DNA of 64,000 bases from an uncultured candidate division Zixibacteria bacterium. Its GTDB lineage: Bacteria > Zixibacteria > MSB-5A5 > GN15 > FEB-12. The stretch covers positions 896,001-960,000 of the forward strand of contig CAVTJJ010000004.1 in the NCBI GenBank assembly GCA_963735035.1, read 5' to 3'. Of this stretch, positions 1 to 64,000 are shown piece after piece; the stretch's first letter is position 1, and every line of letters starts with the position of its first letter. The position numbers and the translations under genes were made by a program. The notes beneath the pieces were generated by a model. It was not told where the DNA came from. It was given only the letters and a program-made list of their open reading frames with translations, and did not search any database.

Positions 1-1972
1 TGGACGAGCCGGGGTCCCCCTGGCGGCCGGAACGTCCGCGCAATTGGCGGTCGATACGGCGTGACTCATGTCGTTCAGTACCGATAATGTGCAGGCCACC
101 CTTGTCAACTACGCCGGTACCTAGTTTGATATCGGTACCGCGACCGGCCATGTTGGTGGCGATAGTCACTGCGCCGGGCTGCCCGGCCGACGCGACAATT
201 TCGGCTTCGCGCTGGTGCTGCTTGGCGTTCAGAACGTTGTGATTGATCCCCGTGCGCTTGAGCATGCGGGAGAGAGTCTCGGAGACTTCGACCGACACGG
301 TGCCGACCAGAACCGGCCGCCCCTCGTTGTGCATGGTCGTGATCTCTTCGATGATGGCATTGTACTTCTCGCGGCGGGTGCGATAGATTTCGTCGTCGAG
401 GTCCTCGCGTATCACTGTCACGTTGGTAGGGATGACGACACAGTCGAGCTTGTAGATATCCCAGAATTCACCCGCTTCGGTTTCCGCGGTGCCGGTCATG
501 CCGGCCAGTTTTTCATACATGCGGAAATAATTCTGCAGGGTGATCGTGGCGAGGGTCTGGCTCTCGGCCTCGATCCTGACACCTTCTTTGGCTTCAATCG
601 CCTGGTGAAGACCGTCGGAATACCGCCGTCCGGGAAGAATTCGGCCGGTAAATTCGTCGACAATCATCACCCGACCTTCCTGGATGACGTACTCGACGTC
701 CTTCTCATAGAGCGTGTAGGCACGCAGGAGCTGGTTGATGGCGTGAACTTTTTCGGAGCGCTCGGAGTGCAGGTGGTAGGCGTCCTCGGTCTTCTTCTGA
801 CGTTCCGTGTCGGACAACGACGTATCGCCGTCAATCTCAGACAACATCGTCGAGAGATCGGGAATTTCGAACAAGATCTGTTCGGACTTGGGAAGCTGGG
901 CGGTGCCGAGGTCGGTCAGGGCGATGGCGTGTTCGCGTTCGTCCATGAAGTAGTAGAGATGGTCATCGATCTCGTGCAGCTTCTTGTCGCGCATGTACGA
1001 CGATTCCACTTCGGTCTTCAATCGCTGCATGCCGGATTCTTTGAGGATCTTCAACAAGCGCTTGTTTTTCGGGGCGCCCCGGCTGACGGTGAGCATGAGG
1101 GTGCCCAGTTCGTACTCGTCTTCGGACTTTTGCGATTCCGCCAGTTGCTCCGCTTTGGTCAGCATTTCATTGATGAGGGCCATCTGTCGGCGGGCCAGTT
1201 CCGAAACGGTCGGCTTCATTTCCCGATACCGGTCATGAACGTTGGAGTGTTCGACCAGACCGGATATGATCAGCGGGGTACGGGCTTCGTCAATAAGGAT
1301 CGAGTCGACTTCATCGATGATGGCATAATTGTAACCGCGATGGACCCGGTCATCGGCCCGCTGGGCCATGTTGTCGCGCAGGTAGTCGAAACCGAACTCG
1401 TTGGCGGTGCCGAAAGTGACGTCGCACAAATACATGTCGCGACGCTCGGTGTTAGTCATCTGGTTCTGAATGACACCGACTGTCAGGCCGAGGTATTTGT
1501 AGATCTGGCCCATCCATTCGGAGTCGCGGAGAGCCAGGTAATCGTTGACCGTCACGACATGCACGCCCTTACCGGTCAGGGCGTTGAGGTAGGTAGCCAG
1601 GGTGGCGACCAGCGTTTTGCCTTCACCGGTGGCCATCTCAGCGATCTTGCCTTCGTGAAGCACCACGCCGCCGAGCAACTGGCAGTCGAAGTGGACCATG
1701 TTCCACTCGGTGGGAATGCCGGCCACTTTCCAGGACTGGCCGACATGACGGCGGCAGGCTTCTTTGACCACCGCGAACGCTTCGCACATGATGTCGTCAA
1801 CGGTCTCGCCGTCCTCTAACCTTTTGCGGAACTCAGTCGTCTTGGCCTTCAGCTCTTCTTCAGAAAGCTTGTACAGTTCGGCGAAGTGTTCGTTTATTTC
1901 AAGGCCAAACGGCGAAAGGCGTTTGACTTCGCGGTCATGTTTGGTACCGAAGATTTTTGTCAGCAGGCTCAT
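1..1972 (-). CDS. secA: Preprotein translocase ATPase SecA (5' part; gene runs off the window start)
   Basis: Manual minus-strand translation from ATG at 1972: [18 protein letters not shown]...[28 protein letters not shown]...[14 protein letters not shown], which are SecA motifs. Absent from the ORF track because there is no stop inside the window. Confidence 0.97.
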
Positions 1973-2104
1973 TCTTATCCCAATCCGTTATACAAGTCGG
2001 CCAAGGATACGAAAACAATTCCATTTAGGCAATTGGTGTGTAACCGAACGGTTCTCTCAGACTGGGGGCTTGTGGCTTGTCTGACAAATGGTTACCTTTA
2101 GGCT

Positions 2105-3010
2105 ATGGCGGAAACGTTTCCTGGCGTAGTAGTGGCTGGCAGAGGCAAGCGGTATGAGGTCCTGGCGGAGGATCACAGCCGGTGGCAATGTGAGGTGCGC
2201 CAGAAACTCAAACAGGGGGAAAGGCTCTCCAGTCCGGTGGCGGTCGGCGACGACGTACTGTTCACCAAGTCGCAGGAAGGTACCGGGGCTATCGACAAAG
2301 TCTTCCCCCGGCGCTCGGTTTTCTCCCGACCGCTCAAAGGTGACCAAAAGGTTCAGCAAGTCATCGCAGCGAATTTGGATCAACTGGCGGTGGTGGTTTC
2401 GGTGCGCAACCCGACGCTCAAGACAGGACTGGTTGATCGTTGTCTGGTTGCGGCGCAATATGGTCGGCTAAGCCCGTTGATTATCTTCAATAAGATTGAT
2501 CTTGGATCAGACGACGATTTTGACAGCATTGTCGCCGCCTACCGAGGTATCGGGCTGGCCGTGTTCGTAGTGTCGGCCACCACGAATATGGGGCTTGAGG
2601 TGCTTCCGGCCGCCCTGTCTGGTCACCGAACGCTGTTTACGGGTCACTCCGGGGTGGGTAAATCGGCGCTGTTGAATCAGTTGATTCCGGGTGCGGACAT
2701 CCGCACAGGTGAGGTCTCGGATTACTCCGACCGGGGCATACACACGACTTCAGGAGTCGAGTTCTACGATCTCCCGTTTGGCGGGTTCGCGGTCGATTCA
2801 CCCGGTCTGAAAGTTATGGGGCTGTGGGAAATCAACCGCGAAGACCTGGCGGCGTATTATCCTGATTTTGAGCCGTTCCTGGGAGATTGCCGCTTTCAGC
2901 CCTGCTCGCACTCCCACGAGCCCAATTGCGCGGTCAAGACCGCGGTGGAAGAAGGACGGATCGCACGCTTTCGCTACGACAACTATCTGGCGATCCGCGA
3001 GTCACTCTAA
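2105..3010 (+). CDS. rsgA: Ribosome small subunit-dependent GTPase A
   Basis: Circularly permuted GTPase motifs [19 protein letters not shown] and C-terminal Zn site [14 protein letters not shown]. Confidence 0.96.
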
Positions 3011-3118
3011 GCGGCGAAAAGGTCAGGAGAACGCCCGGACCGCCGATAATCAGAGCATTGGGGAAACCCGGGTCGTCGAACGACTGTTGTGACTAACTGA
3101 AACCGGAGCACTGTTCGC

Positions 3119-5287
3119 ATGGCACGATTCAAACTCGCCTTTGGCATACACAACCACCAGCCGGTGGGGAATTTTTCCGCGGTCTTCGAAGAAGCGCACC
3201 AGAAATCATATCTGCCCTTCTTGAAACTGATGTCCGAGCACCCGTCGATCCGGTTCTCGCTGCATCAGTCCGGCATTCTCTGGGACTGGCAGAAGGCGGC
3301 CCACTCCGATTATTTCCAACTGGTCGGGTCGCTGGTCGACCGGGGCCAGGTCGAATTGATGACCGGCGGGTTTTACGAACCGATCCTGACTTCGATTCCC
3401 GAACGCGACGCGCTGGGGCAGATCGCGAAATTGACAACTTATCTTGCATCCCATTTCGGAGCCCGGCCCGCCGGTCTATGGCTGACCGAACGAATCTGGG
3501 AGCCGCATCTACCCAAGCTGCTCGCCGAGGCGGGAGTGCGGTACCTTCCGGTTGACGACACCCATTTCATCTACGCCGGGTTTGAGCAGTCACAACTCAC
3601 CGGGCCGTTTGTAACCGAAAATGAAGGCCGAGCCGTAATTCTGTTGCCGATTCAGAAACGCCTGAGGTATCTCATCCCGTTCGGGACCGTGGAAAATGTA
3701 ATCGCGGAACTTCGTCAGCAGGCGGAGCGTAATCCGGACGGTCTCGCGGTCTATGCCGATGATGGCGAAAAATTCGGCGTCTGGCCCAAGACCTATGAAC
3801 ACTGCTATCGGGACGGCTGGCTGCACCGGTTCATGGAAGCGCTCGAACGCGAATCGAGCTGGCTCGAGGTCGTGCCGTTGGGCGAAGCGGCCGCGTTCGA
3901 ACCGGCGGGGAGAGCTTATCTGCCGACTGCTTCTTACGAAGAAATGCTCCATTGGGCGCTGCCGCCGACCGCGTTTCTCGAATACGAAAATTTCGTGCAC
4001 TGGCTGGATGACTGTGGGAAGAAGACTCAGTACGGGCGGTTTGTCCGGGGCGGTCACTGGCGCGGTTTCCTGGCGAAATACGAAGAATCCAACCTGATGC
4101 ACAAGAAGATGCTTCGAGTGTCCGACCGTCTGGCCGCACTCGAAACAGGATCCAAAGCCGGAAGAGCCGATCTGTCAGCCATTCGTGAGCACTTGTATGC
4201 GTCGCAGTGCAACTGTCCCTACTGGCATGGTGTTTTCGGCGGCCTGTATCTCCCACACATTCGTCAGGGTGTCTATGGTCACATGGTCCAGGCTTCCAAG
4301 GCTCTGCAGGTGGTGACTGGCGAACCGGCGACCATCCGACAGGAAGATTACGACCGCGATGGCCATGATGAACTACTGTTTGACAGTCACTCACTCAGCG
4401 CGGTCATTCGTCCGCGTCGAGGTGGATCTCTGGTGGAACTCTGCCTGAATGAACTCGGCCTCAATGTCACCGACACGCTCACTCGGCGCCGCGAAGGGTA
4501 CCACCTCAAACTGGATCAGGCGGTGCGTTCAGAACAGGCCAACGGCCAGGCCTCGATTCACGATCTGGTACTCGCCAAGGAAGACGGTTTGAAGCAGTAC
4601 CTGGTCGAAGACTGGTATCTGAAGCGCTGCTTTATTGACCACTTCTTGACTGAGGACACCGATTTTGCACTGTTCCGCACGGGCACTTTTGGCGAAGAAG
4701 GGGATTTCGTACTCGAACCGTACGAGTTCAAGTTCGATCCGCGACGTCTTCGCATTTCTTTGCGCCGGGACGGTTGCATCAGACGGCCAGCCGGTGAGAT
4801 TCCCGTTACGGTGTCAAAAGAGTTCCGTTTCCGAGAAGACGCCGACACGTTCGAGGTGGCCTATGAGCTGTCATCGCGGCACCCGGGCGGCATCGACGTC
4901 CGCTTTGCAGTCGAGAACAGTTTCAATTTTCAAGCGGGTCATGCCGAAGACCGGTACGTTGTTATCGACGGTCGGAAACCGGCCGAGGCGTTCTTGGATT
5001 CGTCGGGAACGACTAATAAGGCTCACACGATCGCTCTGGCGGATGAATACCGCTCGGCGGCGGTAGCGATTTCTTCCGAACTGCCCGCCGAACTGTGGCG
5101 GACCCCGATATTCACGGTTTCACTCTCTGAAGGCGGTTTCGAAAAGGTCTATCAGGGCACGACCGTGGTGCATCGCTATCAGTTGCGGCTGACCGAAAAG
5201 CCGATCCGTCTGGTCATGACGGTTCGTGGCGGGGCTTTGTCGCAGGTACTACAGCAGGCTGTAGCGGCTGTGGGCACAATGAGTTGA
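3119..5287 (+). CDS. GH57 alpha-amylase / 4-alpha-glucanotransferase
   Basis: HNHQPVGN, GGFYEPIL, WLTERIWEP, DDGEKFGVWP and SQCNCPYWHGVFGGLY motifs of GH57 enzymes with the C-terminal DUF1925/DUF1926-type region. Confidence 0.92.
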   Translation: MARFKLAFGIHNHQPVGNFSAVFEEAHQKSYLPFLKLMSEHPSIRFSLHQSGILWDWQKAAHSDYFQLVGSLVDRGQVELMTGGFYEPILTSIPERDALGQIAKLTTYLASHFGARPAGLWLTERIWEPHLPKLLAEAGVRYLPVDDTHFIYAGFEQSQLTGPFVTENEGRAVILLPIQKRLRYLIPFGTVENVIAELRQQAERNPDGLAVYADDGEKFGVWPKTYEHCYRDGWLHRFMEALERESSWLEVVPLGEAAAFEPAGRAYLPTASYEEMLHWALPPTAFLEYENFVHWLDDCGKKTQYGRFVRGGHWRGFLAKYEESNLMHKKMLRVSDRLAALETGSKAGRADLSAIREHLYASQCNCPYWHGVFGGLYLPHIRQGVYGHMVQASKALQVVTGEPATIRQEDYDRDGHDELLFDSHSLSAVIRPRRGGSLVELCLNELGLNVTDTLTRRREGYHLKLDQAVRSEQANGQASIHDLVLAKEDGLKQYLVEDWYLKRCFIDHFLTEDTDFALFRTGTFGEEGDFVLEPYEFKFDPRRLRISLRRDGCIRRPAGEIPVTVSKEFRFREDADTFEVAYELSSRHPGGIDVRFAVENSFNFQAGHAEDRYVVIDGRKPAEAFLDSSGTTNKAHTIALADEYRSAAVAISSELPAELWRTPIFTVSLSEGGFEKVYQGTTVVHRYQLRLTEKPIRLVMTVRGGALSQVLQQAVAAVGTMS

Positions 5288-5361
5288 CAAGTTCGGGGTC
5301 TTCTGCGCTGTCCCGGAATTGATGTTGGAATTTGGGGAGTCCCGCGATATCTTGTCGGGCG

Positions 5362-6189
5362 ATGCTCGATCAGGTCGTTGAAATCATACAGAAATCCACG
5401 TCAGTGGCGGTCCTGACCGGGGCAGGCATCTCAGCCGAGTCCGGAGTCCCAACTTTTCGGGGCGACCAGGGACTTTGGAAGAAGTACCGCCCCGAGCAAC
5501 TGGCCACCATGGAAGCGTTTCGGGCCACTCCTGAGACTGTCTGGGAATGGTATCTCTGGCGGCGCGGGGTTATATCCAAGACCAAACCCAACCCCGGCCA
5601 CTATGCTCTCAGAGACCTGGCCGAACTGGTGGACGATTTTACTCTCATCACGCAAAATGTTGATAACCTGCATCGTCTGGCCGGATCGACCCGTATTCTG
5701 GAACTCCACGGCAATATCTTCCGCAACAAGTGCGTTGACTGCAACCGTCCTATGGCAAGCGACTTGGTCATCACACCCAACACCTTGCCGACCTGTTCCG
5801 CCTGCGGTGGGCGAGTTCGACCCGATGTCGTCTGGTTTGGAGAGGGTCTGCCGGTCGAGGTGATTGAAGAGGCGTACTCGGTATCGGAACGGGCTGAGGT
5901 GTTCTTCTCAATAGGGACTTCGACCGTGGTACATCCAGCCGCTTCGTTGCCGCTAATGGCCAAGCGCGGGGGGGCCACGCTGATCGAAATCAACCCGGAA
6001 CGAACTCCCCTGAGTAAATATTGCGACTTCTCCTTTCGGTCGAATTCCGGTGACATTCTTCCCAAGTTGACGGCTCAACTCAGGACCGCCCTAAGTGACC
6101 GGGGCAGTGAAAGAACCTGTCGGGGAGCGGTGAACGCCCGACCCCGCTCAGACGTACAAGAGTCACGGAATGACGGAAAGCGGCTCTGA
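5362..6189 (+). CDS. cobB: NAD-dependent protein deacylase (class III sirtuin)
   Basis: GAGISAESGVPTFRG, TQNVDNLH, ELHG, CxxC..CxxC, RPDVVWFGE and the YxxR motif. Start taken at ATG 5362. Confidence 0.93.
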   Translation: MLDQVVEIIQKSTSVAVLTGAGISAESGVPTFRGDQGLWKKYRPEQLATMEAFRATPETVWEWYLWRRGVISKTKPNPGHYALRDLAELVDDFTLITQNVDNLHRLAGSTRILELHGNIFRNKCVDCNRPMASDLVITPNTLPTCSACGGRVRPDVVWFGEGLPVEVIEEAYSVSERAEVFFSIGTSTVVHPAASLPLMAKRGGATLIEINPERTPLSKYCDFSFRSNSGDILPKLTAQLRTALSDRGSERTCRGAVNARPRSDVQESRNDGKRL

Positions 6190-6192
6190 TAC

Positions 6193-8346
6193 ATGAACCT
6201 AAGAATCGGCCACAAATTTCTCTGGATCCTCTTGATTGCCACGGTGGCGGTCGCCTCCGGGTGCAGCGTATACTTCAACACGTTCTTCAATGCCAAGAAG
6301 GCGTTCAATGCCGCGGAGAAAGCCCGCAAAGCCAGTGCGCGGCAGGAAGCCGGACAAAACGACTATCAGAAGGCGATTGAAAAAGCGCTCAAGGTTGTCG
6401 AAAACCATCCCAACTCTAAATATTACGACGATGCCGTCTACGTGCTGGGAGTGTCGTACTTTCATACCAAGCAGTACGGCAAGGCGGAACGACGTTTCCG
6501 CGAACTACTGGCCAACTTCCCCGATTCGAAGTACACGAAAGATGCCAATCTATACCTGGCCAAATCGAAACTCGCGCTGGGAGATATGGACGAAGCCCTG
6601 GCGACTTTCGCCCAGATATTCGAATCAAACTCTACGAAGGAATTCAAGGCCGAGGCGGCGCTGGCCCTCGGGGCGCACCATCAGGAGCTTAAGGAATACG
6701 ATCAGGCCAGGCGTTATTTCCAGGCTCTGCGCGACTCGCTGGGGGATCCGTTGACCGCCCGTAATGCGCAAATGATGATTGCCGACGGGTATTTCGAGTC
6801 GTTCAAGTTCTTTGACGCCCGGGGCGCTTACCTTCAGGCCATCGGCATGAACCCGGACAAGAAAGAAAAGTATCATGCCCTTTTCTACTCGGCCCTGTGT
6901 TCATTTCGGCTTCAGGCTATCGATGTCGGACTTGGGTATCTCGACCAGCTTGCCGGCGACGAATTGTACTTCGACTCTCTGGGCGTGCTGAAATTGACCA
7001 AGGCCGAAGGGTACGAATACGACGACGACTTGCTGTCGGCGGAGGCGATGTACGAGGATGTCGCTACCACGAGCGAGGACAAGTCCCTGCAGGCCCGCGC
7101 CCTTTATCGACTCGGTTTGATCTACCAAATTGACTACAATGATCTCAAGAAAGCCAAAGAATATTACGACAAGTCAGTCGAGGTGGACCGGAATTCACCG
7201 GTGCGCAGCGATGCCATCATGCGTTCGTCCGATATCGGCAAAATTGAATCTTTCACTCGTACGACGCTGGATTCTACTGCCACACCCGCCGCGATCGATG
7301 AGGCGGCGTATGCCCAGTACCTACTGGCTGAACTCTTCTGGCAGAAATTGAATCAACCCGACTCGGCCATAGCCGAAATGCGATATCTGGTGGATTCATT
7401 CTCAACGTCCTATTATGCGCCGCAGGCCCTGGTGGCCCTGGCTCAGATGACTCGCGACAAGACCGGCGATAACAACGTTCCCGATAGCCTATTGAGGGCT
7501 ATGCTTCAGAAGTATCCCCATTCGGATTTCGTGCCCGACGCCCTCGAGGCGCTTGGTCTGAAAGGAACCGCCGCCGATACCGGATACGCGGCGCTGTGGA
7601 TCAATCGCGCGGAGAATTATCTGATCGACAACAAGAACGCCGATTCAGCGATGGCCTGCTACCAGTACGTGGTAGACAACTACCCGGACTCAAGATACAA
7701 CGTATCATCCCGCTTCGCGTTCATCTGGCTCAAAGACAATTATCGAGCCCCCGGCGACTCAAGCATCTACTACGAATACAAGCAATTTGTCGATTCATTC
7801 CCCGGCAACGAATGGGCCGCTCTGGCTCAGAGACAAATTTCGGTGAAGGGAGAGGCGCCGCCGGTAGCAGTGGCTGTCCCGGAGGGACAAGTCGAGGGAG
7901 AGGGGACGATTGACGAGCGCGAGGCTGCACGAGACAGCACGCGGGGGCCGGATGTGCCCGACACCGCCCAGACCTACATCGATCCGATGGTGGCGCTCTA
8001 CCGCCGGGGCAACGACACCCTGGTCGAGTTGCGCCTTCAACCCATTGAGACGCAGGCAATCTTCGAGTTCCCCCAGGAGGCGGCCATCGGTTCCCAGCAC
8101 GATTGGAAGCTGTATTTCCAATTGCTCATTGATTTCTCGGGCAAAGTAGTGGATTATTCGCTGAAGATTCCGTCGGGTATCGAGGAACTCGACAAGCGGG
8201 TCAGCGAGACGGTGGCTTCGATGACTTTTGACGCCATGGAAGTATCAAACCGGGTTGTCGATGCTGGGCAGACGGAAAAGAAGACCGAAGAAGGATACTG
8301 GTTTGTCTATATGTATGCCGTGACGAAACCGGAATACCTGCGATGA
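6193..8346 (+). CDS. Tetratricopeptide-repeat lipoprotein
   Basis: Lipobox-like VASGC after a hydrophobic stretch; many TPR-like units (e.g. YYDDAVYVLGVSYF, ALYRLGLIY); C-terminus weakly resembles a TonB C-terminal domain. Confidence 0.8.
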   Translation: MNLRIGHKFLWILLIATVAVASGCSVYFNTFFNAKKAFNAAEKARKASARQEAGQNDYQKAIEKALKVVENHPNSKYYDDAVYVLGVSYFHTKQYGKAERRFRELLANFPDSKYTKDANLYLAKSKLALGDMDEALATFAQIFESNSTKEFKAEAALALGAHHQELKEYDQARRYFQALRDSLGDPLTARNAQMMIADGYFESFKFFDARGAYLQAIGMNPDKKEKYHALFYSALCSFRLQAIDVGLGYLDQLAGDELYFDSLGVLKLTKAEGYEYDDDLLSAEAMYEDVATTSEDKSLQARALYRLGLIYQIDYNDLKKAKEYYDKSVEVDRNSPVRSDAIMRSSDIGKIESFTRTTLDSTATPAAIDEAAYAQYLLAELFWQKLNQPDSAIAEMRYLVDSFSTSYYAPQALVALAQMTRDKTGDNNVPDSLLRAMLQKYPHSDFVPDALEALGLKGTAADTGYAALWINRAENYLIDNKNADSAMACYQYVVDNYPDSRYNVSSRFAFIWLKDNYRAPGDSSIYYEYKQFVDSFPGNEWAALAQRQISVKGEAPPVAVAVPEGQVEGEGTIDEREAARDSTRGPDVPDTAQTYIDPMVALYRRGNDTLVELRLQPIETQAIFEFPQEAAIGSQHDWKLYFQLLIDFSGKVVDYSLKIPSGIEELDKRVSETVASMTFDAMEVSNRVVDAGQTEKKTEEGYWFVYMYAVTKPEYLR

Positions 8347-9137
8347 AGAAATACGATTCCACGGTTGTTGAAATTCTCCGGCTGCGTCATCTGTCTCGCG
8401 ACTATTATTCTCTTAAGCTTGGTCCCTGGGATCGCTCGGCCAAGTGTCAGCCCGGGCAGTTTATCCACGTGCGGCTGTCAGGTACTGAAGTTTATCTACG
8501 CCGGGCCATGTCGATAGCCGCCGTCGATCCTGATTCAGGCGAAATAGAAATCATATTCAAAGTCTTCGGTCGGGGTACCCGGCTTCTCTCACAATGTCAT
8601 TCGGGCGACAAACTGGATGTGCTAGGACCTCTTGGTGTGCCGTTCAGTATGCCACGCAAGAACGACACCTGCATAATGGTCGGGGGTGGGGTCGGTTTCC
8701 CACCGCTATATTTTCTGGCTACTCGTCTAGTGGCCGATGGCCGTGACCCGAAGTCCATAGAGTTCTTTTACGGTGGTCGCACCGATGGTGAGATAGTCGA
8801 GCGACCCCGAATACGTCGCCTGGGCGTGCGTTTTCACCCGGTTACGGACGACGGTACCTTTGGCGCCAAAGGTCTTGTGACCGAGGTGGTTGACGATTTC
8901 CTAAAATCCGGCAAGGTGAAGAATCCCCGCATTTATGCCTGTGGACCCGAGGCGATGTTGAAAGCGACCGACGAACTGGCTCTACGCCACGGGGTCCCCG
9001 GCCAGGTATCGCTCGAAGCGCCTATGCCGTGTGGTTACGGCGTCTGTCTTGGCTGCGTGGTACCGCTCAGGGCTGGAGGCCACGCCCGTGTGTGTAGAGA
9101 AGGTCCCGTATTTGAGATTGGGGAGGTGCTGTTGTGA
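8343..9137 (+). CDS. pyrK: Dihydroorotate dehydrogenase electron transfer subunit
   Basis: PGQF, RRAMSI, GGGVGFPP, ACGP and the [2Fe-2S] motif CGYGVCLGC...C; directly upstream of pyrD. Confidence 0.94.
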   Translation: MKKYDSTVVEILRLRHLSRDYYSLKLGPWDRSAKCQPGQFIHVRLSGTEVYLRRAMSIAAVDPDSGEIEIIFKVFGRGTRLLSQCHSGDKLDVLGPLGVPFSMPRKNDTCIMVGGGVGFPPLYFLATRLVADGRDPKSIEFFYGGRTDGEIVERPRIRRLGVRFHPVTDDGTFGAKGLVTEVVDDFLKSGKVKNPRIYACGPEAMLKATDELALRHGVPGQVSLEAPMPCGYGVCLGCVVPLRAGGHARVCREGPVFEIGEVLL

Positions 9138-10051
9138 AACCCGATCTCTCGGTCACGATCGCCGGGATAACATTTGCCAACCCGATCATGACCGCCTCGG
9201 GCTGTTGCGGCTACGGCGAAGAACTGGCCGAGGTGTTTCCGCTTTCTCGTCTGGGCGCTCTGGTTACTAAGTCAGTGACGCTCAATCCCCGGCTTGGCCA
9301 CCCACCGCCACGCACCGCCGAAACCGCTTCGGGCATGCTCAACGCCATCGGTCTGGCCAATGTCGGTATAGACAAATTCATTTCCGACAAACTGCCGTTT
9401 CTCGAAAAGCAGAAGACCCGGGTGATTGTCAATGTCGCCGGTTCCTCGGCGTCGGAATATATCGAAGTTTGCAGCCGCCTTAACGATTGCCCCCGGGTGG
9501 ACATGATCGAGTTGAACATCTCCTGTCCGAATGTCAGCGAAGGTGGCATCGAGATTGGCACGAATCCGGCAATGACCGAACGGATAATGGCCGATGTCCG
9601 CAAAGTGTTCAGTCGCCCGATTATCGCCAAACTGACACCCAACGTCACCGACATCACGGCAATCGCCAAAGCCGCCGAGGCGGGCGGGGCCGATGCTTTG
9701 TCGCTCATCAACACGTTGATTGGCACTTCGATCGATATCCACACCTGGCGCCCCCGACTTACCAATAATCGCGGGGGATTGTCCGGCCCGGCGATTAAAC
9801 CGGTGGCGCTGGCCATGGTGGATCGCGTATATAATTGCACCAGGCTCCCGCTGATCGGCATCGGCGGAATATCCAGCGCTGCCGACGTGGTGGAGTTCAT
9901 GCTCGTGGGAGCGACGGCGGTACAGATCGGTACGGCGCTGTTCGTTCAGCCCGACGCCCCGGTCAGAATCGCCGAAGATCTTAAGGCTTACTTGAGCCAG
10001 AAGAAATTGACTTCGGTAAGCGAACTGGTTGGCAAAGTTAGGAAGTACTAA
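9134..10051 (+). CDS. pyrD: Dihydroorotate dehydrogenase (class 1B) catalytic subunit
   Basis: NPIMTASG, MLNAIGLAN, ELNISCPN, KLTPN, GGLSGPAIKP; GTGA overlap with pyrK. Confidence 0.96.
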   Translation: MKPDLSVTIAGITFANPIMTASGCCGYGEELAEVFPLSRLGALVTKSVTLNPRLGHPPPRTAETASGMLNAIGLANVGIDKFISDKLPFLEKQKTRVIVNVAGSSASEYIEVCSRLNDCPRVDMIELNISCPNVSEGGIEIGTNPAMTERIMADVRKVFSRPIIAKLTPNVTDITAIAKAAEAGGADALSLINTLIGTSIDIHTWRPRLTNNRGGLSGPAIKPVALAMVDRVYNCTRLPLIGIGGISSAADVVEFMLVGATAVQIGTALFVQPDAPVRIAEDLKAYLSQKKLTSVSELVGKVRKY

Positions 10052-11007
10052 TGATTGCACTTGAGAAATTACTGAAAGCCCAGCAGACTAGCCATTCCTA
10101 CGTCTGTCTGGGACTCGACCTCGATCCTAAGAAGATGCCGCAGGAATTCGGCGGCACCGTACGCGGGATGTTCGATTTCACGCGCCGCATCATAGAGGCC
10201 ACGGCCGATCAGGTTTGTGCTTACAAACCGAACCTGGCGTTCTTCGAGAGCCTCGGACCCGAGGGCTGGTCGCTCCTGTCACAAGTGTTGCAGCGGATTC
10301 CCGAACGGGTACCGATCATCCTTGACGGCAAGCGCAACGATATCGGCAATACGGCGACACAGTATGCGTCGGCTTTATACGACCGCTACGGTGCCGACTG
10401 GGTTACGATCAACCCCTACATGGGGTACGATTCCATGAAACCGTTCATGGATCGTCGCGACAAAGGCGTATTTGTCCTCTGTCTGACTTCGAACGCCGGA
10501 GCGCGGGATTTCCAGATGCTCGAAGTCGAGGGGCGCCCTCTTTACCAGGTCGTTGCCGACCGTGTGAAATACTGGAATAAAGATGGCAACTGCGGTTTAG
10601 TCGTCGGTGCCACTCATATCGAACAATTGAAAGAGGTTCGCGAAATCGCCGGAGAGATGCCGCTTCTGATACCCGGCGTTGGGGCGCAGGGAGGATCGCT
10701 CGAAGATTCGATTACGGTCGGAACGGACGCTTTCCGCAAACCGGCGGTGATCAATGTTTCCCGTTCGGTTCTGTACGCCTCCAGCGCGGCTGATTTCGAT
10801 CAACGCGCCCGTCAGGAAGTAGTCCGCCTGAATGCTACCGTGACCCGGCTTCGATACGGTGACAAGTCATCGGAATCGAAAGGCGAGGTCTCGGCAGCAC
10901 CTCCGCCAGCGCCGGTGACTTCGCAGGAGAACCAAAACGGTGGGAATGGAACGGCCGAACCCGCCCGACCGCCCGAGGTTATACGACCGTTGCCGGTTGA
11001 CGATTGA
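10051..11007 (+). CDS. pyrF: Orotidine-5'-phosphate decarboxylase (with a Pro-rich C-terminal tail)
   Basis: CLGLD, KPNLAFFE, DGKRNDIGNT, VVGAT, PGVGAQGG; TAATG overlap with pyrD. Confidence 0.95.
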   Translation: MIALEKLLKAQQTSHSYVCLGLDLDPKKMPQEFGGTVRGMFDFTRRIIEATADQVCAYKPNLAFFESLGPEGWSLLSQVLQRIPERVPIILDGKRNDIGNTATQYASALYDRYGADWVTINPYMGYDSMKPFMDRRDKGVFVLCLTSNAGARDFQMLEVEGRPLYQVVADRVKYWNKDGNCGLVVGATHIEQLKEVREIAGEMPLLIPGVGAQGGSLEDSITVGTDAFRKPAVINVSRSVLYASSAADFDQRARQEVVRLNATVTRLRYGDKSSESKGEVSAAPPPAPVTSQENQNGGNGTAEPARPPEVIRPLPVDD

Positions 11008-11043
11008 CGGCTCGTCGGCTCCAGCGCCTAACGATTCCGCCAA

Positions 11044-11601
11044 TCAATCGAACTCGTAGCGCAACAGCGAGTACAGATACCCGTCGCGTAGTTCGCCATC
11101 ATAGAAATAATGGTGGCGAAGGACGCCGTCCCGTTTGAATCCGGCTTTCTCGAGCATGCCCACAGCGCCTTTGTTGAGCGACGATGTGTTCGCGTAGACT
11201 TTGTTCAGATCACGGGTGCGAAATAACCAACGCGTCACGATGCGAATCGCCTCGGTGCCGTAGCCTTTGCGACGATGGTCCGGGTCCATCAACATTCCCA
11301 GCTCGGTCGACCGATTGAGATTGTTCAGGTTAAAGAAACGCACGATCCCAACCGGGACATTTTCCTTCACGCCGATAATCACGAACAACTGCTCATCGGC
11401 CGTTCGCTCCTTCTTCTTGTAGGACTCGGAAGCTTCAGCCGCGGTGCGAAAGGGATGCGGTCGACTGGATTGCATCGCCGGGTCACTCAACAGATACCAG
11501 TGATAGGTGTTGGCTACGTCTTCGGCGGTTGCCGGACGAAGATAAACATTCTTGCCGACCAGGCCGGGCGCGGTCGGCAGTTCGGGCTTCTTATCGGTCA
11601 T
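11044..11601 (-). CDS. GNAT N-acetyltransferase, RimJ/RimL family
   Basis: RRKGYGTEA acetyl-CoA motif and LEKAGFKRDGVLR; GGAGG RBS upstream of ATG 11601. Confidence 0.88.
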   Translation of the reverse strand: MTDKKPELPTAPGLVGKNVYLRPATAEDVANTYHWYLLSDPAMQSSRPHPFRTAAEASESYKKKERTADEQLFVIIGVKENVPVGIVRFFNLNNLNRSTELGMLMDPDHRRKGYGTEAIRIVTRWLFRTRDLNKVYANTSSLNKGAVGMLEKAGFKRDGVLRHHYFYDGELRDGYLYSLLRYEFD

Positions 11602-11729
11602 CGAATTAGCCTCCATTCTCAATAGCAACTACTCATGTTATGTAATTTGTCTGTTATCCCAAAGGCAATATTCAAAATGAGACGAGAGTTGTTCTTGACA
11701 CTGTGGGGACGGCGCGTTAGGGTTTGGTT

Positions 11730-12077
11730 ATGCAAAAGCAACTCATACTTCTGGCGGCAATCATAGTACTGTATCTCGCCTCGTCACTCGTGCTGCATAT
11801 CGTGTATGGGCCGTCGTTTCCGTTTCTGTCCGGGGAAGACTGCTGGGTGCCCGACGATCAGGGAGGGTGGCTGGCGCACGGACATCCGGCCGATCCGCAG
11901 CCGGCACAGCCGAGCGTGTACGTTCCATTGCTGCTGAATTATCTTCCGATATTTCTTCCCGGAGCGCTATTAATATTGTTCACGCTTACGCCTCTTCGTC
12001 GAAGGCTGGAGACGAAGACGGATCAATCGGATGCCGATCAGAAGGATATGAAGACCGATCAGCCGTCGGTTTCCTAG
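11730..12077 (+). CDS. Hypothetical membrane protein (2 TM)
   Basis: Two hydrophobic segments; a TTGACA-17-TAGGGT promoter-like element lies just upstream. Confidence 0.65.
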   Translation: MQKQLILLAAIIVLYLASSLVLHIVYGPSFPFLSGEDCWVPDDQGGWLAHGHPADPQPAQPSVYVPLLLNYLPIFLPGALLILFTLTPLRRRLETKTDQSDADQKDMKTDQPSVS

Positions 12078-12088
12078 TAAGAAAAATG

Positions 12089-12117
12089 TTGCATGATTAT
12101 GGTGCAGTGAGTATACT
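12089..12117 (+). promoter_or_regulatory. Sigma70-type promoter of paralog P0
   Basis: TTGCAT-17 nt-TATACT, followed by an AAGGAG RBS before ATG 12171. Confidence 0.55.
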
Positions 12118-12170
12118 AAATCACGCGCAACTAGGATAAATGCCCTTCGCTGCCCGACAAGGAGTTAGAT

Positions 12171-15100
12171 ATGATTGCCCGGGAGACTTGGTGTCGCCTT
12201 GCGACATTTTATGTCACTTTGTGTCTGGCCGCGACAGTGCTTAGTGCAGCCGTCTTGGCGGCAGACAATTCTATTCCCCCCGAACGCGTTACCCAATTCA
12301 ATCTCAATCCCGCCCTTGGCCTGAATAGGTCGGAGGTCGCCGATTCGGACCGCGGTGTGGTGTCGACAGGGGCATCCGGTAGTCGCCGCCCGGTTGGCTC
12401 GGCGGTTTCGACCGACGCCGGTATCGGGAAAGGGGAGAGTGTCGATCTGACCTGGGACGACGCCCAGTACACTACTGGTCACGGCCGCCACATTAGCCAC
12501 TGGTGGAATGGCCAGTATGGCATTGACGCTGCGGTGAGTGTTCACTTTGCCTATCGTGATTTGATCGACTCAACCGCCAGTAACCGGATCTATTACTCCG
12601 GCTACAACGCATACGATGCCTTGAACGGAGTCTGGCCCAGGGGGGTGGAAACAGGCTGTGATCTTCAGGATTCGGATCCCCTCGGTTGGGGCGACATCCC
12701 GAGCCTGGACATCATGCCCAATGGACGGGCGGTGATGGCCGGTATGTCGGCGCTTTATCGTACCATGCCCGGTGGCGGCAGCTTGTACGATAACATGGTT
12801 TTCTATCAGGGAAGCGAATTCGGCTGCACCTACGATCCGCGCACCAATCTCAACGTTACCTGGATTGACAGCAGCGTTTATCGCCCCAGGTTCATGGTGA
12901 GGTCCGACGGGACTTATTCGCGCACCCCTCAGGTAGTTAGCCAGTGGGATGGTACCAATACGATTGTCCATCTGCTCCTGGGAGAAGAATCCCCCGGCAC
13001 GATGCTGAACGGCGACGCCTATGTTTCTGGTCTTCCGTACTATTCATTTGTCTATTTCCGTAAGGTTGGTGAAACATCTGGTAGCGGCACGTGGAGCGCG
13101 GGTCAGATCATCGATTCGCTCTGGTTCTCCTGGGCATCCATGGCGGCCGCGCCTTACCCCTACACCGGTGTGGCGATTACGTATACTAATCCAAGCTACT
13201 ATGGGGCTCTCTTAGAGAACGAACACGATCTGGACGTCTGGTGCCGGGAGTCGTTCGATCGCGGCATCTCGTGGGCCAGTGCCTACAGTGTGACCAATTA
13301 CGCGAACGCTATCGCCGGGGATCCGAAACACTTCACGGCCTGGCTGGAAACGCAGGCAATGTTCACCACTGATGGAAAGCTCAACGTGGTTTGGACCGCC
13401 AAGCCGACTTTCGAAGATCCCTATTTCGACGGCTTCAACTGGACCGACTACGATGAGAACATCTACCACTGGGAAAAGACCAACGGCAGCGGTGTGCCGG
13501 GTGTCGGCGACGTAGTCAAGGTGGCCAACGGTAATTTCAACGACGGGGGCGACTACATCACGGGGAGTTTCAATACTCTCCACTGCGGTTTCGGCGGCAG
13601 TAACGCCGGGTATATCGCCAACATCAATCTCGCCGAGTGCGACGGCAAGCTCTATTGTGTTTGGAATCAGATTCATGAACGAGCTAATAACGCCGATTGG
13701 CGCCGCGCCGGCACTCAGCCGATGCCGGGTGTGCTGGACGACTGCTCTTATACCGGCAACCGTCAGGCGATGGCCAACTGGGAGATCATGATGTCGGTGA
13801 AGTCTCTGACCGACGGGACATTCTGGGACAACGCCCGCAATATCACTAATACCTATACTCCTAACTGTGGGGTGGCCGGTGATCCGCTGGCTCAGGGCGT
13901 CTGTGGCAGCGAATACAAGCCGACGGTTGAGAAATACGGTCTGGATGAGACCGGCCTGTCGCTCAACTGGCCTGCGGCGACCACGGTCGACCCCACGGCC
14001 GACTGGGAAACGCCCTATGCCGGATCATGGTACCTGAACCTGCAGTATCTCGACGATCAGTTCCCCGGACCGGCGTACTGGGGTCGTACGAACCCGCCGG
14101 CCACGCTCAATTCGATCAAGTGGATTCGCCTCGCCTGTGTGGAGCCGGTCTACGCGCCGCAAATTTCCTTGGTCCCGACAAGCGTCGACTGGCCGTTGTG
14201 GGTGCAACTCGGTAATAGCCGCAATTTTGCCGTGACCGTAGTTAACGACGGAAACCTTGCCCTCAATGTCACCGAAATCGGGTTTGATGACAACGGCGGG
14301 GGCTGGCTGGGTGCATCGGTAGCTACCCTGACGGTCCCGGCCGGGGTCGGCAATACCCGAACGTTTAATATTGTAGTCAACGCCGGCGCTCTGGCCACGA
14401 CTCAGTGGCTCGACGGTTCAGTCTGGTTGAAATCTGACGCGGTAAACAACGATTCGCTGTCCATCCCGATTCATATTCTGGCCGCCGCCGATGTCGAGTC
14501 CGTGGCGTGGGATACGGTTATGTCGCATCAGTATATGTTCGATCAGTTCTTTGAGCCGGTGGGCGAGTGCGTGGCACTTGCAGTCTCCAACTATGGTGAG
14601 ATGGGATGGCAGGGGCGCGGCTCGGTAAATCTGGACTATCGCGAGTCGGGTGAGGAGTGCGGCGCCCGTGACGCCGACGCAATCTATCTCAAGTCCGGCT
14701 CACCGTTCGCAATCCTGGCGACCAGCTCGACGGGAGTGGGCGCCGAGCTGACCTGCTCCTATATGGATCCGAACCAGGCCGACCCGAACGGTTGGGATCC
14801 GACTCCGGCCAACGGGGGGATCAGAAGCGGGACCTATGCCAATCGATATGATTCGGTGTACACGGGAAAATTTGTCAACCGTGACACAACTATCGCTATG
14901 GAACAGGTCTTCTATGCCCCGCGGTCGAGTACACCGGCGACTTCGACTATCAATTTCGTGATCTGCAACACCTGGTTCTATTCGGCTGACGGGCTCCCGC
15001 ATAATCATTTGACGGTCGGCAATGTGATCGACTGGAATGTGCCGTCGGACAGCGCATCGAGCAACACGGCGGGAGTATCCAGCGCTGGATTCGTCTATGC

Positions 15101-15847
15101 AAAAGGTACAGATACACTGGGTCATGACGGTTGCCAGTCGAATACCAATCGATATGCGACCGAGGCCTTCGGAGGCGGTGCTACAAAGTCAGAAACTAAT
15201 GCAAATCCATGTTCCAACGACCCCAACGACTACTACAGCATCAATGCCTTCGACCAGCATATAATGTCCGACACGACCCATTATCGCAACGGCACCGATC
15301 TGGTCCCGGATCAGCCCAACCCGCAGGTCTGGTGGGATGAGGTGAAAGTGCCCGGTTCAATTCTAATCCGGAAGCAAAGGATCAGGCAGTGTGGCTGACC
15401 TATAAACATGATTACGATCTTTCGGCGACGGACACGCTGTACTGCTGGACAGTGATGACAACGGTCCGTAACGGCTCTTTGGCCGATCTTGAAGCCCAGG
15501 TAGCTTACGCTAAGAGTTGGTTTATGACCAGTGTGAACCCCTGTTGTGCCGATGATGGTTGTTGCATGGAAAAGGTCGGCAACGCGAATGGACTAGGGGG
15601 AGAGGTTCCGACTATTGGCGATATCTCGGTTATGATTGACGCCAAGTTTGTTGCGGGGACCTGCATTCTTTACGGTTCGGGATGTAACATCGTGTGTCTG
15701 GAGGAAGCCGATATGAACCTCTCTGGTGGAGCCAATGCAACGTGTGATGACATCACTATCGGCGATATCAGTATGCTGATAGACTGTCTGTTCATAACCG
15801 GTGAGCCGCCGTATGTTCGAAACAACTGTGCGATTGGCTGTCGGTAG
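12171..15847 (+). pseudogene. Large secreted protein with C-terminal dockerin-like module (paralog P0), split by a -1 frameshift near 15356 (pseudogene or assembly error)
   Basis: ORFs 12171-15398 and 15389-15847 join if one base is restored at CCCGGTTCAA, giving VKVPG(F/L)NSNPEAKDQAVWLTYKHDY, which matches KVPGLNADASTQDQAVWLTYKQDY in the paralogs at 50472 and 54866. Signal peptide, Asp-box (SFDRGISW), Ig-like segment and dockerin are present. Confidence 0.85.
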
Positions 15848-15919
15848 CGGTATTTGTGAAAGCAACGGTTGCCTGTCGCGATACAACTTAGCGTCACATT
15901 GAATCAGATTGTACGCGAA

Positions 15920-15957
15920 GCGGGCCGGTTACGTAGATCGTACCGGCCCGCCCTTTT
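15920..15957 (+). terminator. Intrinsic terminator
   Basis: GCGGGCCGGT...ACCGGCCCGC hairpin followed by a T-rich tract. Confidence 0.65.
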
Positions 15958-15995
15958 AGCTTTTCTTCAATGCCGGTGTCGCCCATATTGCCGCC

Positions 15996-16472
15996 GTGGA
16001 ACCCGAAGATTACCCTCGACTCATGCAGCTCGCCCTGCGCGAAGCTGAGCTCGCCTACGAGAAGGGCGAAGTCCCGGTCGGCGCCCTGGTGGTGTTTGAC
16101 AATCGGATCATCGGCCGCGGCCACAATCTGACCGAGTCGATGCACGACGCCACCGCCCATGCTGAAATCATCGCGCTCAGCGCCGCCTATTCACATTTCA
16201 AGGACTGGCGGCTCGAAAACTGCATCCTGGTTTCGACCCTCGAACCGTGCGCCATGTGCGCCGGGGCGTCGGTCCTCTCGCGTATCAAGACTATTGTCTA
16301 CGGGGCGAAGGACCCAAAATTCGGCGGCTGCGGGTCGATCTTCCAAATACCCTCGGAGAAGAAACTAAACCACCGGATCGAGATAATCGGCGGGGTGATG
16401 GAAGCTGAGGTGGCGGCATTGATGCAGAAGTTCTTCCGCGAACTGCGCGACCGGAAGGAGAGCGTGAATTGA
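15996..16472 (+). CDS. tadA: tRNA adenosine(34) deaminase
   Basis: EVPVGA, HAE, TLEPCAMC and YGAKDPK motifs. Confidence 0.93.
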   Translation: MEPEDYPRLMQLALREAELAYEKGEVPVGALVVFDNRIIGRGHNLTESMHDATAHAEIIALSAAYSHFKDWRLENCILVSTLEPCAMCAGASVLSRIKTIVYGAKDPKFGGCGSIFQIPSEKKLNHRIEIIGGVMEAEVAALMQKFFRELRDRKESVN

Positions 16473-16930
16473 GCCAGAACGATGAGCAGACAGATAAGCA
16501 ACGTCGCGTACTCAGGCTAATTACGTGGATGTTCCTCGTAGTGATGCCAATCGCATATCTCATGGCCGCTCAGCAAATAGACGCTAAGGGGGTGCAGGCT
16601 CGGGCCGGGAATGATGTCTTACTGTACCTCTTGCTGGTGGTCGGAGCTCTGTCGCCATTGATGATACCTTTGGTGACAAATAGCGTGATTCGAGGCGAAC
16701 GCGCCAAGAAGGGGCAGGGTTTGCCTCCAGCGCAAATTTTCCAGCAATTGAGCATAGTACAAATGGCCTTCGTGGAAGCCATCTACATCTACGGCTTTAT
16801 CGTATTCAACTTGACCGGCAAGTTCACTTACATGCTCTATTTCTATCCGATCGGAATTGTCTGGTCATTCGTATATTGGCCGAAACGTGAAAAATATGAC
16901 CGCCTACTGGAGAAACTGAAACAACCATGA
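16469..16930 (+). CDS. Hypothetical membrane protein
   Basis: About four hydrophobic segments; 4-nt overlaps with both neighbours. Confidence 0.75.
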   Translation: MSQNDEQTDKQRRVLRLITWMFLVVMPIAYLMAAQQIDAKGVQARAGNDVLLYLLLVVGALSPLMIPLVTNSVIRGERAKKGQGLPPAQIFQQLSIVQMAFVEAIYIYGFIVFNLTGKFTYMLYFYPIGIVWSFVYWPKREKYDRLLEKLKQP

Positions 16931-17481
16931 TTACTGATAACGATATCGATGACCGGTATGACCTGACCGGTATGATTGTCCGACCGCTCTATTTCGGCAT
17001 GATGGTAAACATCGTGCTTCCGGCGGCTTTGTTGTTTGTGTGCTATTATGTCGGCAACAAGTATTCGCCGGAGAACCGGATACCCGAACTGTCCAATGGG
17101 CTGTTCTATGTTCTTTGTGCGCTGGCCCTGGCCCAGGCGGGACTGGCGCTCTGGTGGCGACACAAGAAATTCGAGGAGCCGCTGGTCAAGCGGGCGGAGA
17201 GTATCGAGTTTGACATCTCCGCCGCGGTCTACGATCGCTCCCGGCCGATCTTTGTCCTGATCGCCGCTATCACCCTCTGGGGATTTGTCTATTTCGCCTT
17301 GACCGGTCGTTTCCAGGAATCGGTGGTCTTTATCATCTTCTCGTTTGTGGTATTTCAGGTGGTACGCCCCCGGTTTCGCTGGGCGCGCAGCGTGATCGCC
17401 CATCAGGAACAACTGGTCAAAGAGGGGCGATTCGCGGGCGGGGGACTGGCCGACATTCGTAAGGAAGTCCAGGGCGAATAA
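16927..17481 (+). CDS. Hypothetical membrane protein
   Basis: About four hydrophobic segments; ATGA overlap with the upstream gene. Confidence 0.75.
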   Translation: MITDNDIDDRYDLTGMIVRPLYFGMMVNIVLPAALLFVCYYVGNKYSPENRIPELSNGLFYVLCALALAQAGLALWWRHKKFEEPLVKRAESIEFDISAAVYDRSRPIFVLIAAITLWGFVYFALTGRFQESVVFIIFSFVVFQVVRPRFRWARSVIAHQEQLVKEGRFAGGGLADIRKEVQGE

Positions 17482-17523
17482 ACGGCTTTACACCGGGCCG
17501 GTTTTTGTTACATTGGCCCGTCC

Positions 17524-17719
17524 GGGTGGCCCACCATTTATGGTGGGGTTAGGACAGGTGGCCCACCATTTATGGTGGGGTCGGGTGGCCCACCGCTTGC
17601 GGTGGGATAGGTGTAGGTCGAAACCCCCGTGGTTTCGACATCGACGAGTGGCCAAGACTCAAGTCACCCTGAGCCTGTCGAAGGGTGATTGGCCAGGTGA
17701 CCCACCATTTATGGTGGGG
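17524..17719. repeat. Cluster of REP-like palindromes upstream of tRNA-Ser
   Basis: GGTG(G/A)CCCACCATTTATGGTGGGG at 17524, 17557 and 17696; variant CCCACCGCTTGCGGTGGG at 17583; GTAGGTCGAAACCCCCGTGGTTTCGAC at 17613; GTCACCCTGAGCCTGTCGAAGGGTGA at 17663. Confidence 0.85.
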
Positions 17720-17732
17720 TACAAGTGACGAC

Positions 17733-17821
17733 GGAGAGGTGGCCGAGCGGTCGAAGGCGTCGGTCTCGAAAACCGATGTGCCCTTCGGGCACCCTGGGTT
17801 CGAATCCCAGCCTCTCCGCCA
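17733..17821 (+). tRNA. tRNA-Ser(CGA)
   Basis: GGAGAGG/CCTCTCC acceptor stem, D-arm TGGCCGAGCGGTCGAAGGC, anticodon arm TCGGT-CTCGAAA-ACCGA, long variable arm GTGCCC-TTCG-GGCAC, GGTTCGAATCC T-loop and encoded CCA. Confidence 0.97.
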
Positions 17822-17893
17822 TGTTGAACCCAACTACTTGAATGAAGCCGCGCTGTGGTGTGTGGCCGAGCACAATAAGTGGTACTTTCATCA

Positions 17894-18430
17894 ATGAACA
17901 ATTCCTTTCGCTCCACTCCGCCCACCCCCGGCGAGTGTTCCAATGATTACCAGGAATACGTCGATAAGGTGCTGGCCGGGGACATTATAGAATTGCTCAT
18001 AAAGCAGGGGGCCGAAGCTGTGAGGCTCTTCTCCGGCTTGACTGAGGCGCAGGAACTGTTCAGTTACCTGCCCGGGAAGTGGACTATCAGGGAGTTGCTC
18101 GGGCACGTCAATGACAACGAACGGCTTTTTGCATCCAGGGCTCTATGGTTCGGGCAAGGCGGTCAAGGTCCATTACCGTCGTGGCAAGCGGATGAGTGGG
18201 TAAGAGAAAACCGACACTCCGGACGACCCTTGGCTGACCTGGTTAGCGAGTTTGAACATCTGCGAGCGTCGAGCATCTACTTGTTCGGCAGTTTCGATGA
18301 GCAGGCATGGCGCAGGCACGGCATTGCCGCCGGGAACGAGGTGAGCGTGCGAGCTTTAGCGTGGATAACTGCGGGCCACGTGGAGCATCATTTGGATATC
18401 CTACGCCAGCGATACCTATCCGCTCTCTGA
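17894..18430 (+). CDS. DinB/YfiT family protein
   Basis: PGKWTIRELLGHV and AGHVEHHL motifs with the His metal-binding residues. Confidence 0.88.
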   Translation: MNNSFRSTPPTPGECSNDYQEYVDKVLAGDIIELLIKQGAEAVRLFSGLTEAQELFSYLPGKWTIRELLGHVNDNERLFASRALWFGQGGQGPLPSWQADEWVRENRHSGRPLADLVSEFEHLRASSIYLFGSFDEQAWRRHGIAAGNEVSVRALAWITAGHVEHHLDILRQRYLSAL

Positions 18431-18440
18431 AACGCTGAGC

Positions 18441-18460
18441 GGCCCACCATTTATGGTGGG
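18441..18460. repeat. REP-like palindrome copy
   Basis: GGCCCACCATTTATGGTGGG, 10 nt after the dinB stop; a related variant lies at 18961-18985. Confidence 0.8.
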
Positions 18461-18602
18461 ATGTATCAGTCGTTGACGAAATCTGGACGTTGCGTTATAA
18501 TTCTTTCATGCAGGATAAGTGTGCGGGACGTTTCGCCACAATCTCACCCTAACGCAAGCGTTGGGGCACCCGTGCAACTGCAAATAGAGGCGGAGGAAAG
18601 AA

Positions 18603-18935
18603 GTGTTTGACCTTGTCGTAAACGGTGCGATTCCAATAGCAATTATCGCTATGGTAGTACTCGCGATTCTAAAAAACGCCTATTGGTTTCGGTTATCGAG
18701 CATAATCGTGCTGGTGGTCATTGTTATCTTGCGAGAGTGCAACGTCTACACTCATAGCCGTTCGTTGATTTGGGAACATAGATCAGCAATGACAGGAAGC
18801 AGCAAAGAAGGGTTTGCAGACGGTGCTAGGGCCGTGGCCGATTACTGTGGTGATACGAGCATTGTGGTGTATCTCGTTCTTGCCGCACTTGTAGTTATAT
18901 GTGCGAGGGGTTTTCGGCAACCTAAAGCGAAGTAG
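18603..18935 (+). CDS. Hypothetical membrane protein
   Basis: GGAGG RBS, GTG start and three hydrophobic segments. Confidence 0.65.
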   Translation: MFDLVVNGAIPIAIIAMVVLAILKNAYWFRLSSIIVLVVIVILRECNVYTHSRSLIWEHRSAMTGSSKEGFADGARAVADYCGDTSIVVYLVLAALVVICARGFRQPKAK

Positions 18936-18988
18936 ACGTCGGTCCATTGCGGGCCAGGAAGGCCCACCCTTCAGGTGGGCCACTCGCC

Positions 18989-19639
18989 CTACTTCTTCAG
19001 CAGCTTGAAGGCGTGCGTCCATTCATTGCGAGCAAAGCCGGGGATGCACCAGAGCATCGCCAGCGGCTCGATCGCCCGCGCCGCCACTACCGTACCCATA
19101 TCTTCACATTCCCAGCCGAACTGATCGAGAATCTTCTTCACATTGTCTTTCGCCCCGGAATCGTTCCCGCAAATGAACATCGTCGGTTTAACGCCGCCAA
19201 AGTCGGGATCGACCATGAAGGCGCTCCCCACGCAACTGAACGCCTTGACAAAATGCGCATCGGGCGCCGATTTCTGCAGGCGTTCCATCAGCGAGTCGTT
19301 CGGCGAGGTAAAATACTGAATGACACCGTTGACCGGCGGGGCGTCGGCGATTGGATTGGTCGTGTCAATTACCGTCTTGCCCTTCAGGTTGCCGATTCCC
19401 GTCGATTTCAAGGCCGCTTCAGCCGCTGTCCCCTTTACCGCCAGGACGACAATTTCTCCGAATCGGGCCGTCTCCTCGAAAGACCCGACCTTCGCCTTGC
19501 CGTGAGTTTTCGCGCTTAGCTCCGAGCGCTTGCCCTGGTTGTTCGTGCCGATCATGACGTCGTACCCGTGTTTGACAAAACCGTTGGCCAGGCTCTGGCC
19601 GACTATTCCTGATCCGATGACGCCTATTTTGGTGCTCAT
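18989..19639 (-). CDS. NADP oxidoreductase, F420-dependent (NpdG-like) family
   Basis: KIGVIGSGIVG Rossmann motif, IDTTNP, VKAF, ICGND; AAGGAGA RBS before ATG 19639. Confidence 0.88.
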   Translation of the reverse strand: MSTKIGVIGSGIVGQSLANGFVKHGYDVMIGTNNQGKRSELSAKTHGKAKVGSFEETARFGEIVVLAVKGTAAEAALKSTGIGNLKGKTVIDTTNPIADAPPVNGVIQYFTSPNDSLMERLQKSAPDAHFVKAFSCVGSAFMVDPDFGGVKPTMFICGNDSGAKDNVKKILDQFGWECEDMGTVVAARAIEPLAMLWCIPGFARNEWTHAFKLLKK

Positions 19640-20009
19640 TATATCTCCTTTCATACTTTTCTTAAGTCTGCAACATGACGACCCGACCATAAGTTTCTGA
19701 ATTGCAGAGAATTAGACTCCGGTTTTCGGGTCAAGTGGTCTGCCCGGCCGGCCCGGCCAAAGTGACCATTTTGTATGGTCAACCAATGGTCGTGTTTTAG
19801 TCATCAACTGTCACATGAATCGTCCGAAAGAGAAGCAAGACGCGACGTGATAAGTATTAACTGAACAATACGAGATGTCGATCAATGAATCGGCTCTGGG
19901 GAATGGGGAACAACGCGACGGCTACGAAGCGCGGCTCGTTCTGATGGCCGTAGCGACGGTGAGTCAATCTAGCGCGTTGAAGTCATAGAGAAGGGGAGAG
20001 ACAGACTTT

Positions 20010-21455
20010 ATGAATGGTCAGAAGCTGAATCTTGGTTATGTCATTCTAATAGTGACCCTGGCCGTCTGCCAGACAAGTGTGGACGGTCAGGACCTTGACT
20101 CGCTTATGCAGGCGATTGATAAGATCGGGGCCAATCTCGAAGTGGTGGGTGTCAATAGAGTCGCACCACCCCAGGGACCACGCCACCCAGGTATCGAGAA
20201 CAACCAATCACTTCGATCCACCCCAGGCGATCTCGACACTTCAAAGTGCACACAAATAGAGCGAGAGTTGCAGGCTCTCTGGGCCGAAGTGGCTGAACTG
20301 CGTATCACACTGAATACGCTCAAACAGAAATCTAACAATCCGACCACGGCGCAAAACGACGTGGTCGTTTTGTTTGAACAACTGACCATCCTTCAGGCCG
20401 AACTGGAATTGCTGCGTCAGGGACATCAAGAATCAGCTCAACTCGCTTCAACCGAACCAATCACCGCGCTGGTGCCTGAGTCGCCCGCCGAGGAGACTTC
20501 CAAGAGACTTGAAATCAGCGGCTTCTTTGATGTAGTCGGGTCGTCTCACCGTGTCGACGGGGACGAAGCGCCTTTCCGATTGGGACAGGCCGAGATCGAT
20601 CTGGCTAATCAGGTGTCGAACCGAATCGCTGTTGAAGCTGCGGTGGCCTATAATAATGAGGCCGGGACTTTCGAATTGGGTGCAGCGTTTATTGACTTCC
20701 ATCTGCTCAGCCGCGACAAAGCCGAGCGACACACCCACACGGCCCTTGACATTGATCACTCATACATTTTGGCGGGACAGTTTGATGTACCGTTTGGCGT
20801 AGACTATCACACCTACGCTTCGATTGACCGCAAGCTGGTGACCGCTCCGGCGGTAGTAGAATTGACTCACGGCGGCTGGAGTGACGTTGGGATCCAGCTC
20901 GGGCTGGAAACTCCCCACGCCAATCTCGTAGGATACTGGGTCAACGGCTTTGAATCTTCGGCCGAGATACTCGACGAAGTCCAGACTCTGGCTACCGGAG
21001 TCGAAGTCTACGAAGAAATCAACACGACACCGGCCAACGCCCTCGGTATGCGTCTGGGTTTGAAGCCTCTCGACTGGATGGAACTGGGCGGTTCATTCGC
21101 CGCCGGTTGGAACGCGTCGGAGAAGAATGAAATGACTTTGGCAGGGCTTGACCTGCAATTGACTTATGACAAGCTCGAAGTCAAGAGCGCGTTGATCGGA
21201 CATTCGATGAATCGAACCATCGCCGAAGAAAACAATCGGGGATTTTATCTGCAAGCGCTCTACAATATCTTTGATCGGGCCTTTGTAGTGGGGCGATATG
21301 GTTCGTTCAAGCCGGATCGTAAAGAGTGGAGTGACGAGGGATCAATCGGCGCCGGGTATTCTCTGGCTGATTGTCTCGAGGTGCGCTGGGAGGCCAGCGT
21401 CAATGAAGCACTGACCGGGACTCGGAACTTCATTCAGGCGGTGGCAGCTTTCTAA
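20010..21455 (+). CDS. Outer-membrane beta-barrel porin with N-terminal coiled coil
   Basis: Signal peptide, coiled-coil segments, alternating beta-strand pattern, GQFDVPFG motif of phosphate-selective/LbtU-like porins, and terminal Phe. Confidence 0.75.
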   Translation: MNGQKLNLGYVILIVTLAVCQTSVDGQDLDSLMQAIDKIGANLEVVGVNRVAPPQGPRHPGIENNQSLRSTPGDLDTSKCTQIERELQALWAEVAELRITLNTLKQKSNNPTTAQNDVVVLFEQLTILQAELELLRQGHQESAQLASTEPITALVPESPAEETSKRLEISGFFDVVGSSHRVDGDEAPFRLGQAEIDLANQVSNRIAVEAAVAYNNEAGTFELGAAFIDFHLLSRDKAERHTHTALDIDHSYILAGQFDVPFGVDYHTYASIDRKLVTAPAVVELTHGGWSDVGIQLGLETPHANLVGYWVNGFESSAEILDEVQTLATGVEVYEEINTTPANALGMRLGLKPLDWMELGGSFAAGWNASEKNEMTLAGLDLQLTYDKLEVKSALIGHSMNRTIAEENNRGFYLQALYNIFDRAFVVGRYGSFKPDRKEWSDEGSIGAGYSLADCLEVRWEASVNEALTGTRNFIQAVAAF

Positions 21456-21540
21456 AGGACAGGTGAATCCGCAGAAACGTAGTTGAATACGATAATTTGA
21501 GCCAGTAGATTCAAAACCATATTCATTGGGGGGAGCGTCA

Positions 21541-24500
21541 ATGAGTATTAGAAGACTCAAACTGACGAAAAGAGTCGGCGCGGTAGTGGGTGTGTTTTTG
21601 TTCTCACTCGCACTGCACGCATCGTCCGGTCCGCCGAAGGCGAGTCCGGATCAGGCCCTATCGCAACTCAAGAAGGGGAACCAGCGGTTTGCATCCGGGG
21701 GCATGACCTACCCGCATCTAGGTAAGGACAGGCTGGCCGCGGTGGCCGAGGGTCAGCAGCCCTGGGCAACTGTTGTCAGTTGCTCGGATTCACGAGTCCC
21801 GGTCGAAGAAATCTTCGACGCCGGACTGGGTGATATCTTCGTGGTGCGGGTCGCGGGCAACGTCTGCGACGTGGACGAAGTCGGCTCGGTCGAATACGGA
21901 GCGGAGCATCTCGGTACTCCCGTGCTCGTTGTCCTGGGCCACACGGCGTGCGGCGCTGTGACGGCGGTGGCGACCGACGCCGTAGTCCACGGCTCGATTT
22001 CGCCGCTCATTGACAACATCAAGCCGGCGGTGCAAAAAGCTGCAAAGGATAATCCGGGGCTAAGCGGCAAAGACCTGGTCACGGCCGCGGTAACAGCCAA
22101 TGTCTGGCAGTCCATTCAGGATCTGTTAACTGCCTCTCCAATTGTTCGTGAATTGGTGAAAGAGGGAAAGCTCAAGATTCAGGGCGCTATCTATCATCTG
22201 GATGATGGCAAAGTCGAGTGGCTGGGCGCGCATCCTCGCGAGGCATTTCTGACAGCGTCAACAGGCGGAGGGCATCCCAAAGTATCTTCAACTTTTTATC
22301 AGACGGCTACGCTGCATGTCCCTGATGTTTCAGAGGCCCGTCATGCCGAAGGCATCGACAAGAACAAGGCCATGCAGTTGCTCAAGAGCGGCAACTCCCG
22401 CTATGTCGATGGATCTCGCACTTATCAGCATCAGGACAAGTTGCGCCTTCGCGAGGTGACTACCGCGCAGCATCCGTACGCGACCGTGGTGTCATGTTCG
22501 GATTCGCGGGTGCCGGTAGAACATATCTTCGACGCAGGTCTGGGCGACATATTCACCGTCCGAGTGGCAGGAAATGTCTGTGATGTGGACGAGATCGGCT
22601 CGATCGAATACGGCATCGGGCATCTGTTTACGCCGATGCTTGTCATAATGGGCCATAGCGCGTGCGGCGCCGTGACGGCGGTAGCCACCGACGCCGAGGT
22701 AAGCGGATCGATTCCGGCGCTGGTGGACAATATTGTCCCAGCCGTCGCGATGGCCCGTAAAGAGCATCCATACCTGACTGCGAAAGACCTGGTACCGGAA
22801 GCAATCAAAGCGAACGTCATGACCTCAATGGCGGATCTGTTCGCTCATAGCCCGGAAGCCTGTGCTATGGTTCAGAGCGGGTTTCTCAACGTAGTTGGGG
22901 CCGTATATGATTTGGAGACGGGCAAGGTTGAATGGCTGGGGCCGCATCCAAATCAAACCGATATGGTCAGCACTCTCTTGGCAGTGGCCGGAGAATCAGG
23001 CCATGGCGCCTCTTCTGAGGCCGCTGGCGAAGCCGGGGAGTCTCACTCCGGTGCAGAGAAGAGTTCACTCAGCGCTGAGACTGGTCACGGCTCGGTTTCA
23101 AGTGGCGGTATGGCAAGCGGCCACGAAAAGTCGGCTGCCTCGATGGCGTCAGTCGCCGGCGAAGAACAATCCGGCGCCACTGTCCAGAGAACACTCTGGG
23201 ACGAATGGTGGTTCTGGGCGCTCATCCTGAGTGCTTTCATATCGATAATAATTTGGATGTTCAAGAAGATAGAAAAGGGGGAATTTGCTATGAAGATGAA
23301 TGTAGGAGCCAAGATTCTCACGGGCTTTGGGGTGGTGCTGGCTATTCTCGCCCTCACCATTACTGTTGCTACATGGAAGATGGGACAGATCGGGGATTCA
23401 CTGAAGGAAGTAGCCGAAGAGTATATCCCGCTCACCGAGAAGATTTCTGCCATTGAAATTTCCGCCGTAGAGCAGGGAATGGCTTTCGCCTCTTTCCGGG
23501 CCGACAGCGACCAGAAATGGCTGGCTATGTTTGAAAAAGACAACGAGCTCGTGGCGGAAGAACTGAAGGGAGCTGAAGAAATAGTCAACGCTAACAAGGT
23601 GTTGCTGGAATCAGGCATGATGGAAACGCTGAAGAAACTGGAAGCCGAGCACGAGGGGTTCTACGCCGATGCCGAGAAACTCATAGGAGAATTGAAGGCG
23701 GGAACGCAGGGTGAGCAAGTGGAGGAGCTTTCAAATCAAGCCGAAGAGGAAATGGCCACACTCCAGGAAGCCACAGATGTCTTCCTAACACAAGTGGAAC
23801 ACAGTCTGGATTCGGTCAGTGCACTGGCTGAGGAAAATGAAAAGGCAGGATTCCAGTTGATAGTGGTCCTGGGAATACTGGGGGTAATCGCGGGTTTGAC
23901 GATCGGCTGGATGATTGCCCGAAGCATCTCGCGCCCGGTCACTCAGATGGCCAATATTGCCCAGCAGATCTCGCAGGGTGACATCGATCACAACATCGAA
24001 GTGCATTCCAAGGATGAGATTGGCATGCTGGCCAATTCCTTCAAGGAGCTGATCATCTACATGAAAACCATGGCCGGAGCGGCCGAGAAGATCGCCAACA
24101 GCGACTTGACGGTCAAAGTGGAGCCGAGATCGGAAGCTGACGTGCTCGGCAAGTCATTCAAGAGCATGACAATCAATCTGTCCGACATGATCCGTCAGTT
24201 GACCGACGGCGCCGGACAGTTGGTGTCGGCGGCGAACGAGGTGGCCTCCTCTTCGGAGCAGATGTCACGCGGCGCCAAGGACCAGACCGACCAGATGGCC
24301 CAGGTATCAACGGCGGTGGAAGAGATGACCGCAACTATCGTAGAGACTTCCAAGAACGCCGGGGAAGCTACCACGGGCTCTCATCGTGCTGCTGAAACGG
24401 CCGGTACCGGCGGGCAAATAGTCAACGATACGATTCAGGGGATGCAGAAGATCGCCGCGGTGGTTCGGGAATCGGCGGAATCAATCAGCAAGCTGGCCAA

Positions 24501-25047
24501 GTCGGCAGACCAGATCGGTGAGATCATCGGTGTAATCGACGATATCGCCGACCAGACCAACCTGCTGGCTTTGAACGCTGCTATCGAAGCGGCTCGGGCC
24601 GGAGAACAGGGACGCGGTTTCGCAGTGGTAGCCGACGAAGTCCGCAAGCTGGCCGAACGCACCGGCAAGGCGACCGGTGAGATTACGAATATGATCAAAG
24701 GTATCCAGCAGGAGACCAACGACGCTGTCAAGTCGATGGAGTCCGGCATTGTGCAAGTCGATAAGGGCCGGGAGCTGGCTGACAAGGCCGGTACCAGCCT
24801 CAATGAGATTGTGACTATGGCCCAGCAGGTGCAGGACATGATTCAGCAGATCGCGACGGCTTCGGAAGAGCAGTCTTCGGCGGCTGAGCAGATTTCCAAG
24901 AACGTGGAAAACGTGACGGCAATCGCTCGCGAATCTGCCACCGGTGCGCAGCAGTCGGCGGCGGCGGCGGAAGAGTTGAACCGCCAGGCCGAGGCTATGC
25001 GTCAGATGGTGGCGAAGTTCAAGCTCAGTCAGGAAGCTCGCGTCTGA
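21541..25047 (+). CDS. Tandem beta-carbonic anhydrase joined in frame to a methyl-accepting chemotaxis protein
   Basis: Two CSDSRV...GHxACG beta-CA domains, a low-complexity linker and a TM helix, then an MCP (TM1, helical sensor, TM2, [44 protein letters not shown]). Internal RBS and in-frame ATG at 23290. Confidence 0.85.
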
Positions 25048-25062
25048 GTTTGTATCAAGACG

Positions 25063-25090
25063 AGTGGCCGGGTGTTAGAACCCGGCCACT
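25063..25090 (+). terminator. Hairpin after the MCP gene (possible terminator)
   Basis: AGTGGCCGGGT-GTTAGA-ACCCGGCCACT; the U-tract is weak. Confidence 0.45.
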
Positions 25091-25255
25091 TGCCACCCAT
25101 CATTAGCGTCATTCAAGCCTTTAGAAACTTTGTTCTCTGACGCACGATACCAAGCTGAAACATTGACTGAACCCGCTCACTTAGTTATCATTCTTCGTGA
25201 ATTATCTTCCTTCCCGGTCCTACCTTCTCGAATTGCGTGATTGGGGTTATCGGTC

Positions 25256-26367
25256 ATGTTCATGACATTCTTCTTCAGTGCCTGGACCCTCATGCACGTC
25301 TACGTGTGCTGGCGTCTGACATCCGTTCCCATAGTGTGCCGGGCATGTCTCGCGCAAGGTCCTGTGGCCGATGGCGGCGATTCTCTGGGCAGGTTATTTC
25401 TTGCAGCGGCTGATTGAAGACCAGGGCTTTGTGCCATTGGCACGACCTCTCGAAATGTTCGTGATGAACTGGCTGGGAATTCTGTTCCTGGTATTCTTCT
25501 GTCTACTCGTGGTCGATCTCGTCACAGTCTTTGGTCTTGTGTTTAGGAAACATGCCCCGGTGCTTCGTGGCGTGGGATTGACTGGTGGGAATCGTGCTGG
25601 CCGGTGTAGCTCTGTTTCAGGGATTGCGTCCACCCGTGGTGGATGACTACGAAGTCCGTCTCTCCGGTCTGCGCGCCGAGGACGATGGCCTTAAGATCGC
25701 GGTAATCTCTGACTTGCACGTGGGATCTTTAATCGACGGTCAGTGGCTCGCGGCGCGGATTGAGCAGATCAAAGCGCTCAATCCCGACATGGTGTTCATG
25801 TTGGGCGACTTGTTCGAAGGCGACAGCCAGACAGAACGCCAGGATAGTATGATCCAGGTGCTGCGGGGCATGACTCCAAGGTATGGTGTTTGGGCGGTCA
25901 TGGGTAATCATGAGTCGCACGGCGGCCGCGACGCCAGCTTGCGCTTTCTCGAAAATGCGGGGGTTCATGTACTTCGGAATGAGTGGCGCGAAGTTCTTCC
26001 CGGTCTCGTCATCGGCGGGGTCGGCGACGGCGGTCACCACGAGGAGCCTGACAGTTCCACCAACGGATTCAAGCGGCTTCTCGCGACCAAACCGCTGGAC
26101 GAAGCAAGCATCTTTCTTTCGCATCGGCCCCAGATGATCGACGAGACTGCTGCGGCCGGTGTGGGTTTGATGCTCTGCGGCCATACGCATGGCGGACAGA
26201 TTTGGCCATTCAGCTATGTTGTGGGATGGATGAATCCGCTTCTGGCGGGTCGGTACGAAATAGGCGGGATGACCGCAATCGTTAGCCGAGGTGCCGGGAC
26301 CTGGGGGCCGCGGATGCGACTCTGGTCGCCGGGCGAGATTCTCCGGATTACGCTGCGGGCCAAGTGA
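25256..26367 (+). pseudogene. Membrane-anchored metallophosphoesterase (YkuE/YaeI-like) with two +1 frameshifts (near 25342 and 25581)
   Basis: DLH, GD, GNHE, SH and GHTHGGQ motifs in 25585-26367; the N-terminal TM region reads through from ATG 25256 if one base is removed at each site. Confidence 0.8.
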
Positions 26368-26426
26368 GGGGTTACAGTGAAGCTTGTTCGGTTAATGGCT
26401 ATTCAGGGATTCGTTCTGATGCCGCA

Positions 26427-26451
26427 GGGTGGCCCACCATTTATGGTGGGG
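26427..26451. repeat. REP-like palindrome copy
   Basis: GGGTGGCCCACCATTTATGGTGGGG, identical to the copy at 17524. Confidence 0.85.
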
Positions 26452-27058
26452 CTTAAGAGACGGGTGGGGCATCCGATAATTACTATAGTCTTCCTGTTGA
26501 CATTCACTATCAATGGGTATGCCGGAGAAACAGCAGGTCACAAGGGATTCGCAGTTGGCTTCCAGACAGGTTACGGCCACTTGCAGCTTCATTCAGATCA
26601 AGTTGGAGATGCGACCAGCTCGACTTTCAGTCTGGGTTTTCAGGGAGGTTATGCGGTCAATTCGCGAGACAATTGTCGGCTTGGACATAGGCGGCTGGCT
26701 GCTTGAACCGTACACGGTCACTGACCACGGCGAAGAAAAGGGAGAGTCGGTCAGCAACACGATGTTCTTCCTGCATGCATTCCCGGTCAAACGACTGCCC
26801 ATCTATCTGCGAGTTGCGGCCGGGTACACATATTACAAGATCAATCGTCCGGACAAACACAATGGCAGCGGCTGGGGATCATGTTTGATCGGGGGCGGGT
26901 ACGAAATTCGCGCGGTTGATCATTTCTTCATAGCACCACAAATTAGTTACAGCCGCGGAAATATATCGGATGTCCCTGCAATATTGTGGATGGAAACGGG
27001 CCGTCGTTACGACGTAATAGATATATCAGTCGCGGTGCATTGGTACAGCGGGCGATGA
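26443..27058 (+). pseudogene. Small outer-membrane beta-barrel protein with a +1 frameshift near 26667 (start uncertain)
   Basis: Signal-like segment then beta-strands GFAVGFQTGYG..FSLGFQGGYAVNSR, continuing in the next frame as TIVGLDIGGW..LIGGGYEI..FFIAPQISY..DISVAVHWY. Confidence 0.6.
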
Positions 27059-27098
27059 TCAATTCACATCGCGCAGGGCACCCTGGACGGTAGCCACG

Positions 27099-27539
27099 TC
27101 ACAGCAGTTCTTCAAGAATCGTCACGGCATTCGCAACGTACTTCGAGCAACGAGTGTCTTTGTAGTTACGCTCGTCAAAGATGCGCCGTCCTTCTTCGGT
27201 TCCTACGTCACAACCCAACAGCTCGCGGCAAGTACTCGTGGTGTGCAGCGATCTGAATCGCTCGACAAACTCGATTGATAGATCGTAAGTCTTCTGCTTG
27301 GATGCATCGTCGTCCGGATCGGCGCTGGCGTGTTTCAGGCCGATTACCATCAGCGCGCCCGTGACGGCGCCACAGGTTTCGCCCATGCGGGCCATCCCGC
27401 CGCCAAAAGCTCCGCTGACCTTCAGGGCGACATCCTTATCCATCCCGAATTGCTCGGCATAGGTCGAGAACACCGATTGCGAACAATTGAAACCACTCTT
27501 GAAACAGGCGACGGCTTTATCAGCGCATTTCTTTTCCAT
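27099..27539 (-). CDS. C_GCAxxG_C_C family putative redox protein
   Basis: FNCSQSV, FGGGM, TCGAVTGA, CRELLG and a C-terminal Cys. Confidence 0.88.
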   Translation of the reverse strand: MEKKCADKAVACFKSGFNCSQSVFSTYAEQFGMDKDVALKVSGAFGGGMARMGETCGAVTGALMVIGLKHASADPDDDASKQKTYDLSIEFVERFRSLHTTSTCRELLGCDVGTEEGRRIFDERNYKDTRCSKYVANAVTILEELL

Positions 27540-27551
27540 TCAGATTCTCCA

Positions 27552-27810
27552 GTAGGTCAGGAGGCCTTAGCCTCCTGACAGAATGTTCTGTGTAACGTTT
27601 GAGATTCGGGTGCCCCACTCCGCCGCGGCGGACGGTGGGATTAGATTCAGAGATCAAGCTGGTCCATCACCTAAGGTGTATTCGTGTGTTCTGCATGTCA
27701 ATTGTAATGCGACAATGTTGTCAGGAGCCTAAGGGCTCCTGACCAACTATAGGCGGGTTCGAAGACGGACCCGCCCTACGAATCCATCCGGCAGGGATGG
27801 AACCCTGCCG
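27552..27810. repeat. Cluster of GTAG-type REP-like palindromes, including an inverted pair
   Basis: GTAGGTCAGGAGGCCTTAGCCTCCTGAC (27552) with an inverted copy at 27720-27747; GTAGGGCGGGTC...ACCCGCC on the minus strand at 27752-27779; further hairpins at 27608 and 27788. Confidence 0.75.
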
Positions 27811-27843
27811 ATCAAAGTCCAAAATCGGTCAAATCCAAACGGC

Positions 27844-30120
27844 TCAATTCTTCGGCGCACCCAGCAGACGGCGCACGTCGGCGAGTATCGCCGCGCCCCG
27901 CTGTCTGAGATCCTGCTTCGTCTGAATCAGGTTGGCCGCCGTAGGAATCGCCCGCAACTGCACATGGAAACGCAGCGAATTGCCGGTGCCGGACGGTCTT
28001 ATCGTCACGTGCTGCAGCTTTTCGTCGTCGAAGAAGAACCGGATACCTTCATCGGGGAATTCAAACGTCGGCGTCGGCGGGTAAATCTTGTCGTACTTGC
28101 CGGTGCGATAAATGACCGCCGATTTCACTGTCAGACCGCCGATCTGGAACTTGCCCGATGCGGCTTCACGATAATATCCTAGCGCCTTCAAAAGGATTTC
28201 TTTCTTCAGTCGATCACCCTCGATACCCGGATATTCGCCGTCCATCGGGTCCGGCTCATAGAACGTGGCAAACAGCCCGATCGCCGGATCGAGATAGATT
28301 TCTTTGTCGAGCAGCTCGATGATCGTCGTCCCCTGAGCTTTCGCCCAGGCGGCGATTTCAGACACCAGAAGCGCTGCGAAAGTACCGTCTTTGTCGCGCA
28401 CGTGGCCGTCGACTCCCATCGAACGGGCATCCGGAGGACGCCCACCGAGGAGCGAGAAACCGTTGCTTTGTTCCAATGCGCCGATATTGAACGTTCGTTT
28501 ACCGTTGTCCATGCCGAGGCAATCACACACAAAATCATGGCACAGTCTGGTATGATCCTTGTCGCGTCCCTGTATCAGCGGCAGCAACTTGTTGACCCGG
28601 CCTTCCCACACTTCGCGGGTAGCGGCCGCCAGCGACGCAAATCCAACCCACGTTCGAACCACCCCCACGCCATGTTTCTGCGCCAACAACGTAAGACTGT
28701 CCGAAGTCGTGTGTGACAACACTATGAATTCCTTCGACGTATCAGCAGTGTTGCTCTTCTTCGCATGCTGCAGGCGATACCAGAGCACAAGCGTCCACAT
28801 GTCATCGGCCGGAAGAAGATAGTAATCCTTCCCACCGTAGACGTGTCGTTGATTTTCGGGAATCTTGACTACAATGCCGCACCGGTCGGCATCGGGGTCG
28901 GTGCCGATCAAGATATCAAGATCGTTGAACTGTCCGGGGTAATCGTCCTTGAAAGCGCCGACCAGTATCTCCGCCGCGCGCGGGTCGCCTGGATCAGGCT
29001 GTTGTTCCCGGCCGGGGTCGCTGCAGAAAGCAGGGAAGAGACCATTGAGCGTGTTTAATCCGAGTCCGCGTGTGGTGCCGTTGATCGACTTCACTCTCTC
29101 CGGCAGGAAACCGACTTCGTGCAGTAGTCGCGGGACGGCATAGATGCCGGCGCCGTGGAATGGGCAGAAACCGATCGATACCGGCTTCGCCGCTTTCTTC
29201 TGTTGCTCGGCCAGGTTCGGTGTGAGCAGGAATTTCTGCACATGTTCGCGATGCAGTTCGTGCATGTTGATGATCGCACCTTCGTGGCCGGCGTAGTCGA
29301 ACCCGGCCACCGGACGGTCGCCGCCCAGGAAGAACAACCGACCTTTGGTGGCGTCCTTGAATTTCCTGACCTTGATGTCAGAGACATCCACTTTGCTGAT
29401 GAACTGATTGTACATGTCATCGCGCTCCTTCGGATCGAACTGCGAACCGTTGGCGCACGACAGCTTGTAGCCGTTGTAGCGGTAGTCGTTGTGACTGGCG
29501 GAAATCAGAACCCCGGCGTCCGCTTTCACTTTCTCGTTGGGAATCGCGAAGGTGACTTCGGGATACGGACACGGGGCGTCGAAGAAATACACCGTGTAGT
29601 CGTATGCCAGAAAGACTTCGGCGACCAACCGGGCCAGATCGAACCCTCTTATTCGGCTGTCGTAGCCGATCACGACTTTCTGAAGGCGCGGTTTCTGCAC
29701 GATGCCGTACTTGGCGACACCGGCCGTGGTCAGCGCCATCACGAGATCGTTGATCGTATTCGGGCCTTTTAGTACCGGGGCGTCGATGCCTTCGTTCTTG
29801 ATCCGCACGATCGAGTCCCGGTCGAACGCCATCATCCCGCGAATGCCGCCGGTACCGAAACGAACCGTCTGGCGAAAAGCGTTGACCAGCCCTTCCCAGT
29901 CCTTGGCTTCGATATGTTTGACGATCCCTTCTTTGTACGTATCACGTATGCCCGGGATCGGGGGGAAGCCGAGCCATTTCTCAATGGCCGGGTAGGTGTT
30001 GGCCATGGCGACCGAATACAACTCGTTGTCGATCCGTCCGTCCGCTTTGGCCTGATTCAAGTAGGATTCAATTCCGGCTCTGGCCTTGTCCAGAATGGCC
30101 CTATAATCGTTCGGTGACAT
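27844..30120 (-). CDS. Phosphoglucomutase/phosphomannomutase family protein
   Basis: FGTGGIRG, phosphoserine loop ISASHN, metal site DPDADR and RPSGT. Confidence 0.92.
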   Translation of the reverse strand: MSPNDYRAILDKARAGIESYLNQAKADGRIDNELYSVAMANTYPAIEKWLGFPPIPGIRDTYKEGIVKHIEAKDWEGLVNAFRQTVRFGTGGIRGMMAFDRDSIVRIKNEGIDAPVLKGPNTINDLVMALTTAGVAKYGIVQKPRLQKVVIGYDSRIRGFDLARLVAEVFLAYDYTVYFFDAPCPYPEVTFAIPNEKVKADAGVLISASHNDYRYNGYKLSCANGSQFDPKERDDMYNQFISKVDVSDIKVRKFKDATKGRLFFLGGDRPVAGFDYAGHEGAIINMHELHREHVQKFLLTPNLAEQQKKAAKPVSIGFCPFHGAGIYAVPRLLHEVGFLPERVKSINGTTRGLGLNTLNGLFPAFCSDPGREQQPDPGDPRAAEILVGAFKDDYPGQFNDLDILIGTDPDADRCGIVVKIPENQRHVYGGKDYYLLPADDMWTLVLWYRLQHAKKSNTADTSKEFIVLSHTTSDSLTLLAQKHGVGVVRTWVGFASLAAATREVWEGRVNKLLPLIQGRDKDHTRLCHDFVCDCLGMDNGKRTFNIGALEQSNGFSLLGGRPPDARSMGVDGHVRDKDGTFAALLVSEIAAWAKAQGTTIIELLDKEIYLDPAIGLFATFYEPDPMDGEYPGIEGDRLKKEILLKALGYYREAASGKFQIGGLTVKSAVIYRTGKYDKIYPPTPTFEFPDEGIRFFFDDEKLQHVTIRPSGTGNSLRFHVQLRAIPTAANLIQTKQDLRQRGAAILADVRRLLGAPKN

Positions 30121-30409
30121 TAGTACAACTCCTGTTGGTTCTTCAATTGACCGTGATATTCTGCATCATATACAAAGAATCGACTTGTGCTGCCACGGTC
30201 ATAAGCTGGAAAATCGGCCTTACTCCACACGGCGTCAACTCAATTTGTTGCCCGAGTTACGCGGGTGCTAAAGAAACGTCCCGGTTGTCACTATCACCTG
30301 CTGCTTTACACTCCTGTTTTAGGCTTCGTCCGGTCGATAAGAGGTTTATCTTGCTCTGTGCGTAGATGAGATCTCGCAGAATGTCGAACTTACAAGAGGA
30401 GCGATTGAC

Positions 30410-30754
30410 ATGAAGGTTGTTCGTGCCAAAGAAGCTGAGACTTACGAGCCAGAGAAGAACTGGAAACGGCTCAGCCTGTGCAACCAGAGTGATATTTCGA
30501 TCGAGCATTTCATCAAACCGCCCGGTCATGCTTCGCCCCGCCACAGTCATCCCAATGCCCAGGTTCTCGTTGTTCTGACCGGGGAGATCATTGTCGCCAA
30601 TGACAACGACGAACAGCGGCTCAGCGCCGGCGATGCGGTCTATATTCCGGGGGATGAACCTCACATAGTGAGCAACCCGCTCGACCGGGAGTCGGTAGGA
30701 CTCGACATCTTCGTGCCGGGCCGCTCATTCGATTTCTGGTTACGACGAAAATGA
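30410..30754 (+). CDS. Cupin domain protein
   Basis: PRHSHP...GEI...LSAGDAVYIPGDEPH; AGGAG RBS. Confidence 0.88.
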   Translation: MKVVRAKEAETYEPEKNWKRLSLCNQSDISIEHFIKPPGHASPRHSHPNAQVLVVLTGEIIVANDNDEQRLSAGDAVYIPGDEPHIVSNPLDRESVGLDIFVPGRSFDFWLRRK

Positions 30755-30884
30755 AGTCGCCTTAAAGGGTTTGCTCAAAATCGGAAACTGAGTTACTTTG
30801 AAAATAGACCTGTCGAAACTGAATCAGGTCTTCTGAAGCGATAAGAACTTCGTGACTGGCCATAACCTGCAGTAGGAGCATAAG

Positions 30885-33269
30885 ATGCGACGATGGCTAA
30901 CCAACCTGATTGTCACGCTCGCGATTTCAGCAGCGTCTTGCCCAATCGTTCTGGGCGAACAAGCCACCGAATTTGAAATGGAAAATGTCGCCCGCAACTG
31001 GGTGACTGAAATGACCCTCAGGACAAGCAACTGGGCCGGAGAAACAACGCCCGTCTTGGGCGGTGTTCACGAAATCAGTCAGGACGGTACTCTCCTGGCC
31101 CGTTACTACGATGTGTCCCCGCGCGGTTACGTGGTTGTACCGGTTCTGAAAGAAATTAATCCGGTCATGCTCTATTCAGATGAGTCCAATCTCGACGCCT
31201 CGCAGGAAGGCGGCATGCTTCAGCTAATCAGAGACGTGCTGACCGAAAGAATGGAGCTGTTCCGTCAGGCCTTCGGCGATTTGAACGCGGTGCAGCCTGC
31301 TATCGGTGATGTGCCCTTTGATCGCAGCCAGAGGGCCCGCTGGGATCGACTGGCGGTAACGGCCAGGGAATTCCGTCCGGACCAGTCGCAGGCAGTGCTG
31401 GCCGAGGGGGGACCGCTGATTACCTCGAGCTGGCATCAGCGCGCCCCTTACAACAATGACTGCCCAATGGGCGACGGGGCGCGCAGCGTGGTGGGCTGCA
31501 CGGCCACCTCGCTTTCGCAGATACTGGACTTTTGGGAATGGCCTTCGAACGGAATCGGCAGCCACTCGTACGACTGGGGTGGCGACAACTGCAATGGAGG
31601 CTCGGTTCCCGGCCAGACTCTAAGTGCTGATTTCTCGGATAGCTACGATTGGGCCAATATTCCCGACAGTTGCGACGGAACCGTGCCATGTACGGCGGCG
31701 CAGGAAGCTGCCCTGGCGGAACTTTGCCATGAGGCTGGTGTGGCGGTCAACATGAATTACGGGGCCTGTGCGTCGGCCGCCGGTATGGACATGACCGTAT
31801 TCCCGACCTACTTCAAGTACAGCCCTTCAGTTACCAGAGAATTTCGAACCAGCCACACCCAACAGAGCTGGTTCGACATCATCCGGTCGGAAATCGATTC
31901 CGGTCGGGTTATGTGGTACCATATCAACTCCCATGCCATAGTCTGCGACGGTTATCGGGACAATGGCGGACAGCTCGAGTATCATATGAATTACGGCTGG
32001 GGGCAGGGCAATAACGCCTGGTATGTGCTCGATAACCTCTACTGCTATTGGATAAGCGGCAATATCTGTCCGTATGAACAGGAGGATGTGACCATTCACA
32101 TCGAGCCGCAGCGAACCCCAAGTATAACTTACTACGGCCGCACGCAGGATGACAGTGCGGGGGACAACGACGGTCTGGCGGAAGCCGGTGAAACCATTGG
32201 TATGGCCGTTACAATAACAAACACGGGCGAGATCGCGACAAATGCCACGGGCCTTTTGTCAACTACCGATCCCTACCTCTCAATTACGACCGCGACAGCG
32301 CCTTTCAACCCTTCTTTCGGCTGGGGCGAAATGAGCACCTCGACTACCCCCTTCGCGATTGGCATAAATAGCTCCTGCCCCAATCCCCATATTGCTCTGC
32401 TCAATTTGCAGGTAACCGACACGACCGAGTATTCGATGACCCAAACCCTTCCGATGTTCATCGGTACCAAACCGGGCTGGTCTGATGATCTGGAGATCGA
32501 CCAGGGGTACTGGGATCACCATTCCATCCGGATGTCGTACTCGGATGAATGGCATTTGGAAACGAGCCGCACACACAGTGGAAGCACCAGTTTGAAGTTC
32601 GGTGGAGTGGGATTGGCCAACTATTCCAACGCCTCCGACGGCGGTCTGGTGACGCCTCCTTTTCTCCTGGCGGCCGGGTCAAAGCTGAAGTTCTGGCACT
32701 GGATGAGGGCCGAGAACGATGCCGGGACGGCGGCCTGGGATGGAGGCATTGTCATGATTTCGAACGGCGATGGGAACTGGACTCAGATTTTCCCCGAGGG
32801 AGGATATCCGTACACAATTCTCCGGAACGCCGAGAGCCCGTTTGAATTCGGTACCCCATGTTATTCCGGCAGTTTCGACTGGTCCGAGGCCGTTTTCGAC
32901 CTTTCGGCCTACTCCGGTGTGGTGCAGATCATGTTTAGGTTTGGAGCCGACGGATATGTCAATTTCGAGGGCTGGTATGTGGATGACATTTGGGTCGGTA
33001 CGGGAACCTGTTGCCAGAGTCGGGTAGGAGATGCCAACGGCTTGGGCGGCGACGAGCCGACTATCGGCGACATCAGCGTCATGATAGACGCCAAATTCAT
33101 TACGGGAACATGTGACGGCATCGTCACTTGTCTGTCTGAAGCTGACATGAATCAATCCGGTGGCTCTGATCCGGTGTGCGATGACATCACAATCGGCGAC
33201 ATATCAATTCTGATCGATTACCTGTTCATTACCGGGTCGGCTGGTGTGACGCTTCCGAACTGTTTGTAA
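30885..33269 (+). CDS. C10 family (streptopain-like) cysteine peptidase with prodomain, accessory beta-domains and C-terminal dockerin-like module
   Basis: WHQRAPYN..CP..VGCTAT (catalytic Cys), HAIVCDGY, YHMNYGW; GWYVDDI beta-sandwich; CC..VGDANGLGGDEPTIGDISVMID..EADMNQSGG..ITIGDISILIDYLF. Confidence 0.9.
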   Translation: MRRWLTNLIVTLAISAASCPIVLGEQATEFEMENVARNWVTEMTLRTSNWAGETTPVLGGVHEISQDGTLLARYYDVSPRGYVVVPVLKEINPVMLYSDESNLDASQEGGMLQLIRDVLTERMELFRQAFGDLNAVQPAIGDVPFDRSQRARWDRLAVTAREFRPDQSQAVLAEGGPLITSSWHQRAPYNNDCPMGDGARSVVGCTATSLSQILDFWEWPSNGIGSHSYDWGGDNCNGGSVPGQTLSADFSDSYDWANIPDSCDGTVPCTAAQEAALAELCHEAGVAVNMNYGACASAAGMDMTVFPTYFKYSPSVTREFRTSHTQQSWFDIIRSEIDSGRVMWYHINSHAIVCDGYRDNGGQLEYHMNYGWGQGNNAWYVLDNLYCYWISGNICPYEQEDVTIHIEPQRTPSITYYGRTQDDSAGDNDGLAEAGETIGMAVTITNTGEIATNATGLLSTTDPYLSITTATAPFNPSFGWGEMSTSTTPFAIGINSSCPNPHIALLNLQVTDTTEYSMTQTLPMFIGTKPGWSDDLEIDQGYWDHHSIRMSYSDEWHLETSRTHSGSTSLKFGGVGLANYSNASDGGLVTPPFLLAAGSKLKFWHWMRAENDAGTAAWDGGIVMISNGDGNWTQIFPEGGYPYTILRNAESPFEFGTPCYSGSFDWSEAVFDLSAYSGVVQIMFRFGADGYVNFEGWYVDDIWVGTGTCCQSRVGDANGLGGDEPTIGDISVMIDAKFITGTCDGIVTCLSEADMNQSGGSDPVCDDITIGDISILIDYLFITGSAGVTLPNCL

Positions 33270-33293
33270 ACGATAACGAGCTTGATTATGCTG

Positions 33294-33327
33294 AACGGCT
33301 GCTCTGACCGGGGCGGCCGTTTCCTTT
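33294..33327 (+). terminator. Probable intrinsic terminator
   Basis: AACGGCTGCTC...GGGCGGCCGTT stem followed by TCCTTT. Confidence 0.5.
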
Positions 33328-33487
33328 AGCGTGAATTTATGCTCTTCGGCGGGCTATCTGGCGGTCAAGCACAACTCTTGCTATGTCGTTGCAATTCCGG
33401 GGTCGATGCACTATCATTGGCCGATGGGGCGCGGCGTGGTGTTTATAATCGGCATGTGGAAGTAACCTGGGTATTGAGACGGTTGAT

Positions 33488-36400
33488 ATGATTCCGGAGT
33501 CAAGTCGATACGAATTCCGACAGCGCCTGTCCGAAAACCCCCATACCCAGTCCTGGCTGGCTCTACGCCGTGATACTGGAAGCCTTTGCTTCGTGAAATG
33601 TGCTTCAGATTCGGGAGACCTGCCGGTTGAGGAAAAGCGGGAGATGTTGCGTCGGTCGTTTCGGCTTCAGACGCGGATTCGAACCTGCTCCATATACACC
33701 GCCAATTCACTCTCCACCGATCATGGAAATGTGTTCGTCGAGTACCCGTATCTGGCAGCCGATCGTTTGTGTGAAGTAAGCGTATCGATGCTGTTGGAAC
33801 CGTCGAGAGAGCTCCTCGTTCGACTCGCCGTCGTTATTGACTACCTCCATCTGTTGGACGTGGTGCATTGCGATCTGAAGCTGGAGAATTTCCGTCTGCT
33901 AAAGCATGCCCGGGGAGAGCGTCTGATCTTGATGGATCTCGACAACCTCCAGGAATCCGGAGAGCCGTCCCGGCATCGCGTATTCGGCAGTATCGACTGT
34001 ATTCCGCCGGAGATTCTCAACAACGACCGTATTTGCGGCGGCTCTGACTTATTCTCCATGGGACGATCAATTCAAGCCGGAGGTGCAAGTAAAGCATCTG
34101 ATCTCGAGCCCGGAAGGTCGGCGGACGTCACCTCTGAGCGCCTGCATAATCTGATTGATAGGTTGACCCAGGCCTCTCCTGCCGCCCGACCCGAAATGCT
34201 CCTGCGAGGGCTTCACTTCGCGAATTTGATCAATGACGACCAATATCAACACGGTCTAAAGACAACACTGGCCATGTTGCTGCTGACAAATTACCGCGCC
34301 CTCCGCGCCAACGGGAGGTTCAGCAAAGCCGATTTGCAGCGCGACTTGTTCCAAGCCTCGAGACTCTATTCGCTGCCCCACGATCTGTGTGAGTGTCTCC
34401 AGCAGACTCTTCTCACCGGTACAATGATCGCCTTCGAAACCGTGAAAGAAATTCTGACCGCGTCAAAGTGCGAACGGTGTGGAGAATTCTGGTATCTGGC
34501 CATCCCAGACGAGACGCTTCTGAGAATATTTTCAAGATTTCCTGACGAATCCGAGTCCGTGGAAGAGGCGGTCTGCCGGGCGGATAGCCGAGATTCTGAG
34601 AGTAGTAAAGACACTGACTCCTCAGAAATGTTTCCGACAGGGAAAGGGTTGCGGAGCTACCTCATCCGAAAGAATCGGGTGACTTCGGAGCTTGAAGCCG
34701 GGAGGTCAATTCCCCTGTCCGAGTTCCGTGGGTTGGCCGGACTGGCGGTGGCCCTGCATCGCCCATTGGAGGCGTCTGAGCACATTCAGCACGCTATCGA
34801 AGTCGCCGTCCCCAGTTCTGACGAACAACTGGAGCTTTATGCCTTCTACGCCCGAGAGCTTTGGGCTGCCAATAAGGAAGAGGCTGCTTCGGCGGCCAAC
34901 GACAAAGGATTGGAACTTGCCCGGAGCTGTTCTCGAAAGGCTGCGGAACTTGACTTCAGAAAACAGCAGGCATGGAGAATAGGTCACGCGGGTAATATTG
35001 CTGAATCGGTTCGGCTCCTGGCACAAATAGCAGTGGAAGCTGAGGAGCTCCATCTGCACGAATTCCAGGCAAGGGTATTGGGTGATCTAGCCGCGATGTG
35101 GCGATCAGGCGGTCATCTGGATGAAGCGGCAGCAACTTACGACAAATGTTTTCGATTGGCCGACGCTCGTCAATACGGCCCGCACTTGACGGGTACTTTG
35201 TGTGGGGCGGCCTCACTCTGTTTCGAGACTGCGAAGTATAGAAGGGCGATCTCATACGCCAAGACAGCTCTCAAGTATATCGACCGCCGTCAGCAAAGCC
35301 ATTTTCTATCTTATATATGTGATTACATGATCGCAAGTCACACGCGTCTGGCAGAGTATGACAAAGCTGATTATTGGTCCGGCCGAAGTCTTGGGCTTAT
35401 CCATGCCGCGGCTCGAGATGACGGGTACGCGATACATTATTCTTTGGTGGGGTGGTCCAAGATGGTTCGCGGTGATCTGGCCGATGCCGAACTGGCCTTA
35501 CAGAGGGTCCTTGAAATAAGTCCGGCAGGGCGGGCCTACTCCATTGAATGTCACAGCCTGCGCAATCTATGCGAAATTGCCTTCTATCGAGCTGAGCTAA
35601 ATGAGCTTGAGCGGTTGAATGATCTAACTCGTAAAGCTCTGAAGGCATACCCCGATGTCGTCCTTTCTTTGGAACTGGATATGATCATCGGTCTAAAGGA
35701 TTTCTACTACGATCAAAAGTGCGACCTCGACTACCTAGGCCGGTTGGTGATTTCACTCGATGAAGGCGGGTGCCGGTACTACGCCGCCATGCTTCTCTAC
35801 ATTGTGTTGATCGAATCCGATCGACCCTGGCGAGAAGAGAATCGCCTTCTTGTTCAGAAGGTGATGGCTCATGTCCCGTCGGACGAGACTCCATTGTTTC
35901 GCGCTCTCCACAATACAGTCGAGCCTTATATTGCAGATGTCGCTTCAGTCCCGGATATGATTGCGGCGTTGAGAAACGCCTATCGTTATTTCGAATCGGC
36001 TGGTCAGTGGTTTCTGGCTATGATCACTTGTGTCGGGATTGCCCGGCTGCACTATGACGATCGTCAACCCCGTCTCGGAGCGCGTTTCACCCGCCAGGCT
36101 ATTTCACTTGCCGAACGTTTGGGTAACCGAAGATTTGTCCAACTGCTCAGTGATTTGCTCAAGGAAAAGGCGAGTTTGGTCCATGAGCGGCGGGTTCTGG
36201 TGCAGTCTTTTGACGGTATCGCGGAAATTCTCTCCAATATCTCACAGGAAATCGATCCCTTGCCCCGCCTCTTGAAATTCGCCGTAGATGCGGTCGAGGC
36301 GGAGCGCGGAGTTCTTCTAGTATGCAGTCATGATAGTGATGATCTCCGGGTCCGTTGTTTCGTAGGTTGCGAGGCCGAAGACCTTCAGGACGTAGTCAGC

Positions 36401-37654
36401 TTTAGCCGAAATATCCCCAAGATGGCGCTGTCTTCGATGTCCCCAGTGTTCGTTTCGGATGCCCTGGCCGACGACGCCACGAAGAAATACAAGAGTATTG
36501 TAGCGCATAACATTCGTTCGGTCATCTGCGTTCCGATAGCGGTAGAAGGTCGTGCCCGCGGCGTCATCTACCTTGATCATCACACCATTCCGGCCCTGTT
36601 TGACGAGGAAGATCTCACGTTTGTGGGCGCTTTGTCGAAGTTCGCGTCGTTGATATTCGATACCTACGCCAAATACCGTTCGTCAAAGAACCTTACCGAG
36701 TATCTTGAAAAGGGACTTAATGATATCGGGGTCGGAATCAGTTTTGTTACTCGAAGTGAGACGCTGAGACGTCTTCTCGGGCCGCTGCCGCAGATTGCCG
36801 CTTCTGATACGTCCGTACTGGTCCGGGGTGAGAGCGGAACCGGCAAAGAGATTATCTGTCGAATGATTCACTCCTCGAGTGCTCGAAAAGACGGACCGTT
36901 CATCAAACTCAACTGTGCTGCCATCGCTCCCACCCTGGTAGAAAGCGAGTTGTTTGGAGTGGCTGATCGGACCGCTACGGGTGTGGCCGCCCGCAAGGGA
37001 AAATTCGAAGCGGCTGACGGCGGAACTTTATTTCTGGACGAAGTCGGCGATATGCCCCTGGCTGTTCAGGCCAAAGTGCTCCGCGTCCTCGAATACCAGG
37101 AGTTCGAACCGGTAGGGAGCAATACGACTATTTCGACTGACGTGCGTTTCATTTATGCCACGAATAAAGATCTGGCCGAGATGGTTGCCCAAAAGAAATT
37201 TCGAGCCGATCTCTACTATCGAATCAATGGCGTCGAAATTGCGATTCCCCCCCTCAGAGAGCGGCCGGAAGATGTCGAGGTGCTCTGTGATCATTTCATT
37301 GCTTTGTTTAGCCAGACGACACACAAACCGATCAGCCTCTCAGGTAGAGCCCTCTCTGTCCTCGAATCTTACCCGTGGCCGGGTAACGTGCGCGAACTTA
37401 GAAATGTCATTGAACGCCTATCGCTGCTTTGTCCTGGGAAAACCATTCAAATGGGCGATTTGCCTTCAGAGATTGTCAATTTGTCCGTCGCCGATGAGCC
37501 GACCAGCCTCGCCGCCGAAGCCGCCGAAAGGGCCCAAATGCTTCGAGCCCTCACAAAGCATAATTGGAACAAATCGGCTGCGGCCCGGTCGATGGGGATG
37601 CCGCTCAGCACATTCTGCCGAAAAATGCGGAAGTACGGCCTTCGCCGTCCCTGA
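33488..37654 (+). CDS. Sigma54-dependent enhancer-binding protein with N-terminal atypical Ser/Thr kinase, TPR and GAF domains and a Fis-type HTH
   Basis: HCDLKLEN kinase loop; helical TPR region; GAF (IRSVICVPI..GVIYLD); GESGTGKE, LNCAAI, FLDEVGD, FRADLYYR, WPGNVREL; HTH NKSAAARSMG. Confidence 0.9.
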   Translation: MIPESSRYEFRQRLSENPHTQSWLALRRDTGSLCFVKCASDSGDLPVEEKREMLRRSFRLQTRIRTCSIYTANSLSTDHGNVFVEYPYLAADRLCEVSVSMLLEPSRELLVRLAVVIDYLHLLDVVHCDLKLENFRLLKHARGERLILMDLDNLQESGEPSRHRVFGSIDCIPPEILNNDRICGGSDLFSMGRSIQAGGASKASDLEPGRSADVTSERLHNLIDRLTQASPAARPEMLLRGLHFANLINDDQYQHGLKTTLAMLLLTNYRALRANGRFSKADLQRDLFQASRLYSLPHDLCECLQQTLLTGTMIAFETVKEILTASKCERCGEFWYLAIPDETLLRIFSRFPDESESVEEAVCRADSRDSESSKDTDSSEMFPTGKGLRSYLIRKNRVTSELEAGRSIPLSEFRGLAGLAVALHRPLEASEHIQHAIEVAVPSSDEQLELYAFYARELWAANKEEAASAANDKGLELARSCSRKAAELDFRKQQAWRIGHAGNIAESVRLLAQIAVEAEELHLHEFQARVLGDLAAMWRSGGHLDEAAATYDKCFRLADARQYGPHLTGTLCGAASLCFETAKYRRAISYAKTALKYIDRRQQSHFLSYICDYMIASHTRLAEYDKADYWSGRSLGLIHAAARDDGYAIHYSLVGWSKMVRGDLADAELALQRVLEISPAGRAYSIECHSLRNLCEIAFYRAELNELERLNDLTRKALKAYPDVVLSLELDMIIGLKDFYYDQKCDLDYLGRLVISLDEGGCRYYAAMLLYIVLIESDRPWREENRLLVQKVMAHVPSDETPLFRALHNTVEPYIADVASVPDMIAALRNAYRYFESAGQWFLAMITCVGIARLHYDDRQPRLGARFTRQAISLAERLGNRRFVQLLSDLLKEKASLVHERRVLVQSFDGIAEILSNISQEIDPLPRLLKFAVDAVEAERGVLLVCSHDSDDLRVRCFVGCEAEDLQDVVSFSRNIPKMALSSMSPVFVSDALADDATKKYKSIVAHNIRSVICVPIAVEGRARGVIYLDHHTIPALFDEEDLTFVGALSKFASLIFDTYAKYRSSKNLTEYLEKGLNDIGVGISFVTRSETLRRLLGPLPQIAASDTSVLVRGESGTGKEIICRMIHSSSARKDGPFIKLNCAAIAPTLVESELFGVADRTATGVAARKGKFEAADGGTLFLDEVGDMPLAVQAKVLRVLEYQEFEPVGSNTTISTDVRFIYATNKDLAEMVAQKKFRADLYYRINGVEIAIPPLRERPEDVEVLCDHFIALFSQTTHKPISLSGRALSVLESYPWPGNVRELRNVIERLSLLCPGKTIQMGDLPSEIVNLSVADEPTSLAAEAAERAQMLRALTKHNWNKSAAARSMGMPLSTFCRKMRKYGLRRP

Positions 37655-37665
37655 CCCCGCCCTCA

Positions 37666-37860
37666 ATTCTTGCCACTCTGCCGCATTCTTGCCAAACATG
37701 ACACCAGGCCCCGCTTGGCTTTGAAGCGTGATATTGCGGAAGCGGCAAGAAGAGTGGTAAACCACCCCGTTACGTCATCCGTTGAAGGTCGCATAAGCTG
37801 CTGGCGATGAGATAGTTGTATCTTGATCGCGATCCTAATTCGTCCGGCACGTAAGTTGTT
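37666..37860 (+). promoter_or_regulatory. Candidate activator sites and imperfect sigma54 promoter
   Basis: ATTCTTGCCA at 37666 and 37685; inverted GGCAAGAA (37744) and AGAGTGGTAA (37751); CGGCAC-GTAAG-TTGT at 37845 (GT in place of the -12 GC). Confidence 0.4.
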
Positions 37861-37872
37861 TTGCCCCTTGGC

Positions 37873-38172
37873 ATGACACGAGTAAACAGAACCAGTCCAC
37901 AGAAGACGACGAAAGTAGAGAGTGATTCTCAATTCTCCCTACGTCGCACCGCCTGGCTTTCGGTGATCGCGTTTGTCCTGGTTGCAGCCATGGCAGCGCC
38001 GCATTCGATTAGGGCCGATGGAGGCAATAGTGGCCTGCCCACAAATTACGAGGACTCGCTACTTGTAAGGCGGGATTCCACGGGGATACCCGATACCACC
38101 CTGGTGTATCCGGTCAGTAGCTCGCAAACGGCTCCGTCGCTTCTCTGGGAGTTGTGGGGATTGTTGTTCTAA
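37873..38172 (+). CDS. Small exported hypothetical protein
   Basis: Hydrophobic signal-like segment (AWLSVIAFVLVAAMAA..IRA), short polar region and hydrophobic C-terminus LLWELWGLLF; start uncertain. Confidence 0.55.
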   Translation: MTRVNRTSPQKTTKVESDSQFSLRRTAWLSVIAFVLVAAMAAPHSIRADGGNSGLPTNYEDSLLVRRDSTGIPDTTLVYPVSSSQTAPSLLWELWGLLF

Positions 38173-38192
38173 CGGGGTGAAACTTGAAAGAA

Positions 38193-38210
38193 GCATGACC
38201 TTTGTCATGC
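38193..38210. promoter_or_regulatory. Perfect palindrome upstream of the WYL regulator (candidate operator)
   Basis: GCATGAC-CTTT-GTCATGC, ending 19 nt before ATG 38230. Confidence 0.5.
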
Positions 38211-38229
38211 GGGGGAGGGGGAGGGGATA

Positions 38230-38838
38230 ATGTCAACACGAACACTGAAAATCCTGAGCCTGCTGTTCCGGCAGCGCTCCTTCACTCGGGAGGAGATCAC
38301 GAAGGCCTACGGGATTCGCGAAGAGGCAGTCGACCGGTACGTTGAGCGCCTGACCGAAGCCGGAATCCCAATCAGTTTTGACCAATCAACGGGGCGCTAT
38401 CGGCTGACCGACCTAAACGGCGCCGACCATGACCCTATGAGTCCGTTCGATGTATTCGTGTTGCGTCTGGCCGTGCGATTGCTCAAAGCTCGGCTCAAAG
38501 GACAGTACAAGCCAACCGTACAGAACATCGAGGCGCATCTCGATAGCCTGTCCTCCCGCACCCTGCCGGTCAAGATCGATAGTCTTCTTGACTCCATAGA
38601 GCGATCCTCCGACGCCTCCCACCTGCTTCAGGATCTGAATTGCTGTCTGATTCTTGAGGCCATTCGGCTGGGTAGGGAAATCCAGGTCGTCCAGTCGGAT
38701 CAATCGGGGCTGACTCGGGAGACCGTAGTCGTGAAAGCAAGTCTCGAATTTGGTGACGAGTGGGTGTTGCGCGATCTGGGAGGAGCCTGCACGGAAGAGA
38801 TACCGATTTCAACCGTCACGGATATTCGATTAGTCTAG
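38230..38838 (+). CDS. HTH-WYL (YafY-like) transcriptional regulator, divergent and lacking WCX
   Basis: N-terminal winged HTH (..YVERLTEAGIPI..GRYRL); WYL-like segment EAIRLGREIQV..RETVV..EWVL..IPISTVTDI. Confidence 0.7.
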   Translation: MSTRTLKILSLLFRQRSFTREEITKAYGIREEAVDRYVERLTEAGIPISFDQSTGRYRLTDLNGADHDPMSPFDVFVLRLAVRLLKARLKGQYKPTVQNIEAHLDSLSSRTLPVKIDSLLDSIERSSDASHLLQDLNCCLILEAIRLGREIQVVQSDQSGLTRETVVVKASLEFGDEWVLRDLGGACTEEIPISTVTDIRLV

Positions 38839-38958
38839 GCGAAATTGTCTGTTCGGTTCGAAGCCGGATGCCCGGGGCTCGAGGGGGGATGCCCGGTCAT
38901 CCGGTTTCAATAGTTGTGATCACGCAAGTCCGCCAGGACAAATCCTTGCACGTTTTGA

Positions 38959-38986
38959 TTGACAGGACCGTCGATCATGTTATCTT
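38959..38986 (+). promoter_or_regulatory. Sigma70-type promoter
   Basis: TTGACA-16 nt-TATCTT upstream of ATG 39047. Confidence 0.55.
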
Positions 38987-39046
38987 GAATGAAGCATCAG
39001 GAGAACCGTGCCAGGAGGGCGTGTTTTGTTTTGAAAGGTAACGGCG

Positions 39047-41065
39047 ATGTTCCAAAGAGTCTGTTCAAGATTGTCGTCCAATTTCCGTTGGGGAGTGAGT
39101 CTCGTACTCGCGGCGCTACTTATTAGCGGTTCGGTTCGGGCGGCGGGAGAAGACCCGCCGGCGACTGCTCCCACCGGTCCTGAAGGCTGCGCCTGTATCG
39201 GCACGGTCGGCAACGTTAACTGTGACTATAAAGACGAGGTCACGGTGGCCGACTTGGCGCTGCTGATCGACCATATCTTCATAAACGGAACCCGGCTGCC
39301 CAATCCGGCTGAAGCCAATATCAACGGCGACCCTGCCGGTGAGATCACCCTGGGGGACGTCTACATGCTAATAGACCATCTCTTCATTTCAAGGGTGCCG
39401 CTGCCGGACTGTCCTAAACCGTACAACAACCCGCCGGACACGCGATTTATCGGCTTCTCAGAATACTTGCCGTTTGTCAACAGTGTCGGGCCGGGAAACT
39501 GGGCCACGGGTGTGCGCCTGAACTGGGCGGCGAACGATCTGGTCGACCACGCCTATGACGATCCCTCGTTTGCCTTCGAATACCGTCTTTACGGACCCTA
39601 TACTGATTCGGTCTACGATCAGATAATACATTCATTTCAATTCATAGTGTTCAGGTCGTACGACGGTCAAATGCTCAAGACGAGACAGTACCCATTAAGT
39701 ATGTACATCACTTGTGACACGACCTGGCTTCCGGGCGGTATTCGCCAGATAGATTGCGATACAGTTCTCGTAGATACTATTGATGGCACAACTTCCTTCG
39801 GCTTTTTCGACACCTTGTTGGATGTTGAAGATCCGAGTTTCCTGGCCAATCCAGAGTTTAATCGCCTGGTTCCGATGCCTAGGATGGGTGACAACGCCTG
39901 GACTTACGCCATGGGGGACACGCTCTACAATCTTTTCGCCGATCACCCGTCCGATACGACTGTCAGGGCCAATTTCATCGCCTGGGTGCGGGCGAGAGAC
40001 CCGGAGGATTCGACCGTATACGATCCTACGCCGGCGTTCAAGAGAGCGCAGGTGATTGAACCCAAATTCGAGCGCGATGTGGCTGTTATTGATTTTGGCT
40101 CACCGGCATATGAGAATACCGCCAAATACAGCTGCCAACTTGCTTATTGGGCAGGTGCAATACCCCTATGGGCGGCACATGCCGGTCTAACGTCAGATAT
40201 CCAGTTCGACAAGGCCTTTGATATAAGAGATTACGGAAGTTTCATGCAATCTTTGTATGAGAGCGCGGAAACCAAGTTACTTGCTTTTGCTCTAAAGCAC
40301 AAAGTAGTCATCATCATCCAAGATGCAGCCATGTCCGGCGCCTGGAGTTACGGAGGCGTCCGACAACTGGTCTTGTATCAAGCCATCGACGTTGGTACGA
40401 ACGTTTGGGTGGCGGCCAGAGTACCGCTCGGCAGGCACGAGTCTGACAGACCTCCCGCAACCGACACTGCCACGTGGGCTTATCAATACTACTTTGGGGT
40501 CCAACAAGTCGCGTTCCCGGGTTGGGGTTCCTTTCTCTATAGCGCTTCGCATTGCGGGCTACCGCGCACTGAACACTTTATTGGGGCCAACTCCCTTGAT
40601 ACTTTGCGCTGGCCAAACCTGTCAATTGACACCGCCCTTCTTCGGACTCAATACAAGTGGGCTGGATGCGTGCCGTCAGAGGCTTGCTATACTGATCCTG
40701 AGTGCAATCCTAACAACTGTTTTCCATTCTTTCCATTCGCTGATTCTGCTTTTGCTTTCCTCGGCGCCCTGCCGCAGGTTGGATGGATGGTGCGGACCTA
40801 TGACTCCGAATGCATGTACACCTTCAAGTCGCTCTATGGCGCGGTACATCCAATTGATCCCCAACTGAGTTATGATGGTCGCCCGGTTATGGTCCGGATG
40901 GACCGGGGGAGTTTCCGGACAGTACACTCGCTCTTTACTCCGTTGGCCCTGGAAGCAACGTCAGGGCAGCAGTTGGTGGATTCAATCCTGAGCTGGCTCT
41001 ATGAGAAATGGCTGCCCGGCAATAGCGGTCCAAAGGTCAAGACCGCGGTTGAGGGGAGGGAGTAG
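39047..41065 (+). CDS. Secreted protein with N-terminal dockerin-like module
   Basis: Signal peptide, then CAC..VGNVNCDYKDEVTVADLALLIDHIF..EANINGDPAGEITLGDVYMLIDHLF..C; the remainder is unrecognised. Confidence 0.85.
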   Translation: MFQRVCSRLSSNFRWGVSLVLAALLISGSVRAAGEDPPATAPTGPEGCACIGTVGNVNCDYKDEVTVADLALLIDHIFINGTRLPNPAEANINGDPAGEITLGDVYMLIDHLFISRVPLPDCPKPYNNPPDTRFIGFSEYLPFVNSVGPGNWATGVRLNWAANDLVDHAYDDPSFAFEYRLYGPYTDSVYDQIIHSFQFIVFRSYDGQMLKTRQYPLSMYITCDTTWLPGGIRQIDCDTVLVDTIDGTTSFGFFDTLLDVEDPSFLANPEFNRLVPMPRMGDNAWTYAMGDTLYNLFADHPSDTTVRANFIAWVRARDPEDSTVYDPTPAFKRAQVIEPKFERDVAVIDFGSPAYENTAKYSCQLAYWAGAIPLWAAHAGLTSDIQFDKAFDIRDYGSFMQSLYESAETKLLAFALKHKVVIIIQDAAMSGAWSYGGVRQLVLYQAIDVGTNVWVAARVPLGRHESDRPPATDTATWAYQYYFGVQQVAFPGWGSFLYSASHCGLPRTEHFIGANSLDTLRWPNLSIDTALLRTQYKWAGCVPSEACYTDPECNPNNCFPFFPFADSAFAFLGALPQVGWMVRTYDSECMYTFKSLYGAVHPIDPQLSYDGRPVMVRMDRGSFRTVHSLFTPLALEATSGQQLVDSILSWLYEKWLPGNSGPKVKTAVEGRE

Positions 41066-41067
41066 TG

Positions 41068-43491
41068 ATGAAGCGACTGATCAACTTAGCGATGACGGCC
41101 GCTTTGATAGCGGTGGTGTCGGGGTCAAGTGTAGCCCGAACGAATTTCGAGCGCGAAAAGAGTATTAGTCAGGCGGCCACTCCTTATCCGGCCTGGTGTA
41201 GCGTGAATCACGATATAGGCAAGATCGGATTTACCATCAGCAACGACGGCACGTTGGGCAATCTGAATTACGGAGAATGGACTGTCGACTGCTTCACTGG
41301 AAAGCCGCTTCTTCAGGGCGAGTACCCAATAGGCAGTAATAACATGTATTTCTGGGGCGGGGCTCTCTGGATCGGCGCTGTTGTGGGAACCGATACTCTG
41401 GTCTCTACCGGCGCCGATGGCTGGGCCGTAAGAGGCAGTGAGCTCAATCCCGATTTCTATGAATACGGTGGGGGGATGCAATACCGCTCCACGATCGACC
41501 CAGATAAGCCTACTTTTGAAGGAGCGATATCCGAGCAGGATTACATCGCTGTCTATCGCGACACCTGCAAGTCTTGTCAAGGGGGCGAAATAGATGAAAT
41601 AGAACATCGCGCTCACATCCCGATTAACATTGAAGTCACCCAGCGTTCTTTCGCCTGGAGCTACCCGGTCGCCGAAGACTTCATCCTTATAGATTATTCG
41701 ATCAAGAACATTGGGAATAGACCCCTGGAAGATCTGTACATCGGCTTGTTAATGGATCTGGATATTCATGACCTGTTCAACCAAGGAAATGGTGCTCTAG
41801 ATGATATTTCCGGACTCTGGTCTGGAACATATTCAGCGTCCAACGGATCAGGATGTCAGACTTCGCTTGATGTCGAGATGCCCTGGAGCGCCGACAACGA
41901 CGGTGATCTTAATCAGCAGACTCCCGTGTGGAACACGGTGCCTCATGTCTCCGGGATTCGACTGCTCGACATGGGAGGAAACGCCCCTCAGACCACTTTC
42001 AACTGGTGGGTATCAAACAATAATAGCCCTCAATACGACTGGGGGCCGATGCGGCGAGTCAACCCCCGTGATTTCAGTACTGGTGGTATGGGAAGTCCAT
42101 CCGGCGACAATAACAAGTACTACCTCCTCAGCAATGGTGACCGTGACTACGATCAATACAGAACGGCCACAATTCCGGCGGACGATTCGATCTGGTTGCC
42201 GCCCCCGGTTGATGGGGCACAATTATGGTCTACAGGTCAGGACACGAGGTATCTGGTTTCCAGCGGCTCAATCAATCTGGAGCCGGGGCAGTCCGTGCCG
42301 CTGACTCTGGCTTTCGTGTGCGGCGAGAACCTGCACTCCAGCGGCGCCAATTTCCTTAATCTGCCGTACAATCCCGACGCCTACTTCGCGGGCCTCAATT
42401 TCAGCGATTTCATTTCCAACGGCGTTTGGGCCGGATGGGTATATGATAATCCCGGTATTGATACCGATAGCGATGGCTACGCCGGCCAGTATCAGCTATG
42501 TGGCGACGATACGCTCTGGTACAAGGGTGACGGTGTCCCCGATTGGCGCGCCGCGTCAAGGCCTATGGCTCCGGTTACCTGGGTTGAGCCGCGAGATCAG
42601 GCACTGTATGTTCGCTGGAACGGCTTCCAAAGTGAAAATCAACTTGATTGGGCCAGCCGCCAGACGAACTTCGAAGGGTACCGGTTGTATTTGTCCACCA
42701 CCGGGGTTGCCGGGAGTTTTGCGGCCATTGGCTCCTATGACATAGAAGACTATTACCGCTACTATTGGGATTTCGACCGTTCGAACTGGACCCGCTCTCT
42801 GGGACGCTTGACTCTGGAGGAGTCGCGATGTCACTATGCTCCTTCCGGCTGCACCGATCAGTCGTGGTATCCACTGGATTTCACGAGACAGGCGCCGTAT
42901 GTCATGCCCGGTTTTCCCGATTCACTGTTCTACTTCGAGCCCGTTATGACCAACTCGTCCATATTTGGTTTGGAGACGCCTTTTCTCAAGAGGTTCCCCA
43001 ACGCCCCTTGTCCAGGCTACGGAAGTCCTTCCGATGTTCCGTCGGATTCGACGGACGTATATCTTACCGAGGATGGCTTCTTCAAGTACTATGAATACGA
43101 AATGCTCCTCGAAGACCTCATTGTCGGACAGCCGTATTGGGTATCGGTAACGACGTTTGATTTTGGTTCGATGGCGGCCGGAGCCGCACCGGCTGAATCC
43201 CCGATCCTTGGAAACTCCTTGAAGCGATGGCCGGCCGGTGATTGCTGCAATGGTACGGTCGGCAATGTCAACTGTGACGCTGGGGAAGAGATTGGGATAG
43301 GCGATGTGTCAGTGCTGATCGATTTTCTGTTCATCACTGGCGAACCCCTTTGTTGTTTGCAGGAGGCTGATGTCAATCGGTCGGGGGGAGCAACTCCTAT
43401 CGCGAGCGACATTTCGCTATCCGACATTTATGTGCTCATCGATTATCTGTTCGTAACCGGACCGTCGCTCGGACTGCCCAGTTGCCAATAG
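41068..43491 (+). CDS. Secreted protein with FN3-like region and C-terminal dockerin-like module
   Basis: Signal peptide; Ca-binding-like DTDSDG and GDGVPD; FN3-like YVRW..FEGYRLY..YWVSVTTFD; CC..VGNVNCDAGEEIGIGDVSVLID..EADVNRSGG..ISLSDIYVLIDYLF. Confidence 0.85.
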   Translation: MKRLINLAMTAALIAVVSGSSVARTNFEREKSISQAATPYPAWCSVNHDIGKIGFTISNDGTLGNLNYGEWTVDCFTGKPLLQGEYPIGSNNMYFWGGALWIGAVVGTDTLVSTGADGWAVRGSELNPDFYEYGGGMQYRSTIDPDKPTFEGAISEQDYIAVYRDTCKSCQGGEIDEIEHRAHIPINIEVTQRSFAWSYPVAEDFILIDYSIKNIGNRPLEDLYIGLLMDLDIHDLFNQGNGALDDISGLWSGTYSASNGSGCQTSLDVEMPWSADNDGDLNQQTPVWNTVPHVSGIRLLDMGGNAPQTTFNWWVSNNNSPQYDWGPMRRVNPRDFSTGGMGSPSGDNNKYYLLSNGDRDYDQYRTATIPADDSIWLPPPVDGAQLWSTGQDTRYLVSSGSINLEPGQSVPLTLAFVCGENLHSSGANFLNLPYNPDAYFAGLNFSDFISNGVWAGWVYDNPGIDTDSDGYAGQYQLCGDDTLWYKGDGVPDWRAASRPMAPVTWVEPRDQALYVRWNGFQSENQLDWASRQTNFEGYRLYLSTTGVAGSFAAIGSYDIEDYYRYYWDFDRSNWTRSLGRLTLEESRCHYAPSGCTDQSWYPLDFTRQAPYVMPGFPDSLFYFEPVMTNSSIFGLETPFLKRFPNAPCPGYGSPSDVPSDSTDVYLTEDGFFKYYEYEMLLEDLIVGQPYWVSVTTFDFGSMAAGAAPAESPILGNSLKRWPAGDCCNGTVGNVNCDAGEEIGIGDVSVLIDFLFITGEPLCCLQEADVNRSGGATPIASDISLSDIYVLIDYLFVTGPSLGLPSCQ

Positions 43492-43713
43492 CGGAGTATG
43501 TCGAGCAGTCAGAACGCCCGGAAAGACAATAAGTTACAAATCAGTCCCTCTATTTTGGCACTTGACCTCGCGGCAAGATGGGCCCTCAGTCCGTTTGTCG
43601 GGGGGCGTGCTTCCCAGACGCACATGTCTCTAATCATCTGGTAGTGGGTCAGTTTGAAATAGTCATGCACACACTATGCTTGACAGTTTAAGGATAGATG
43701 TTACCTTGAAGGC

Positions 43714-43977
43714 ATGAAGAAGATCGAGCACAGCAAAAAGAAACGTGACGTGAATCAGTTGGGCGCGGCCATTGTGAACGCCGCCACAAACGATACGCCC
43801 GAAGAAATTTCCCCCGTCGATCCTACTAAGAACCCCGAAGCAGTCAAATGGGGTCAGCTTGGCGGAGCCAAAGGCGGCAAGGCCAGAGCCGCCGCACTTT
43901 CTCCCCGTAGACGCAAAGAAATCGCCCGCAAGGCCGCACAGGCCCGTTGGCAGAAGCAAGCCGATTCCGGCGAATAG
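43714..43977 (+). CDS. Small basic protein inside the IS (KGG-like motif; possible nucleic-acid binder)
   Basis: KNPEAVKWGQLGGAKGGKARAAALSPRRRKEIARKAAQARW; has its own promoter. Confidence 0.8.
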   Translation: MKKIEHSKKKRDVNQLGAAIVNAATNDTPEEISPVDPTKNPEAVKWGQLGGAKGGKARAAALSPRRRKEIARKAAQARWQKQADSGE

Positions 43978-44089
43978 CCCCGCTCTTTCCGAGTACATCG
44001 TAGAAAGCAGACTCAAGAAATCTGCATATTTTCTAATAAACTGACCGATTATGCTTGACAGCCTAAGTACAATAGGTTATATTAGAACT

Positions 44090-44950
44090 ATGAATAAGCT
44101 GACACGCGAAGAAAGAACCAGAGTGATCGCCGCCCTCGTAGAGGGCAATTCGATCCGCTCTACCGTCCGCATGACCGGAGTCGCTAAGAATACGATAGTC
44201 AAGCTCTTGGCCGAGATTGGTACAGTCTGTGCCGAGTACCATGACCAGACCGTCCGTAACCTGACCTGCAAGAAGGTCCAGTGTGACGAAATATGGTCAT
44301 TCTGCTATGCCAAGCAGAAGAATCTACCCGAAGATAAGCAGGGAGTATTGGGGTTTGGTGACGTGTGGACGTGGACGGCTATCGACCCGGACAGCAAGCT
44401 AATGATTTCATGGTTAATCGGCTGGCGTGACGCCGAATGGGCTACCCGGTTTATGAAAGACGTAGCTTCTCGGCTTGCCAATCGCGTACAGTTGACCACC
44501 GACGGCCACAACGCCTATCTGTCGGCTGTAGATGAAGCCTTTGGTTGCCAAATTGACTACGCTATGCTTGTGAAGTTGTACGGCAAAGAGGGCGGTGAAG
44601 GCCGCTACAGCCCGGCCAAATGTGTCGGAGCTCGTAAGGACAAAGTGACGGGCAAGCCGGACGAACGGCACATATCCACGTCATTCGTGGAGCGTCAAAA
44701 CCTGACCATGCGCATGAGTATGCGGCGATTTACTCGGTTAACCAATGCTTTCTCAAAGAAGATTGAGAACTTGGAGCATTCCGTTGCGCTCCACTTTATG
44801 CACTACAACTTCTGCCGGATACATCAGTCCTTGAGGATGTCCCCCGCTATGGCGGCAGGAGTCACGAAGAAGCTGTGGAATATCGAAGACCTTGTTAAGC
44901 TTCTGGAAGACCGGGAGACCGCTTCCTTAAAAGGAAGTCCGATAGTCTGA
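44090..44950 (+). CDS. IS1-family DDE transposase (single ORF)
   Basis: HTH (EGNSIRSTVRMTGV), VQCDEIWSF, TTDG, STSFVERQNLTMR, RFTRLTNAFSKK. Confidence 0.93.
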   Translation: MNKLTREERTRVIAALVEGNSIRSTVRMTGVAKNTIVKLLAEIGTVCAEYHDQTVRNLTCKKVQCDEIWSFCYAKQKNLPEDKQGVLGFGDVWTWTAIDPDSKLMISWLIGWRDAEWATRFMKDVASRLANRVQLTTDGHNAYLSAVDEAFGCQIDYAMLVKLYGKEGGEGRYSPAKCVGARKDKVTGKPDERHISTSFVERQNLTMRMSMRRFTRLTNAFSKKIENLEHSVALHFMHYNFCRIHQSLRMSPAMAAGVTKKLWNIEDLVKLLEDRETASLKGSPIV

Positions 44951-45595
44951 CGAACACGTTTACATTCGGAAGAAGTTCATCTAACTCCTGCTTATTAAGG
45001 CAAAGGGAATGATAATGCCCATGAAGGCCAGAATTACCTAAGGCTGAGTTTGCATGGCATACATCCATGCGATAGCCATATTCTGTAGTTGGCCTAGCAA
45101 AAGTTGATATGAAGAATCTGGGGGGGATCACATCGGGGAACTCGCCCTCTGAGAGTCTACTCGTTCTTTCCAAGCCTTGACCGCCAGTCGCAATTCCTCG
45201 TATCGTTAGGTTTTCGTCTACTGCCAATCGCTTGAGGAGGGCAAGCACATATTCATCACTTTTCCCCCGTCCTAACTTCTTCTGTCGTTGGACAAACCGT
45301 ATTGCATCTCCAAACTCCATATTCGCGGATGGCCTCACCGATTTCCCGCGCAATCTACTTTTGAGTTCTCTGATTACGGAAAACTGATAGCTGACTCCGA
45401 ACAGCAGGCCAATGATTATTAATCCCTGAAACCCACTATGCGGCATAATATACCCCAGCAGGTCGCGAAATATCTGTGGTCCGATGTCCTTGTAGTCCAC
45501 CAACCAAAGCAGCGTCCAAATAACGCTGGGGATAAGGCTTGTAAGGAACCTCGTTATCTGCACGTTGGCTTGAATCCCGTAACTGGATTTTCCAT
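44895..45595 (-). CDS. IS passenger gene, hypothetical membrane protein (likely ATG 45595 with a -1 frameshift near 45561)
   Basis: Long AT-richer minus-strand ORF with two hydrophobic segments. The promoter TTGATG-17-TATATT points to ATG 45595, which is one base out of frame with the long ORF. Confidence 0.55.
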
Positions 45596-46063
45596 GCCCC
45601 CAATATATGCTTACCCCCCTCAAGCATCAATCTGCAATTTCGGACGCTATTGTAGCTCATTCCCGCCCCCTTTTTGAAACTGACCCACTACCAATCATCT
45701 AATTGGCTTGACGAAATTGGTTTTTATTCGTTTCTTTGATATTGAGAAGGACTGAACAATCGCCCCGTTCGATTGTGGCTCCATTCGAGATAGGTCGAAC
45801 CGGCGCTTGGGCTACTTCGCTTTATTGTACACACTAACGAATCACGGCACCGTACAAGTTGCAAATTGATAAGTACGATAGGTTGAACTATCGACAAAAT
45901 GGAATTCAGGCTTTGTCTGACATCAAGAGAGGAGGCGTATCTACCGATTGTGTCTGGTCGACTGTCCGCAACCTGGATCTGATCGGCGCGGCGGGATCTT
46001 TCCGAGCCGTCAGAGGCAGGCGCGCGGAAAACGAGAAGATTTACTCGAAAGGAAATTGGACTA

Positions 46064-49000
46064 ATGAAGCGACTTCTTGTACTGACATCGCTGTCGGCTC
46101 TGTTGCTATTGATGTTGTCCGCCGCGGCAGCCGCTCGTAGCAGCACCAGGGCTGACCTTGAAGACTCCAAACGATCGGCCGATATCGGCCAGTTTAATCT
46201 TGCCGGGTCTCGTCCCTTGATGGGAAAAGAAGAACCGATGTCGTCTAACCACGTCCCGGCTCAAGCCGGTCGAGTGGTCAAACGGCCGGTGGGTAGCTCC
46301 CAGTCTCCCGAGGCCGGCATTGGAGTAGGTGTGAGCGTGGCGCTCACTTTTGACGACGGACAATACGGATTTCCGATCGGCCGCCATGTCAGCCATTACT
46401 GGAATGGCGAGGTAGGCGAGACGGTTCAAGCCGGTGTGCACTTTGCCTATGAACTGTGCTCCGACACCGTGCCCGGCAATGCAATAGCTTCCCCGATCAT
46501 TTCCGGATACAACGTTTACGACGCGACCGTCACCTCAGGCAACTGGCCTCGCGGCCAGGATTTGGGCTGCGGTCTGCAATCGGCCGATACAGCGGGAGCC
46601 GGGAAGTGGGTCAATCTCGACGTTCTGGGGAACCAGAATGCCGTCATGACCGCAACAACTTCCTTCTTCCGCCCCCTCCGGCCGGCGGGCGACAATATGT
46701 TATTCTTTCAGGGGGCTCAGTTCAACTGCACTTACGATCCCCGGACTTCCCTGAACACTACTTTCATTGACTCGACCGTAGCTACCGGTTACCGGGCCAA
46801 CTTCTCCAATCCGGGCGTAGGTAACTACAGCGTCCAGCCCGAGGTTGCCACGCAGTTCAACGGCTCTACTACGATTACGCACGTGCTGATCGGTGAAAGC
46901 GAAACCGTGGCCGGTCCAGCGGGTAACGACTCTTACGTTACCGCTGCGGAGTATCGTATTTTCCAGTACTACCGTAAGACGGGTAATACGTCTGGGGGAA
47001 GCTGGGGCACCGGCAAGATCATTGATAGCGTTATGGATGTGTACGGCACCAACGGGGTCACCCTGGCAACGTCACCCAATTCCGGTAAAGTGTGCGTCTC
47101 ATACTCCAACCCGGGATATTGGGGGTGTCGTCTTGACGGCGATAATGGACAGTACGATACCGATGTCTTTTACCGTGAATCTCTTGACTACGGTCTGACT
47201 TGGAATCCGAAAGTAAACATTACGACGTACCAGAACGCGATCGCAGGCGATCCCAAGCACTACAAGGCCTGGGTCGAATCACCGGCGCTGTACGATGCCA
47301 ACGACGATCTTCATATTATTTGGACCGGCACCCGGACCTCGGCCGATCCTTATTTCGACGGCTACAACTGGAACGATTTCGACACCGATATCTACCACTG
47401 GGCCCGTTCGTCGAATGAAATTGTCAAGTTGGCGAAGGGCACTTACCTGAATGATGACATGCTGACCGGTTCCATCAACACTCTTCATTGCGGTTTTGGC
47501 GGCGTCATGTCAGGGTACATTGCCTTTATCTGGTTGTCGGAATGCGATGGCAAGCTGTATTGCGTCTGGAATCAGATGCACGAGCTGGCCAATCATGGCG
47601 ATTACACTACGACACCTTCTCTCCTCGAGGATTGTGCCTACACCGGCAGTACGCGCAGCAATGCCAACTGGGAGATTATGATGTCGGTCGCTCGCATAAA
47701 TTCTAGTTCGTTGTGGGATGCCGCCCGCCACGTTTCTGGAGCCGGAGCCGGAACTCATACTCCGAATTGCGGTCTGGCGGGTGATCCGCTGGCCGTCGGT
47801 GGCCAGTGTGGTAACGAATTCAAGCCTTCGGTCGAAAAGTATGGCTTGGATGAGACCGGTCTGGGTTTGACCTGGCCGGCCGCCTCGAAGGTTGACTTGA
47901 CCCCCGCGGGTCAGCCGGCCTACACCGGCGACTTCTACTTGAATATGGAGTACATGGACGATCAGTTCCCCGGATATTTTGTACAGGACCTGAACGGACG
48001 AAACGATGTCGGAACACTCAACTCCGAAAAGTGGGTCCGGTTGGCCTGTGTGAACCCGGTGGAAGCCTCTCAGATCAACATTTCTCCGAAGAGGCTGGAA
48101 TGGCCGCTGTGGGTGGCGCTTAATGCCAGCAATAACCTGACCATCACGGTTGTCAATGAGGGAAACGTCACGCTCAACGTTACCGAAATTGGGACCGCCG
48201 GCGGAAGCTGGCTGGACGTGAGTCAGCATCCCACCACAGGCAGCCCGTTCCAGGTTCCTGCGGGTGTTAACAACACCGCCAGCTTTGATGTGGTTGTCAA
48301 TGCGACTGGTATATCTCAAACCCAGTGGCTTGATGGCCAGGTCTGGCTGAAGTCGGATGCCGCCAACAATGACTCAATGGTGGTGCCGATTCATATTCTG
48401 GCCGCCGACAATGTCGAAGCGGTTCGCTGGGATACTGTAATGACCCACGCCAACATGTTTGACGAATTCTACGAGCCCACCGGCGAATGTATCGCTCTTG
48501 CGGTCGGTAACCTGGGCGAAGTCGGCTATGGTGCTTTCAGTCAAGGCAGTGTAAATCTTGACTACGCTGAGTCAGGCTTGGAATGTGGCACTCGCGCGCG
48601 TGACAAGCAGTACCTTATGAGTGGGACGGCCTTTACTCTTCTGGCGACCAATTCCTCGGGAGCCGGCGCCGAATTGACGACGGCATTCAACGATCCGAAT
48701 CAGGCAGACGAGGCCGGGTTCGATCCGACATCCGCCAAGGGTTCCATCGGCGGCGGTCTGGCCGTCACCGGTGACTATGACTCTACCTACACCGGTCGGT
48801 TTGTAAACAAGGATACGACTATCGCCATGGAGCGGACTGTGTACGGTCCTCGGTTGACACCGTCCAATTCAGTTATCAATTTCATGGTTGTGTATACCAA
48901 GGTGTATTCGGCCGATGGCTTAGGCCACAATCACCTGACGGTTGGAAACGCCTGCGACTTCGACGTTCCGGCCGATAGCCCGCCGAACAACAACTCGGCG

Positions 49001-49774
49001 GTCTCGACAACCGGTGGATTCGTGTACTTTCAGGGTACCGACACTACCGGAGGTACACCCTGCCAGACGAACTTGAACCGCTTCGCGACCGAAGCGTTTG
49101 GCGGCGGTTACACATCGGCCGAGTTGACCGGCAGCCCGTGCGCCAATAACACGACATTCTACGGCTCCAATTCGCTGTATCAGTTGATAATGGAGGACAC
49201 CACTCATCTCCGGAATGGTACTCCGCTGGTGCCGAGTCAGCCGAACCCGCTGGTCTGGTGGGCCGAAACCGGTATCGGCGGTACTAACGCTTCCGCACTC
49301 CAGGACACTGACCTGGCGTTGATCACGACCTACGTTCGGGATTATAACCTGGGCGCATCCGATACCCTGCACTACTGGACAATCCTGTCCACCGTGCGCA
49401 ATGGCACACTGGCCAATCTGGAGAGCCAGGTTGCCTACGCCAAGAGCTGGTATATGGGCACGGTTCGTGATTGTTTTGGCCCACCGCCTTGCTGCACGGA
49501 AAGAGTCGGCAACGCTAACGGTACTGGCGGCGAGACTCCGACGATCGGTGACATCAGCGTGATGATCGATGCCAAGTTCATCACGGGTGCCTGTATCGGC
49601 TCCGGTGCGGGCGCCAACATCGTTTGTCTAGGTGAAGCTGACATGAACCTGTCCGGTGGTCAACACCCGACCTGTGGATCCATTACGATCGGTGACATTT
49701 CGCTGTTGATCGACTGTCTGTTCATTACAGGCGAGCCGCCGTTCGTTCGCAGCACCTGTATGTCAATAGACTAA
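46064..49774 (+). CDS. Large secreted protein, paralog P1 (Asp-box/propeller-like, Ig-like, C-terminal dockerin-like)
   Basis: Signal peptide, SLDYGLTW Asp-box, TVVNEGNVTLNV Ig-like segment, CC..VGNANGTGGETPTIGDISVMIDAKF..; colinear with P0, P2 and P3. Confidence 0.92.
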   Translation: MKRLLVLTSLSALLLLMLSAAAAARSSTRADLEDSKRSADIGQFNLAGSRPLMGKEEPMSSNHVPAQAGRVVKRPVGSSQSPEAGIGVGVSVALTFDDGQYGFPIGRHVSHYWNGEVGETVQAGVHFAYELCSDTVPGNAIASPIISGYNVYDATVTSGNWPRGQDLGCGLQSADTAGAGKWVNLDVLGNQNAVMTATTSFFRPLRPAGDNMLFFQGAQFNCTYDPRTSLNTTFIDSTVATGYRANFSNPGVGNYSVQPEVATQFNGSTTITHVLIGESETVAGPAGNDSYVTAAEYRIFQYYRKTGNTSGGSWGTGKIIDSVMDVYGTNGVTLATSPNSGKVCVSYSNPGYWGCRLDGDNGQYDTDVFYRESLDYGLTWNPKVNITTYQNAIAGDPKHYKAWVESPALYDANDDLHIIWTGTRTSADPYFDGYNWNDFDTDIYHWARSSNEIVKLAKGTYLNDDMLTGSINTLHCGFGGVMSGYIAFIWLSECDGKLYCVWNQMHELANHGDYTTTPSLLEDCAYTGSTRSNANWEIMMSVARINSSSLWDAARHVSGAGAGTHTPNCGLAGDPLAVGGQCGNEFKPSVEKYGLDETGLGLTWPAASKVDLTPAGQPAYTGDFYLNMEYMDDQFPGYFVQDLNGRNDVGTLNSEKWVRLACVNPVEASQINISPKRLEWPLWVALNASNNLTITVVNEGNVTLNVTEIGTAGGSWLDVSQHPTTGSPFQVPAGVNNTASFDVVVNATGISQTQWLDGQVWLKSDAANNDSMVVPIHILAADNVEAVRWDTVMTHANMFDEFYEPTGECIALAVGNLGEVGYGAFSQGSVNLDYAESGLECGTRARDKQYLMSGTAFTLLATNSSGAGAELTTAFNDPNQADEAGFDPTSAKGSIGGGLAVTGDYDSTYTGRFVNKDTTIAMERTVYGPRLTPSNSVINFMVVYTKVYSADGLGHNHLTVGNACDFDVPADSPPNNNSAVSTTGGFVYFQGTDTTGGTPCQTNLNRFATEAFGGGYTSAELTGSPCANNTTFYGSNSLYQLIMEDTTHLRNGTPLVPSQPNPLVWWAETGIGGTNASALQDTDLALITTYVRDYNLGASDTLHYWTILSTVRNGTLANLESQVAYAKSWYMGTVRDCFGPPPCCTERVGNANGTGGETPTIGDISVMIDAKFITGACIGSGAGANIVCLGEADMNLSGGQHPTCGSITIGDISLLIDCLFITGEPPFVRSTCMSID

Positions 49775-49832
49775 GCATGTCTCTTGACTGAAGTTGAGCT
49801 GGCGAAATCGCTGATTTCGCCGGCCATGAATA

Positions 49833-49867
49833 AGCGGCCATCCCACATAGGGATGGCCGCTCTTTTT
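49833..49867 (+). terminator. Intrinsic terminator (shared by P1-P3)
   Basis: AGCGGCCATCCC-ACATA-GGGATGGCCGCT followed by CTTTTT. Confidence 0.85.
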
Positions 49868-49999
49868 GTGATAGCCGGCCATAAGCGGTCACTGCAATTT
49901 GGTTTTGTCGGTATTCTGGCTCTTCAACCAGAGACTTTTTCCACACGGTACGAACCCTCGCAGTGAGCGAAATTCCATCCCCCGGGGTAGATTAAGTGC

Positions 50000-50028
50000 T
50001 TGACAAACAGGCTCTTAGATGCCATTAT
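50000..50028 (+). promoter_or_regulatory. Sigma70 promoter of P2
   Basis: TTGACA-17 nt-CATTAT with extended TG; conserved upstream of P3. Confidence 0.7.
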
Positions 50029-50037
50029 TACATAGTA

Positions 50038-50318
50038 GGTTCTCAATTGTTATGACACCTTCGCACTGCTTCGGAAGGACCTCGGAAGAGGTTAGGCCGG
50101 TCCTTGTCCATCTTTGCCTTGCCACCCTGTCTTCAGGGATCCACGGCTGACTAATTCATATATCGGACTAATATGCTGAGTCTTGCGACCCGCCGTCGCG
50201 AGGCCGGCTTTAGAATGCTGGAATACTGCTTTATTGGACACGCCAGCCATTGACGCTCCGTCGGCTAACGCCTCGGAAGAAAATTGGTGGGTCTTAATGA
50301 TAGTTGGACGAGTGAACC
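50038..50318 (+). ncRNA. Putative structured 5' leader RNA, copy A (no family recognised)
   Basis: Near-identical to 54431-54713; long-range closing stem plus several internal hairpins; most differences fall in loops or preserve pairing. Confidence 0.6.
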
Positions 50319-50471
50319 ATTTATCGAGGAGGTAATCCACACGAGGAGAGTAACGACTGCGCGGGACAGGCAGACACCTCGGAGTTGCCGCGTGGGAAGA
50401 TCAACTGGGGTAGGTTTCAGTGTCCAAGACACTGAAGCTGGAATAGGCTAATCTCTTGAAAGGAAACTAGC

Positions 50472-53400
50472 ATGACGAGAAAAGCACTAATTACGTTGTG
50501 CGTAGCAGTGCTGTTGACCGGGTTGCTGACTTTGTCGGCGTGGGCGGCCACGAATACTAAGGTCGACATTGCTGACGGCAAGCAGCTCGACAAGATTAAC
50601 AGCTTCAATGTTGGTCCATATCCGATGGAAGACCGTGCGGCCTTCGAAGAAGATGTGGCATTGCAAAGCACGGCTTCTTCTTCTGGCGCCCTCCGCGTAC
50701 CGGTCGGTTCGGCCGCTTCGCCGAACGTTGGCACCGGTGTGGGCGTCAGCATCGACCTGACCTGGCATGACGCGCAGTGGACTCGTGGCCAAGGTCGCCA
50801 GATCGCTCACTGGTGGAACGGCGCTACCGATGAAACCGCCGAAGTGAGCGTTCATTTTGCTTACATGACTATGCCGGATAGCCTCGAAACCACCGCCCCG
50901 TATACCAACACCGGCTACAACGTGTATGACGCCACGGTGACGTCGGGTAACTGGCCGCGCGGCCAGGATATCGGCTGCGATCTGCAGTCGGCTGACACGA
51001 TCGGACAGGCTGTCGCCGCAAGCATGGATATGACGTATAACGGTCGCGCCGTCATTGCTTCACAGGGCCAACATTTCCGCACCAAAGCCTCCGGTGCCGG
51101 TGCCGGCACACGTCTGAGCAGTAACTTCATCTACTATCAGGGTTCCGAATTCAACTGCACTTACGATCCGCGTTCGAATTTGAACGTTACCTGGATTGAT
51201 TCTACTGTCTACCGGCCGTTGTTCCTGGATCAGACCGCCGGGAGTTATTCGCGTGAGCCTCAGGTCAAGACACAGTGGGATGGCACCAATACGGTTGTGC
51301 ACCTGCTGTTGGGCGAGAATACTGCCGGTGTCACCCTGACCGGTGATGCCTACGCCGATGATCTCTCTTCATACAAGACCTGGAGTTACTTCCGCAAGGT
51401 CGGCAATACGTCCGCCGGTACCTGGAGTTCAGGCCAGATAATTGACTCGATCTGGTTCTCATGGACAGAACTTGCCGCTGCGGCATACCCGAATACAGGT
51501 GTGGCGGTGGTTTATGTCAACCCGTCGTACTACGGGTGTCTGCTTAACAACGGCGCCGATTTGGATGTCTGGGCTCGTGAGTCGTTCAACCGTGGTGTGA
51601 CCTGGCAGCCGGCCTATAGTGTTACCAACTACACCAACGCTATCGCCGGAGACCCGAATCACTTTACTTGCTGGTTGGAAGCCGGTTGTATGTTCGACAG
51701 TGAGGGTGACCTTCATGTTTACTGGACGGCCAAGCCGACCTCGGCCGATCCGTATTTCGACGGCTTTAACTGGAGTGATTTCGACGAGAACCTGTATCAC
51801 TGGGAAAAGACCAACGATGGCGCTGTCCCGGGTATTGGCGATGCCGTCAAGGTTGCCAATGGCAACTTCATGAACGACGACATGCTGACCGGTTCGATGA
51901 ACACCTTCCATTGTGGTTTTGGCGGCAGTAACGCTGGTTACCTCGCCTTCTCTACGATGGGTGAGTGCGATGGCAAGTTGTATATGGTCTGGTCGCAGAT
52001 TCACGAGCGTGCCAACCGGATGGCTTGGCGCAACGCTGCGACGCAGCCGGCTCCGGGCGTCCTGGACGACTGCTCCTACACGGGCAATCGGTATGCCATG
52101 GCCAACTGGGAGATCTTGATGTCGGTGGCTCAGCTCGGTTCTTCCACTCTGTGGGACGCCGCGCGTAACATCACCAACACCTATACTCCGAACTGCGGTT
52201 TGGCGGGCGATCCCGATGCCCAGGGGCCATGCGGTTCCGAATGGAAACCGTCAATTGAGCGTCAGGCCCTCGATGAGACCGGTCTGACTCTGACCTGGCC
52301 GGTCGCGGCCGCAGTCGACATGTCCCCGACGCACGACTATGCTGCTGGTCATTACTTGAACATGGAATATATGGACGACCAGTACCCAGGCCCGACCAAC
52401 TGGAGCGATCGCACCAATCCTCCTTCCACTCTGAACTCTGAGAAGTGGGTTCGTCTGGCCTGCGTGGAGCCGGTTGAGGCTTCGCAGATTAACGTAATTC
52501 CTAAATCAGTAGCGTGGCCGCAGTGGGTGGAGCTTGGCACGACCAAGAACTTTACCATTACGGTCGTGAACGACGGTAACGTGACTTTGAACGTTACTGA
52601 GATCGGCACGGCGGGCGGTTCCTGGCTGGGTGTGTCACAGCATCCGACAATCGGCAGCCCGTTCGCGGTAACGGCCGGTGTGGTTCGCACCCGGACGTTC
52701 GACTTGATTGCCAATGCCACCGCGCTGTCTTCGACCCAGTGGCTGGACGGCGAGATCTGGTTGAAGTCTGATGCCGCCAACAGCGATTCAATTTCGGTCG
52801 CGATTCACCTCCTGGCTGCGGCCAATGTCGAGGCCACGAAGTGGGATACGGTTACGACCCATGCCTATATGTTCGACGCGTTCTTTGAGCCGGCAGGCGC
52901 CTGCGTAGCTCTGGGCGTTGGTAACGACGGTGACCTCGGATGGGGTGCCGGAACCAGCGGAAGTATCAATCTTGATTATCGGGAATCCAATCTCGAGTGC
53001 GGAACCCGCCAGCGCGACGCCATGTATTTGGCGAGCGGCTCGGCCTTTACCTTGATGGCAACCAGTTCGACTGGTACCGGCGCGGAATTGACTCAGGTCA
53101 CAAACGACGCCAACCAGGCGGACGAAACCGGTTTCGACCCGACCCCGGAAAAGACCATGACCGGCGGTCTGGCGGCGAGCGGCAAGTACGACTCGACTTA
53201 CACGGGTAAGTTCGTGAACCGTGACACGACCATCGCTTTTGAGCGGGTAGTGTACGGTCCGCGTTCTGCCACTCCGGCAACTTCCACCATCAATTTCGTG
53301 ATTGTCCACACCTGGGTCTATTCGGCTGACGGTGCGGCCCACAATCACGTCACCATTGGTGATGTTCGTGACTGGGACGTCCCGGCCGACAGCGTTCCGC

Positions 53401-54185
53401 TGAACACGACCGGTGTTTCCAGTGCTGGTTTCGTTTACGTACAGGGTACTGACACGGTTCTTCACACTGCGTGTCAGACGAACTTGAACCGGTTTGCCAC
53501 TGAGGCTTTTGGTGGCGGTTACACCAAGGCTCAGTTCAATGCCGACCCGTGCGCGAACGATTCCACCGGCTATTTTGGTTTCAGCGCAGCCGACCAGTTG
53601 ATCATGGTCGACACGACGCATTATCGCAATGGCACGCCTCTCGTCCCGGTCCAGCCGGATCCGTCTCGTTGGTGGGATGTGACGAAGGTGCCGGGCCTGA
53701 ACGCCGATGCTTCGACTCAGGATCAGGCCGTCTGGTTGACCTACAAGCAGGATTACAACTTGTTGGCCAGCGACACGCTGCACTATTGGACCGTTATGAC
53801 TACGGTTCGCAATGGTTCGTTGTCTGATCTGGAAGCTCAGGTTGCGTATGCCAAGAACTGGTACAAGGAAATTCGAGGCTGCGTACCCATAAATCCGGCC
53901 TGCTGTATAGGGAAGGTCGGCAACGCCAACGGTACAGGCGGCGAGACTCCGACGATCGGTGACATCAGCGTGATGATCGATGCCAAGTTCATCACGGGTG
54001 CCTGTATTCCTTCGGGTCCGGGTGCCAACATCGTTTGTCTAGGTGAAGCTGACATGAACCTGTCCGGTGGACTTCACCCGACCTGTGGATCCATTACGAT
54101 CGGTGACATTTCGCTGTTGATCGACTGTCTGTTCATTACAGGCGAGCCGCCGTTCGTTCGCAGCAACTGTATGTCGGTGGACTAG
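50472..54185 (+). CDS. Large secreted dockerin-tagged protein, paralog P2
   Basis: 1,237-aa ORF with GAAAGGA RBS; same architecture as P1. Confidence 0.93.
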   Translation: MTRKALITLCVAVLLTGLLTLSAWAATNTKVDIADGKQLDKINSFNVGPYPMEDRAAFEEDVALQSTASSSGALRVPVGSAASPNVGTGVGVSIDLTWHDAQWTRGQGRQIAHWWNGATDETAEVSVHFAYMTMPDSLETTAPYTNTGYNVYDATVTSGNWPRGQDIGCDLQSADTIGQAVAASMDMTYNGRAVIASQGQHFRTKASGAGAGTRLSSNFIYYQGSEFNCTYDPRSNLNVTWIDSTVYRPLFLDQTAGSYSREPQVKTQWDGTNTVVHLLLGENTAGVTLTGDAYADDLSSYKTWSYFRKVGNTSAGTWSSGQIIDSIWFSWTELAAAAYPNTGVAVVYVNPSYYGCLLNNGADLDVWARESFNRGVTWQPAYSVTNYTNAIAGDPNHFTCWLEAGCMFDSEGDLHVYWTAKPTSADPYFDGFNWSDFDENLYHWEKTNDGAVPGIGDAVKVANGNFMNDDMLTGSMNTFHCGFGGSNAGYLAFSTMGECDGKLYMVWSQIHERANRMAWRNAATQPAPGVLDDCSYTGNRYAMANWEILMSVAQLGSSTLWDAARNITNTYTPNCGLAGDPDAQGPCGSEWKPSIERQALDETGLTLTWPVAAAVDMSPTHDYAAGHYLNMEYMDDQYPGPTNWSDRTNPPSTLNSEKWVRLACVEPVEASQINVIPKSVAWPQWVELGTTKNFTITVVNDGNVTLNVTEIGTAGGSWLGVSQHPTIGSPFAVTAGVVRTRTFDLIANATALSSTQWLDGEIWLKSDAANSDSISVAIHLLAAANVEATKWDTVTTHAYMFDAFFEPAGACVALGVGNDGDLGWGAGTSGSINLDYRESNLECGTRQRDAMYLASGSAFTLMATSSTGTGAELTQVTNDANQADETGFDPTPEKTMTGGLAASGKYDSTYTGKFVNRDTTIAFERVVYGPRSATPATSTINFVIVHTWVYSADGAAHNHVTIGDVRDWDVPADSVPLNTTGVSSAGFVYVQGTDTVLHTACQTNLNRFATEAFGGGYTKAQFNADPCANDSTGYFGFSAADQLIMVDTTHYRNGTPLVPVQPDPSRWWDVTKVPGLNADASTQDQAVWLTYKQDYNLLASDTLHYWTVMTTVRNGSLSDLEAQVAYAKNWYKEIRGCVPINPACCIGKVGNANGTGGETPTIGDISVMIDAKFITGACIPSGPGANIVCLGEADMNLSGGLHPTCGSITIGDISLLIDCLFITGEPPFVRSNCMSVD

Positions 54186-54226
54186 AATCGACCTCGCAAA
54201 GTCTTTGACTTTGTAGGGTGTGAATA

Positions 54227-54261
54227 AGCGGCCATCCCACATAGGGATGGCCGCTCTTTTT
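54227..54261 (+). terminator. Intrinsic terminator
   Basis: Same hairpin and T-tract as at 49833. Confidence 0.85.
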
Positions 54262-54392
54262 GTGCCAACCGGTACGGAGCGCTATCTGAAATCAGGTTCC
54301 GTCGGTATTCCAGTACTTCACACAGAAATATTTTCCACACGGTTCGAACCCGCGTGGCGAGCGGAATTCCAGCCTCTGGATAGATTAAGTGC

Positions 54393-54421
54393 TTGACAAA
54401 CAGGCCGGTAGATGCCATTCT
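54393..54421 (+). promoter_or_regulatory. Sigma70 promoter of P3
   Basis: TTGACA-17 nt-CATTCT with extended TG. Confidence 0.7.
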
Positions 54422-54430
54422 TAAGCAGTA

Positions 54431-54713
54431 GGTTCTCGATTGTTTTGACACCTTTGCGCTGCTTCAGAAGGACCTCAGAAGAGGTTAGGCCGGTCCCTGT
54501 CCATCTTTGCCTTGCCACCCTGTCTTCAGGGATCCACGGCTGACTAATTCATATATCGGACTAATATGCTGAGTCTTGCGACCCGCCGTCGCGAGGCCGG
54601 CTTTAGAATGCTGGAATACTGCTTTATTGGACACGCCAGCCATCGACCCTCCGTCGGCTAGTGCCACCGGAAGAAAAATTGGTGCGTCTTAAGGACAGTT
54701 GGACGAGTGAACC
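54431..54713 (+). ncRNA. Putative structured 5' leader RNA, copy B
   Basis: Second copy of 50038-50318 with the same predicted pairing. Confidence 0.6.
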
Positions 54714-54865
54714 TTTAGCGAGGAGGTAATTCACGCCCTTAGAGTAACATGACTCGTGATGCCAGGTGTTAATTTGCAGGCATCCGTGAGGTATTCAAAA
54801 GGAGAATAGGTTCTCGCGTCTGGAGTGCGGGGACTAAAATCAGCTAATCTTGAAAGGAAACGAGC

Positions 54866-57800
54866 ATGACGAGGAAAGCACTACTTACGTTGTGCGTAGC
54901 GGTGCTGTTGTCAGGGTTGCTGACTTTGTCGGCATGGGCGGCCACGAATACTAAGGCCGATATCGCTGACAGCAAGCAGCTCGATATGATTAACAGCTTC
55001 AATGTCGGTCCGTATCCGGTTGAGTATCGGCAAGCCACCACTGAGATGGGCTTGGAGCCCGTCACCCCGGCCTCTGGCGCTATTCGCATGCCGGTCGGTT
55101 CGGCCGCTTCGCCGAACGTCGGCACCGGTGTGGGCGTCAGTATCGATCTGACCTGGGACGATGCCCAGTGGACCTGGGGCAAGGGCCGCCAGATTGCTCA
55201 CTGGTGGAACGGCGCTACCGATGAAACCGCCGAAGTGAGCGTTCACTTTGCTTATCGGGCCAGCCCGGACACTGTCACCGGATATCCGTTTGGAAATACC
55301 GGCTACAACGTGTACGACGCTACCGTGACGTCGGGTAACTGGCCGCGCGGCCAGGACATCGGCTGCGATCTTCAGTCGGCCGATACCCTGGGTACCGGCA
55401 GCAGCCCGAGTATGGACGTGACCTTCAACGGTCGTGCCGTAATTGGCACCCTGGCTACGCATTTCCGCAGCATCGGCACTGACCGTCTGTATGATAACTT
55501 CATTTACTATCAGGGTTCCGAATTCAACTGCACTTACGATCCCCGTTCGAACCTGAACGTTACCTGGGTCGATTCGACTATGTATCGGCCGCTCATGATG
55601 CAGAACGTTGCGGGTACCTACTCGCGCGATCCGATAGTCAAGACTCAGTGGGATGGAACTAATACGATCACTCATTTGCTCCTGGGTGAAAACGTGGCTG
55701 AAGCCACCAATTTGACCGGTGATGCTTACGTAACCGATCTCGGCTACTATACCTGGACTTATTTCCGCAAAGTCGGCAATACGTCCGCCGGTACCTGGAC
55801 CAACGGCCGGATCATCGACTCGATCTGGTTTGTGTGGACGGAACTGGCTGCCGCCCCGTACCCGAATACGGGCGTGGCGGTGGTTTACACCAACCCGACG
55901 TACTATGGCGCGCTGTTGGAAAACGGCGGTGACATGGACGTCTGGGCTCGCGAGTCGTACGACCGTGGTATTAACTGGGCGCCTTCTTACAGCGTTACCA
56001 AGTACACCAACGCCCTGGCCGGTGATCCGAACCACTTTACGGCCTGGTTGGAAGCCGGCTGTATGTTCGACAGTGAAGGCGATCTTCACGTTTACTGGAC
56101 GGCCAAGCCGACCTCGGCTGATCCGTATTTCGATGGCTTCAACTGGAATGATTTCGACGAGAATCTGTATCACTGGGAAAAGACCAACGACGCTGCCGCC
56201 GTGGGCCTGGGCGATGCCGTCAAGGTTGCCAATGGCAACTTCATGAATGACGACATGCTGACCGGTTCGATGAACACCTTCCATTGTGGTTTTGGCGGAA
56301 GTAACGTTGGTTACCTCGGTTACTCCACGATGGGTGAGTGCGATGGCAAGTTGTATCTGGTCTGGTCGCAGATTCACGAGCGTGCCAATCGGTACCCGTG
56401 GCGCGACGCTGCGACGCAACCGGCTCCGGGCGTACTGGACGACTGCTCCTACACGGGCAATCGGTATGCCATGGCTAACTGGGAGATCTTGATGTCGGTG
56501 GCTCAGATCGGTTCTTCCACCCTGTGGGACGCCGCGCGCAACATCACCAACACCTATACTCCGAACTGCGGTTTGGCGGGCGATCCCGATGCCCAGGGAC
56601 TATGCGGTTCCGAATGGAAACCGTCGATCGAGCGTCAGGCTCTTGATGAGACCGGTCTGACTCTGACCTGGCCGGTCGCGGCCGCAGTCGACATGTCCCC
56701 GACGCACGACTATGCTGCTGGTCATTACTTGAACATGGAATATATGGACGACCAGTTCCCAGGTCCGTACGCTTGGGGGACGGGACGTACCAATCCTCCC
56801 GGTACTCAGAACTCTGAGAAGTGGATTCGTCTGGCTTGCGTCGAGCCGGTTGAGGCTTCGCAGATCGACGTAATGCCGGAGAACATCGCGTGGCCGCAGT
56901 GGGTGGAGCTTGGCACGACCAAGAACTTTACCATTACGGTCGTGAACGACGGTAACGTGACTTTGAACGTTACTGAGATCGGCACGGCGGGCGGTTCCTG
57001 GCTGGGTGTGTCACAGCATCCGTCGGTTGGCAGCCCGTTCACGGTGACGGCCGGTGTGGTTCGCACCCGGACGTTCGACTTGATCGCCAATGCCACCGCG
57101 TTGTCTTCGACTCAGTGGCTTGATGGCGAGATCTGGTTGAAGTCTGATGCCGCCAACATCGATTCAATTGCGGTCAAGGTTCACATCCTGGCCGCGGCCA
57201 ATGTTGAGGCCACGAAGTGGGATACGGTTACGACCCACGCCTATATGTTCGATGCGTTCTTTGAACCGGTAGGCGCTTGCGTAGCTCTGGGCGTTGGTAA
57301 CGACGGTGACCTCGGATGGGCCGCCGGAACCAGCGGAAGTATCAACCTTGATTATCGGGAATCCGGTCTCGAGTGCGGTACTCGTCAACGCGACGCGATG
57401 TATTTGTCGAGCGGCTCGACCTTTACCTTGATGGCGACCAGTTCGACTGGAACCGGCGCCGAGTTGACGCAGGTCACGGGCGACGCCAACCAGGCGGACG
57501 AAACCGGTTTCGACCCGACCCCGGAAAAGACCATGACCGGCGGTCTGGCGGCGAGCGGCAAGTACGACTCGACTTACACGGGTAAGTTCGTGAACCGTGA
57601 CACGACCATCGCTTTTGAGCGGGTAGTGTACGGTCCGCGTTCTGCCACTCCGGCAACTTCCACCATCAATTTCGTGATTGTCCACACCTGGGTCTATTCG
57701 GCTGACGGTGCGGCCCACAATCACGTCACCATTGGTGATGTTCGTGACTGGGACGTCCCGGCCGACAGCGTTCCGCTGAACACGACCGGTGTTTCCAGTG

Positions 57801-58561
57801 CTGGTTTCGTTTACGTACAGGGTACTGACACGGTTCTTCACACTGCGTGTCAGACGAACTTGAACCGGTTTGCCACTGAGGCTTTTGGTGGCGGTTACAC
57901 CAAGGCTCAGTTCAATGCCGATCCTTGCGCGAACGATTCCACCGCCTATTTTGGTTTCAGCGCAGCCGACCAGTTGATCATGGTCGACACGACGCATTAT
58001 CGCAATGGCACGCCTCTCGTCCCGTTCCAGCCGGATCCGTCTCGTTGGTGGGATGTGACGAAGGTACCGGGCCTGAACGCTGATGCCTCGACTCAGGATC
58101 AGGCCGTCTGGTTGACCTACAAGCAGGATTACAACTTGTTGGCCAGCGACACGCTGCACTATTGGACCGTTATGACTACGGTTCGCAATGGTTCGTTGTC
58201 TGATCTGGAAGCTCAGGTTGCGTATGCCAAGAACTGGTACAAGGAAATTCGAGGCTGCGTACCCATAAATCCGGCCTGCTGTATAGGGAAGGTCGGCAAC
58301 GCCAACGGTACTGGCGGCGAGACTCCGACGATCGGTGACATCAGCGTGATGATCGATGCCAAGTTCATCAGCGGTGCCTGTATATCTTCGGGTCCGGGTG
58401 CCAACATCGTTTGTCTAGGTGAAGCTGACATGAACCTGTCCGGTGGACTTCACCCGACCTGTGGATCCATTACGATCGGTGACATTTCGCTGTTGATCGA
58501 CTGTCTGTTCATTACAGGCGAGCCGCCGTTCGTTCGCAGCACCTGTATGTCAATAGACTAA
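54866..58561 (+). CDS. Large secreted dockerin-tagged protein, paralog P3
   Basis: 1,231-aa ORF, closest to P2; the last ~1 kb is nearly nucleotide-identical to P2. Confidence 0.93.
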   Translation: MTRKALLTLCVAVLLSGLLTLSAWAATNTKADIADSKQLDMINSFNVGPYPVEYRQATTEMGLEPVTPASGAIRMPVGSAASPNVGTGVGVSIDLTWDDAQWTWGKGRQIAHWWNGATDETAEVSVHFAYRASPDTVTGYPFGNTGYNVYDATVTSGNWPRGQDIGCDLQSADTLGTGSSPSMDVTFNGRAVIGTLATHFRSIGTDRLYDNFIYYQGSEFNCTYDPRSNLNVTWVDSTMYRPLMMQNVAGTYSRDPIVKTQWDGTNTITHLLLGENVAEATNLTGDAYVTDLGYYTWTYFRKVGNTSAGTWTNGRIIDSIWFVWTELAAAPYPNTGVAVVYTNPTYYGALLENGGDMDVWARESYDRGINWAPSYSVTKYTNALAGDPNHFTAWLEAGCMFDSEGDLHVYWTAKPTSADPYFDGFNWNDFDENLYHWEKTNDAAAVGLGDAVKVANGNFMNDDMLTGSMNTFHCGFGGSNVGYLGYSTMGECDGKLYLVWSQIHERANRYPWRDAATQPAPGVLDDCSYTGNRYAMANWEILMSVAQIGSSTLWDAARNITNTYTPNCGLAGDPDAQGLCGSEWKPSIERQALDETGLTLTWPVAAAVDMSPTHDYAAGHYLNMEYMDDQFPGPYAWGTGRTNPPGTQNSEKWIRLACVEPVEASQIDVMPENIAWPQWVELGTTKNFTITVVNDGNVTLNVTEIGTAGGSWLGVSQHPSVGSPFTVTAGVVRTRTFDLIANATALSSTQWLDGEIWLKSDAANIDSIAVKVHILAAANVEATKWDTVTTHAYMFDAFFEPVGACVALGVGNDGDLGWAAGTSGSINLDYRESGLECGTRQRDAMYLSSGSTFTLMATSSTGTGAELTQVTGDANQADETGFDPTPEKTMTGGLAASGKYDSTYTGKFVNRDTTIAFERVVYGPRSATPATSTINFVIVHTWVYSADGAAHNHVTIGDVRDWDVPADSVPLNTTGVSSAGFVYVQGTDTVLHTACQTNLNRFATEAFGGGYTKAQFNADPCANDSTAYFGFSAADQLIMVDTTHYRNGTPLVPFQPDPSRWWDVTKVPGLNADASTQDQAVWLTYKQDYNLLASDTLHYWTVMTTVRNGSLSDLEAQVAYAKNWYKEIRGCVPINPACCIGKVGNANGTGGETPTIGDISVMIDAKFISGACISSGPGANIVCLGEADMNLSGGLHPTCGSITIGDISLLIDCLFITGEPPFVRSTCMSID

Positions 58562-58618
58562 GCATGTCTCTTGACTGAAGTTGAGCTGGTGAAATCGCTG
58601 ATTTCGCCGGCCATGAAT

Positions 58619-58654
58619 AAGCGGCCATCCCAACTGGGATGGCCGCTTTCTTTT
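58619..58654 (+). terminator. Intrinsic terminator
   Basis: AAGCGGCCATCCCA-AC-TGGGATGGCCGCTT followed by TCTTTT. Confidence 0.85.
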
Positions 58655-58740
58655 CTTGCAAGCCTCGTGCGGTTTCACAAGAAGGTCTCCCAAATTGGGG
58701 CTTGAGTATCCCCGGTGGGTCTGTTACCTTCCCTGCCCAC

Positions 58741-59646
58741 ATGACCGAGTCCGGAACATATCTAGGTGAAGCGCTGGCCCTGATAACGGCTGTGGTCTGG
58801 GCGCTAGCTGTAGTTTTCTTCAAGAAGAGCGGCGAGCAGGTACATCCGGTCGGTTTGAACGTGTTCAAGAACCTGCTCGCGGCTGTTCTTCTCATTCCGA
58901 CCGCCTGGCTGTTCGGTGAAACGCTGCTTCGTCCGGTACCGGCCAGCGAATATATGCTGCTGCTGCTCAGTGGCGCACTTGGAATAGGCATCTCCGATAC
59001 CCTGTTCTTCATAAGTCTGAACACCCTGGGGGCAGGACTTTCGGCAATTGTCGACTGCCTCTACAGTCCTTTCGTTATCCTGTTTTCGATCATTCTCCTC
59101 GATGAACGGCTGACCCCGTGGCAGATCGTGGGCGTCGTCATGATTCTTTCGGCGGTGCTGTCAATTCTGGTGGAACGGCACGACGCCAACGTTCCCCGTC
59201 GAAGGATATTCCTCGGCATTCTCTGGGGAGCTCTGGCTATGGTGACCACCGCTCTGGGGATCGTGATTATCAAGCCGCTGTTGACCCGATCACCTTTGCT
59301 GTGGGCCACCGAAGTCCGCATGGTCGGAGGGTTGATAGTCCTCGCCCTTGTCCTGGCGGTTCTTCCGTACCGACGCCAGGTGCTCAAGTCGATTCTGTCT
59401 CGACGGAGGTGGCAGTTCACGGTCACCGGATCCCTGCTGGGAGCCTACGTCGCCATGATCCTCTGGTTGGCGGGAATGAAATTCACACAGGCGGCGACCG
59501 CGGCGGCGTTGAACCAGACCAGTAATGTCTTCGTTTTCATATTTGCCGCCCTGGTTCTAAAAGAGAAGATCACCAAAGTTAGAATGATCGCCATTTCGCT
59601 GGGCATAGCCGGAGCCTACCTGGTTACTTTCGGCGGTCCGTTCTGA
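58741..59646 (+). CDS. DMT/EamA family transporter
   Basis: About ten TM segments in two EamA-type repeats (..ILLDERLT.., ..LVLKEKIT..). Confidence 0.88.
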   Translation: MTESGTYLGEALALITAVVWALAVVFFKKSGEQVHPVGLNVFKNLLAAVLLIPTAWLFGETLLRPVPASEYMLLLLSGALGIGISDTLFFISLNTLGAGLSAIVDCLYSPFVILFSIILLDERLTPWQIVGVVMILSAVLSILVERHDANVPRRRIFLGILWGALAMVTTALGIVIIKPLLTRSPLLWATEVRMVGGLIVLALVLAVLPYRRQVLKSILSRRRWQFTVTGSLLGAYVAMILWLAGMKFTQAATAAALNQTSNVFVFIFAALVLKEKITKVRMIAISLGIAGAYLVTFGGPF

Positions 59647-59731
59647 GGCCTGGGACATCCCTGTTGACTTGCCGGCGCGGGCCACGTTTCTTTACCAGGA
59701 TTGTTAATTCAAACCGATAGGATACTGCTAC

Positions 59732-61196
59732 ATGTCAGATGTTGTTCCCGATCCGCTGGCGTCGCCGAGCGAGGGGCTGTGGGGTCAACTCCAATCCATG
59801 AGTCGGCCGTTCTGGATGGTCAACATCATGGAGATGTTGGAACGCCTGGCCTACTACGGCGTCCGAGTCGTCATCCCGATCTACATCGCTCAGGCTGACG
59901 AAATCAACGGTTTGCATTTCTCCCAGGCCGACAAAGGGACCATCTTCTTCTGGTGGGCCATCTTTCAGTCGTTGACGCCGATGCTGTCAGGTGGCTTCGC
60001 CGACCGTTACGGCTATAAACGAACCATTGCGACATCGATCTTCATCAAGATGCTCGGCTACATTTTGATGGCGACTCAGCGCGAGTTCTGGCCGTTCCTG
60101 ATCGGCTGTTGTGTTCTGGCGCTCGGTACCGCAATCTTCAAGCCGGGAGTACAGGGGACCATGTGCCAGTCTCTGACCAAGAAGAACTCATCGGTCGGTT
60201 GGGGCACGTTCTATATGGTGGTAAATATCGGCGGTTTCCTTGGCCCGCCGCTGGCGCATTACCTGTATGGCTTCTCGTGGCCGACAGTATTCTACGGTTG
60301 TGCCGGGATCGTATCGCTCAACTTCCTGATGCTGCTGACCTATAAGGATCCTTCCACAGGTGGCGTCCAGAAGGGCGATCCATTTCATGTCTTTTGGATC
60401 ACACTGAAGGAATTTTTCAATCTCCGCCTGATCATCTTCATTGTCATCATGTCGGGCTTCTGGCTGATGTTCATGCAGCTCTTTGACCTGCTGCCGAATT
60501 TTATCGTCGATTGGGTCAATAGCTCGCGGGTTGTGAGTGACCTTGGGATTCCGGACTGGATGCTCCAGCTCAATTCGCCCCGAGCGCCTCAGATTTCACA
60601 GGAGTGGATGATCAATATCAACTCCGGTCTGATCGTTTGTGCGGTTGTGCTGGTCTCATTCATGGTTTCCCGGATGCGGCGCGTGATGTCGATCTTCATG
60701 GGCATTACGGTGTCTTCGGTCGGTCTGGCGCTGGCGGGGTTCTCGACTTCGGGGTATCTGTGTCTGGGCGGCATCATGTTCTTTTCGATCGGCGAAATGC
60801 TGGCTTCGCCCAAGATGAGTGAGTATCTCGGAGTTATTGCACCGGAAGGGAAGAAGGGGCTGTACATGGGATACGCCAACATCCCCAACGGGATCGGCTG
60901 GGCGCTCGGTTCGATCTATGCCGGTAATGTGTACGAGGAGTTCGGCGAGAAAGCGAGCCTGGCGGTCAAGTATCTGGATGCGAACTATCATATGGCCGGA
61001 GTGGATCGTACCGTCGCGATGAACAAGCTCATGGAAGTGACCGGCCTGAACGCCCAGCAGGCGACCGATCTGCTTGTGGAATACTTATCATCCCTACGAG
61101 CTATGGTATCGTTTCGCGGCAATTGGCATAGCCGCGGCCGTGGGGATATTCTTCTACGCGCGATGGGTGCGCAAGTTCGAAGCGGCCGACGTATAG
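59732..61196 (+). CDS. MFS transporter, POT/PTR peptide-transporter-like; +1 frameshift near 61074
   Basis: EMLERLAYYG (ExxERxxYY), GGFADRYGYK, FKP, FYMVVNIG. Removing one base at CTGCTTGTGG restores a last TM (LWNTYHPYELWYRFAAIGIAAAVGIFFY..) ending at TAG 61196. Confidence 0.85.
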
Positions 61197-61458
61197 ACAG
61201 TCATTCGAATTAGATGCCGTAGAGCCGAGCGTCGCCCGAAAGTGGCGGCGCTCGGTTTCTGTTTCTGTGCGGACCCCACCAGATAACTCTTGACATTGCA
61301 CCTCCCACCTTGCCATACTACCTTTGAAAGCAGTATAGATTATCGCGGGAATGCGACCCTTTGAGGGGAATCGCCTGTGGAAACGCACAAATCCGGGACG
61401 GTACAAAAGACGAGCCTTGCTCTGAGGCCCGGTGTACAACCAATATATGGGAGGTATA

Positions 61459-61566
61459 ATGAAAGATCGCAGCAAGATAGCTTTCGGCAATGCACTGAAA
61501 TGTGTGGGTAACGCGCACGGCAGGCCGATGGTAAACACAATTCTGGAGACGGGAGGTCAGAAGTGA
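61459..61566 (+). CDS. Putative 35-aa leader ORF
   Basis: GGGAGG RBS, ATG 61459, and a TGA overlapping the GTG start of the next gene. Confidence 0.45.
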   Translation: MKDRSKIAFGNALKCVGNAHGRPMVNTILETGGQK

Positions 61567-62621
61567 GAAGATCCGTTATTGGTGTATTACTCACTTTTGT
61601 ATTCGCGGCGGCAACGACAGTCGCCTCAGGCTACGAAGTTACCAAAGTAATTGAGATCGGTCCGGCTGTGCCTCTCTTGACTGGGGGTGCGCTCAAGTGG
61701 AGCCCCGACGGTACCATGCTGGCGTATTTCGCGAACAACTACCTGATGGTCTCAGACACGCTGGGGAATAGCCGCCAGGTGGTTGGCACAGAAGGACTTA
61801 CTCCCATGCGCGCCGAATGGGCGTCAAACAATGAGTTTGCGGTGAATCTGGCGAATCGTGAGGACACCGACTCGATGCTGTATCGTCTTGTCGTATATGA
61901 CATCGTGAGTGGCTCTCAGAGGTTGGTGCGGGAATGTTGGAGGACACGATGGAGCCTGCTTCCTGGCCACAGCGGCTTTGATGGCCCCTATGTCACGATG
62001 GAGGGTAACGCCTATTATGAGGAAGTCGTGATTTCCGGACTTGAGGAAGGAGAACTCAAGGAGAAGCTCAAGAGCACGGTTGTTAACAAAACCAAGACTC
62101 CTTTGTCATCGGCCAAGGGGATCTCAGAGGTGCTGGCAAGTAATCACCTACAGGTCTGGGGGAAGGATGGCCTTTACTCTGTGAATTGGGCTGGCGCAGA
62201 TTCGACGCAGCTTTCTTCCGAGGACGCTAGCGGTGCGCTCAAGGTTGGTATCACAGCGTCACCAGACCGCACTTGGATCTTCAGACGCGGCCGCCTCATG
62301 AACAGAATTACGCACGATACAATTGATGTTAGACAATTTACAGGAAGTGTGCCGGCGGGCACCGATTTGTGTGGATACAGCCGGATAAGCTTCAATCCGC
62401 GTTCTGAAGAGATTCTCTTTCAGCACTATTGTGAAAGTGGAGATACTCTTGTGATCGACAGGATTGCCACTTTCGATTATTCCAGCAAAGTGTTTGCTTT
62501 GCTTGATACTCTGACAGGCATCGAAGGAGGTACGTCTCCGGTTTATGCACCGGATGGGCGGATGATTTCCTTCTGTGCCCGTGGCAAGGCTTATATCATC
62601 TGGCGTGGGGTGACGCCATGA
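61563..62621 (+). CDS. Secreted TolB/PD40-like beta-propeller protein
   Basis: Signal peptide; WSPDGTMLAY, ASPDRTW and YAPDGRMISF repeats. Confidence 0.75.
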   Translation: MRRSVIGVLLTFVFAAATTVASGYEVTKVIEIGPAVPLLTGGALKWSPDGTMLAYFANNYLMVSDTLGNSRQVVGTEGLTPMRAEWASNNEFAVNLANREDTDSMLYRLVVYDIVSGSQRLVRECWRTRWSLLPGHSGFDGPYVTMEGNAYYEEVVISGLEEGELKEKLKSTVVNKTKTPLSSAKGISEVLASNHLQVWGKDGLYSVNWAGADSTQLSSEDASGALKVGITASPDRTWIFRRGRLMNRITHDTIDVRQFTGSVPAGTDLCGYSRISFNPRSEEILFQHYCESGDTLVIDRIATFDYSSKVFALLDTLTGIEGGTSPVYAPDGRMISFCARGKAYIIWRGVTP

Positions 62622-64000
62622 AACAAATAGCAATATTTGGTGGCATATGTCTACTTATGCTATTCCTTGGCGTGTCTGAATCTCGTGGGGATTTTTCCGG
62701 GCCTTGGGTCATGTTTGATCCGGGACACGGAGGCGATGCTCCAGGGAGCCTCACGCCCATTGACAATTACTTCGAAAAACACATAAATCTCGAAGTGGCC
62801 GACTCTTTGATAGCGTGGCTAGATCGGTTTGGTTGGAAGGATACTTTGCACTATGTCTTCACGAGATACAGCGATTCCACGGTCTCGAATTCCGATAGGG
62901 CGGAGAGGGCGGATGACCTCGATGTTGGCAGGTTCGTTTCAATTCATCACAATTCTGCGGACACATGCCCACCAACTCAACGTACCGAAACGTTGTATTC
63001 AACACTCAGCAACTGTGACAACGGCTCCTATGCCGGTCATGTACGTGACACAAGCGAAACCTTAGCTCTAAAGCTCGGTTATCGTATCAGGGACGATGCC
63101 TTTAGATACCACCTTCATGATCCCACTAATACCGGTGCCGCGCACACTGTTCTCAGCAGGACCTTTATGGAATCGGCGATCACTGAAGCCTCCTATACCT
63201 GTGATGCTGAGGAAGCAGGCAAATTCCATAACAATTATGACCTGCACGTTGACAAAGAAGCCGTCGCAATCTATAATGGTTGGTACAGCACTCACATTGG
63301 GCAAGGCTTGGGAGTTGTTGAGTATGCGTATCTCGATCGCTTACCTATCGACTCCTTGGATTGCGATCAGCACGTGCAGATTACAATAGGAACTAATGGT
63401 GACCCCATTGATTTACGCCCCCCGTACGAAGGGTGCTGGGCTCAGGAAGAGAACATACGCCTCTTTGCATACCCGTTTGTCAAAGACGGATATCAGTACT
63501 ACTTTCATCATTGGGAATGGGTTGATTGGGAGACGCGGGATGTCTATGAGATCGCCAGCTACAATCCGTATGACTTCCTTGTGTTTCCGGATTGGAACAG
63601 CGTGCACTACTATCGTGCCGTATTCACCGGAGGTCGGTTTACAGGTCAGTTTGTCACCCCTTGGATTACTCCCACAGCGATTCAGAACAATAATCCATAT
63701 CTGATTCAGTGGAACATAGGAGAGGGCGTGCTAAACACCTGTTCCCTTTATGTTGATTTCAGTTCCAACGGCGGTTCGTCATGGTCCACAATACTGGGTC
63801 CCGTGCCCTACGACTATGGCTATGCGAGAAGCGCCCAATCCGTTGATGCTGCGAACCCCGAGGATAGGGCCGGAAGATACTTGTGGAATGTCCCTGCGAT
63901 CCAGTCTGACAATTGCTATCTGCGTATTCGGGCGAGTGACTACGTTGATAATCAGACAACATTCCAGTCAAACAAGTTTTCGATTGCGTCCTGCCTGCTG
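62618..64000 (+). CDS. N-acetylmuramoyl-L-alanine amidase (Amidase_3) with C-terminal extension; partial
   Basis: Manual translation from ATG 62618: signal peptide, FDPGHGG, EKHINLEVA, FTR, FVSIHHNS, SAITEA; frame stays open to the window end. Confidence 0.88.
   Translation, partial: MKQIAIFGGICLLMLFLGVSESRGDFSGPWVMFDPGHGGDAPGSLTPIDNYFEKHINLEVADSLIAWLDRFGWKDTLHYVFTRYSDSTVSNSDRAERADDLDVGRFVSIHHNSADTCPPTQRTETLYSTLSNCDNGSYAGHVRDTSETLALKLGYRIRDDAFRYHLHDPTNTGAAHTVLSRTFMESAITEASYTCDAEEAGKFHNNYDLHVDKEAVAIYNGWYSTHIGQGLGVVEYAYLDRLPIDSLDCDQHVQITIGTNGDPIDLRPPYEGCWAQEENIRLFAYPFVKDGYQYYFHHWEWVDWETRDVYEIASYNPYDFLVFPDWNSVHYYRAVFTGGRFTGQFVTPWITPTAIQNNNPYLIQWNIGEGVLNTCSLYVDFSSNGGSSWSTILGPVPYDYGYARSAQSVDAANPEDRAGRYLWNVPAIQSDNCYLRIRASDYVDNQTTFQSNKFSIASCLL

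Follow-up and report, generated by a model that had tools for sequence, protein, structure and literature searches.

In the 64,000-nt stretch of Zixibacteria DNA analysed here (the window), three genes and their leaders follow one another on the forward strand (Table 1). The intrinsic-terminator-like hairpin at the end of gene 1 is found again at the end of gene 2 (54227-54255) and, in a slightly altered version, at the end of gene 3 (about 58621-58648). Since each upstream gene ends in such a hairpin, the leader copies A and B each head their own transcription unit, and both are preceded by a promoter of the type TTGACA-17-CATT(A/C)T, as the first-pass annotation had recognised; judging from the promoter of copy A, its transcription would start near 50036. 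The promoter sequence CTTGACAAA is kept in 5/5 aligned same-genus leaders and also in L137, a third, diverged copy (66% identical) which is derived from a metagenome and is the sole diverged homologue of the block. The near-identical blocks behind the two promoters, whose coordinates had likewise been given correctly, very probably make up the distal two-thirds of the 5' untranslated leaders, each ~435 nt long, of two tandem paralogous genes coding for ~1235-aa secreted surface proteins; the product of gene 2 (P0001) matched no Pfam or NCBIfam family. The leader of gene 1 is a second leader subtype.

Table 1. Features of the locus (positions refer to the window).
Feature	Position	Strand	Remarks
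Gene 1 leader, decoy and following box	45930-45951	+	decoy AGGAGG 134 nt 5' of ATG, then CCGATTGT box
Gene 1 (upstream gene)	46064-49774	+
Intrinsic-terminator-like hairpin, end of gene 1	49833-49861	+	12-bp stem, then T run
Copy A promoter	50000-50028	+	sigma-70-type TTGACA-17-CATTAT; TG precedes the -10 hexamer; promoter scan
Block, copy A	50038-50318	+	lineage-specific distal 5'UTR (50038-50228) and first two conserved boxes
Distal hairpin (helix 7)	about 50175-50208	+	GCUG-A-GUCUUGCGAC / CCGCC loop / GUCGCGAGGC-CGGC; kept in L137
CUUUAUUGGA box (CUUUAUUGRA)	50229-50238	+	5' edge of the family-wide leader; ~100 nt 5' of decoy
GGACGAG box	50306-50312	+	leader alignments
Decoy Shine-Dalgarno GGAGGUAAUCC	50328-50338	+	144 nt 5' of ATG; complementary to the 3' tail of the genome's own 16S rRNA
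GAGUAAC box	50348-50354	+	UAAC begins 16-17 nt after GGAGGU
Hairpin Pa (helix 2)	50357-50395	+	position kept, sequence differs per leader
Hairpin Pb (helix 3)	50413-50439	+	best covariation-supported helix
True ribosome-binding site GAAAGGAA	50458-50465	+	ATG at 50472
Gene 2 (P0001, 1237 aa)	50472-54185	+	signal peptide; dockerin-like C-terminal repeats
Copy B promoter	54393-54421	+	TTGACA-17-CATTCT; read from the sequence; under the promoter-scan threshold
Block, copy B	54431-54713	+
Conserved leader, copy B	54622-54868	+	CUUUAUUGGA 54622-54631, GGAGGU 54722-54727, GAGUAAC 54742-54748
Ribosome-binding site, copy B	54852-54859	+	ATG at 54866
Gene 3 (1231 aa)	54866-58561	+	paralogue, 88.7% amino-acid identity with gene 2

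Blocks A and B are 92% identical, with zero differences within 50105-50250. The stretch directly 5' of each ATG had been called unrelated, and its identity between A and B is indeed only 55% (40% in the middle); the region nevertheless belongs to the conserved leader described below. The 4.4-kb repeat unit as a whole is a mosaic of 51-100% identity containing ~400-nt coding tracts at 100%, and the fourfold-degenerate sites of genes 2 and 3 are 84.9% identical (0.61-1.00 per 100 codons, with 1.00 in codons 900-999), so that the likeness of A and B is unexceptional. Identity in the distal leader amounts to 92% for A-B and 66% for A-L137, and in the proximal leader to 55% for A-B, 83% for B-L137 and 70% for A-162k; the leader itself is a recombinant mosaic. 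As judged from these comparisons, duplication of the 4.4-kb gene unit, together with patchwise homogenisation via gene conversion, very probably explains the A/B likeness, and selection on a 280-nt fold is unnecessary to account for it.

The part that appears to be under selection spans 50229-50471 in copy A and 54622-54865 in copy B, and thus overlaps just the final ~90 nt of the block and takes in the ~130-nt region preceding the ATG. From its 5' edge, it comprises (i) the CUUUAUUGGA box, variants of which occur in further genera, (ii) the GGACGAG box, which most same-genus and g58 rows contain and which no search pattern included, (iii) the decoy Shine-Dalgarno, (iv) the GAGUAAC box, (v) the hairpins Pa and Pb, and (vi) a GGGAACU-type box, followed by the true ribosome-binding site. 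That the boxes are invariant is partly a matter of construction, since the patterns and profiles selected on them. The GAGUAAC box is predicted to be capable of pairing with the decoy's 3' flank (helix 1: GU.AUUC with GAGU.AC), 94.4% of the cells being paired, with UA to CG in four rows and a one-pair mismatch in eight, and six of the 11 pairs of Pb show two-sided changes (88% of cells paired). When seven same-genus leaders are aligned with MAFFT, and the structure derived from that same alignment is tested on it, 87.6% of the cells pair versus 33-52% with slid partners, two-sided changes are seen in 9/23 pairs (reached by 3/500 shuffles), and the covariation score is 0.377 (0/500). Two-sided changes are found in 20/23 pairs of the CM-fitted alignment of 33 distinct rows, which is fitted to the model and has 13-22 of the 33 rows gapped at Pa or Pb. 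Folding energies back the hairpins to a modest degree: averaged over 24 leaders, z is -1.10 in Pa, -0.89 in the final 70 nt and -0.43 in the stretch with the boxes.

The 16S rRNA of the genome ends in GGAUCACCUCCUUUCU, and the duplex of this tail with the decoy reaches -15.1 kcal/mol in copy A, which has no start codon at initiation distance downstream. In a set of 33 leaders, mean duplex energies are -19.4 kcal/mol at the decoy and -11.1 at the true ribosome-binding site, 134-196 nt separate the decoy from the ATG, and 29 of the 33 lack an ATG, GTG or TTG 3-13 nt beyond GGAGG. By prediction, decoy accessibility is only partial (mean unpaired probability 0.27 vs 0.47 for the true site; below 0.1 in 9/33 leaders). 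Orphan GGAGGT motifs 80-230 nt 5' of a long open reading frame with its own ribosome-binding site number only seven in the genome, and four of these belong to the surface-protein family.

Composite box patterns gave 17 matches in 12/108 family genomes and, with the CUUUAUUGGA box included, 16 matches in 12/160 order genomes (reversed control 0 in both searches), and all 16 order-genome matches stand before an open reading frame that begins with the same type of signal-peptide-like N-terminus. With a looser pattern applied to metagenomes, 5/80 matches carry further features and the rest look random. The sequence-only profile R1 matched in 77/108 family genomes and 36/47 genera and, in a phylum-wide sample, in 46/54 genomes of family f1, in 4/15 of the sister family f4 and in 0/81 genomes of 15 other families. 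Copy B is matched by R1 at 54614-54868 (95.2 bits) and by R2 at 54718-54868 (129.8 bits). Many R1 matches adjoin the 5' end of P0001 homologues, as seen in examples rather than in a full count: G014:C1 2147231-2147452 beside a gene at 2143718-2147221, G016:C1 233973-234135 beside 234147-237554, and G028:C74 twice. Against Rfam (release 15), one tRNA, which lies elsewhere, is the only match that reaches gathering scores anywhere in the window, and a permissive search (E up to 10) returned three weak matches of 11.6-12.4 bits versus cut-offs of 46.7-57.6. The leader resembles Rfam families in being of a general cis-regulatory kind, and differs in that no family matches. Its distribution and covarying hairpins bear out the original view of an unrecognised cis-acting leader RNA linked to a surface-protein family, and, on the sequence evidence, it appears to be a so far undescribed RNA family that extends across one bacterial family with the same surface-protein family downstream.

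The first-pass annotation had gone further and proposed that 50038-50318 forms a self-contained structured RNA of ~280 nt with a long-range closing stem, i.e., a riboswitch-like sensor, a stabilising domain or a processed sRNA whose likeness in A and B was selected for its fold. Its stems are present in both copies: none of the five A/B substitutions in paired columns disrupts a pair, one being a double change, and the four in the closing stem include the A-U to U-G double change, for which chance is the only account offered. Moreover, A, B and L137 placed on the named structure pair in 86.5% of cells (2/500 shuffles of the 3' letters reach this) and show two-sided changes in four pairs (9/500), and a column-shuffle test of the distal block in the three sequences gives a consensus energy z of -2.2 (3/150) and an SCI of 0.70 vs 0.647 (10/150), a weak conserved-structure signal that leaves room for some further structure beyond one hairpin. 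That hairpin, helix 7, is truly conserved: 9/9 pairs form in all three sequences, with four one-sided and one two-sided change, its outer pairs being read from the alignment, and TCTTGCGAC/GTCGCGAGG is the only proposed helix fully paired in L137. However, in each of the other eight of the nine helices, two to five pairs are broken there (2/5, 5/10, 2/5, 3/6, 2/5, 2/5, 2/4 and 2/3), the long-range closing stem included, and the end-to-end duplex of L137 (-18.3 kcal/mol) is weaker than that of most shuffles, 263/300 being equally good. In A and B themselves the folding energies are unremarkable (MFE z -1.43 with 18/200 dinucleotide shuffles as good, and -0.53 with 57/200), the duplex of the 5' and 3' ends is equalled by 17/300 and 29/300 shuffles, respectively, and the MFE structure of copy B, as first folded, is without the closing stem. 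Where the block stands here, the leaders of other paralogues in the genus are unrelated in sequence, and synonymous sites of the coding region equal the A/B block identity. Hence, the pairing-preserving changes between A and B stand as observations, and the hairpin at about 50175-50208 stands among the named stems, but we consider a 280-nt RNA unit very unlikely; the proposed collection of homologues and covariation analysis supports hairpins in the downstream leader instead of the block fold.

It may also be asked whether CsrA, or a different RNA-binding regulator, binds to the leader, in which case GGACGAG, the GGAGG decoy and the GAAAGGA ribosome-binding site would be protein sites, binding at the last of which would repress translation, with output tuned as for Bacillus subtilis flagellin. 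The leader of B. subtilis hag is CsrA-controlled; in such leaders, similarly, GGA occurs several times and one of the motifs covers the true ribosome-binding site. The genome encodes csrA (82.8 bits vs a 27-bit cut-off), GGA is present in three conserved boxes, one overlapping the true ribosome-binding site, two g58 leaders (both G083 copies, from reading the sequences) allow GGACGAG to be placed in a hairpin loop, and GGA occurs in 4/7 same-genus Pb loops (from reading the alignment). We nevertheless regard this regulation as unlikely: the decoy is conserved past GGA, over 10-12 nt complementary to the 16S tail (GGAGGUGAAUCC type), which CsrA leaves unexplained, and, in a further departure from CsrA-controlled leaders, a GGA presented in the Pa or Pb loops is not kept across genera. 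More improbable still is that the decoy is the real ribosome-binding site of a tiny upstream open reading frame, or serves a non-canonical start, whose translation controls the main gene. The Shine-Dalgarno is very strong, a UAA stands at fixed distance within GAGUAAC, and GGAGGU is often followed by AUC, AUU or AUA; yet the four leaders that do have an ATG, GTG or TTG within range share no position for it, the AUY triplets lie 2-3 nt past GGAGGU and thus too close, without a common frame with the UAA, and a 32-codon frame in the distal block lacks an ATG in copy B, with 4/5 changes non-synonymous (from reading the sequences).

We therefore favour, as a somewhat probable explanation of the whole, duplicated leaders that were subject to gene conversion and contain a conserved decoy leader with a role of its own. 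For that role, a stabilising or ribosome-loading function akin to STAB-SD is the likeliest candidate, proposed tentatively by analogy and rated at rather less than even. The decoy would bind the 3' tail of 16S rRNA and park a 30S subunit on the leader without initiation, and decoy and hairpins would then shield the heavily expressed surface-protein message from 5'-end-dependent decay; alternatively, the decoy may act as a standby site where ribosomes are loaded for the true start, which lies 134-196 nt further downstream. The variable distal block would be a spacer, possibly trimmed off as in Bacillus thuringiensis cry3A. PMC4113751, which reviews the STAB-SD of cry3A and cites Agaisse and Lereclus 1996 and Mathy et al. 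2007, describes a -558 transcript with a major end at -129 and an SD-like site which binds 16S rRNA without initiation. Shared with the Zixibacteria leader are thus a 16S-complementary site deep in the leader (~-129 of -558 vs -134 to -196 of ~435 nt) that does not initiate, a massively produced protein and a distal leader that is dispensable or variable. In contrast, the Bacillus element, as described there, is without further boxes and two covarying hairpins, it belongs to Firmicutes with RNase J, and processing and stabilisation are carried over to Zixibacteria by analogy. RNase J, the enzyme blocked by STAB-SD, was not found in the 96.9%-complete genome (best 24 bits vs a 400-bit cut-off), where RNase E/G and RNase Y only were found instead, and the Bacillus mechanism is hence not literally applicable.

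Long stabilising 5'UTRs are also described for Lactobacillus S-layer genes in PMC3666127. As portrayed there, slpA of Lactobacillus acidophilus and L. crispatus likewise combines a long structured leader and a strong promoter with a highly expressed secreted surface protein; the sequences are unrelated, however, the Zixibacteria protein has no family match, so that S-layer identity is not implied, and the Zixibacteria leader stands before several paralogues in each genome and is kept in many genera. The sequences compared here point to a new family of RNA leaders, centred on a very strong ribosome-binding site that usually lacks a start codon of its own.

The three tandem paralogous genes of the window each encode a protein of ~1235 aa that carries a signal peptide and dockerin-like C-terminal repeats, and for which we found neither a matching Pfam or NCBIfam family nor a solved (PDB) structure related by sequence. 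The protein atlas offers only an unnamed cluster, with Dockerin_1 on 32% of its members. At least seven near-full-length copies of this secreted protein family exist in the genome, and relatives are present in 58 of the 60 related genomes searched. Terminator-like hairpins, nearly identical except for a changed loop in the third copy, stand behind the genes. The TTGACA-17-CATT(A/C)T promoter reported by the first-pass annotation was indeed found before both gene 2 and gene 3, followed up to the ATG by ~435 nt (a leader length inferred from the promoter) devoid of a conserved open frame.

Features of the tandem surface-protein genes, their leaders and related sites in the window
Feature	Position	Remark
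Gene 1	46064-49774
Gene 2	50472-54185
Gene 3	54866-58561
Block, copy A	50038-50318	before gene 2
Block, copy B	54431-54713	before gene 3
Conserved leader, A	50229-50471
Conserved leader, B	54622-54865
Hairpin Pa	50357-50395
Hairpin Pb	50413-50439
Gene 1 leader	45930-45951	decoy AGGAGG at -134 from ATG, then CCGATTGT box
Terminator-like hairpin 3' of gene 1	49833-49861	AGCGGCCATCCC...GGGATGGCCGCT + T run
Terminator-like hairpin 3' of gene 2	54227-54255	AGCGGCCATCCC...GGGATGGCCGCT + T run
Terminator-like hairpin 3' of gene 3	~58621-58648	AGCGGCCATCCC...GGGATGGCCGCT + T run
Paralogue with short leader	~12172	region 12100-12180
tRNA gene	17733-17818	sole Rfam match in the window

It had been proposed that the promoter-side ~280 nt of the two leaders, copies A and B, adopt a closed fold comprising nine helices, a long-range closing stem among them. 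The two blocks are near-identical as claimed (92% identity, with zero differences over 50105-50250), and the closed fold is unsupported, given eight broken helices, a weak end duplex and ordinary folding energies. L137, a diverged homologue from a metagenome pattern scan that shares the promoter type and the boxes, is 66-67% identical to the blocks, and in the three-row alignment of A, B and L137 just one of the nine helices, TCTTGCGAC/GTCGCGAGG, is kept (9/9 pairs; four changes on one side only, one on both sides), the other eight having 2/5, 5/10, 2/5, 3/6, 2/5, 2/5, 2/4 and 2/3 of their pairs broken. The long-range stem is present in A and B with substitutions that keep pairing; the duplex of the 5' and 3' ends is equalled by 17/300 shuffles (A) and 29/300 (B), and in L137 it is poor (-18.3 kcal/mol), 263/300 shuffles being as good, i.e., it is worse than most. 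Single-sequence folding is likewise unremarkable, with -96.0 kcal/mol and z -1.43 for A, and -94.3 kcal/mol and z -0.53 for B. When columns of the three rows were shuffled, a weak overall signal was obtained (consensus energy z -2.2, 3/150; SCI 0.70 vs 0.647, 10/150), and further structure of the distal block beyond the conserved hairpin may thus exist, a candidate being the GGUUCU/AGGACC helix that we read from alignment A6 at the 5' terminus, in which one change is compensatory. The hairpin at 50175-50208 was considered as an attenuator or terminator and discarded, since A and L137 have no U run behind it.

Patchy gene conversion explains the likeness of A and B, and selection for a fold is unnecessary. 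Along the whole 4.4-kb repeat, identity between units 2 and 3 varies in patches from 51% to 100% (100-nt windows), and ~400 coding nt (53115-53514) are identical. Fourfold-degenerate sites of genes 2 and 3 are 84.9% identical overall, with extremes of 0.61 and 1.00 per 100 codons; the identical 146-nt leader tract is therefore unexceptional, because the nearly neutral sites of the coding region show as much. Gene-conversion tracts of up to ~400 identical nt link the two genes. Distal leader identity is 92% for A-B and 66% for A-L137, and the proximal values are 55% for A-B, 83% for B-L137 and 70% for A and a paralogue at G000:C4:162584 of this genome; judging from these identities, the leader of copies A and B is recombinant. 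Where gene conversion acts, the agreement of two paralogous copies within one genome is methodologically weak evidence for RNA structure. By all appearances, most of the block is a lineage-specific spacer that has undergone gene conversion and holds a single conserved hairpin; the conserved RNA makes up the downstream half of the leader. The new leader postulated by the first-pass annotation is real and undescribed, although both the part indicated and the reason given were wrong.

A sensitive alignment of the paralogues' upstream regions, from this genome and two genomes of the same genus, reveals shared islands in the order promoter, GCUUUAUUGRA, GGACGAG, GGAGGU (an SD-like site without a gene to start, hereafter the decoy), the UAAC of GAGUAAC at a fixed 16-17 nt after GGAGGU, a variable hairpin region, and UCUUGAAAGGAAA followed by the ATG. 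Composite box patterns yielded 17 matches in 12/108 genomes of the family and 16 matches in 12/160 genomes of the order, with 0 matches in the reversed control of either search, and all 16 matches of the order search precede an ORF opening with the same kind of signal peptide. A sequence-only profile (R1) built from 16 leaders matches 77/108 family genomes and 36/47 genera, many matches spanning the decoy to the ATG. With genomes sampled evenly across the phylum, it matches 46/54 genomes of family f1, 4/15 of the sister family f4 and 0/81 genomes of 15 other families. Many R1 matches adjoin the 5' ends of homologues of the gene 2 protein, the latter found independently by protein search; this adjacency was checked by coordinates in about three dozen cases and is not an exhaustive count. 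The finding of nothing in 60 relatives by a BLAST-level DNA search with the leader reflects a limit of sensitivity, because box patterns and profile later found homologues. The metagenome pattern scan returned 88 stretches, of which 80 were fetched; only 5 of these passed the extra criteria (GAG before UAAC, a GGACGA box, and an RBS with an open signal-peptide frame), the remaining 75 looking random.

In agreement with the first-pass annotation, a covariance-model search of Rfam gave no match to the leader at gathering score, and with permissive settings none that reached its cut-off. In the literature library searched for Zixibacteria, riboswitches and RNA motifs, no description of it was found, nor any publication joining Zixibacteria with dockerin; within that scope the conserved leader is undescribed. 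Reading of the rows by eye led us to discard a second promoter with CUUUAUUGAAC for its -35 element, there being no -10-like hexamer 17 nt downstream. Also by eye, a possible pairing of CUUUAUUG with the bases immediately 5' of the decoy looks good in two rows from another genus (g58), and elsewhere comprises just 3-6 bp that are nearly invariant.

The conserved part contains two hairpins that are supported by covariation, with modest energy z-scores (-1.10 for Pa, -0.89 for the last 70 nt). RNAalifold applied to a sequence-only alignment of 40 leaders (A4) returned just 3 pairs, because the variable hairpins are out of register, and a same-genus alignment and a structured model (R2) were therefore used. 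For seven same-genus leaders aligned with plain MAFFT from decoy to ATG, RNAalifold yields three helices in which 87.6% of cells pair vs 33-52% with the partners slid, with two-sided changes in 9/23 pairs (equalled by 3/500 shuffles) and a covariation score of 0.377 (reached by 0/500), with the caveat that this very alignment was the source of the structure. Pb shows compensatory changes in 6/11 pairs. When 34 R2 matches from many genera are aligned, both sides have changed in 20/23 pairs and the paired cells amount to 88.3%, in an alignment that is fitted to its model and has gaps at Pa or Pb in 13-22 of 33 rows. Single-sequence folds of 38 leaders place a hairpin soon after GAGUAAC, and a second one before the GGGAACU box, in most cases, with hairpin sequences that are unrelated between genera.

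The decoy itself is exceptionally strong. The 16S rRNA of this genome, as read from the genome, ends in GGAUCACCUCCUUUCU; an extended sequence complementary to this tail, GGAGGU(G/A)(A)AUYC, is present in the leaders. The decoy/16S duplex amounts to -15.1 kcal/mol (A) and -13.6 kcal/mol (B), and in the 33 of 40 A4 rows that span decoy to ATG it averages -19.4 kcal/mol vs -11.1 kcal/mol for the true RBS. In these 33 leaders the decoy lies 134-196 nt before the ATG, and in 29 of them no ATG, GTG or TTG occurs in silico 3-13 nt behind GGAGG. Only seven orphan GGAGGT sites of this genome are situated 80-230 nt ahead of a long ORF that has an RBS, and four of the seven fall within this protein family. 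Outside the window, on the minus strand at G000:C4:611297, an 877-aa signal-peptide ORF is preceded at 164 nt by an orphan extended SD, GGAGGTGAT, which may be a further use of this arrangement. The CCGATTGT box of the gene 1 leader also occurs in leaders of more distant paralogues in the two same-genus genomes (L036, L038, L039, L040, L043), which points to a second subtype of leader; taken by itself, the box is as frequent as chance would give, with 5 matches in the window and at least 5 in 21/100 shuffles. The long leader is not universal in the protein family, since the paralogue at ~12172 has a short one that lacks a decoy and has a promoter and RBS of the ordinary kind.

Base pairing is possible between the GAGUAAC box and the bases on the 3' side of the decoy (in the R2 alignment, 94% of cells are paired, UA is changed to CG in four rows and eight have a C.A mismatch), from which their fixed spacing would follow. 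The decoy has a predicted mean unpaired probability of 0.27, and such partial occlusion would fit a regulated site and disfavour a simple, always-open docking site. In leaders of other genera (L168, L169, L179, L180, L188), a CCCUU-type stretch 30-45 nt 5' of the decoy can pair with the decoy's AAGGG and may act as an anti-decoy; in L168, L169 and L180, the decoy is predicted to be unpaired with a probability of 0.01-0.08.

The closest precedent is the STAB-SD of cry3A, described in section 3.2 of PMC4113751: far inside a leader of 558 nt, an SD-like site is bound to 16S rRNA, does not initiate, and protects the processed mRNA. The leaders share with it an SD-like 5'UTR site that is far from the start codon and complementary to the 16S 3' end; in those 29 leaders no start codon stands close behind it in silico. 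STAB-SD acts by blocking the 5'-3' exonuclease RNase J1, and on this feature membership as defined fails, RNase J not having been found (TIGR00649; best 24 bits vs a 400-bit cut-off in a genome 96.9% complete). Lactobacillus S-layer genes, too, have long leaders that stabilise the mRNA, according to section 5 of PMC3666127; here, the ~435-nt leader has two covarying hairpins of modest energy z, and the protein downstream, with its signal peptide and dockerin-like repeats, has no family or solved relative.

The genome encodes RNase E/G, RNase Y and CsrA. By analogy, the leader would shield its mRNA from endonucleases that depend on the 5' end, or would serve as a standby site; this is the best reading, and one that we put forward tentatively as possible, if short of probable. 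The main rival, that CsrA binds the leader, could draw on the presence of csrA and on at least two GGA sites, one of them over the SD; GGA lies within hairpin loops in some rows only. We consider this rival improbable. Returning to the decoy as a ribosome-binding element, one may speculate that 30S subunits would be parked or loaded 134-196 nt before the start codon by an ultra-strong SD that sits in a small switchable helix formed with the GAGUAAC box and has covarying hairpins at its flanks. This would extend a STAB-SD-like principle to protection against RNase E/G, RNase Y or Rho, these being the suggested targets because the phylum would be without RNase J (as not found in this genome). 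The leader might further contribute to the choice of the gene to be expressed from among the many surface-protein paralogues. Taken as a whole, such a family-wide Zixibacteria leader, with a switchable decoy that parks or loads 30S subunits in a STAB-SD-like manner without RNase J and perhaps with a role in paralogue choice, is conceivable and, in our estimation, doubtful.

The leader provides a specific annotation marker for a large, uncharacterised family of Zixibacteria surface proteins. If the decoy holds ribosomal subunits, an uncultivated phylum with different decay enzymes would join the RNase J-bearing Firmicutes, in which protection of the 5' end by ribosomes has been described so far, and the leader family, with more than 100 natural variants, would serve for studying how long leaders maintain the integrity and translation of mRNAs for very highly expressed surface proteins.
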